Positions 1 through 34,836 of a stretch of 34,836 bases of DNA are shown piece after piece; positions within the stretch are counted from its first letter, which is position 1; every line of letters starts with the position of its first letter. The position numbers were made by a program, and so were the translations under genes. This stretch comes from a virus: IMG/VR virus record IMGVR_UViG_3300016665_000182, positions 1 through 34,836 of that record; one strand, written 5' to 3'. The notes below the pieces were generated by a model. That model had not been told where the DNA came from. It saw only the letters and a program-made list of their open reading frames with translations, and ran no database searches.

Positions 1-131
1 TCGTAGCGGGGAACATTAATAACGCCCGTTGAATTATTGTAAGTTGATGCCCCGGTTGTGCCGGTGGTGGTCATAGATAGTGCCGATCTAGCCCCGGACG
101 TTGTTACATAGTTTTGAGCAATCACACGGGA
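1..131. repeat. Terminal direct repeat, left copy; identical to 34706-34836 (circular closure / assembly overlap)
   Basis: Base-by-base comparison shows 1-131 equals 34706-34836. The repeat lies inside an open reading frame that continues across the junction. Confidence 0.95.
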
Positions 132-662
132 AAAGGTGCTGTCACCTAACTTGACCGTATAATTACGGGTACTAATTGTAGTAGTGTCAATTGAAGTCAG
201 ATAACCCACCGATTGAACACGGGCAAATGTACTGTCACCCACTTTACGGGCATAAGCGCGGGTACTAATTGTGGTAGTATCAATTCCAGTCAGATAATTG
301 CCAATAGGTTGGTAAGTTGCCGCCGCTGTCGCACTTCTTAAGTACGGGCTAAGCATCGAAGCCGTATCGGAGTATTTTACCCGTGCATCAATTCGAGAAG
401 AAAGGGAAGAAGTATCTAAGCTACTGCCACCAACGGCAACCCATACGCCCGATCTTTTAACGTAGATATTACCGCCAACATAAGCAATAGACCGCTCTAC
501 CTTATTAACTGTGGTATCGGTAGGTAAAGCCAAAGCATGCCGGAATAAAGCACGGTTATACTTCCAGCCGTAGTCAGCGGTTGTGTAGTACTTAGTTGTA
601 TCATTTTGCGCCTTCGCAATAAGTGCCAGCGTAAGAAAAAAAACGGTTAAAAATTTTCTCAT
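1..662 (-). CDS. Fibre-like protein with N-terminal signal peptide, N-terminal part. The ORF runs off the left edge and continues in frame at 34705 down to 34300 (about 355 aa in total).
   Basis: ATG at 662-660, translated by hand: MRKFLTVFFLTLALIAKAQNDTTKYY... The frame stays open to position 1. The codon at 125 is in frame with the tracked ORF 34300..34830 (662-125 = 537 = 179 codons). Not in the ORF track because there is no stop inside the window on this side. Confidence 0.8.
   Translation of the reverse strand, partial: MRKFLTVFFLTLALIAKAQNDTTKYYTTADYGWKYNRALFRHALALPTDTTVNKVERSIAYVGGNIYVKRSGVWVAVGGSSLDTSSLSSRIDARVKYSDTASMLSPYLRSATAAATYQPIGNYLTGIDTTTISTRAYARKVGDSTFARVQSVGYLTSIDTTTISTRNYTVKLGDSTFSRVIAQNYVTTSGARSALSMTTTGTTGASTYNNSTGVINVPRY
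111..296 (-). repeat. Two tandem 93-bp (31-aa) repeats inside the fibre-like gene
   Basis: The two units are YLTGIDTTTISTRAYARKVGDSTFARVQSVG and YLTSIDTTTISTRNYTVKLGDSTFSRVIAQN. The DNA units 204-296 and 111-203 are clearly related. Confidence 0.85.
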
Positions 663-1396
663 GATTTACGGTATATTATTTGAATTGGTTCGCCTTCGTT
701 AATGTTACTACCAAACGTAAGTAATCCCGTCGCAGTATCTAGTGTGTATTGTCCCGGTTCAGGAGGTACGCCTGTTAGCGTGTGTATCTTGTCGCCCTTT
801 ACCAATAACAATACAGTAGCCCCGACAAGTGAGGCGATGGTAATACTTTGCCCCTCTGTTCCTTGCCCATAGTACACATAAGGCCATGTTCTGTAATCTT
901 TATACTGCGGGTCGTACTGTATGCCGTCCGGATGGTTTTCGACAAAGTTGTAATCCGAAGGAACAGCGCAACGGTCAGCCGTGTAAATTGTCGACACATC
1001 AAAAGACATAACAGCGGCCCCAACTTCGTCAACAAACCGATCTCTAAAGTATTGAATAGGCGCGGTCATTCTTACATCCCAATCCTGCCAGCCGTTGTAA
1101 TGAAGCATCGCAAATAAGTCCTCACATATCAAAGCCAAATCACTTTGCACATCCTGCTCATTACCCGAAGCATTTGCAGCCACACTAACCAAATCGCATA
1201 CAGTCAGCGAAACAGAATAAGTGTGCAACCGTTGGTCACGGTCGATACTTGAACGGACTACATCCATAAAAACAGCCGGGTAATTAATATCCCCATTATC
1301 TAGCGCCTTTACTACCTCTCCGTAGTAAAAGTGGTGTAGTTGCCGGTGACTTAATACCAGTTGCTCTATTCTGCTGATTATCTGATTTAGTGTCAT
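659..1396 (-). CDS. Hypothetical virion (neck/tail-associated?) protein, 245 aa
   Basis: Long ORF in the structural arm. The ATG at 1396 is preferred over the TTG at 1411 used by the ORF track. No recognisable motif. Confidence 0.6.
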   Translation of the reverse strand: MTLNQIISRIEQLVLSHRQLHHFYYGEVVKALDNGDINYPAVFMDVVRSSIDRDQRLHTYSVSLTVCDLVSVAANASGNEQDVQSDLALICEDLFAMLHYNGWQDWDVRMTAPIQYFRDRFVDEVGAAVMSFDVSTIYTADRCAVPSDYNFVENHPDGIQYDPQYKDYRTWPYVYYGQGTEGQSITIASLVGATVLLLVKGDKIHTLTGVPPEPGQYTLDTATGLLTFGSNINEGEPIQIIYRKS

Positions 1397-1461
1397 TTTC
1401 TTTCTTTGCAAAGGCAGCTCTTAACGCCGCCTCACTTTTTTTTGCTATGTTCTTAGGCATA

Positions 1462-2046
1462 TTAACGCGGGCCGTTTCCTTGATAGTATTCGCTGAATGG
1501 TCTAGGCTTTTCGGGCATATCATCGCCTAAATAAATCGGTAAAGAAAACTCCGATCTTTCCGGCGCAATATCATCTATACCATTACCCCAATTTAAGTAC
1601 TCGGGAAAACGTTCCGGTGCCCATTGGCGTAGGTATCGAATAGCTTTCATTTGATAGTGTTCGGCCCTGTTTTTATAGTGATCCATTGCCGAAAACATAT
1701 CCGACATCGTAGGCGCGTTGGTATTTTCTGTTGTTTTCTGAACCATGCCCCTATTAGTCAATTGATAATTAACTGCAAGCGGAAGGGCCGCAATAGTAAA
1801 CCAAACCAAAGACGGCACTAAATAGTCATCTAGCAACTCCTTATAGTAGATATTTGCCGGAGACGAAATAGTGCCATCCCCAACAATTGCCAGCATTTTT
1901 TTATACAAAGCTGTCCCTAAAATCGGGGCAATGTATTGATCTTGTGCCGCCTTAATTTCGGGGAAAATAAACTTGTTATCCGTATTGTCATGTAGGGCTG
2001 TTCGCTCTCTTAATACCTCCGGGGATATAAAAAGTACGGTACTCAT
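1462..2046 (-). CDS. Hypothetical structural protein, possibly a head-tail connector/adaptor
   Basis: 194-aa ORF whose start overlaps the portal stop (TAATG). The N-terminal pattern (FPEIKAAQDQYIAPILGTALY) resembles gp6-like connector proteins. This is a weak, from-memory similarity. Confidence 0.55.
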   Translation of the reverse strand: MSTVLFISPEVLRERTALHDNTDNKFIFPEIKAAQDQYIAPILGTALYKKMLAIVGDGTISSPANIYYKELLDDYLVPSLVWFTIAALPLAVNYQLTNRGMVQKTTENTNAPTMSDMFSAMDHYKNRAEHYQMKAIRYLRQWAPERFPEYLNWGNGIDDIAPERSEFSLPIYLGDDMPEKPRPFSEYYQGNGPR

Positions 2047-3929
2047 TAGCTTGTTTTTTTAACGACCAAATTCATTTTCCAAACGTGCCGGCAGTAGGGA
2101 GTTATTACCCCATTTCCTTGATTCCAAAAGCCGCCGCGTCGATTCCATACGCTATACCCGACACGTTCCGAAATTGTTTCAATATCTTTCCGCGTATAAA
2201 GTCTGTTAAGCGTTACCATCTTTCGGCAAAAAGGCCGTGTAGTCGGTAAGATAGCGGGCCCCTCAACTCCCGGCCCTTTTTCGTAAGAATACATGACCTT
2301 AACATCGGGCAGCTTAATAGTGCGCGTAGGCGGTGTTTCCCGCGTTGGTTGTGTTCCGCGTGTCGGACTTTCGCCGCTTACTACTCCCTCCTGCTCCTCC
2401 GCGAAGGAAAGGCGCATAGCCATCTCCATCATATCTATGTCGTATTCGTTGTCGGTCGAAAATGTTTCCGACCGCAATACCTCCCAGTCTTCGCCATCGG
2501 TTCCATGTTCGGCAAATAGTTGCGCTATCTGATCTTCACTTAGCACCTCTTTAAACTCCTGCGGAGTTCCCAAAATGGTATTTATATCCTCATCGGACAA
2601 ACCGAGCGAAGTCTTAAGCTCCCATGCAGCACGCTGCCTAGTGTATTCGCCTTTATTGAATTTGCGAATAATCCTATCCATGTTAGCCCGTTGCCGTCCT
2701 GTTAGGTTCTTCAGATGGTCATTTACTTCATTTGCCATTCCTTCGGCGTATACGGGTGCACCGGGTGCACCGGGTGCAAGCGGATATTTTTCTAAATCAA
2801 CACCCAATTTTTCCGCTATCCATTCTACGGGCATCGCTCCCAGTTGCCCCGAAAGGTCATAGCCAATCGGCTCTACGGGCTTAAGTTTAAACTTACACGG
2901 AATACCTTTCAGCTTTGCGAACTTGTTTAATACTTCTTCAAATTGCGCCCGCTTATTGGCAACGTATGTGTTATTAAAAATCTCAAAGGCGTTTCTTAAC
3001 TCCGTTGTTCCTCCAAGTTGCCCCGCCTCTTTAACCCCGAACAAGATCGGCGAAGTAATCTCATGCCCCGCATAGATATTATCGCATATCAGATTATTAA
3101 CGGCGCTAAAATCTTCTTTAGTTAAGTCTGAAGCACCTAAATCTAGAATTTCCGGTTTTTTCGCCGGGTCATTATTGAAAGAAATAAAAATCTTTTTCCC
3201 ATCGGCCCCGGTGTACTTGTCATGCAGCCTTTCTTCCAGTTTTCTTTTGGCTCTTTCGTCGGGTTCGCCGTTGAAGAAAGAAAGCATTTTTGAGGCCGAA
3301 AATCCCGCTTTACTATTAGTGTAGGTGTGCTTGCCCATCTCACAGTCAGCACCAATCCAGTTTAATGCCCCCATGTAGCCGGGTTCGGGATAGTACGGGC
3401 ATCCGGGCCTATACTCGTCGAAATAGTAAATAGCCGATTGCGCTTCATTCGATCGCGGATTGAATGCAGGAAACTCTTTCGGCTTTTCCCGCCCATCTTT
3501 CCAGTCGTATTTAAAATAGAATTTCTGAAGGTCAGCAGCACGGCGCATTTTCGGCCATTCCATGTGAAACACATCCGTAATACGCCCAATCCGATCAGTA
3601 ATAATGTGCCAGTAAAATCCGCCAAATGTTTCTGTATCGTCTATGCTTTTCCGTAGCACATCGCTCAAAGATTCGCCCCGGCTGTTGCAACTGCTTATCC
3701 ACACTTCCCCCGCCGGGTTTGGTTGCTCTATTTCAATCCCGCCGCCAAAAATGTATTTAACCTTTCCATTTATAATGGCGTTATGTTTGGGGCTTTCCTT
3801 TCGGAACTTTAAAAGCTTTTCGGCCCAATCATCAGACAGCCCCAACGGTATGTAAGGCTTTGCGCCTACACGCCTATACTTCGGCGCTTCGACTTCAAGA
3901 AACTTTAATGCTATTGGTGTAAATTCCAT
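2046..3929 (-). CDS. Portal protein with a C-terminal Cys/His (MuF/SPP1 gp7-like?) extension
   Basis: 627-aa ORF in the capsid module. The size and an acidic, helical middle region fit a portal. After a Pro/Thr-rich linker (SPTRGTQPTRETPPTRT), the C-terminal ~80 aa contain RPFCRKM...PYCRHVW. Confidence 0.6.
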   Translation of the reverse strand: MEFTPIALKFLEVEAPKYRRVGAKPYIPLGLSDDWAEKLLKFRKESPKHNAIINGKVKYIFGGGIEIEQPNPAGEVWISSCNSRGESLSDVLRKSIDDTETFGGFYWHIITDRIGRITDVFHMEWPKMRRAADLQKFYFKYDWKDGREKPKEFPAFNPRSNEAQSAIYYFDEYRPGCPYYPEPGYMGALNWIGADCEMGKHTYTNSKAGFSASKMLSFFNGEPDERAKRKLEERLHDKYTGADGKKIFISFNNDPAKKPEILDLGASDLTKEDFSAVNNLICDNIYAGHEITSPILFGVKEAGQLGGTTELRNAFEIFNNTYVANKRAQFEEVLNKFAKLKGIPCKFKLKPVEPIGYDLSGQLGAMPVEWIAEKLGVDLEKYPLAPGAPGAPVYAEGMANEVNDHLKNLTGRQRANMDRIIRKFNKGEYTRQRAAWELKTSLGLSDEDINTILGTPQEFKEVLSEDQIAQLFAEHGTDGEDWEVLRSETFSTDNEYDIDMMEMAMRLSFAEEQEGVVSGESPTRGTQPTRETPPTRTIKLPDVKVMYSYEKGPGVEGPAILPTTRPFCRKMVTLNRLYTRKDIETISERVGYSVWNRRGGFWNQGNGVITPYCRHVWKMNLVVKKTS

Positions 3930-4312
3930 TACGCGGGATTGTATGCGTTATAATTTGTTTCGGGCGTGTATTGGACGTATGAAGTGCCGCCCGTGCTTAA
4001 CACTTCACATATTCCCTGCTCAATCATATTTAGGCCGGTTTCATCTTCCGAAGTACCTGCCTGTTCATATATCTTGTACACATATCTACCGGCTGTTTTT
4101 CCGGCAAAAAGACTAGCCGTATCAAATGTGTATTGATTATATCGCTGCTTTGCATCGCTTTCGTCATCCGAAGGCGTTACAACAACTGCAACACGCTCAC
4201 CCGGCATTTCTCTTTCAAATACAAACAGATAGTTAGCATTCGGAATAGTAGTAAGCTCTGAAAGCGTTACTACTACTCTATCATTGTTTGCCGATTGATT
4301 TAAAAGGATCAT
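3929..4312 (-). CDS. Hypothetical structural protein, 127 aa
   Basis: ORF with an ATG start whose stop overlaps the portal start. No motif recognised. Confidence 0.55.
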   Translation of the reverse strand: MILLNQSANNDRVVVTLSELTTIPNANYLFVFEREMPGERVAVVVTPSDDESDAKQRYNQYTFDTASLFAGKTAGRYVYKIYEQAGTSEDETGLNMIEQGICEVLSTGGTSYVQYTPETNYNAYNPA

Positions 4313-4353
4313 TTGCTGTATAGTGTTTCCATTTCTGTTTTTGGCCGGAAATA

Positions 4354-4383
4354 AAACAGCCCTACCAATTGGCAGGGCTGTTT
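4354..4383 (-). terminator. Intrinsic-terminator-like hairpin after the 172-aa structural gene
   Basis: Minus strand reads AAACAGCCCT-GCCAATTGGT-AGGGCTGTTT, followed by TATTT. A 10-bp stem lying in the 87-nt gap between 4400 and 4312. Confidence 0.6.
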
Positions 4384-4399
4384 AGGTTGTAAGTTACCG

Positions 4400-4918
4400 T
4401 TATGCTCCCGGTGTTGTCAGGGTTGCAATTACAGCAGCTTGCACAGATTGGGCGGCGTAAGGCTCCATGCCTTCAAAATTCAATTCGTAGCCGTTCCGAT
4501 CACCATAGGCCACACCCGATTTAGCGGTGTGCGAAGTCAGCATCATGCCACCGTTACGACCGTAGCACCATGCGTTACCGTTTTTGTCAACCCATACCAA
4601 ACAGAGGCGGTTCTTCGACAAAAGGGTAATCTCATCGCGAACGGACTTAGCCAGCTTATTCAAAATCATTTTGAACGTCTGCTTATAGAAATACGTACCG
4701 TTTTCTTCGGATCCGGTACCCTCTTCCGTTGCGTCCGCTGTTTGTTTGGTAAGTTCGTACTTGTAAAACTGCTTACCTTGGGTTTTCCCGATTGCGGAAA
4801 TTGCGCCGCTTGTTTCGGTAAATGTAAGGGCATCAAGTTCAGCCACATACACTACGTCAACACCGCCCACGCTATCGCGGCAGTCTAGGTTATATCCTTG
4901 AGTTAATGCACAAGACAT
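4400..4918 (-). CDS. Abundant structural protein (putative major tail/tube or decoration protein), 172 aa
   Basis: ORF directly after the capsid gene. It is bracketed by a GC hairpin upstream and a terminator downstream, which suggests high expression. No diagnostic motif. Confidence 0.6.
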   Translation of the reverse strand: MSCALTQGYNLDCRDSVGGVDVVYVAELDALTFTETSGAISAIGKTQGKQFYKYELTKQTADATEEGTGSEENGTYFYKQTFKMILNKLAKSVRDEITLLSKNRLCLVWVDKNGNAWCYGRNGGMMLTSHTAKSGVAYGDRNGYELNFEGMEPYAAQSVQAAVIATLTTPGA

Positions 4919-4933
4919 AGTTATTTAAGTAAA

Positions 4934-4949
4934 GGCCCCCGAAGGGGCC
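4934..4949 (-). promoter_or_regulatory. GC-rich hairpin with UUCG tetraloop, 15 nt upstream of the ATG at 4918
   Basis: Minus strand reads GGCCCC-TTCG-GGGGCC, located between the capsid stop (4965) and the next start. Confidence 0.75.
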
Positions 4950-4964
4950 GGTTAACAAATTGGA

Positions 4965-6170
4965 TTAAGCACCGAGGAACTGAACAACCTCATTCGGGAA
5001 ATAAACCTGAACACCAGTTTTCCATTCAGCCATAAAGCGTACCTGATCGGCTTCCTTAGCGAAGAACAGTTCAAACTTGTATTCCTCTTCGTTCATATCG
5101 GTTCCGAGGGCCATGTTTGACGAGCGCATTGCATAGATACGGTTAGTACCATTCAAACCATGCACGGCGGTCAGCTTGTACATCGTTCCCGGGATCATTA
5201 TTTCGCCGGCCTTTTGCTTATCGCTTTCAGCGGTATAGGCAAACAGATTAGCGTCAATCAATGCGCCGATATAGGTTTCGTACACATCCCATCCACAGAA
5301 GATACGCACGTCATCCTGTCCTTTTACGTCGGCAGGAATAGACTGCCAAACGCCCGTCATAATGCTGCGAACATTCGAAGAAGTAATACCAGCGGATGCA
5401 AGGATCGGGGCAGCAATAAACTTAGAAGTTGCATGAACAACTACAAAAGCTGCACCGGAAACAGCGGCGGCGGCGTTGGCTGTCAGCGTCAAAGACGTGT
5501 CAGATGCTACCGACGTAACGGTACCGATCAGCACGCTACCGCTATAGATTTTGTCACCGGCTGAAACTTCCAGCAGGAATTTAGTACCTACACCCGTAAC
5601 CGTAGTGCTGTTGGTGGCTGAGGTAATAGTTCCCGTAGTCTTTTGAGCGTTGGCAGCAACCGGCGAAGCAGTACTGGCTACATTCAGGCCAGCGGCATCA
5701 ATGATCTTTACCAAACCGTCAAACTTATTAAGGTTCACGTTACCGCTACCGGTGTCACCCTGCCATACGGCAATTTCCAGTTGCTTACCGATCTTAGCTA
5801 CTTTGCGATCAGTATATTTCTGCTCGAAGGGGAAAGTTTCAGGCTGCGAACCTTCAGACATCAGCAGTTGTGTGTACTTAGTCTTGAGGTCTTTCGGGCA
5901 CAAAGATTCATGTACCTTAATTGCACCAACGGTCAGCAGACGGCGTGAAATAGCCGTAGTGCCGGATGCGTTAAAGCCGCAGCCACCGCCGGCCTGAAAT
6001 ACTGCATCGGTATCCAATTCATTCAGTTGGATAGAGGTGCTAACCTTTGTGAGCACGGTGCCCTCTTTGCGGATAATGTCGAGGGTCTTAGGGGTAAAGA
6101 GGGTAGAGAGTACCAGCTCTTTTTCGTTTTCTTGCGTATAGGCCGCAAGTGCGTTGAGATCAAATGCCAT
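4965..6170 (-). CDS. Major capsid protein (HK97-fold type)
   Basis: 401 aa, directly downstream of the protease and scaffold genes. Capsid-like features include LNKFDGLVK and a C-terminal KTGVQVYFPNEVV. An Ala/Thr/Ser-rich insertion sits in the middle. Confidence 0.75.
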   Translation of the reverse strand: MAFDLNALAAYTQENEKELVLSTLFTPKTLDIIRKEGTVLTKVSTSIQLNELDTDAVFQAGGGCGFNASGTTAISRRLLTVGAIKVHESLCPKDLKTKYTQLLMSEGSQPETFPFEQKYTDRKVAKIGKQLEIAVWQGDTGSGNVNLNKFDGLVKIIDAAGLNVASTASPVAANAQKTTGTITSATNSTTVTGVGTKFLLEVSAGDKIYSGSVLIGTVTSVASDTSLTLTANAAAAVSGAAFVVVHATSKFIAAPILASAGITSSNVRSIMTGVWQSIPADVKGQDDVRIFCGWDVYETYIGALIDANLFAYTAESDKQKAGEIMIPGTMYKLTAVHGLNGTNRIYAMRSSNMALGTDMNEEEYKFELFFAKEADQVRFMAEWKTGVQVYFPNEVVQFLGA

Positions 6171-6194
6171 TTTTAAAGGGTTTTTCTAGGTTGA

Positions 6195-6869
6195 TTAAAT
6201 AAGTGAAGCAAGGGCGCGAATATCTTCGCGGATACCAACGATCGGTTCATCGGCGCGGAAATTGTCTTTCCCTTTAGCGGGTACGGGTTCGCCTACGGGC
6301 AATTCAGCAAGCTGCTCAACAAGGGCATACAGTTGCTTATTAACGCCTTTTAGCTTTTCAATTTCAGCCGATTGGGCGGCAAAAGTTTCCTTCCATGCGT
6401 TGATAGCCTCTTCTGCTTTTGCCTGTTGAATTTGATAGCCAAAACGATCTTCAAAAAGCACGGTCAGCATCTTGCCCATTACGTCACCGGGAATAGGCGA
6501 AGCGGCAAACTGCTCCAGATACTTTTGCACTTCTTTCGGCTTACCGAAGTCCGGCATCTTCTTTTTCATGTCCTCTGGCATTTCGGGAGCTTCGGGCATT
6601 TCGGGGCTTTCTACCTCCATCACCTTAGTGATAATGCCGTTCGCATCGGTGCTTACTACTTCGCCGCTTGCAAGCGTGTGATCTCCAGCCGGGGCCGGGA
6701 TACCAGCAATAGTTACCAATCCGCCTACTTCTAGTTTGTCAATTTCAATAGGCGTGCCATCGGCAAGGGCATAAGCCGGAACCGGGGGAACCGGGGGCGC
6801 CGGAACTTCTTCAAACAGCATCCGCTTTACATCGGAAAGGGCCGCTTTTAGTTTTTCAATTTTTGTCAT
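6195..6869 (-). CDS. Scaffolding protein (putative)
   Basis: 224-aa acidic, helical protein with a Pro/Glu/Met-rich linker (PEMPEAPEMPEDMKKKMP). Lies between the protease and the capsid gene. Confidence 0.5.
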   Translation of the reverse strand: MTKIEKLKAALSDVKRMLFEEVPAPPVPPVPAYALADGTPIEIDKLEVGGLVTIAGIPAPAGDHTLASGEVVSTDANGIITKVMEVESPEMPEAPEMPEDMKKKMPDFGKPKEVQKYLEQFAASPIPGDVMGKMLTVLFEDRFGYQIQQAKAEEAINAWKETFAAQSAEIEKLKGVNKQLYALVEQLAELPVGEPVPAKGKDNFRADEPIVGIREDIRALASLI

Positions 6870-6917
6870 ATAAATAGTTTTCAGGGTATAGTGAATAAGG
6901 GGTAAAAATTGGCCGGT

Positions 6918-7505
6918 TTAATCGGCAAGGGATAGCATTAAGGATTCAATTTGCGCCCATATTTCAGCTTTGCTAAGCTTTTGCTTTTTGTACTGAAATA
7001 CCCCTTCGACACTGAAGCCCTTTACTTTTCCCGATTCAATCAATGCCCATGCCTCATCATTGTTAACCTTCGCCGACATAAACCAACTGCCAGCCGGGGC
7101 ATCTTCAAAACCTGCCATCGGCTGAATGCCACGGGACGGGTCAACGATAAAAGATTCAAAGACCGTCACGCCTTCCAGCTTCAGGCTAGGGTCGTGCATT
7201 AAGTTGAAGTTTTGGTTAAACCCTTTTTGAAAAAACTTTTGGGCAATCTGTTCGATTGTGGCCGCGTCGAATTGCACTAGATACTCCCCGTTTTCCGCGT
7301 CCCGCCGATAAATAGGCGTATCGGCCAACATCGCAGGCCCGGAAATAATCCGGCGGGCGGTATCTGTTGTAAACTGTAATCTTTTGTCATTAAAGGCTAA
7401 AAAGTTCTTTTCGATCGCAGGTTTGTCAACCAATGCGACATAATCGACCTGCAATTCAGATTCAGGGTCGGGACTTATTACCATTTGATAAATCGGAAGG
7501 CTCAT
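6918..7505 (-). CDS. XkdF-like putative prohead serine protease
   Basis: 195 aa. The pattern DYVALVDKPAIE ... NLMHD ... ESFIVD ... GSWFMSAKV ... GKVKGFSVEG matches the XkdF family layout as I remember it. Its position upstream of scaffold and capsid also fits. Confidence 0.65.
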   Translation of the reverse strand: MSLPIYQMVISPDPESELQVDYVALVDKPAIEKNFLAFNDKRLQFTTDTARRIISGPAMLADTPIYRRDAENGEYLVQFDAATIEQIAQKFFQKGFNQNFNLMHDPSLKLEGVTVFESFIVDPSRGIQPMAGFEDAPAGSWFMSAKVNNDEAWALIESGKVKGFSVEGVFQYKKQKLSKAEIWAQIESLMLSLAD

Positions 7506-7539
7506 AGCTTATAGTATTTAGGTTTTTGGTTTGGCCGGT

Positions 7540-9645
7540 TTAGCCCAACCGGGCAGCACGGTTTAGGCGTGTATTTCTTTCGGATGCACTACGAACATCG
7601 CTATCTAATACATAAGCGCGGCCAGCAGTTGCATCCCCCACCGCGTTAATACTTGCTGCATCCAGTCGGGTTGTGCTTACTTGTGGCTGTGCCTGCATCG
7701 GTGCCGGGGCGGTGACAGATGGAACGCCGGACGGTACGGATGGCATAGATACCCCGCCCGCGTTCGGTACTTGCACCTGCATAATTCTTTTTACGTTGGC
7801 CATACCGTTGCGGATTGCAGCAGCGGCGGCAATTACGGCCTGTATCTTACCTACAATAGGAATACCCGCCATCGACTTAAATGCAGCGGTAGCGGATTGG
7901 TAAGTGTCGATAGTTGTTTGGGCAATTGCGGTAGCTTTTCCTACGGCTGTTTGCCGTCCCAATAGGCCGGACACTTGCCCCATTACATTCATTACCTGTC
8001 CCAATGTTTGCGCCCGTGATTGTCCTTCAGCCTGATCTAACTGCATCCGCGCCTGTGCGTTTGCCGCTAAAATGGCTGTTCTTTCCTCCTCGCTATACCG
8101 GGTCGATTCCCTTACCGATTGATCGTATTGATCGAGGGTTTGCCGCCGCGCTTCCAAGCTTAGCGATTCGTTGTTAATGATTGTTTGGGCAAAGTTTATT
8201 TGCCGCTGTAGTTCAGCATTGTACCCCTCCTGCAACTTTTGCTGCTCCGCTGCATCGGCTGCCTCTTTACGCGCTTTTTCTTCGGCCTGTATTTTTTCTT
8301 TTTCCGCCTGATACCATTTGTCAAGTTCAAGCGTTGACATACCCGCTGCACTTAATACCGCGTACCGTTGGTTATATTCCTGCTCTAGGTTTCGGAGCGC
8401 AATTTGTGAGGACGAAAGAACACGGCGAAGGTTTTCTTCTTCCAACTGTCTGTTTAGGTTCTCTGCATCTTCGCGCAATTTTTGCCGCTTAGCAAATGAT
8501 TCGGCTGCCAGCCGGTCGATCTCTGCATAGTACTCCTTTTGCCTTTTTATTTCTTCATCTCTCTTTGTTTTGGCGGCATCGGATTCCTGTTTGTCCATGG
8601 CCTGTAATGAAAGCATTAACCCGGCCTGCTGGCTTTCCATTTCCTTAATGCCTTTTGCCATCGCATCTAACGTTGCCTTTTGTTTTTCGCGCGCCTCATC
8701 AGGATCAAATACCATCCCGGCCAAACTTTTGGCAATATCAAACTTAAATTCTTTACCAAAAACAGATGCAACCTTACTAATGCCATCTACTAGCAATTGT
8801 AGCGGCATCGTTGTAAATTTTAAGATGCCTGCTAAAATATCTTTATTCCTTTTTTCCGCCTCTATTTGCCCTTTAAAAGTTTCTTGCTGCTTTAGCATTT
8901 CTTCTTTTCGGGCATTAACTACTGCTGCCGTTTGGGCAATTTTCATTTGTAGGATTTCCTTTTCGCTTTTGCCCTGTAGCTTTAGTTGGTTTTCCTGTAG
9001 TATTAGATCAGCTAGTTTATCCTCTTCGGCTTTCCTGTGCTTAGTGGCAATATCCAAAGCCTTTTGCGCCTCCGGATTGTATCCCGTTACGGCTCCCTTA
9101 ATCTTATCCCAATACGCTACTATTGTTCCCAAAGCAATAACCAACAAGCCGATACCGGTAGCACCGATGGCGGCCTTTAAAGCGTGGAAGGCTTTTAGCA
9201 ATTGGCCGCCAACAATTGCGCCCATCTGCTTTAATCCATCTTTAGCCTCCATCAGGGAGTTAATCCCTTGTGTCATTGCCATAGCGCCTTGCACCTTTAC
9301 AAGGGTCTTTTCTAGGTTTTCACTATCGACCCCGAAAGCGGCCATAGCCCCCGTCAAGGCTGAAAACGCACCTACGGCTCCCTGCACACCCTGTGCTAAG
9401 GCGGCAAACTTTGCATCGGGATTAAGTTTGTCAATTAGGGCCTGTTGATCGCCCATAGCGTCATTTAGTTCCGCTACTTTCCGGGCCGCTGCTATCGCTT
9501 GTGTTGATAGTTCACCGTATGTATCCGCCGCCGCTTTTAGTTCCTGCTTAGCTGCTTTAATCTCGCTTTTCCAGCTCTTAACAGATTGCGTCGCCTGTCC
9601 TGTGTCAAATTGTATTTTCCCGCCTAAAATGATTTCTTCTGCCAT
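7540..9645 (-). CDS. Tape-measure-like or internal virion protein (coiled-coil with hydrophobic segments)
   Basis: 701 aa with long Ala/Gln/Glu/Lys-rich coiled-coil stretches. Hydrophobic segments include GATGIGLLVIALGTIVAYW and AGIPIVGKIQAVIAAAAAI. Confidence 0.5.
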   Translation of the reverse strand: MAEEIILGGKIQFDTGQATQSVKSWKSEIKAAKQELKAAADTYGELSTQAIAAARKVAELNDAMGDQQALIDKLNPDAKFAALAQGVQGAVGAFSALTGAMAAFGVDSENLEKTLVKVQGAMAMTQGINSLMEAKDGLKQMGAIVGGQLLKAFHALKAAIGATGIGLLVIALGTIVAYWDKIKGAVTGYNPEAQKALDIATKHRKAEEDKLADLILQENQLKLQGKSEKEILQMKIAQTAAVVNARKEEMLKQQETFKGQIEAEKRNKDILAGILKFTTMPLQLLVDGISKVASVFGKEFKFDIAKSLAGMVFDPDEAREKQKATLDAMAKGIKEMESQQAGLMLSLQAMDKQESDAAKTKRDEEIKRQKEYYAEIDRLAAESFAKRQKLREDAENLNRQLEEENLRRVLSSSQIALRNLEQEYNQRYAVLSAAGMSTLELDKWYQAEKEKIQAEEKARKEAADAAEQQKLQEGYNAELQRQINFAQTIINNESLSLEARRQTLDQYDQSVRESTRYSEEERTAILAANAQARMQLDQAEGQSRAQTLGQVMNVMGQVSGLLGRQTAVGKATAIAQTTIDTYQSATAAFKSMAGIPIVGKIQAVIAAAAAIRNGMANVKRIMQVQVPNAGGVSMPSVPSGVPSVTAPAPMQAQPQVSTTRLDAASINAVGDATAGRAYVLDSDVRSASERNTRLNRAARLG

Positions 9646-9672
9646 AAAAAAAGCGAAGGGGTTGCCTTCGCT
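9646..9672 (-). terminator. Intrinsic terminator abutting the start codon of the 701-aa gene
   Basis: Minus strand reads AGCGAAGG-CAACC-CCTTCGCT followed by TTTTTTT and then the ATG at 9645. Confidence 0.65.
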
Positions 9673-9701
9673 GTATAGTGTGCGGATTAAGGTAGTTGGC
9701 T

Positions 9702-11777
9702 TTAGTATAGGGTATTTATGACCTTGAGAAGTTCAATTTTGCAAATATCCGGCTCCGTAGCATTGTAGTCCTCAATCTTTTTCAGTCGATAGGCCACACC
9801 GTCCACATACACATACTTGCTGAAATCTAATTCCGAAATATCCCTTTGCGTTAACCGAACATGGCAAGTAAGTAGCTTACTGTCTTTATCCGTTATCTCT
9901 GCCATGTACGGGCTCCAATAGACATTAAATTGATTTACATTCAATACCCCGGCTTGCAGGTTAAAAAACAATTCACGGGGTACGCCGAAATTCAAATCAT
10001 TTGTCGGAATATCGGGATCGTCTAAGTGTCCGGCATACATATAATAGCCGGGGTTTGCAAGGGTCGCGTTATTGTTAAGTACCTGCCAGTTGTTTATTTC
10101 ATCTATATACTTTGTTTGCAAAATTCTAATCTTGCTGTCTATTTGTTCCTCTGTTGTTCCGTTGCGCTTAAAAATAGTGCTATAAACTTTTTCTTGGTTT
10201 GCGTACCCGACCAAAGGAGTGCCGCAAAAGATTAATTTAACTTCCTGCTTTGCCTTTGAAAATTGAAACTCACTATCGAAGATATAGCCGCCGTATGACT
10301 GATTATATCGCTTCCGATATTCTTCGCTGTAAAAGTCATTATCCGTGTCATAGTTAAACTCATAGTAGCGGGCGTTTAGTTCACTCATCGGAGTGTAAAC
10401 CATCGGCCTACTTCGGTCTACTTTATACGTCCAATCAACGGCGTTACTGCTATCCGTTGAATAAAAATCTACGTAGGGCGCAATATGGAATAGTTTGTCG
10501 TTAAATCTATCCTCAACCATGTAAAGATTAAACAGCTTTAAAATGGAAGAAAGAAAATCCAATTGTAAATACCCCGAAGGCACAATATCCCTAATTACAA
10601 TATCGTCCCCGTAATTGATCGGTACTAATTGGTTATAGTCGGACGTTGCCGTAAGGTTCATTTGCAAAATCTTGACAAAGCTATCCGCATTTGGCGGGGA
10701 TTGAAAACCTACTTCAATCCCGATAGTGTCATTTTGAATAATCTCAAAAGGAAGGCTTTCAAAGGTCAATAACGGTATATTTCCGGTTAAATCGGTAGTG
10801 AAAATGATCTGTTGCTTTTCTACCCCATTGTGCATGAGGGATACGTAAATACCAGCGACGCTATCCCACTCAATACCTAACCTAACTTGCACGCGAATAT
10901 CCTGAACACGGGTGCTTATGTATTCATATTCCCCCGTTGCAATAACGGGCGTAAACAAACCAAATCGACCTGTGCCCCGGATATATTCCGGGCCGGGCGT
11001 AAGTATGTCCAAAAAATTAACGGTAGGCAAAACAAGGGCGTTTGTGTCGATCAACACTTCCGTATTAATACCTACTACCTTTTTATTGTTTGGAATAATT
11101 AACCGTTTAAACCTTTCCGTTTCAAAAAGGTCGCAATTAAAAGAGTAGCCAGCATCGCGAAAAATTCGCCGGATATAGTCATAAACATAAAGGGCCGGTT
11201 TGAATGTCGGTTTAAATTGCCAGTCATGTTTATTAACCGAACCGGTGCCGTAATCAATTAAAGGATATAACACGCCCGTACCCGGTGCCGTCTGCCAGTC
11301 CGTCCAAGATTGGTCAACACTTGCCCATGTCCACGGTTTCAGATAGTTATCCGTTTCCCAGCTCCAGTCCAACTCATTTAGCTTCTTTGCGCCTACTATA
11401 TTGACAAAGCCTGACAACTCACCAAACAAAGCTACTTCATATTCATAGCGTCCGTTATCTTCAATAACGCGAAGCAACCGAAGCACACCCTTAAGCACTT
11501 GCATCCCATCAGCAAAGACAATACAGTCCGCACCCTTTGCCGCGTTGTAATTGGCTCCGAAATTTGAAACTAAATCGCTATAATTATTAGCCGATGATGG
11601 CATAAACGCCGTGCCAAACGCTTTATTATTGCGGGCTGTGCCGGGTAAAATAAGGGTCTTGCTGAAAGACGTTGACCGCTCCCCCGGCTCACGAATATCG
11701 TCGACGGCATAAGTGATCAACGTGCTAAAACCCTTATCAACGTCAAGGGGTTGCCCCTCCATGTATAGTTCAATCAT
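9702..11777 (-). CDS. Large tail/baseplate-like structural protein, 691 aa
   Basis: Long ORF coupled by ATGA to the upstream gene. Function assigned only from size and context. Confidence 0.6.
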   Translation of the reverse strand: MIELYMEGQPLDVDKGFSTLITYAVDDIREPGERSTSFSKTLILPGTARNNKAFGTAFMPSSANNYSDLVSNFGANYNAAKGADCIVFADGMQVLKGVLRLLRVIEDNGRYEYEVALFGELSGFVNIVGAKKLNELDWSWETDNYLKPWTWASVDQSWTDWQTAPGTGVLYPLIDYGTGSVNKHDWQFKPTFKPALYVYDYIRRIFRDAGYSFNCDLFETERFKRLIIPNNKKVVGINTEVLIDTNALVLPTVNFLDILTPGPEYIRGTGRFGLFTPVIATGEYEYISTRVQDIRVQVRLGIEWDSVAGIYVSLMHNGVEKQQIIFTTDLTGNIPLLTFESLPFEIIQNDTIGIEVGFQSPPNADSFVKILQMNLTATSDYNQLVPINYGDDIVIRDIVPSGYLQLDFLSSILKLFNLYMVEDRFNDKLFHIAPYVDFYSTDSSNAVDWTYKVDRSRPMVYTPMSELNARYYEFNYDTDNDFYSEEYRKRYNQSYGGYIFDSEFQFSKAKQEVKLIFCGTPLVGYANQEKVYSTIFKRNGTTEEQIDSKIRILQTKYIDEINNWQVLNNNATLANPGYYMYAGHLDDPDIPTNDLNFGVPRELFFNLQAGVLNVNQFNVYWSPYMAEITDKDSKLLTCHVRLTQRDISELDFSKYVYVDGVAYRLKKIEDYNATEPDICKIELLKVINTLY

Positions 11778-12955
11778 CGGTACTGTGCATTTAGGGTAAT
11801 TCCGAAATCAAGGTCGAGGGACAGCGAAGTAAAGCGGTCGTTTACATATTTGCGCTCCTCATAGTTGGTATTCGTAATCGTCACGGGGTACATGTAGCCA
11901 TCTTTTTCCAAATACACTTCCGGGCTAACTAACAGTTGCCGTAACCAAACATACTCCGCATCCGTCAATAGGTCGGTAGTTACCCGCAACTTTTCCCGGT
12001 AGTTTGTGGCATAGGTAGGCTGTGGATTATTTACTACATTGTTTTCAGAATAAACTAAGGACGTTACCCCCATTTTATTAACGACTTCGTAATTCTTTTG
12101 GCTGTATGTTTTGCGGGTAATATCTTCCGTTTTTCGCGAAAGTTTTCTGAAAGGCACCGTTTCATAGCCGCCGTATTGATTTAGAAAATGGATCACATAC
12201 GGGGTGTGTATTTTCTCACACACTAGCTCAAAGTAATATAATACCCCGTTATTATTAAACTCCAATGAATAGCCCCAATGTGTTGCAGGGTCGATATTTA
12301 CACCCGGCGCCGTTGCATTAACTATCGAAGGGCAACAATTAAATATAACCATTTCAGGCGTACCTAAGGCCCCTCCGATCTGTTGCGTATCGGCTACGGT
12401 CATATTCTTATTGTATATCTTTAATTCAATATCCGTATCTACTAGATCAAAGTTGAAAAATGGGATAAAGAAACGCGGGTCCTCAAACCTAACCTTAGAT
12501 AAAGTAGGTCTATTTGATGCCACCTTATTTCGGTATGCGTTAATTACGGGCGTGCCGTTTACTGGTTGCTCCGTGTAGGTGTTGTGGTAAAATACCTCAT
12601 TTGTCGTAATATCGGGATAGACAGTGTATCCGTACTCTTCGCCACATTTTACCGTTAACGTCAACCTAAATGCACCGTCACTAATGTTCATAGCCTGAAA
12701 GTCATTCAGCGGCAAAAGTTGGCAGCTAATGTAGTTTCGAATGACCGGGCTAATATCGAATATCCCTAGCTTATCCGTAGGCCGTGGAACCGTTTTCAGC
12801 CGTTGCACTAAATTCCCGTCGATATAAATATCGAGCACATATTTAAAGTTGGGATACGTTAAAGGCGTGTCCGCCTTGCTGCTATCTATTGCCCAAATGA
12901 TAGGGTTATGTATAGATGACCCTGAATTTGTTAACCTATATACGTCAAAGCTCAT
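11774..12955 (-). CDS. Tail/baseplate-like structural protein, 393 aa
   Basis: Long ORF with ATGA overlaps at both ends. No motif recognised. Confidence 0.6.
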   Translation of the reverse strand: MSFDVYRLTNSGSSIHNPIIWAIDSSKADTPLTYPNFKYVLDIYIDGNLVQRLKTVPRPTDKLGIFDISPVIRNYISCQLLPLNDFQAMNISDGAFRLTLTVKCGEEYGYTVYPDITTNEVFYHNTYTEQPVNGTPVINAYRNKVASNRPTLSKVRFEDPRFFIPFFNFDLVDTDIELKIYNKNMTVADTQQIGGALGTPEMVIFNCCPSIVNATAPGVNIDPATHWGYSLEFNNNGVLYYFELVCEKIHTPYVIHFLNQYGGYETVPFRKLSRKTEDITRKTYSQKNYEVVNKMGVTSLVYSENNVVNNPQPTYATNYREKLRVTTDLLTDAEYVWLRQLLVSPEVYLEKDGYMYPVTITNTNYEERKYVNDRFTSLSLDLDFGITLNAQYR

Positions 12956-13599
12956 TTCGTTACAATTTCAATGATATTAGTTTTTAATGCCTTCCCTAGT
13001 TCCTGCCGTATTCGTTTGCGCATTTCGTCAGCTGTATTTGTCCAAAAGTAGGATGGCGAAGTACCTACCTGCTTTATCTTATTTGCCATAGCATAGGCCG
13101 CCGAAGTTGTAGCGTCCCGCATGGATGCCCGCCGCTGATCTCTTAGCGAAGCCTGTCGGGAACTGTTTTCACGCGCCCTACCTTTCAGGCCCTCCCTTAG
13201 CATCCAATCCCGAATAGCCAGCATCATTTTTTGTCCGGCCGGGGTGCGCTTAAATTGATACGGTGAGTTTGGTGCCTTGTTCGCCTCCTTCCATCCTTTC
13301 ACACCTTTGTCAACGAATTGATAGTAGCTATTTAATTTGATCTCTACCAAATACGTTTTCCCAAATACTTGCACCTTTGAGGCAACAATCGAATCTGAAA
13401 GATTGCCCGTCGATACCCGTTGTGACGCGTCTAAGTTTGTTCGCGCCAATTCTATCCACTCGAATGCTAAACGCGCTAAAGCATCTTCGACGGAAGAAAG
13501 GCTTATTACCTCGCTCATTCCGGCGCGGTCATTCCCTACTAGATCGAGAAAACCACTAGTAACGGCCTCTGTTGCCCCCTGTGATATGCTTCTTCGCAT
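12952..13599 (-). CDS. Hypothetical structural protein, 215 aa (possible HK97 gp10-like element)
   Basis: ATG at 13599 overlaps the upstream gene by 44 nt; an alternative ATG lies at 13518. YYQFVDKGVKG loosely resembles the gp10-family Y..VE.GT motif. Confidence 0.5.
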   Translation of the reverse strand: MRRSISQGATEAVTSGFLDLVGNDRAGMSEVISLSSVEDALARLAFEWIELARTNLDASQRVSTGNLSDSIVASKVQVFGKTYLVEIKLNSYYQFVDKGVKGWKEANKAPNSPYQFKRTPAGQKMMLAIRDWMLREGLKGRARENSSRQASLRDQRRASMRDATTSAAYAMANKIKQVGTSPSYFWTNTADEMRKRIRQELGKALKTNIIEIVTK

Positions 13600-14347
13600 C
13601 TGCTGCTAACTTTTCGTTTTTCGCCTTAATAAAATCCAAATAGCTAAACGCCTGAGCCGTTGACATATCCCAAACATCTTCAGGGTCGATACCTCTTTCC
13701 TCCGCAATTAGCTTTGCATTGTACTGCCATCCATATCGGTCATGGAAAGGGTCGATATTTTCCAGCATCTCTTTAGCTTCTTCTTCGGTTTCAGGCAAGT
13801 AAAGCAGCCCTTTCCACCGGGCATGAAAGCGGGCAATTGATACCATGAACGATACCACATAGACATAAAGTTTGAGAAACGGCGCATCCAGCAGCATATT
13901 AGCCCGCCTTTCATGTTCCCGGCCCCAATCTTCACCGGATGGGTTAGGGCGCAGTCTAAACCAATCAAAAGGCTGTAAAATCGAAGCTCCCAATAAGTGC
14001 AAGCGTTCAATAGGAACGGACCCTATTTCGTCGGATTTTAGAAAGGTCATAGCTTCGCAATACTGTCCGAAGCGCATCCGGCCAATGTCGAAAATTGGAA
14101 TAAATCGACGGCCTTTTACCTTTAAACTTGCCCGCGGTTCCACTTTTGGGATCGAAAGCATAAAGGGGTACACTTTCGCTGCCAGCTTACTAAATTTTTT
14201 AGTGGGCATGTTATCGACCTGCGAAAGGGTCTTATTGTGCAAAAGGGCCACTAAAGACACGAGTTTATCAACTTCGTCCTCTGGCCCCTGCAAAATAGCA
14301 GATATGTGCTGATATTGCCTTACTGTTAATGTCCGCCAATTGAGCAT
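13556..14347 (-). CDS. Hypothetical protein, 263 aa
   Basis: ORF with an ATG start, between terminase and the tail-like genes. Confidence 0.55.
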   Translation of the reverse strand: MLNWRTLTVRQYQHISAILQGPEDEVDKLVSLVALLHNKTLSQVDNMPTKKFSKLAAKVYPFMLSIPKVEPRASLKVKGRRFIPIFDIGRMRFGQYCEAMTFLKSDEIGSVPIERLHLLGASILQPFDWFRLRPNPSGEDWGREHERRANMLLDAPFLKLYVYVVSFMVSIARFHARWKGLLYLPETEEEAKEMLENIDPFHDRYGWQYNAKLIAEERGIDPEDVWDMSTAQAFSYLDFIKAKNEKLAADAKKHITGGNRGRY

Positions 14348-14380
14348 AAATTATAGTGTGCTCTTTGGCGGGTTTGGTTT

Positions 14381-14608
14381 TTATTGCACCCCAATTCCAA
14401 AGGCGCGGCTTTCGTCCGTAGCGGCTATAAGGGTTTCAATCGTTGCTGGAAGTTTCGGAATGCTTGAAAACTCATTAACGTGAAAAAAGTATGTGTGCCA
14501 TGAATTAGAGCTGTAAAAGGTAAGGCACAGCCCATCGACTGACATTAGCCACCACTCGCCGCCCCTAGGCAATAGCTTAGCCACATCCGATAAGCTCAAG
14601 TCATTCAC
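14381..14608 (-). CDS. Hypothetical small protein (GTG start)
   Basis: 75-aa ORF. The only in-frame start at its 5' end is a GTG overlapping the TerL stop. Confidence 0.35.
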   Translation of the reverse strand: MNDLSLSDVAKLLPRGGEWWLMSVDGLCLTFYSSNSWHTYFFHVNEFSSIPKLPATIETLIAATDESRAFGIGVQ

Positions 14609-15780
14609 TAGATATAACTATAAGTGCCGGTGTATTTTCCCACTTTTCGGAAAAGATCGTAAGCCATTGCCAAAGCACACACGCAATCATCATGCAGCCC
14701 CGGCGGAGCGGTGTACCTTACCCCGGTGCGGGTATATTCATATTCAAAATTCTCCAGTTCGGTTACAATCGGCCCCGCCGGGAATGTCACCTCCCTTTTT
14801 TGAATCGCAACAGCCAGCCCCTCCATTATCTGTTGCTTGCTTTGTGACGTGAACTTAAACAGTTCCACCGGGCGTTGGCGGGCAATATCTTCCCCAATCG
14901 GGTCACCTACACCAGTCGAATCAATCGCAATAGAAACAGCGGGCAAATCCAATATCTTACGGGTAGTGCTTCGCCAATCCATCTGGAAGCGATCAAAGTG
15001 GCACACGGAACCGTTTTTATCCAGCCCAATAATTACGGTAAAGTCAAAGGACTTCGCTAAGTCCACACCGTAACAAACGGCGGGAAGATTGGAAAGCGGA
15101 TAGGTGCACTGTTGGATATAGGCGTGCCCGAACGGGTTTGCTACGTTGTCGTTGAACTCTGCTAGATATTCCTGACTAAACGCCAATTCGGGTAAGTCAT
15201 GCCGCGCATCTTCAATCTCCTCCGGATCAATGTACGGGTTAGTGCTTGTGGGCATCTGCCATGCAGCCCAGCGCGCATCGTCGTTCGCCTTGTTGAAAAA
15301 GCGGAAAAAGTCATTCTTCCCCTTTGGGGTGGACATAAACCAGCCGTCCCCCTTTAAATCGGTTAGGGTCGGACGGATAGCCTCATTCCAACGCTTTAAT
15401 AGGTCTTTGGTAAATGCAGCCTCATCGACTATTACCCGCTTGTATTTCCGGGAACGTCCGGCCAGTTCATTTTCCAGCGTCCAAAATTCTATCCGTCCCC
15501 CGGTTATTAGTTCTATAAACTGATGCTCATTCTTACGGGCAATTAGCGGACTTAATGCCGTTACACATTCGGTATAGGTGCCGTCCAGTAGTTTGTAAGT
15601 AGGGGTAAAATATCCCGCCGGGTGCCCACCTAGGGCCATCTCTGCCAGCAGGTTAACGGCTAGGGCGGACTTACCGAAGCGGCGACCACAACACAACACA
15701 TTGAAGCGGCGTGCCTCATTTAGCACCCGCTCCTGCCCCGCATGGGGTCTGTTAAGTGTTATGTTAATTTCCCTGCTCAA
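14608..15780 (-). CDS. terL: Terminase large subunit
   Basis: Walker-A-like CCGRRFGKS, Walker B VIVDEAAF, and a C-terminal nuclease-like half (GVDLAKS...DFTV, DSTGVGD). TTG start overlapping the TerS stop (TTGA). Confidence 0.85.
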   Translation of the reverse strand: MSREINITLNRPHAGQERVLNEARRFNVLCCGRRFGKSALAVNLLAEMALGGHPAGYFTPTYKLLDGTYTECVTALSPLIARKNEHQFIELITGGRIEFWTLENELAGRSRKYKRVIVDEAAFTKDLLKRWNEAIRPTLTDLKGDGWFMSTPKGKNDFFRFFNKANDDARWAAWQMPTSTNPYIDPEEIEDARHDLPELAFSQEYLAEFNDNVANPFGHAYIQQCTYPLSNLPAVCYGVDLAKSFDFTVIIGLDKNGSVCHFDRFQMDWRSTTRKILDLPAVSIAIDSTGVGDPIGEDIARQRPVELFKFTSQSKQQIMEGLAVAIQKREVTFPAGPIVTELENFEYEYTRTGVRYTAPPGLHDDCVCALAMAYDLFRKVGKYTGTYSYI

Positions 15781-16220
15781 TCCTCTGTCGGCTTCGGTTT
15801 GTCTGAATAGCTTACCACAACCTTAACCTCTCTGCTTCCAGTTTCTTCAGTCTGCTCTTTCAGGTTGTTTAATCGTTGCGTAATTGATGGATTGTAAATG
15901 CCAGCCATGCCGCCTTCGATCTGATCTTCCCTAATCTTACGGCGTATTGTGCGGGAGATATCGGAAAATTCGCTATATTTCCCGTTTCGGTTGCTGAAAT
16001 AATCCCATAAGTAGCTAGTAATTCCAGCGTCAAAAACATAGTTTTCAAAGCCTTCAATAGTTAGCGGACGTTCTTTTAGCCGGTAAACTTCCTGTCCATC
16101 TTTACCTACAAAGTCATGCACTTTGATCGGGTTAGCCTTTACCCACTCCCTATATTTAGTAAAAAGCTCCCACATGATAGCGGGGCTTTCTATGTTCCGG
16201 GGTCTTCCTTTCTTTGCCAT
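15777..16220 (-). CDS. terS: Terminase small subunit
   Basis: The N-terminal KKGRPRNIESP..MWELFTKYREWVKANP and the C-terminal EDQIEGGMAGIYNPSI are typical of small terminase/gp3-type packaging proteins. Lies directly upstream of terL. Confidence 0.7.
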   Translation of the reverse strand: MAKKGRPRNIESPAIMWELFTKYREWVKANPIKVHDFVGKDGQEVYRLKERPLTIEGFENYVFDAGITSYLWDYFSNRNGKYSEFSDISRTIRRKIREDQIEGGMAGIYNPSITQRLNNLKEQTEETGSREVKVVVSYSDKPKPTED

Positions 16221-16256
16221 AGGTTACGTTTCTTCGTCCGGGTTTAATGCGCTCCG

Positions 16257-16288
16257 CAAAATTAATGCGGCTGCAAATAGTGCCGAAA
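16257..16288 (-). promoter_or_regulatory. Candidate Bacteroidota-type promoter for the packaging/late operon
   Basis: On the minus strand, TAATTTTG (fits TAnnTTTG) lies about 37 nt upstream of the terS ATG, with TTTC 20 nt further upstream. Two direct CGCATTAA copies and a CCGCA/TGCGG hairpin overlap it. Confidence 0.3.
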
Positions 16289-16300
16289 TACTACATATAA

Positions 16301-16633
16301 TTAGTTCTGCCATTGTTTCGGTTTCCGTCCGCGCTTAGGTTTATTTTCGGGCTCTGTTAACGGTTCTTCGGTTGGTTCGATAGCGTCTAAACAGTCCGGG
16401 AACGGTAGTTCTTTCAAATTGTCAATGTGGTTAAACAAAGGCAAAAGCAGGTCATCTATAAAACAGACCGGGCAAAATAAATCTACTGCAATTCGTCTAT
16501 CTATTTCCTCCCGGTAGATGCTTTCGAGTTGCCGCCGATCTTCAATAGATATGTGTGGGATAGTTTGAATTGCGCGATACTCTTCGACCTTTTGGCGAAA
16601 CCGTTCGCAAAATGCAAGGTTTTCGGGTTTCAT
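16301..16633 (-). CDS. Hypothetical protein, 110 aa
   Basis: The ATG at 16633 forms an ATGA overlap with the upstream stop. The longer tracked ORF (start 16765) would overlap the membrane-protein gene. Confidence 0.5.
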   Translation of the reverse strand: MKPENLAFCERFRQKVEEYRAIQTIPHISIEDRRQLESIYREEIDRRIAVDLFCPVCFIDDLLLPLFNHIDNLKELPFPDCLDAIEPTEEPLTEPENKPKRGRKPKQWQN

Positions 16634-16866
16634 TTTAGTAGTTTTTCGTTTAACAGAATGCCGGTTATCATACCGCCTGCCATGATATACGGGATATAAA
16701 TAAGGGGCAAGCCTGTAAAAATGGTTAGCGGTATGGTTAACCACCCAGAAAGACACGGGACGCACCCAAACGGCTTTTTAGGCAGGTTTAGCCGGTAATG
16801 CCATTGTAAGACATTTACAAGGGCAAAAGATAGGCAGGCGGATAATATCGGTATGGCTAGTGTCAT
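16630..16866 (-). CDS. Small membrane protein (about 3 TM segments)
   Basis: 78 aa with hydrophobic stretches IPILSACLSFALV, LSGWLTIPLTIFTGLPLIYIPYI and GGMITGILL. ATGA overlap with the sigma-like gene. Confidence 0.55.
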   Translation of the reverse strand: MTLAIPILSACLSFALVNVLQWHYRLNLPKKPFGCVPCLSGWLTIPLTIFTGLPLIYIPYIMAGGMITGILLNEKLLK

Positions 16867-17396
16867 TCGTTCGGCGATATTCGCATCATTTTTTTTATTA
16901 GTTCCCGGCCCTTATTTAGGCCATCTTGAACCGTTGACCGTGGAAGGCCAATTTGGCGGGCTAGTTCCCGGTCGCTTTTGCACTCTGATCTGAGTTTCAA
17001 AAGTTCTGCATAGTACCAGTACAAAGCTTCCACACGTTCGCTGCAATCCATTGCCGCTAATTCGTAGGCTTCATCCGAAGTGAATGCGTAAGGCGTTCGG
17101 CCCCGGCTTAGCAGTTCGTCCGTTGAGTCGATGCCACTTTGTAGGCCATAGTGCTTATGGAAGGCGTGCTTCGGGTTGTATCTGATGTTAAATACCATAC
17201 GGGCCACATAGTGCCTTAAACTGCCTCTTTCATGAAGGTCTGCCAGCCATCCGGGGGACTTTCTTTCCCGGTTCAATAACTCCTCAAAAACGTACTGCTT
17301 CGCGTCCTCCCGGATTGATGGCGGCAAATACTCCATCAGTTCGCACACTTCGCGCGAACAATATAGGTCAGTAATTATTTTTTCAAAGGTTAGCAA
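16863..17396 (-). CDS. Sigma-70/ECF-like transcription factor (putative)
   Basis: C-terminal region-4-like HTH: SDRELARQIGLPRSTVQDGLNKGRELIKK. The middle segment LRHYVARMVFNIRYNPKHAF is region-2-like. The start is TTG at 17396 or ATG at 17336. Confidence 0.5.
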   Translation of the reverse strand: MLTFEKIITDLYCSREVCELMEYLPPSIREDAKQYVFEELLNRERKSPGWLADLHERGSLRHYVARMVFNIRYNPKHAFHKHYGLQSGIDSTDELLSRGRTPYAFTSDEAYELAAMDCSERVEALYWYYAELLKLRSECKSDRELARQIGLPRSTVQDGLNKGRELIKKMMRISPNE

Positions 17397-17427
17397 CGGT
17401 CGCGGCGTTGCGTAAAAATAAAACTAC

Positions 17428-17631
17428 TTATGTTTTATTGGGTGTCAATTTATTACTAACATACTCTCCTATTAACTCCGCTACTGTCCTGCATCCGTTT
17501 GCGCCCCTTGCCCGTAGCAGGTGGGTGCAAATAGTGTTCGGTGACTTGTTTAGTTGTTTACTGATCTCTTTTTGTGTAAATCCCTCTGAAAGTAGTTCGA
17601 CTATCTGCTTTTGCGTTTTGCTTAGTTTCAT
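17428..17631 (-). CDS. LuxR/GerE-type HTH DNA-binding protein, 67 aa
   Basis: LSKTQKQIVELLSEGFTQKEISKQLNKSPNTICTHLLRA fits the GerE HTH pattern. Confidence 0.7.
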   Translation of the reverse strand: MKLSKTQKQIVELLSEGFTQKEISKQLNKSPNTICTHLLRARGANGCRTVAELIGEYVSNKLTPNKT

Positions 17632-17843
17632 TTTAGTTTTTCATTTACTTTATCGTGTAATAAAATAGCCGCTATTGCCTTTGCGCTGTCCATAGTGTTC
17701 GTGGAAAGTCTATAACTGCCATTTTCGTAAAGCCTGTATTTCCCTTCCCGGTAGTAAATACGGTAGCCGTACTGATCGGACGTTTCGTTATTGCCTTTAT
17801 CTTTCCATTTTTGCTGAAGCTCATCCGGAATATCTATTGTCAT
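17628..17843 (-). CDS. Hypothetical protein, 71 aa
   Basis: ORF with overlap coupling at both ends. Confidence 0.5.
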   Translation of the reverse strand: MTIDIPDELQQKWKDKGNNETSDQYGYRIYYREGKYRLYENGSYRLSTNTMDSAKAIAAILLHDKVNEKLK

Positions 17844-18847
17844 CCCTTTACCATTTTAATTTTTTGCCGTAAGCTGTCCAAACGGCTTAAGTAGTCCGCT
17901 TTTGCTTTTTCGGGGCATGTTCCTTTGGGAACCTCAATCCATGTATGCCGGTCGATTTTCACGCGGGTAATGCTTGCCGGGTCGATCTTACGGGTAGCAT
18001 AAATTTTCGGGGTGATCTTTGGCGGTTTAGTGTTAATAGTAATTGGCCGGGGTTTATGTACCGTAACGGTAATTTTAGGGGCTTTTTCCGCTTTAGGTTG
18101 CTTTTCGGGCTTGGCCACCTTAATAACCTTACTCGGTTTGTTTGTCTTGCTTTTCGCGTTGTTCCACTTTACATACCAGTTTTCTAAATCAAAATTGAAA
18201 TAGTCCCCGTCCTTCGGATAGGCTGCGGCGCATTGTGGAACGGGATTCCCTGCCTGCTCAAATAGGTAGTTAATGTACTTTTTCCGTAACCTCGATGAAA
18301 GAAAGATATACCGGCATAGGATTCCTTTTTTGTCGACAATATCTTTAAAGTAGGGGTAGCTGTCCGCTCCCTTTGGGCGTTTGAGATTAGCCTTAAGTTG
18401 TTCCGGCGTCCTCTTTAGACCCATGCGCATAAAGTAGGAGCGTGCCGTTTCAGGACCTACGCCTAAATGCTCCGCCATTATTCGGAAAGGCAAACCGGAA
18501 TTTTCGCGTATCCAGTCCATTTGCTCCGGGGTCAGCTTTTTCCGCGCTTCTGCAAATTGTTCGCGGGTGCGGTTGAACTTCAACTTTCTGATCTTATTGC
18601 ACAGACTGTCTACTGTAATGCCCAGTTTTTCGGCCAACTGTTTCCGGGGCGCGTCTAGGTTTTCAGATATTATTTTAATCTCTTCGGCGGTAAAACGCTT
18701 TTGCGGTTGCGTTAATCCCATGCGCCCTATTCGGTTGTTTAATCCGGCGTGCGAAATTCCTAGCTTTTTAGCCAGCTCTTTTCGGGGCATATCTAAGTTT
18801 TGCCGAACAAATTCAATCTCTTCGGGAGTTAGTTGTTTAAAGCTCAT
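17840..18847 (-). CDS. Triple-HTH DNA-binding protein with a degenerate HNH-like segment and a Lys/Pro-rich tail
   Basis: Three ~40-aa repeats: LTPEEIEFVRQNLDMPRKELAKKLGISHAGLNNRIGRMGL, FTAEEIKIISENLDAPRKQLAEKLGITVDSLCNKIRKLKF and LTPEQMDWIRENSGLPFRIMAEHLGVGPETARSYFMRMGL. These are followed by YPKDGDYFNFDLENW and a K/P-rich region. Confidence 0.65.
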   Translation of the reverse strand: MSFKQLTPEEIEFVRQNLDMPRKELAKKLGISHAGLNNRIGRMGLTQPQKRFTAEEIKIISENLDAPRKQLAEKLGITVDSLCNKIRKLKFNRTREQFAEARKKLTPEQMDWIRENSGLPFRIMAEHLGVGPETARSYFMRMGLKRTPEQLKANLKRPKGADSYPYFKDIVDKKGILCRYIFLSSRLRKKYINYLFEQAGNPVPQCAAAYPKDGDYFNFDLENWYVKWNNAKSKTNKPSKVIKVAKPEKQPKAEKAPKITVTVHKPRPITINTKPPKITPKIYATRKIDPASITRVKIDRHTWIEVPKGTCPEKAKADYLSRLDSLRQKIKMVKG

Positions 18848-18917
18848 GTGTATTATTTTTTACTACCCGGTTCCGCCGGGTGCGGTTTATGCGTAAAGCG
18901 GCGCGTTGGGCGCAATT

Positions 18918-19253
18918 TTACGGACGCATCATAACATTGGCTCTTTTACATAGTTCATCAATTTCTGTAAGTGATTTTTTGCCAAGATTTCTGCATTTTA
19001 TTAATTCCTCTCGTGAAACATTTGCTAAGTCTTTAACAATACTATCAAATTGATTAAGATTAAAATTATTAAAAAACAACACATTTAATGCTCTAACTGA
19101 TAAACCCGTTACAAAAGTGTCTGCGAGCTTTGTGTTTCTTAATTCAAAGTATTTATCTGTGTTTTTATCTATTTCTGCAATTACAGAAATGCATTGTTCC
19201 CTGTATTGTTTTACAATTTGCAACGCTTTTTGATATTCTTCGTTTGTAATCAT
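18918..19253 (-). CDS. RNA polymerase alpha-subunit C-terminal-domain (alpha-CTD)-like protein, 111 aa
   Basis: LSVRALNVL ... NLGKKSLTEIDEL. The decapeptide NLGKKSLTEI is identical to E. coli RpoA CTD as I recall it, and LSVRALNVL parallels LTVRSANCL. The ATG at 19253 is preferred over the tracked TTG at 19286. Confidence 0.75.
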   Translation of the reverse strand: MITNEEYQKALQIVKQYREQCISVIAEIDKNTDKYFELRNTKLADTFVTGLSVRALNVLFFNNFNLNQFDSIVKDLANVSREELIKCRNLGKKSLTEIDELCKRANVMMRP

Positions 19254-19369
19254 GTTTAAAAACTGCGCCCAACAACCGCTTGCCAATATGCGGGCGACAT
19301 TACCACATTGACAAGTGCCGTGTTTAAATCCCGCACATCGGCAAGCGGGAGAACGTTATAAGCAAGCTG

Positions 19370-20005
19370 CTACGGAAGCTCTCCGAATAAACCGACCTGC
19401 TCATAATCTTTTTTAATTAAAATTTTTCCAACCGCACAATTAAGAATGTGAAGTCCTAACTCTGAATTAACAGCGTTTCTATCTTCTAAACTTTTATCGT
19501 GGGCATGTTTGCCAGTTCCTACATACTGTTTCATCATCGTTCCTATCTCGTTTTTAGGCATTTCAATTACAGGTATTCTAAAGTTGCTCCAAATAAAGTG
19601 CCTGCCAATTTTAGTGTATTGTGGCAAAAATGGTTCGTAAAATGGTATCACATTTTCAACCATCCATAAGCCCTTGAAAAATTGGTTTAAGAATATAATC
19701 TCTTGCCACAATTTCATATCAGGGTATGTAGGCACTTTTCTTATTGCTTGTGTAAAGTAATTTGTTCGGCTATGAGTTGGGCAAGGAAGCGAGCTCCAAA
19801 TGATATTAAACCGCTTGTAATTATGCAATAAGTATTCGTGTGCGTCTGCTACAATTACAATATCATTTGTGTATCTTCTTTGATATTCGGCAGCAACTTT
19901 AGGATTAATTTCTACGGCTGTAATTTCGTATTCATCGCCCCAAAGCTCTCGGTTTCCACCAATGCCACAATACAAGTTCAATATTTTTATTTTCTCTTTT
20001 TCCAA
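19370..20005 (-). CDS. Compact cytosine-C5 DNA methyltransferase-like protein, 211 aa
   Basis: Motif I LYCGIGG, motif IV SSLPCPTHS (PC dipeptide), motif VI MVENV, and a possible motif X NCAV. AT-rich gene. TTG start, with no in-frame ATG near the N-terminus. Confidence 0.6.
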   Translation of the reverse strand: MEKEKIKILNLYCGIGGNRELWGDEYEITAVEINPKVAAEYQRRYTNDIVIVADAHEYLLHNYKRFNIIWSSLPCPTHSRTNYFTQAIRKVPTYPDMKLWQEIIFLNQFFKGLWMVENVIPFYEPFLPQYTKIGRHFIWSNFRIPVIEMPKNEIGTMMKQYVGTGKHAHDKSLEDRNAVNSELGLHILNCAVGKILIKKDYEQVGLFGELP

Positions 20006-20159
20006 CGCTTCAAAAATTTTAATTAAAAAAGGTTTCGTGTTCCAATTTTAGTTTTGTGCCAACCAACCGCAGCCAGCTTATAACAGCGGTTTTGTGCAAG
20101 CTGCCCGACACACAAACCAACGCTTCGCAGCCTGACACAAAGCCGCAAAACGTTAGCGG

Positions 20160-20447
20160 TCATTGCCGCTTTTGAATAACATATTTATCAAGCAACTCAT
20201 CAGCAGTATCTTTTCGGCTTAAATAATAAATATCAGGGTGTAAATTGCTAAAATGGCAAATTCGTTTATCTTCTAATAATCTGATTAACTCGTCTCGGCT
20301 GACAAGCGGCAACGAACCGCTAACATGCGGTTGGCGCAATGCTGCTTCCATCTCAGAAATATACCTCAATACACTTATGGGTGTTGTCAAATAATCTTCT
20401 TCCGCATTTTTGCGGTAGTAATCTAAATCTTTGTTTTGTGTTTGCAT
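20160..20447 (-). CDS. Hypothetical protein, 95 aa (AT-rich cassette)
   Basis: ORF with an ATG start, flanked by long spacers. Confidence 0.5.
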   Translation of the reverse strand: MQTQNKDLDYYRKNAEEDYLTTPISVLRYISEMEAALRQPHVSGSLPLVSRDELIRLLEDKRICHFSNLHPDIYYLSRKDTADELLDKYVIQKRQ

Positions 20448-20642
20448 TTCAACTTATTTTAGTTGTTAGTATTCGCACTGCGCCAACCGCCCAAACGTTA
20501 GCTGCTATTTTGCGACAACTCCGCAACCTTAGATTTTACCATTGGCCTTATGACTTCCACCCATTCGACACGGACACGAAAAGCAATTGTTTTGGTTTGG
20601 TAGTTTGCCTTTTTGCGACCTGAGCCGACACGCTTCCCTCCT

Positions 20643-20873
20643 TTAGTATTTTGCTTCATTTACCCAATGGTTTAAATCGTTTTCATTACAGGTTGCACCG
20701 TGAGCCTTTGCAAACAAAATCATATCTTCAACGGTAAATCTTCCATCTTTTAATCTATCAAGTTTTATAGCCTGTTCAATCATTCTTAAAACTTTGTTTT
20801 CATTATATTGATTTAAACCACCATACCCGCCATCTGGCAGGTATTGGTATATTATGTCTTTGTTGCTTTTCAT
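20643..20873 (-). CDS. Hypothetical protein, 76 aa (AT-rich cassette)
   Basis: ORF with an ATG start, flanked by long spacers. Confidence 0.5.
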   Translation of the reverse strand: MKSNKDIIYQYLPDGGYGGLNQYNENKVLRMIEQAIKLDRLKDGRFTVEDMILFAKAHGATCNENDLNHWVNEAKY

Positions 20874-21063
20874 AACTCAATTGTTACCCAGTCATTTTTT
20901 AAATAGTAATATTTGCATCCAAAAAATTCATCAGCTAAGACAAGCGATAAAGTTGATATTACTTCTCAGGCTACTAAAACTTTTCCCATCGCTATTTTTT
21001 AAAAATTAAACTGATACATAACAGCACATTGGCGGCATTAAAACGACCGCCAATCTGCAAACC

Positions 21064-21158
21064 GTTAGCAGTAATGCCTTTCATCGCACCAACCACATTT
21101 GTAATAATTTTTAGTTACCATCTTCCAAAAATGGCTACACTTTGGCACTACTGCTAAC
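21064..21158 (-). repeat. 15-bp inverted repeat (14/15; perfect with one G-U as minus-strand RNA) enclosing 65 nt
   Basis: gttagcagtaatgcc at 21064-21078 against ggcactactgctaac at 21144-21158, inside the 336-nt non-coding gap 20874-21209. Confidence 0.8.
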
Positions 21159-21209
21159 ACAGGTTTTGCGTCATTTGCGGTTAAGTGCTTATTTTCAAGT
21201 TTTTGTTTT

Positions 21210-21614
21210 TTAAGTTTCATGTGTGCTTATTTTTTCTTTGTAGTGTTCAATAATCTGTTCTAGCTCTTCGCGTGTCCATTTGTAGACTTTGTTTGCCATA
21301 TAGTCTGCTTCTAACCGGTTTACTTCGGCCTCTCCGATCTTCTTAATTAGGTTCAATCGGTAGGCTATCTGGTTCCCGTGTAAGTGGCAGTTACAGTAAG
21401 AACATTGTAAATGTATGTTACTTTCTTCAAACCGCAAAAAAGAACTCTGATTTACCGCGATAAAGTGCCCCGCTTGATTGGCTTTGTCCGATCCACAAGA
21501 TATACACGGCTTTCCCGCGTCCCGTAGTCGTATGTACTTATTACACAATTCCTGTGCCTTTGCTTTCAGCTTTGGGATCGGCACTACCTTAGTGGCTTTC
21601 TTTTTCATTCTCAT
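21210..21614 (-). CDS. ninG: NinG/Rap-like recombination endonuclease
   Basis: CISCGS...QAGHFIAV..SSFLRFEESNIHLQCSYCNCHLHGN matches the lambda NinG-family Cys/His pattern. Confidence 0.7.
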   Translation of the reverse strand: MRMKKKATKVVPIPKLKAKAQELCNKYIRLRDAGKPCISCGSDKANQAGHFIAVNQSSFLRFEESNIHLQCSYCNCHLHGNQIAYRLNLIKKIGEAEVNRLEADYMANKVYKWTREELEQIIEHYKEKISTHET

Positions 21615-21885
21615 CGGTTTTTATCATTGCCTTTGCCAGCTCTAAAGCGCGCTCATAATTCGTTGTTGTAAACCCATTTACGCCCCATTCGAACGCCGAA
21701 GGGTAAACTTCGCAGGCAGGGTCTTTCTCAAAATTCCCTTCATTATTTTTTTGCTTAATTCTTACAACCTCATAGCATTGCCTGACCCCGTCCAATATGA
21801 CCTCATAAATTCTTATTCTTCCCTCTTTAAAAAGCATATTGTAAGTAAATCCGTTTTTTTTAAATTTTTCAGGAACCTTTTTCAT
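21589..21885 (-). CDS. Hypothetical protein, 98 aa
   Basis: ORF with an ATG start, downstream of the primase-helicase. Confidence 0.5.
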   Translation of the reverse strand: MKKVPEKFKKNGFTYNMLFKEGRIRIYEVILDGVRQCYEVVRIKQKNNEGNFEKDPACEVYPSAFEWGVNGFTTTNYERALELAKAMIKTDENEKESH

Positions 21886-21992
21886 GTTTTTTAGTTTTTG
21901 ATTTTAAGGCCGTTTTTAGGCCGTCTTTTTTATTTTTAATATCAACACATTACTAAAGACATTTAAGGCGAAATTTTAGCCTCTAAATGGCC

Positions 21993-23669
21993 TCAAAACG
22001 GATCGGGGGCATTTGCGACATACTGCCGCGTTTCAGGATTGAATATAAACGAGGTATAACCAACCTTCCCGAGCCAGCTCCATTTGACCTTTTGGACGTA
22101 AACCGTGACCTCCCCGGTTTCGAAGTCCCGCCAAACACAAAGCCCGTTGTGCGTTTTGTTGAAAAAGTGCGCCGAGCCTGAAATACTGTAAAGGGTCGGA
22201 ACGTCATATTTCCCGGTTCCTTTGTCCTTTTGAATCTTCGTCGGGTGGGCAATTAGGAACACATGCAGGTTGTATCTCGTTAAAAAGTTTATCAAAGTAT
22301 TTAGCGTTTCGCTGACATATTGCGTTTCCGAATACCCGGGCGGTATCTTATGTTCCAAACAGTTCCACGGGTTGATAATCGCACCCCGAATGCCGTGCCT
22401 TAAGACCAACTCGCGAAGCTTGTCAATAATCCCATCCATTGTGACCTCAACGGTGTTCACGTTCACAAAGTGGAAATACTTGTCAACCATCACTACTGAC
22501 CATTCAAACTCCGAAGTGCTTATCCGACTATCCGGGTTTTTTCTAAAGCCGAAAGCCTTCCCAGTTAGTTTTTCTTGAAGCTTAGTGACCGTAACCGTAG
22601 GCGGCTCCTCCATCCCAACAACTCCCCAACTCCATCCGTGCAACTTTGCAAGCTGACACATGACGTAGTTCGCAAACTCATCCTTCCCGCTCCCGGGTAT
22701 GCCGGTTATCATTGTCAACTGTCCCCCTTGAAAAGTTAGCAGCTCATCAAACCCTACAATACCGGCCGCATCCCCTTTTGGGTATCCGTTTAGAAAATAG
22801 TCGCACACGGTGTCATACATCTCATCCATCGTTACCACGCCCTCCAGTGGCCACAATTGCGCCCCGTCAATAATGGACTTTACCGCTTCCGGCCCGTGCT
22901 TTATTAGCACCTCGTTCGCGTCTTTACAGTTTTCGGGATAGGTCACGGTATAGCACCGGTCTTTCCCTAGCCGGCGGGCTAGCTCCTGCTTTAGTGCTTC
23001 GCCGGGTTCGTCATTGTCAACACACAAAACAATTTTTTCCGCGCCCTCGAATGCCTGCCAGCAGTTGTCAAGATATTCCAGCTTTTGGTTTCCCTTGCTT
23101 GCACCGTTCGGAACCGATACCACCGGGTACACTTTCGATTCATACAAACTCAAAGCATCTATTTCGCCTTCAACGATAACTACCGTCTTTTCATTTTCGA
23201 TCGCAGGCAGGTTGTAAAAGATTAGCTCTGCATCCTTTGCCAACTTAAACGATTTTTCCGGCCCCCGAAATTTGATATTTACTAATTCCGTGCCCCGGTA
23301 GTAGTTGAAACAAATTACGGGCACCTCTTTGCCGTGCTGTGGCATCCATTCGACCGCTTCGGTCACGTTGAACCGTAGTAGCGTGTTGTTGCTTATGCCA
23401 CGGGATTCAAAAAAAGCCATCGCCTTTGCGCCTAACTTTTCCAGCCGGGCCACGGGCTTAACGTATTCTTTTTTCGGCCCCGTCTTTGGGAGTGCTCCAG
23501 TCCAGCCGCAATTGTGGCAGTTCCACACGCCCTCCGAAACATTTACCGACAAATCTTTACTGTTTCGGTTTTTCGGGCTACGGTTGTGCGGAGTGCATTG
23601 CGGGCAGATTGTCTTTACGTTCCCGGTTGCCCCATGTGGCACTTTTATCCCGTAATTGTGAAAACTCAT
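21993..23669 (-). CDS. Bifunctional primase-helicase (T7 gp4-like)
   Basis: Zn-ribbon CPQC...CHNC. TOPRIM motifs VVIVEGEIDALS and CVDNDEPG. P-loop TGIPGSGKDEF and a DnaB-like C-terminal half. The ATG at 23669 forms an ATGA overlap with the upstream stop; the tracked start is 23714. Confidence 0.85.
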   Translation of the reverse strand: MSFHNYGIKVPHGATGNVKTICPQCTPHNRSPKNRNSKDLSVNVSEGVWNCHNCGWTGALPKTGPKKEYVKPVARLEKLGAKAMAFFESRGISNNTLLRFNVTEAVEWMPQHGKEVPVICFNYYRGTELVNIKFRGPEKSFKLAKDAELIFYNLPAIENEKTVVIVEGEIDALSLYESKVYPVVSVPNGASKGNQKLEYLDNCWQAFEGAEKIVLCVDNDEPGEALKQELARRLGKDRCYTVTYPENCKDANEVLIKHGPEAVKSIIDGAQLWPLEGVVTMDEMYDTVCDYFLNGYPKGDAAGIVGFDELLTFQGGQLTMITGIPGSGKDEFANYVMCQLAKLHGWSWGVVGMEEPPTVTVTKLQEKLTGKAFGFRKNPDSRISTSEFEWSVVMVDKYFHFVNVNTVEVTMDGIIDKLRELVLRHGIRGAIINPWNCLEHKIPPGYSETQYVSETLNTLINFLTRYNLHVFLIAHPTKIQKDKGTGKYDVPTLYSISGSAHFFNKTHNGLCVWRDFETGEVTVYVQKVKWSWLGKVGYTSFIFNPETRQYVANAPDPF

Positions 23670-24370
23670 AAAATCATTCTTTTCGGCTGTGCCCGGTTTT
23701 CGTCTTTGAACCAAACCCCAACCATTTTTTGTTTCCAGTTTTTCACCGGTTTGCCGTCACGGTCTTTCCATTCGTTCGCGTTGTAGTACTCCCATGCTTT
23801 TCGCCCTGCTGATTCCGAAAACCCTTTTTCAGTAAAAAAATTTGCCACTTCATCAATTGTGGGCGGTGTATATTTTCTTTCTTTTATTTCTTTTCTTTCT
23901 TTTATTTCTTTTTCTTTTCTTTCCTTTATAGCATTGCACGCTGCATTGCTGTCTGCATTGCAGTCTGCATTACTGTCTGCATTGCACGCTGCATTGCACG
24001 CTGCATTGCTAGCTGCATTGCTGTGTGCATTGCTCCATCTGTTAAGGGCTTTACTCCTTGCTAAATTGGCTTTTTCTAATCGCTTCCCCATCCGCCTATT
24101 TACAGATTCAGACAAAAAATGCGTTTCGTTTGTTTCGAATAATCCGGATTTTTCAACGATATACCGTGCCAGTTCTTCCGATACTTTTAACTCTTCCGCA
24201 ATTAGGTCAAGGTCTGACAGTTCTATACTTCCGCCTTCTTCATATAACATCTCAATAAGGCACCAATAAGCACCGACCCCGGCCATGCCGTATTTCCGGC
24301 GTAATTTCAATAATTTAATGTCGTTCCGGGCGTTGTAATCGTGCGAAAAGTAGTTTGCTTCTTTTGCCAT
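23666..24370 (-). CDS. DUF4373-type replisome-organizer/replication-initiation-like protein
   Basis: N-terminal ANYFSHDYNARNDIKLLKLRRKYGMAGVGAYWCLIEMLYE fits the DUF4373 (Lin1244-like) pattern. A low-complexity linker (SNAA/CNAD repeats, KERKEKEIKERK) precedes the C-terminal domain. Lies directly upstream of the primase-helicase. Confidence 0.65.
   Translation of the reverse strand: MAKEANYFSHDYNARNDIKLLKLRRKYGMAGVGAYWCLIEMLYEEGGSIELSDLDLIAEELKVSEELARYIVEKSGLFETNETHFLSESVNRRMGKRLEKANLARSKALNRWSNAHSNAASNAACNAACNADSNADCNADSNAACNAIKERKEKEIKERKEIKERKYTPPTIDEVANFFTEKGFSESAGRKAWEYYNANEWKDRDGKPVKNWKQKMVGVWFKDENRAQPKRMIL
23871..23930. repeat. AT-rich polypyrimidine (plus) / polypurine (minus) tract with internal ~17-bp repeats
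   Basis: tattttctttcttttatttcttttctttcttttatttctttttcttttctttcctttata. It encodes KERKEKEIKERKEIKERK. Confidence 0.85.
23931..24038. repeat. Nine tandem 12-bp repeats, GCATTGC(A/T)NNCT
   Basis: Phased by hand from 23931: gcattgcacgct, gcattgctgtct, gcattgcagtct, gcattactgtct, gcattgcacgct, gcattgcacgct, gcattgctagct, gcattgctgtgt, gcattgctccat. Confidence 0.9.
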
Positions 24371-24384
24371 GTTTAAAATTTAAA

Positions 24385-24406
24385 GCCCACCGCCGAAGCG
24401 GCGGGC
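24385..24406 (-). promoter_or_regulatory. 9-bp GC-rich hairpin with UUCG tetraloop, 14 nt upstream of the ATG at 24370
   Basis: Minus strand reads GCCCGCCGC-TTCG-GCGGTGGGC, with one G-U pair. Confidence 0.7.
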
Positions 24407-24409
24407 CTG

Positions 24410-24676
24410 TTAATTAATGCCGTGTCGGCTGTTTTTTTCTATCCGATCTAGTAGCCGGTTTTGCGCTCTATACCATTTAATCTCCGGAAGCGGGTGTTTA
24501 CAAACCGATTCCCGGTAACTGTAATCCTCTGACAGATTCCCCGGCAATAGTTGGTAAAATGTGCCGTCTTTTGTAAGTTGTTCCATTCTTACCACCCCGA
24601 AAGCGTCACGGGTTACGCGGTAGTAAAATGTCAAACCGTCCGTGAAATAGTCGGTAGTTGGCAAACATTCCATCAT
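24410..24676 (-). CDS. Hypothetical protein, 88 aa
   Basis: ORF with an ATG start. Confidence 0.5.
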   Translation of the reverse strand: MMECLPTTDYFTDGLTFYYRVTRDAFGVVRMEQLTKDGTFYQLLPGNLSEDYSYRESVCKHPLPEIKWYRAQNRLLDRIEKNSRHGIN

Positions 24677-24687
24677 TTGATTATATT

Positions 24688-26898
24688 TTAAAATAAAACG
24701 CCTTGTTTTTGTTCCTCAATTGCTTTTGAGCAGTTTTTGATAGCTGTTTTAAAATAGCTATCTTTTAGTTCGATACCAATAGCTTTTCGGCCATTTTTTA
24801 ATGCCATATAACATTCAGAGCCAATACCTAAAAATGGCGTAAAAACAGTTTCCCCTTTATTACTCCAAAGGTTTACCAGTCTATGAATTACTTCTAATTG
24901 CAAAGGTGCGATATGCTTTTCGTCGCCAAGATCGGTACCTTCCTTACCGTTTAAAACATCCGTTCTTTGTATGTCCATCCATACGGGAGATGCCCATTTT
25001 TGCCACACATCAAGCGGAAAATTTTGTTTATTTAGAGAAGTAACAGGCACCCAATCATCTTCATTTCCATCCCACTTCCTAAATATAGTAATATATTCAG
25101 CCATCCCTATACCCGTATAACTTGAATCGGTTGTAACTGTTTTGTATAACAATCTTTGTGTTTTTGTTCGCTGCATTTCAAGTACCGGATCGCACCAAAT
25201 TGTAATTTTTGAATGTAATTTAAACCCCTCTTTTAACACCGATCGCGTGTGATCTCCAGTAAAATCATACATGCCAGTATAACCTGACGAGTTTTTATAG
25301 ACTCCTAAATCCTTCGTATGACAACACATTAAACGTCCCGGTTTTAGTTTAGCGTATAATTTGCGCAATAGATACGCATATTGCTCAAAAAACTGTTCAT
25401 GTGTTTCATTATTACCCATATCATGTATGTAATTTGAATAGGTAAATAGTGAGGAGAACGGCGGAGAAAAAATGATCAGATCTAGTGAATTATCTTCAAT
25501 TCGATCTATTTCAATACATGAATCTCCATGCATTAGCCACATATCATTTGTTTTATGTTCCTCAAATATGTAACTATTAAGCAGGCCATATTTTTCACCA
25601 TTTACATGACGGTTCATTTCATTTTGCATTTCTAAAAATTGTTTTTCTTTTTTTCTAATTGAATGAATTACATTTTCCATTGTATCGGTAGTGATTAAAT
25701 AAATATTAACCGACTTTTTCTGACCAAACCGATACGATCTACGAATTGATTGATATAACCCTTCAAATGAAAAATCTAAAGATGCAAATACTTGATTATT
25801 GCAATGCTGATAGTTCATACCAAATTGTGCAATTTTGGCTTTTGTTATCAGTACCCGAAAATCTCCATTTGCGAAACCTAACAGATTTTTTTCTTTTATT
25901 TCTGGACTATCTGAGCCGCTTACTTCCACCGCTCCGGGTATTAATTTTCTAAGCAATTCGCCTTCCTCATTGTGTTTAATCCATACAATAAATGGCTCAT
26001 TTGAAGCGTTTACAATTTCTGCTACTTGTTCAATTCTTTCTAATCGAGTTAATCTTAACTCTTGATTAAAATTAGTTGCCGAAACGTGGCCGCTTGCAAA
26101 TAGCCTATCTTCTTGCCTACATTTCACTTTTATTTCGCGCTCAACAAATTTTAATTCAGGAAGATTATACCCTTCCATGTGGAACCCAATATCGGAAGGT
26201 TTTGATAGCATAATTGCCCAAGATGATACCCATCCATAAAAGTCAGATTTAGCATGAGATTTTAAACGGTAGTTATTCATACCCTCTTCCCGAACAAACC
26301 AACGTGAACGCATATCCTGAGCGTCTAAAACATTTAAAAATTCACTATGGTTACCGATTTCATTTAGATCGTTAGGGGATGGAGTTGCTGTGCAAGCTAA
26401 TTTAAACGGAGTATGTTTAAATGTTTCTAATAATTTCCGTTTTGTTGCACCAGTAAAATTTTTTAGAATTGAACTTTCATCTAATACAATCCCTGAAAAT
26501 TTATCGATGCACGAAATGTTATCTAATTGTTCATAATTAGTGACGTAAATAGTAGGCGACAATTCTTTAATATGATCGGCATCAATTAATAGTCGTACTG
26601 CCTCAATGTTAAATGTTTGCGCTTGTTTAAGTGTTTGCCCAGTTACGGCTAATGGTGCCAAAATCAGTACGGGCATGTTTGTGTGCTGTACTACGCGTCT
26701 TGCCCATTCTAACTGCATGAATGTTTTTCCCAATCCACAATCGGCAAAAATTGCAAATCTTCCAGCCTTTAAAGCTCTTTCGACAATATGCCGTTGAAAT
26801 GGGAATAGTGATTCGTGTAATTCATTAGGCGTAAATCCAGCATCTTTTATTTTTAAGATCTTCCGTTGCAAGATTTCATCGTAAGTTTTAGCTTTCAT
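24688..26898 (-). CDS. SNF2-family helicase fused to a beta-class N6-adenine/N4-cytosine DNA methyltransferase
   Basis: Helicase motifs ADCGLGKT (I), VLDESS (II), TATPSPN (III) and RRSYRFGQKK (VI). Methyltransferase motif IV IIFSPPFSS comes before motif I VFTPFLGIGSE...AIGIEL. The gene is visibly AT-richer than the backbone. Confidence 0.8.
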   Translation of the reverse strand: MKAKTYDEILQRKILKIKDAGFTPNELHESLFPFQRHIVERALKAGRFAIFADCGLGKTFMQLEWARRVVQHTNMPVLILAPLAVTGQTLKQAQTFNIEAVRLLIDADHIKELSPTIYVTNYEQLDNISCIDKFSGIVLDESSILKNFTGATKRKLLETFKHTPFKLACTATPSPNDLNEIGNHSEFLNVLDAQDMRSRWFVREEGMNNYRLKSHAKSDFYGWVSSWAIMLSKPSDIGFHMEGYNLPELKFVEREIKVKCRQEDRLFASGHVSATNFNQELRLTRLERIEQVAEIVNASNEPFIVWIKHNEEGELLRKLIPGAVEVSGSDSPEIKEKNLLGFANGDFRVLITKAKIAQFGMNYQHCNNQVFASLDFSFEGLYQSIRRSYRFGQKKSVNIYLITTDTMENVIHSIRKKEKQFLEMQNEMNRHVNGEKYGLLNSYIFEEHKTNDMWLMHGDSCIEIDRIEDNSLDLIIFSPPFSSLFTYSNYIHDMGNNETHEQFFEQYAYLLRKLYAKLKPGRLMCCHTKDLGVYKNSSGYTGMYDFTGDHTRSVLKEGFKLHSKITIWCDPVLEMQRTKTQRLLYKTVTTDSSYTGIGMAEYITIFRKWDGNEDDWVPVTSLNKQNFPLDVWQKWASPVWMDIQRTDVLNGKEGTDLGDEKHIAPLQLEVIHRLVNLWSNKGETVFTPFLGIGSECYMALKNGRKAIGIELKDSYFKTAIKNCSKAIEEQKQGVLF

Positions 26899-26913
26899 AT
26901 TTTGTATTTTCTT

Positions 26914-27279
26914 TTAACTATTCCGAACAACTACGGGGTTATTCGTATATGTTCCCTTTAAAATTTGTTGCGCCGCCTCTTCCAATTGATTCCTTTGCTC
27001 CTGAGTCATTAAAACCATTGCATCCTGCACGGATTCAAAAGCTAAGGTTTCATATGTTTTCACTTCGCGTTTAAAAATTTCAGCGCTTTCCGGGGTCAAG
27101 TCCGTAACCATGTTATCCGTCATCCATTCGCACCGGCGAACATAGTCTTTAAAAAACCGGCGTGACCGTGCCGATACTTTGTTATTTAGTGCAATGCTCT
27201 CGAAATGGTGCTTAGCGTTGGCAAGATTGTAGAATGCCTTTGCGAGGCTGTAAGTTTCTGTTTTTAGTGGGATGCTCAT
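26914..27279 (-). CDS. Hypothetical protein, 121 aa
   Basis: ORF with an ATG start. Confidence 0.5.
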   Translation of the reverse strand: MSIPLKTETYSLAKAFYNLANAKHHFESIALNNKVSARSRRFFKDYVRRCEWMTDNMVTDLTPESAEIFKREVKTYETLAFESVQDAMVLMTQEQRNQLEEAAQQILKGTYTNNPVVVRNS

Positions 27280-27554
27280 TTTTTTGTTTTTTGGTTAAAA
27301 TAACTTTCAGGCTCGTTCGGGTCAGGTATGTACATATGAAACTCTTCCGCGCCTATTATTTGTATCTGTAATATGTACTCACTACGCTGATCTTCTGTTA
27401 GCTCCGCTGTTGATGGAATGCCGATCTTTTGTTTGCACCATTCGTGCACATCGCATAGGCTTTTTATTCCCGATTCGCGCTCCATTAATAGCGGTAATAA
27501 CATCGGATATACCACACCGCGTAGATACCTGTATTGCTTTGCTTTTCGTGTCAC
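27276..27554 (-). CDS. Hypothetical protein, 92 aa (GTG start)
   Basis: ORF whose GTG start overlaps the upstream stop (GTGA). Confidence 0.45.
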   Translation of the reverse strand: MTRKAKQYRYLRGVVYPMLLPLLMERESGIKSLCDVHEWCKQKIGIPSTAELTEDQRSEYILQIQIIGAEEFHMYIPDPNEPESYFNQKTKK

Positions 27555-28027
27555 TTCGGTAGTGTTACGCGGTACGTTGATTTACTTGTTTTAATCGGGC
27601 CGATTAGCGTTTCCCCGGTTTCTTCATCGACTAGCATTTTACCCGGTTCAATCCTTTGCAGCCGCTTTTCTAGTTCCTTTCGCGCCTCAATTGCCCGCTC
27701 TGCTTCGATATTTAGGCGCACCCATTCCGGGTTATTAGAATAGTCATAAGTAGTACCGGCTTCCACCAGTTCAACCTTTGCGCCTGTGGCTGTTGTAATC
27801 TGCTTACCATGTGGCGCAATTTCAGCCCGCACCGCTTCGACATATTCAGGGCGCGCCTTCATCTCTTTGATTAGGTTTTCCATGCCCGCAATAGCTTCCG
27901 CAATTTGCAAGGCCCCGCCTTCATCCATGATCTTATTAACTGCATCCGATACTACACGGCTAATCTCCGTTTTTGTAAGCCCCGAAATAAACGGGGCTAG
28001 TGGTTTGTTTGTCATGTGTACTGCCAT
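27551..28027 (-). CDS. Hypothetical coiled-coil protein next to ERF (possibly Gp157-like)
   Basis: 158-aa ORF, with an alternative ATG at 28015 in an ACACATGAC context. The assignment rests only on adjacency to the recombinase and its helical character. Confidence 0.5.
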   Translation of the reverse strand: MAVHMTNKPLAPFISGLTKTEISRVVSDAVNKIMDEGGALQIAEAIAGMENLIKEMKARPEYVEAVRAEIAPHGKQITTATGAKVELVEAGTTYDYSNNPEWVRLNIEAERAIEARKELEKRLQRIEPGKMLVDEETGETLIGPIKTSKSTYRVTLPK

Positions 28028-28062
28028 ATTTGAGGGTTAAAAAATGCTTCTACGTGTGCCCT

Positions 28063-28683
28063 TCAGTTGCCCGCCGCAATTAGCTTTTCTTCGGTTGATT
28101 TTGCAAGGCGGTACTTTGCTTTTATTTGCGCAATAGTAACTGTTTTTTCCGCAATAGCTTTTAGTGCTTTTTCAAAGGCTTCGCTATTTTCATTCAGCCA
28201 CGGTTTTTCAGGTTGCTTTTGCGGCGGTGTAGTGGATTGCGGTGCCTGTCTTTCGTGAGTATGTGCGTCTGCATCATTATCGCCCTCCGTTGGGATGCAG
28301 AATGTTTGCAGGCATAAGTACTTATAGGCCGCACTCATAGCTTTGTTTGTGGCTTTGTCCGCGCTGTCCATTGCTTCCCCAATTACACGCGCCGTATGTG
28401 TTGAGCCGTCCTGTGCTGATACAAAATCGTATTCAGCCTCAACAATTACATAAGACATAAGGCCCCCTAGTTTTGTTGATACTTCCCGAAATTCACGGGA
28501 CAAAATGCGCGGGATTATAACTAACCCAGAAGCGGCAAGATGCGAAGCTAGAGCATTATATATCTCGTCAATTCCTCTAAAATGATATCCCTGCTTCTCG
28601 TTCTTCCGGCTCTTGCTGATGCCTTCTGCTGCCATCTTTTGCGCTACTTCCGAAATAGCTTTGTAAACGTGTTTTGTTGTCAT
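28063..28683 (-). CDS. erf: ERF-family single-strand annealing recombinase
   Basis: HVYKAISEVAQKM...GYHFRGIDEIYNALASHLAASGLVI...DKATNKAMSAAYKYLCLQTFCIPT matches the ERF family layout. Confidence 0.75.
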   Translation of the reverse strand: MTTKHVYKAISEVAQKMAAEGISKSRKNEKQGYHFRGIDEIYNALASHLAASGLVIIPRILSREFREVSTKLGGLMSYVIVEAEYDFVSAQDGSTHTARVIGEAMDSADKATNKAMSAAYKYLCLQTFCIPTEGDNDADAHTHERQAPQSTTPPQKQPEKPWLNENSEAFEKALKAIAEKTVTIAQIKAKYRLAKSTEEKLIAAGN

Positions 28684-28783
28684 GTGTTTTTGATTTTAGA
28701 TAAAGGTCATAAAAGTAGTCTGCATCTTCGCCGATATTCTGATCTCTGATCTCATCGGCATAGTGTGTCTTTAGTTTGCCCAT
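28577..28783 (-). CDS. Questionable small ORF overlapping the ERF 5' end by 107 nt
   Basis: The ATG at 28783 lies 1 nt after the upstream stop, so it looks coupled. However, the last ~35 codons overlap erf in another frame. Confidence 0.3.
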   Translation of the reverse strand: MGKLKTHYADEIRDQNIGEDADYFYDLYLKSKTHDNKTRLQSYFGSSAKDGSRRHQQEPEEREAGISF

Positions 28784-28784
28784 G

Positions 28785-29021
28785 TTAATTGCGTTGAATA
28801 GATAGATCGCTGTATTTTTCGCGAAAAAATTCGGTCAACTCATCGCGGTAAGATTCGACATATTCTTTGATTGCCCGGTTTTGGATGCGACCAAAACTAA
28901 ACCTATCCCAAATAATCGGCCCTACTTCAATTTCGAATAGATCATCCATAGCGGTAAGGTTGCAATTTGCGTAAAGGTTTACTAATCCAACCTCTTCAAT
29001 TTGTACGGTTATTTCTGTCAT
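28785..29021 (-). CDS. Hypothetical protein, 78 aa
   Basis: ORF with an ATG start, just after a terminator-like hairpin. Confidence 0.5.
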   Translation of the reverse strand: MTEITVQIEEVGLVNLYANCNLTAMDDLFEIEVGPIIWDRFSFGRIQNRAIKEYVESYRDELTEFFREKYSDLSIQRN

Positions 29022-29044
29022 TTTTTTGGGTTTTAAAGGGTTTT

Positions 29045-29072
29045 AAAAAAGCCCCAGGTAAAAACCTGGCGC
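29045..29072 (-). terminator. Intrinsic-terminator-like hairpin
   Basis: Minus strand reads GCGCCAGG-TTTTTA-CCTGGGGC (one mismatch), followed by TTTTTT. Confidence 0.5.
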
Positions 29073-29077
29073 GTGTT

Positions 29078-29431
29078 CTACTGCTTATGAATACTGACAT
29101 TTTCAAGGCGTGCGGCCTCATTTATTAACATTTCAAATGCTTTCGGGGATAGGATTTTCTCAAGTCCCTCCGGGCATTCTTTCGCGTCTTTTTTTAATTC
29201 GTTTACCATCCGGCGAAGCAGTTCATTTGTCGGATCTTCTTCATGCCCGGTTATTAATTTACGGTACGGACTTAATCGGATGCTATTAACGTCGCTTATT
29301 AGTAGCTGAAAGCATAGTTCCTTTTCCCAATTAGACAAGCCGTGCGGATCGATCTTATCTAATGTTTTCCGGGCGGAAACAGCGGCCCAAAACAAAGCGG
29401 CTAACACGCAAAAGGTTAAAAAATGTTCCAT
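29078..29431 (-). CDS. Hypothetical protein with N-terminal TM/signal segment, 117 aa
   Basis: MEHFLTFCVLAALFWAAVSARK is followed by a helical soluble part. Confidence 0.5.
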   Translation of the reverse strand: MEHFLTFCVLAALFWAAVSARKTLDKIDPHGLSNWEKELCFQLLISDVNSIRLSPYRKLITGHEEDPTNELLRRMVNELKKDAKECPEGLEKILSPKAFEMLINEAARLENVSIHKQ

Positions 29432-29433
29432 CG

Positions 29434-29667
29434 TTAAAGGATTGAGGTTAAAGCGTTAGATATAAGTTGATCTACCGTGCGTTTCCGGCGGACGCGGAAA
29501 ACAGCTACCGTGTTCGGATTTTCCGGCCATTCGTTCGGATGGGAAAAGTTTACGTAAGTCTCTACTTCGTTATGCGCCGGGTAAGATACTTGTTTTAGAT
29601 AGAGTTCGGTAAACCCGTAGCCCTCAAACCATTCAGGCAATTGATGCTGTATGTGTGTCGTATTCAT
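29434..29667 (-). CDS. Hypothetical protein, 77 aa
   Basis: ORF with an ATG start, downstream of the promoter-like repeat. Confidence 0.5.
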   Translation of the reverse strand: MNTTHIQHQLPEWFEGYGFTELYLKQVSYPAHNEVETYVNFSHPNEWPENPNTVAVFRVRRKRTVDQLISNALTSIL

Positions 29668-29702
29668 AGCGGTTACAATGTTAGTTACTGTTTGGGATAT
29701 TT

Positions 29703-29915
29703 TTATTTTTTTGCTGGTATTTTATTTTTGCAGCAAAGTTGCAAACCGTACCGGGGCAATATCGAAAGCAGCTTAGGTATGTGCTTTTCGGACAGTTGCC
29801 GCCCGGACTTTACATTACTTAGGGTCTTAAATGGTAGGCCTGCTTCGCGCTCTAGTCGAGGTAGTGAAAGGGCGGGTCGTTCGGTAATGAATTTCCTAAA
29901 TTGTTCGGTAGTCAT
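29703..29915 (-). CDS. Small putative HTH protein, 70 aa
   Basis: The ATG at 29915 forms an ATGA overlap with the upstream stop. LSLPRLEREAGLPFKTLSNVKSGRQLSEKHIPKL is HTH-like. The tracked start at 29993 would overlap the upstream gene. Confidence 0.45.
   Translation of the reverse strand: MTTEQFRKFITERPALSLPRLEREAGLPFKTLSNVKSGRQLSEKHIPKLLSILPRYGLQLCCKNKIPAKK
29717..29745 (-). promoter_or_regulatory. Promoter/operator-like palindromic element, copy B
   Basis: Minus strand reads TTTGCAACTTTGCTGCAAAAATAAAATAC, about 50 nt upstream of the ATG at 29667. It shares about 22 of 29 nt with 31179-31207. Confidence 0.35.
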
Positions 29916-30160
29916 AAAAATTCGATTTTTTCGGCTTCGATATTTTTTCGGTGGAAAATAAACAGCACCAATGTTAGCCGCGCTTGTTCCCATCCCTCAT
30001 TTTGATCGGCCTCTAAAAAGTATTTAATCAAATTAGTTTTTGTTACAAGGTCAGAAACTTCATAAGTAATACCGTGTTTTCCCACGTAGGTAATGCACAC
30101 ATGGACTTTTCCGTATGGGGCCGGATAGATATTAATGCCGGTTACTTTTACTTTTTTCAT
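29912..30160 (-). CDS. Small protein, paralog 2 of a duplicated family
   Basis: MKKVKV...YPAPYGKVHVCITY...GWEQARLTL...IEAEKIEFL aligns with the product of 30664..30915. Confidence 0.6.
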   Translation of the reverse strand: MKKVKVTGINIYPAPYGKVHVCITYVGKHGITYEVSDLVTKTNLIKYFLEADQNEGWEQARLTLVLFIFHRKNIEAEKIEFL

Positions 30161-30627
30161 GATATGTATTTAAGGATTATTTCAGCTTGTTTTTCGCGGG
30201 CGGAATCGTAGTCTGCAGCGGCATCGGCGGCGGCATCGGAGGCAAAAGCGGCGGCATATGCGGCATCGGCGGCAGAATCGGCGGCATGGGCATCCTCCTT
30301 GCTAATCAAACCATTTGCATAGTCACGCGCTGCCTGAATAGCTTTGCGCGGGCGGTTATCGTTGGGGTACTTATCTTCGTATATGTGTAATACTTGCTCT
30401 GCGAAGTCGGCAGCCATAAGCCGCCATGTACAGTCGTATTCCGAAGGGAAACAACGGAAAGCCCATATACAATCCTGCACTCCGTTAATGCTAAGAATAT
30501 CCCGAAGATGCAAAGGCTCATTGTCTGCTTTGGTCTTACCCAAACCGGACAATAGTTTTTCCCAGCCATCTTTGCAGGGGTTATGTGCTTTGATTGCGTT
30601 AAGTGTGGTAATGAATGTTAGTGCCAT
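30157..30627 (-). CDS. Ala/Asp-rich helical protein resembling Imm5-like 'immunity' proteins
   Basis: HNPCKDGWEKLL...INGVQDCIWAFRC...YPNDNRPRKAIQAARDYANG, followed by AADSAADAAYAAAFASDAAADAAADYDSA. The family resemblance is from memory only. Confidence 0.55.
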   Translation of the reverse strand: MALTFITTLNAIKAHNPCKDGWEKLLSGLGKTKADNEPLHLRDILSINGVQDCIWAFRCFPSEYDCTWRLMAADFAEQVLHIYEDKYPNDNRPRKAIQAARDYANGLISKEDAHAADSAADAAYAAAFASDAAADAAADYDSAREKQAEIILKYIS

Positions 30628-30663
30628 GTGTTGAATTTTGCGGCCCCCGAAGGGGCCGGGTAA
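30625..30663 (-). repeat. Duplicated ~39-bp leader, copy 1: UUCG hairpin (30641-30658) plus AAAATTCAACACATG
   Basis: catgtgttgaattttgcggcccccgaaggggccgggtaa is nearly identical to 30913-30951. Confidence 0.85.
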
Positions 30664-30915
30664 TCAGATAAATTCAATTGCGTCGTATTCGATGCCGTGA
30701 CGGTCTAGCACCAGTTCTGTCAATGTAAGGCGTGCCTCTTCCCAGCTTTCGTCCTCGTCATCGGAGCGGTATGCGTCTGTTGCGCGGGTGTTGTTGGTGA
30801 CAACGCTTTTGCGACTGGATGTTCCGTCCTCTTCGATGAATGTGATAAATACGCGATTGTGGCCGTAACCTTCGGGGAGAATGCTGATGTGGTTGAATAC
30901 CTGTACTGTTTTCAT
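30664..30915 (-). CDS. Small protein, paralog 1 of a duplicated family
   Basis: MKTVQV...LPEGYGHNRVFITF...SWEEARLTL...IEYDAIEFI. Confidence 0.6.
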   Translation of the reverse strand: MKTVQVFNHISILPEGYGHNRVFITFIEEDGTSSRKSVVTNNTRATDAYRSDDEDESWEEARLTLTELVLDRHGIEYDAIEFI

Positions 30916-30951
30916 GTGTTGAATTTTTGGCCCCCGAAGGGGCCGGGTTAG
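30913..30951 (-). repeat. Duplicated ~39-bp leader, copy 2: UUCG hairpin (30929-30944) plus AAAAATTCAACACATG
   Basis: catgtgttgaatttttggcccccgaaggggccgggttag. Confidence 0.85.
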
Positions 30952-31161
30952 TTAATTAGTTAATGCTTTATTTGCAAACCAAAGCAAAATCATTGCCTTG
31001 TTTTCGTTCCATTGTTCCGGTGTTATACCCAATTTTTCAGCATGTGCGGCACACATTTTTACAAATTCTTGATCGTTTACAAGATTCATTCGTTTTTGAA
31101 ATTCCGCCTTAATTTGTGTTTGTGTCATGTGTTTTGCGTTTTGATAAATCAAAGATAACAT
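30952..31161 (-). CDS. Hypothetical small protein, first gene of the early arm
   Basis: The ATG at 31161 gives 69 aa. The alternative ATG at 31128 gives 58 aa and sits in the recurrent AAAACACATGAC context. Confidence 0.5.
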   Translation of the reverse strand: MLSLIYQNAKHMTQTQIKAEFQKRMNLVNDQEFVKMCAAHAEKLGITPEQWNENKAMILLWFANKALTN

Positions 31162-31178
31162 AAGTTACCAAACGGAAA

Positions 31179-31207
31179 CAAATTTATTTTTGCAACATTG
31201 CTGCAAA
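31179..31207 (-). promoter_or_regulatory. Candidate early promoter with overlapping palindrome, copy A
   Basis: Minus strand reads TTTG-CAGCAATGTTGCAAAAA-TAAATTTG: a TTTG box, 17 nt, then a TAnnTTTG box. TTTGCAGCA/TGTTGCAAA forms an imperfect inverted repeat. It lies just downstream of a terminator. Confidence 0.45.
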
Positions 31208-31246
31208 TACTATTTAAGTAATTGATTTACACGGCAAAAAAATTTT

Positions 31247-31275
31247 AAAAAAAGCCCCGCCTAGATAGGCAGGGC
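31247..31275 (-). terminator. Intrinsic terminator ending the lysis/late transcription unit
   Basis: Minus strand reads GCCCTGCC-TATCTA-GGCGGGGC (one G-U pair), followed by TTTTTTT. Confidence 0.6.
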
Positions 31276-31296
31276 GTTCATACACACATGAGCAAA

Positions 31297-32163
31297 CTAC
31301 TTAGTAATAATAGTATAAGACGGGTAAAGATAGTTAGATCGGTTCTTTTTCTTCATCAATTCTAATTGACATAAGATGCCGCCCATCGGCTTAGGTTGCC
31401 TGCCTCTTTCAATATGGAAGCCTCCTGATGCATCGGCGAATTCTTCTTTGTAACAACCTGTCCTAAGGTTATAGACCGTCCGCGTCTCCGGCATGTTACT
31501 GCTTGCATTCGCATTAAACCGCTCTGTTTGGGTCGGTAGTGCATACATCTCGTGAACGTGCCCCATCCAGATGGCGTCCGCGTTCTCTATATACATATTT
31601 GTCCTGCTGTGCTGTAAAATACCTTTTGTCATTTCCCCACCTCCACCAAAGCCGTGGTTATAGTATATCCGGTAAGGCACATTCCCGTCATTTGCCTGAG
31701 CCAGTATATTAATCCAGCCCCGATACCCACCGCGTAACACATTCACTTTATTCCGTTCATTAAATCGCTCCACAAAGCGCGTCAAAACATCCGTTTCACA
31801 GTTTTTCAGTATCGCTGTTTCGTGGTTCCCTTCGCCAACAAAAGCAAGAATATCCGCGTAAGGTGACAGTAATTCTACGGTATCTTCGATAACGGCATCA
31901 ATGTAGTTTGCTACGTTATGTTCCGGGCGAATGTCTTTCTTCGATCTACGCGGGTCATATTTCCCCTGCATCAAACAAAATAAATCTCCGTTAATTAGCA
32001 CTTTCGCCCCTTTGTCGCGGGCCTTTTTTAAATGCGAAAAAAATAGTTCCCGGTCGCACTTTGGGTTATCAATATGAATATCCGAACAAAGGAAAAAACT
32101 AATATGTTCAGACTTGCTAAACTTGAACTGATAGGTTAGGTTGTTGGTCTTTGCGGCTTGCAT
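31297..32163 (-). CDS. Calcineurin-like metallophosphoesterase
   Basis: Motifs CSDIHID, INGDLF, GEGNHE and GHVHE in canonical order. Confidence 0.8.
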   Translation of the reverse strand: MQAAKTNNLTYQFKFSKSEHISFFLCSDIHIDNPKCDRELFFSHLKKARDKGAKVLINGDLFCLMQGKYDPRRSKKDIRPEHNVANYIDAVIEDTVELLSPYADILAFVGEGNHETAILKNCETDVLTRFVERFNERNKVNVLRGGYRGWINILAQANDGNVPYRIYYNHGFGGGGEMTKGILQHSRTNMYIENADAIWMGHVHEMYALPTQTERFNANASSNMPETRTVYNLRTGCYKEEFADASGGFHIERGRQPKPMGGILCQLELMKKKNRSNYLYPSYTIITK

Positions 32164-32164
32164 G

Positions 32165-32644
32165 TTAAATGTTTGGGTATTGTCCGTTTTTGAGGCTCAA
32201 AAGTTGATCGACACTATAGCCAAAAGTTTTTTGGAAGTGTGGCATATCGGGAAACTTTTTCCAGTCGCCGCCCCACTCCCATCCGTGTTTTTTAAAGACA
32301 TTCACGCACTCCATCCAATCGGCCACACGGTCGCCGTCGAAGTCTTTTAACGTGTCCCAGCTTGCCTGCTTGCCGTCAATAATTAAAGCAATATCAATGG
32401 CCATACCGTAATTATGGTACGACCGTCCGGCGCGTGCTCTCGTTACAATCTTTCCCGGCTTTGTCCGGCCCTGTGCAAACATTTCATTTTGTTCGGCAAA
32501 CGTCCGCAAAGTGTGCGTAAATCTACACATAGCCCTACCGGTTAAAACATCGCAAATTTCCCGGTAAATAATTCGCCCTTCATTCCTTAAACTAGGTAAT
32601 AAAAGCTCTATTCGTTGTAGCGTAATTTGATCTAGGTTCGCCAT
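32165..32644 (-). CDS. Endolysin, peptidase M15 (VanY / L-Ala-D-Glu peptidase type)
   Basis: SYHNYGMAID fits SxHxxGxAxD exactly. WEWGGDW...DMPHF supplies the third zinc ligand. Confidence 0.85.
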   Translation of the reverse strand: MANLDQITLQRIELLLPSLRNEGRIIYREICDVLTGRAMCRFTHTLRTFAEQNEMFAQGRTKPGKIVTRARAGRSYHNYGMAIDIALIIDGKQASWDTLKDFDGDRVADWMECVNVFKKHGWEWGGDWKKFPDMPHFQKTFGYSVDQLLSLKNGQYPNI

Positions 32645-32727
32645 GTTATAAATTTTAAAGACCCATTCCGAAAGCGTCCTAACGGTGATACCTGTTAATT
32701 CAGGTCGGCATAAACCGGGTACATAAA

Positions 32728-33354
32728 TTATTTGATTTTAAACGCCGCGCCGATCTGATAGCTTTGGCTACCGTTGGGATTAAATAATACCGCGCCATTA
32801 AACAGAACCGGCCCCGCTGTTTTCCAATGTGCGGAAACGCCGATCGAATTGCCCGCCCGGTTGAACTGTGCCAGCGGCCCCCAATAGATTGCCCCACGTT
32901 CTACATGTTTTGTGCTTACCACCGTTGGCAGCTTCCAGGTCATTGATACATTACGGGCAATAATCCTGCCGCCTGTGGTATCTTTAATTAGCACGGTTCC
33001 CGATACCCCGGCTGTATCAAACTTAACACTATCGGAATAAACAAAAAACCGGCCGGGTAAAAGGTCGGTGTACAATGTATCGTAAAGGGTAACGGTGTCA
33101 ATTACATGCTCTGTTACAGTCTTTCCATCGCGGTAAACAGTTCGGTACTTAACACTTACGACCGTGTCCGGTTCCGGCCTAATCCAGCCCGTACTATCTG
33201 AAACAGTCAGGTAAACAGTATCGCGCTTAATTATTGTTCCGGATGGTTGATAAATTCCGATACCGTTGCACTTATTACACGTCACCAGCATCAATAATAC
33301 AAGTACCAAAAGAATACAGCCCACAAATGCAGGGCTATTGAATAGCTTCTTCAT
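32728..33354 (-). CDS. Lipoprotein-like/membrane-anchored beta-rich protein in the lysis cassette (spanin-like role?)
   Basis: The ATG at 33354 is preferred over the tracked TTG at 33369. N-terminus MKKLFNSPAFVGCILLVLVLLMLVTCNKC carries an atypical lipobox LVTC. Lies between the holin-like genes and the endolysin. Confidence 0.55.
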   Translation of the reverse strand: MKKLFNSPAFVGCILLVLVLLMLVTCNKCNGIGIYQPSGTIIKRDTVYLTVSDSTGWIRPEPDTVVSVKYRTVYRDGKTVTEHVIDTVTLYDTLYTDLLPGRFFVYSDSVKFDTAGVSGTVLIKDTTGGRIIARNVSMTWKLPTVVSTKHVERGAIYWGPLAQFNRAGNSIGVSAHWKTAGPVLFNGAVLFNPNGSQSYQIGAAFKIK

Positions 33355-33571
33355 GTTTGTTAATTTCAATTAGTTTTTTTAAATACTGTTTTGCCTTGTA
33401 AAGGTCGGTGATACCGTCTTTTTGTTTGTATCGCCAAAGATATTTTACAACGGCATACATGTAGGCCGCTTCGGCTCCCTGCAATGGCTCAACAATTGAT
33501 TCTATTACGTCAAAGCATTCCAGCTTCAACGGCCCCCGCGGGTCGTAATGGTTAGGCTTTACTTTGTCCAA
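33335..33571 (-). CDS. DUF3310-family protein
   Basis: KPNHYD...ECFDVIE...YMYAVVKYLWRYKQKDG..DLYKAKQYL matches the DUF3310 pattern. TTG start. Confidence 0.7.
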   Translation of the reverse strand: MDKVKPNHYDPRGPLKLECFDVIESIVEPLQGAEAAYMYAVVKYLWRYKQKDGITDLYKAKQYLKKLIEINKHEEAIQ

Positions 33572-33804
33572 TCCGGTTCACGTTTTAATTTTTCGCCCTG
33601 TGAGTTTTGTAAGAGTTGGCGTAAAAGCATACCGATCGCTGCAATTAGAGCCACATGTCCGGCCTGTTTCAGTTCTGCAAGCGTTGGCAGTTCCCCGCTT
33701 TCGATAGTCGCTAAAATAGCCGTTAAAAAGCCGCCTACTAAAGCAGCGGCAAACCCCTCTAACAAATCTCTGTAATTAAGGCGAAAAAATTTAGATCGCT
33801 TCAT
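33559..33804 (-). CDS. Holin-like membrane protein (2 TM)
   Basis: 81 aa with GFAAALVGGFLTAILATI and HVALIAAIGMLLRQLL and a charged C-terminus. Confidence 0.5.
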   Translation of the reverse strand: MKRSKFFRLNYRDLLEGFAAALVGGFLTAILATIESGELPTLAELKQAGHVALIAAIGMLLRQLLQNSQGEKLKREPDWTK

Positions 33805-34028
33805 TTTCTTTTTTTAAACTGTGAATAAATCCATTTACAAAATTGGGTTACAACAAACCCCACTACCGCTGATAATGCAGCAGTAATAAGGGCGGCAAGT
33901 AATCGACCATCAAAGTTTTCCCACGGGTTAGCCGGGTTCATCTGTAATAGATATTTAATTGATCCTCCTGCAAATGCAAAGCATGTGCCAACAATTGATG
34001 CATTAGGTGTGTGGTTATGCTCTGCCAT
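33801..34028 (-). CDS. Holin-like membrane protein (2 TM, basic C-terminus)
   Basis: 75 aa with IVGTCFAFAGGSI and LLAALITAALSAVVGFVVTQF, ending in KKRK. Confidence 0.5.
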   Translation of the reverse strand: MAEHNHTPNASIVGTCFAFAGGSIKYLLQMNPANPWENFDGRLLAALITAALSAVVGFVVTQFCKWIYSQFKKRK

Positions 34029-34029
34029 G

Positions 34030-34296
34030 TTACAACGGTTGAATAGTTACAGTAACCCCTGCAATTGTTAAGGCTCCGGATTCAATTTCAGTCAAAGCGT
34101 CTGAAAGATTAAAACCGGCATTGATTGCGGCATATCGGTGTGCTCGCCACTTTAAAAAAGATTTTGCCGCGTCTATTGTTTGTTCACTATGCAATACTTC
34201 GACCTGCCCGGCTTCATTAATGAATGAACCCAGCCCGAAAGCGTTATCAATGATAGCCCGATTATTGGGCGTTGTCGTGCAAATAATTGTATACAT
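34030..34296 (-). CDS. Hypothetical protein, 88 aa
   Basis: ORF with an ATG start, directly after the fibre-like gene. Confidence 0.5.
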   Translation of the reverse strand: MYTIICTTTPNNRAIIDNAFGLGSFINEAGQVEVLHSEQTIDAAKSFLKWRAHRYAAINAGFNLSDALTEIESGALTIAGVTVTIQPL

Positions 34297-34299
34297 AAG

Positions 34300-34836
34300 T
34301 TAGTTATTAGTGATTTCAAAGCTTACCGCCGTAATTGCTGCTGATGCAGTACTAGCGTTATTGGTTCCATTAATACTAATTAAGTCACCGGCAACTACAT
34401 CGATCGTGTCGGTAGTATTGCTGAATGTAGCCGCCCCCGCGCCGGCTGCAACTGTAATTGTAAATGATTGGTTTACTCCATTTTTTCGGACGGTAAACAC
34501 AAAGCTACCTGTACCCGGCTGTGCCGTATTCGTTCTTATGTATAAATTGCGAAATTTCCCGGCGCTAGTAACTACCGCTTGGCGTTGTGATTCCGTAGTA
34601 TTTCCTGAACTTACGCCGTTTATTGTGATAAATAAACTAGAGTTTGCCGATATAGTCGAAAAGTTGTTATTGGCGGAATAAACAGCAATTACCCGGCGTT
34701 CCTGATCGTAGCGGGGAACATTAATAACGCCCGTTGAATTATTGTAAGTTGATGCCCCGGTTGTGCCGGTGGTGGTCATAGATAGTGCCGATCTAGCCCC
34801 GGACGTTGTTACATAGTTTTGAGCAATCACACGGGA
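34300..34836 (-). CDS. Fibre-like protein, C-terminal part (continuation of the ORF that starts at 662)
   Basis: The frame is open to the right edge. The tracked start at 34830 is an internal GTG (Val180 of the full protein). Thr/Ser/Asn/Ala-rich and beta-rich sequence. Confidence 0.8.
   Translation of the reverse strand, partial: SRVIAQNYVTTSGARSALSMTTTGTTGASTYNNSTGVINVPRYDQERRVIAVYSANNNFSTISANSSLFITINGVSSGNTTESQRQAVVTSAGKFRNLYIRTNTAQPGTGSFVFTVRKNGVNQSFTITVAAGAGAATFSNTTDTIDVVAGDLISINGTNNASTASAAITAVSFEITNN
34706..34836. repeat. Terminal direct repeat, right copy; identical to 1-131
   Basis: Direct comparison. Confidence 0.95.

Follow-up and report, generated by a model that had tools for sequence, protein, structure and literature searches.

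The window analysed here is the entire 34,836-nucleotide stretch of DNA of the IMG/VR virus record IMGVR_UViG_3300016665_000182. It represents a phage genome, encoding TerS, TerL, a portal protein, a tape measure protein, NinG, ERF, a primase and an endolysin-type peptidase, with all of its genes carried on the minus strand. Among these lies a small open reading frame for a protein of 111 aa, MITNEEYQKALQIVKQYREQCISVIAEIDKNTDKYFELRNTKLADTFVTGLSVRALNVLFFNNFNLNQFDSIVKDLANVSREELIKCRNLGKKSLTEIDELCKRANVMMRP, and the features found within and around this gene are summarised in Table 1. The gene order listed there places it at the junction of the early and late regions of the window. TerL, which gave no host assignment, is only 34% identical to that of the nearest cultured phage and, on this basis, the phage is considered to be novel.

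A mechanical listing of open reading frames gave the gene in a longer, 122-aa form starting from a TTG codon at 19286. This form is a gene-calling artefact: the extension shows no protein conservation in the homologous loci L016, L017 and L001, and it overlies a covarying RNA/DNA helix described below. For both reasons the ATG codon was taken as the start, and it is maintained, within the sequence MIT, in all homologues. The gene has a GC content of 29.2%, the lowest among the 50 genes of the window (mean 43.4%, sd 4.6), in agreement with the original prediction, made from the sequence, that it is AT-rich relative to the phage backbone; the horizontal acquisition which was suggested on those grounds is also supported. 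The 116-nt leader and 70-nt trailer of the gene show 50–53% GC. No second gene of this kind emerged when the six-frame ORFs of the window were all scanned with a family HMM.

Table 1. The alpha-CTD gene, its parts and its neighbours, with positions numbered along the window.
Feature	Position	Strand	Remarks
Upstream block in order of transcription: M15 peptidase, ERF recombinase, helicase-methylase fusion, Toprim primase, NinG	NinG 21210–21614	minus	
Three small ORFs and DNA methyltransferase	methyltransferase 19370–20005	minus	followed by the alpha-CTD gene
Mobile or mosaic cassette (leader, ORF and 3' arm)	18904–19367	minus	463 nt, 95.7–95.9% identical in three other contigs, L007, L008 and L009
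GC-rich leader hairpin	19276–19348	minus	19-bp stem (19276–19294 with 19330–19348), 35-nt loop; common to L007, L008 and L009
5' arm of 16-bp long-range helix or inverted repeat	19259–19274	minus	ends 5 nt upstream of AUG
Stand-alone alpha-CTD ORF	18918–19253	minus	ATG at 19253, TAA at 18920–18918
N-terminal amphipathic helix, residues 4–32	19158–19244	minus	helix in AF2 model, pLDDT >90; family-specific
alpha-CTD domain, residues 38–109	18927–19142	minus	hhalign, Pfam PF03118, Foldseek
First helix-hairpin-helix, LSVRALNVL, residues 51–59	19077–19103	minus	R54 = E. coli R265, N57 = N268
Segment between CTD helices 1 and 2, residues 60–72, FFNNFNLNQFDSI	19038–19076	minus	net 6-residue family-specific insertion
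Second helix-hairpin-helix, NLGKKSLTEI, residues 89–98	18960–18989	minus	= E. coli RpoA 294–303
3' arm of 16-bp helix	18904–18919	minus	begins inside the stop codon
Triple-HTH regulator (335 aa) and 71-aa ORF	regulator 17840–18847	minus	downstream of the alpha-CTD gene
Sigma-70 region-4/LuxR-type HTH protein (67 aa) and two ORFs	HTH protein 17428–17631	minus	
TerS, TerL, then tape measure, tail fibre and portal	TerS 15777–16220; TerL 14608–15780	minus	

A free RNA polymerase alpha C-terminal domain

Residues ~38–109 of the protein constitute a genuine RNA polymerase alpha C-terminal domain (alpha-CTD) by sequence, profile and fold. Pfam model PF03118 (RNA_pol_A_CTD) matches residues 50–100 with 39.7 bits, above its gathering score of 23.8 (E 3.9e-10), and the Pfam search of the protein yielded nothing else of significance. 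Comparison by phmmer with the sequences of the PDB returned almost exclusively RNA polymerase alpha chains, headed by two 330-aa alpha subunits, 8dkc_A (E 2.3e-7) and 9n9p_A (E 6.6e-5). When an alignment of 125 family members was compared by hhalign with 21 Bacteroidota RpoA fragments, residues 38–109 were aligned with a probability of 99% (E 5.5e-18), and the similarity reached into the segment preceding the helix-hairpin-helix (HhH) motifs, where LRNTKLAD in the protein is matched by LLKTKLAD in RpoA.

Structure prediction led to the same assignment. An AlphaFold (AF2) model based on 18 close homologues alone attained a pLDDT of only 56 and was superseded by a model based on a 63-sequence alignment of close homologues, divergent family members and Bacteroidota RpoA CTD fragments. 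The latter (pLDDT 93.9, pTM 0.77) consists of a long helix, residues 4–32, followed by the helices of the alpha-CTD. Its matches in a Foldseek search of the PDB included the alpha-CTDs of E. coli (1lb2 chains B/E, 3n4m_B, 1coo and 3k4g) and of Thermus (1doq), with rmsd values of 2.7–3.0 Å over 64–73 columns, target-normalised TM scores of 0.59–0.73 and probabilities of 0.87–1.0, the shortness of the domain accounting for the modest E-values (0.1–0.8). Weaker fold matches were obtained for Rad51 N-terminal domains and LigA. The stand-alone alpha-CTD-like protein that had been proposed is thus upheld by the Pfam score above the cut-off, by the profile alignment and by a superposition that includes both HhH motifs.

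The motifs were aligned with residues 249–329 of E. coli RpoA, a reference sequence verified against PDB chains. NLGKKSLTEI, which the original prediction had given as identical to part of the E. coli CTD, does correspond to residues 294–303, with G91, K93 and S94 equivalent to G296, K298 and S299 (E. coli numbering). LSVRALNVL had been likened to LTVRSANCL, the E. coli string containing Arg265, and the alignment puts R54 at that position. All residues of the '265 determinant' (R265, N268, G296, K298 and S299) are present in the protein, as R54, N57, G91, K93 and S94. Across the 125 members R265 is retained in 119, N268 in 112 and G296 in 122, while position 298 is K or R in 91/125, position 299 is S or T in 103/125 and E302 is E in 118/125. 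The equivalent of D259 is acidic (D or E) in 92 of the 125. Residues 261 and 287, which contact sigma and activators, respectively, are variable across the same members, and the family proteins end near E. coli position 316, before 317/318, such that the RpoA C-terminal tail is absent. From these counts it follows that no feature of the CTD is conserved as strongly as the surface contacting DNA; the activator and sigma surfaces known from E. coli are not conserved.

Two segments set the protein apart from RpoA. One is the insertion between CTD helices 1 and 2, for which a length of 17 aa had been given; the spacing between LSVRALNVL and the next string quoted in that prediction is 15 residues, against 9 in both E. 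coli and Bacteroidota RpoA, and the net insertion therefore amounts to six residues. Within this segment F64, L66 and F69 are kept among the 18 close homologues. The other is the N-terminal helix, where A10, Y17 and Q20 are at least 90% conserved in the 125-member alignment, and this strong conservation throughout the family implies that the helix is functional and not a mere appendage.

No part of the alpha N-terminal domain (alpha-NTD) was recognised in the protein by the Pfam models PF01000 and PF01193, and the NCBIfam rpoA models (equivalogs TIGR02027/NF0035xx) scored 21–35 bits against cut-offs of 228–523. The protein is a clear member of the PF03118 domain family, yet it is no RpoA orthologue. 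We considered whether the N-terminal helix might have been left over from the alpha-NTD, as its last (dimerisation) helix together with the linker, given that the NCBIfam rpoA models aligned residues 8–108 with model positions 201–292 and that Foldseek aligned about 100 columns with full-length alpha chains. This idea was rejected: an N-terminal profile compared with RpoA by hhalign gave a probability of 0.07%, and the whole-family hhalign comparison aligned residues 38–109 only. No relative of residues 1–37 was detectable. Both the lack of an alpha-NTD and the unrelated, helical nature of the N-terminal part had been foreseen from the sequence, and both descriptions stand.

In the AF2 model, the high pTM value and the high confidence maintained through residues 33–50 suggest a fixed placement of the N-terminal helix with respect to the CTD, as opposed to a flexible tether. 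It is probable that the helix and the aromatic insertion are packed against the domain or serve in self-association, and together they point to a candidate additional interaction, beyond what would be expected of a simple decoy.

Family, probable host and mobile cassette

A word-indexed search yielded 18 stand-alone homologues, the close homologues referred to above, which are 108–144 aa long, show 61–100% identity and all bear a precomputed PF03118 match. An exhaustive profile search over 1.84 billion cluster representatives then extended the family to 830 matches at E<=1e-3. About 130 of the best 150 of these 830 clusters are 100–130-aa proteins that match the profile from end to end and share the layout of helix and CTD, and the remainder of the 150 are RpoA chains or multi-repeat alpha-CTD proteins. 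The alignment of 125 family proteins shows a mean column identity of 27%, with R54, G91 and E97 of the CTD at least 90% conserved, and several divergent members that were looked up carry no precomputed Pfam match. The family is missing from PHROGs, where the best E-value was a non-significant 0.019. No match to the protein was found by tblastn in ~50,000 deposited phage genomes, and metagenome and viral collections scanned with DNA patterns yielded nothing.

The family is large and its members are phage-borne in all contexts examined. Ten loci were inspected and all are phage-like, with genes for ERF, DnaB, NinG, DUF3127, YqaJ, methyltransferases and terminases, and one of them, a 56-kb contig, bears an integrase. 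At these loci the family gene usually has the same orientation as the replication and early genes, and its position varies, such that in other phages it follows DnaB, YqaJ, DUF3127 or even TerL. Genuine rpoA fragments (P0180) are flanked by rpsD and rplQ; in contrast, the gene in the window lies outside any ribosomal-protein/rpoA/rplQ operon, between the phage DNA methyltransferase and an HTH regulator. A BLASTP comparison of the immediate neighbours at the ten loci and the window proteome revealed no shared family and hence no conserved partner gene. It follows that the gene is an autonomous single-gene module, and that its target is more likely to be something common to the hosts, DNA or polymerase, than a phage-specific partner.

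The ancestor of the protein was the C-terminal domain of an RNA polymerase alpha subunit of Bacteroidota type. Among cellular proteins, the nearest relatives of the CTD are the RpoA proteins of Bacteroidota (Alistipes and Flavobacteriales). These relatives also bear on the host, for which the evidence suggests a member of the Bacteroidota, probably of the Flavobacteriia. A 33-nt sequence is shared exactly with 37 Flavobacterium phages and is located upstream of the methyltransferase gene in both the window and those phages. Moreover, a search for related loci with the close alignment produced only a truncated remnant, corresponding to the first 26 codons of the family gene, in a prophage of Epilithonimonas tenax.

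The gene, its leader and the downstream repeat arm are highly similar in L007, L008 and L009 (Table 1), whereas the flanking sequences are unrelated on both sides (32–37% identity). The right-hand boundary of the similarity coincides exactly with the end of the 3' inverted-repeat arm. Sequence comparison indicates a self-contained cassette of ~460 nt that moves the gene between phages.

The two arms bracketing the ORF were compared in a small sample of six sequences, with three arm versions (GTTGGGCGCA, GTTGTGCGTA and GTTAGGCGTA), in which all 96 of the 96 cells of the 16-bp helix are paired, three pairs carry compensatory double changes and none carries a one-sided change; two wobble pairs, U.G and G.U as read on the sense strand, do not vary. 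In RNAfold predictions both this helix and the 19-bp leader hairpin appear in the minimum-free-energy structure as well as in the centroid structure (z = -3.4), and the mRNA is predicted to have the 5' end of the ORF paired with the 3' end. No Rfam family was found for either the leader or the helix. The bracketing helix may be an RNA element involved in processing, stability or translational control, and the sense-strand wobbles lean towards this reading, or it may be a DNA-level inverted repeat that marks the boundaries of exchange. The helix provides a compact example of possible regulation, and shuffling between phages, of a single-gene module.

Possible modes of action

The alpha-CTD is a hub for UP elements and for many activators at strong bacterial promoters. 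Our favoured, though tentative, explanation is that the free domain is an early accessory protein which competes with the host alpha-CTD for A/T-rich upstream promoter DNA. The phage protein has kept the alpha-CTD fold and the minor-groove DNA-binding surface, lost everything required for assembly into RNA polymerase, and gained the conserved N-terminal helix and the short aromatic insertion. Made along with early or middle gene products, it would bind A/T-rich, UP-element-like DNA immediately upstream of promoters, at the positions that the tethered alpha-CTDs of the host occupy or adjacent to them, and would thereby change promoter use by the host RNA polymerase, with a dampening of strong UP-dependent host promoters as the likeliest effect. 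Since the domain is untethered, either competition with or substitution for the host alpha-CTD upstream of promoters could result. The original prediction had offered a decoy or an adaptor, a functional interpretation that is plausible as a hypothesis.

Competition at the DNA is favoured by the near invariance of the DNA-contact residues across 125 diverse members, by the ten phage-like contexts in which the gene usually runs in the direction of the replication and early genes, and by the absence of a shared neighbour from a gene whose cassette moves between genomes. Support by analogy comes from the fusions of sigma-70 region 4 with an alpha-CTD that are encoded in related phage contigs, from a Bacillus phage alpha-CTD protein specified among the first genes of its genome, and from other phages that neutralise alpha-CTD/UP-element function (G1 gp67, phiKMV Rac and T4 Alt/ModA; see below). 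An isolated monomeric alpha-CTD binds DNA weakly, and competition would therefore need high expression or oligomerisation. The conserved A10, Y17 and Q20 of the N-terminal helix, like the insertion, would be superfluous in a simple decoy. Furthermore, the location of the gene just upstream of HTH regulators and packaging genes would be compatible, too, with a positive role in the transcription of late genes.

Such a role, which we judge to be rather unlikely, would make the protein a transcription factor for middle or late phage promoters, recruiting the host polymerase as an untethered extra alpha-CTD, or co-activator, by binding A/T-rich DNA upstream of them and contacting sigma region 4 or another polymerase surface through a D259-type acidic patch or the N-terminal helix. 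The succession, in the window, of NinG and the methyltransferase upstream of the gene and of the HTH regulators, TerS and TerL downstream accords with it, as do the acidic residue at position 259 in 92/125 members and the occurrence of the sigma fusions in related phages. However, the position of the gene is not conserved in other phages, where it has no common neighbour, and the equivalent of E261 varies. We also sought a Rosetta-stone link from the 67-aa sigma region-4-like HTH protein of the window to the sigma region-4 part of the L002 fusion and rejected it, the two showing no specific similarity.

Quite unlikely, in our estimate, is that the protein serves as a general DNA-binding or architectural protein, unrelated to promoter choice, in which the HhH motifs act as a minor-groove module for replication, recombination, packaging, silencing of AT-rich DNA or protection of the phage DNA. 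HhH modules do bind DNA in many proteins with no role in transcription, among them those whose folds were matched more weakly (Rad51 N-terminal domains and LigA). Proteins with 3–10 tandem alpha-CTD repeats exist, and genes for replication, recombination and methyltransferases often surround the family gene. Nevertheless, the relationship is specifically to the CTD of RpoA and not to generic HhH families, and the sigma fusions of related phages point to promoter DNA.

More improbable is a decoy acting at the level of proteins, whereby the free domain would titrate host proteins that dock on the alpha-CTD, such as class I activators, Spx-like regulators or NusA-like factors, or would absorb an activity directed at the alpha-CTD by the modifying enzyme of a competitor phage or by a defence system. 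Titration of activators had formed part of the original prediction. The fold and the general surface of the alpha-CTD are retained, and an autonomous gene without a conserved phage partner would be in keeping with this. However, the surfaces that contact activators and sigma in E. coli (261, 287 and 315–318) are variable or absent, the surface that is conserved is the one that contacts DNA, and a mean column identity of 27% is hard to reconcile with mimicry of a single host surface. An adaptor for the regulators encoded beside the gene is argued against by the lack of any neighbouring gene conserved at the ten loci.

The broader form of our preferred explanation, competition at the DNA, is more doubtful than its core. 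It would cast this phage-borne family of free alpha-CTDs as competitive 'domain decoys' which act at UP-type DNA, or at a site beside sigma region 4, and reprogramme Bacteroidota transcription, with the cassette spreading the gene and the helix between its 5' and 3' ends perhaps serving in processing, stability or translational control and as a recombination boundary.

Comparison with known proteins

The protein resembles the CTD of RpoA in its fold, in its two HhH motifs, in its equivalents of R265, N268, G296, K298 and S299, and in the ten residues identical to E. coli 294–303. It differs in being phage-encoded, from a gene outside the ribosomal-protein/rpoA operon, and in having neither an N-terminal assembly domain nor a flexible linker; instead it carries a conserved, unrelated N-terminal helix and a 6-residue aromatic insertion, and it ends at about position 316.

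Stand-alone phage alpha-CTD proteins are already known as automatic database labels. They include five proteins of uncultured Caudovirales (A0A6J5M7I6, A0A6J5L490, A0A6J7WD60, A0A6J5MNY7 and A0A6J5NZM6), those of Mycobacterium phage Mithril and Rhodococcus phage Finch, which are Foldseek neighbours of the model, and gp5 of Bacillus phage vB_BmeM-Goe8, a tblastn match of family members and the early-lying Bacillus phage gene referred to above. These proteins are likewise small and essentially an alpha-CTD without an alpha-NTD, but they differ in their weak Foldseek matches (E at least 0.02), their identities of 17–28%, their lengths of 111–240 aa and their other extra segments. We found no functional study of any phage stand-alone alpha-CTD protein in the literature searched. 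What is novel here is a large, phage-borne family that combines the helix with the alpha-CTD, and naming it would allow better annotation of many phage genomes, given its absence from PHROGs.

The fusions, encoded at L002 5173–5637 and L003 4940–5638, are similarly phage-encoded and without an alpha-NTD, and they occur in genomes that also bear a family member (P0018). They differ in that a sigma-70 region-4 HTH takes the place of the conserved helix and in that the CTD, which matches PF03118 with 57 bits, lacks the insertion.

UP elements and the use of the alpha-CTD are poorly characterised in Bacteroidota, which tells against the competition proposal, and the family would offer a natural probe of how their RNA polymerase uses upstream promoter DNA. 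In other hosts, several phages act on the same domain. Alt and ModA of T4 ADP-ribosylate R265 of the alpha-CTD. Gp67 of S. aureus phage G1 binds sigma and blocks the binding of the alpha-CTD to UP elements (PMC3694059), while Rac of phiKMV-like phages triggers cleavage of the alpha linker (PMC7552054). The outcome proposed for the present protein is the same, namely the loss, during infection, of alpha-CTD/UP-dependent transcription from strong host promoters, but these proteins and their mechanisms are unrelated to it, since here a free copy of the domain would act by competition. No homology to gp67, Rac, Alt or ModA was detected, the Pfam, PHROG and PDB matches being to the alpha-CTD alone. 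A simple new strategy, competition by a free copy, would be added to this set by a widespread phage family that is made up of the domain itself and retains intact DNA-contact residues. If the domain-decoy reading is true, this would be, to our knowledge, the first case of a phage that counters the polymerase with a copy of one of the polymerase's own domains.

Paired elements around the alpha-CTD gene

The alpha-CTD ORF is bracketed by a 16-bp helix, or inverted repeat, that spans from 5 nt upstream of the AUG to within the stop codon. Six homologous loci were compared and their arms occur in three versions, every one of which is completely paired; the comparison yielded three compensatory double changes, and two wobble pairs on the sense strand are invariant. 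The position of the 3' arm of this helix also coincides with the boundary of the cassette.

A second, GC-rich structure, the leader hairpin, lies 5' of the ORF and is common to the three loci that share the cassette (L007, L008 and L009) and absent from more distant relatives. No second copy of it was found within the window and it yielded no match to Rfam. The coordinates of these and other features are summarised in the table.

Features of the window and of one Bacillus phage locus
Feature	Coordinates	Strand	Remarks
Helix or inverted repeat, 16 bp	19259-19274 with 18904-18919	minus	encloses entire alpha-CTD ORF
Leader hairpin, GC-rich	19276-19348		19-bp stem, 35-nt loop; upstream of AT-rich alpha-CTD ORF
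335-aa protein, three repeated HTH units	17840-18847		directly downstream of alpha-CTD gene
67-aa stand-alone sigma-70 region-4/LuxR HTH	17428-17631		after 335-aa triple-HTH gene
Hairpin, long, 18 pairs	20116-20157		between 95-aa ORF and methyltransferase leader
736-aa DEAD/ResIII helicase and N6/N4 DNA methylase fusion	24688-26898		
Early ORF, 82 aa	29912-30160		
Imm5-like protein	30157-30627		flanked by 82-aa and 83-aa paralogues
Early ORF, 83 aa	30664-30915		
Gene for 210 aa, with annotation 'RNA polymerase subunit alpha'	L019 (Bacillus phage vB_BmeM-Goe8) 1959-2591		alpha-CTD-like sequence inside

Neighbouring genes and the methyltransferase leader

The triple-HTH protein matches phrog_323, and within its gene a 71-nt sequence is directly repeated (at 18617-18687 and again at 18755-18825). 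Further away, the helicase-methylase fusion gene is unusually AT-rich relative to the rest of the genome (35% GC), and the two small early ORFs are paralogues (36% identity, E 4e-15).

Directly 5' of the DNA methyltransferase gene, 33 nt (20065-20097) are identical to a sequence occupying the same position in 37 phages of Flavobacterium (the hosts being LMO6 and LMO9), while the methylase proteins encoded downstream share only about 40% identity between the window and those phages. The shared stretch could be a leader or regulatory element that has been conserved, and the match hints at the host of the window phage. The nearby long hairpin was marked as terminator-like, but its tail lacks a clean T-run.

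Other contexts of the alpha-CTD

A decayed copy of the family is present in a prophage-like region of Epilithonimonas tenax DSM 16811 (L010 8001-8078; also in the IMG/VR record L011), where only the first 26 codons, encoding the family N-terminal helix, persist, at 69% identity, and beyond them the reading frame breaks down.

Alpha-CTDs also occur in other architectures. Library proteins P0029, P0032, P0068, P0093 and P0102 consist of 3 to 10 tandem alpha-CTD repeats and extend to at most 1031 aa, and two CTDs are present in a single RpoA (P0061). The alpha-CTD-like gene of the Bacillus phage belongs to a Herelleviridae genome, whose first 3 kb hold it among small hypothetical genes. The related phage contigs L002 and L003 carry, in addition to a family member, a fusion of sigma-70 region 4 with an alpha-CTD (L002 5173-5637 and L003 4940-5638), for which the alpha-CTD part scored 57 bits and the region 4 part 25.1 and 23.7 bits against a cut-off of 24.1. 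Such a fusion unites both of the holoenzyme modules that read promoter-upstream DNA in one small protein, free of the core-binding parts.
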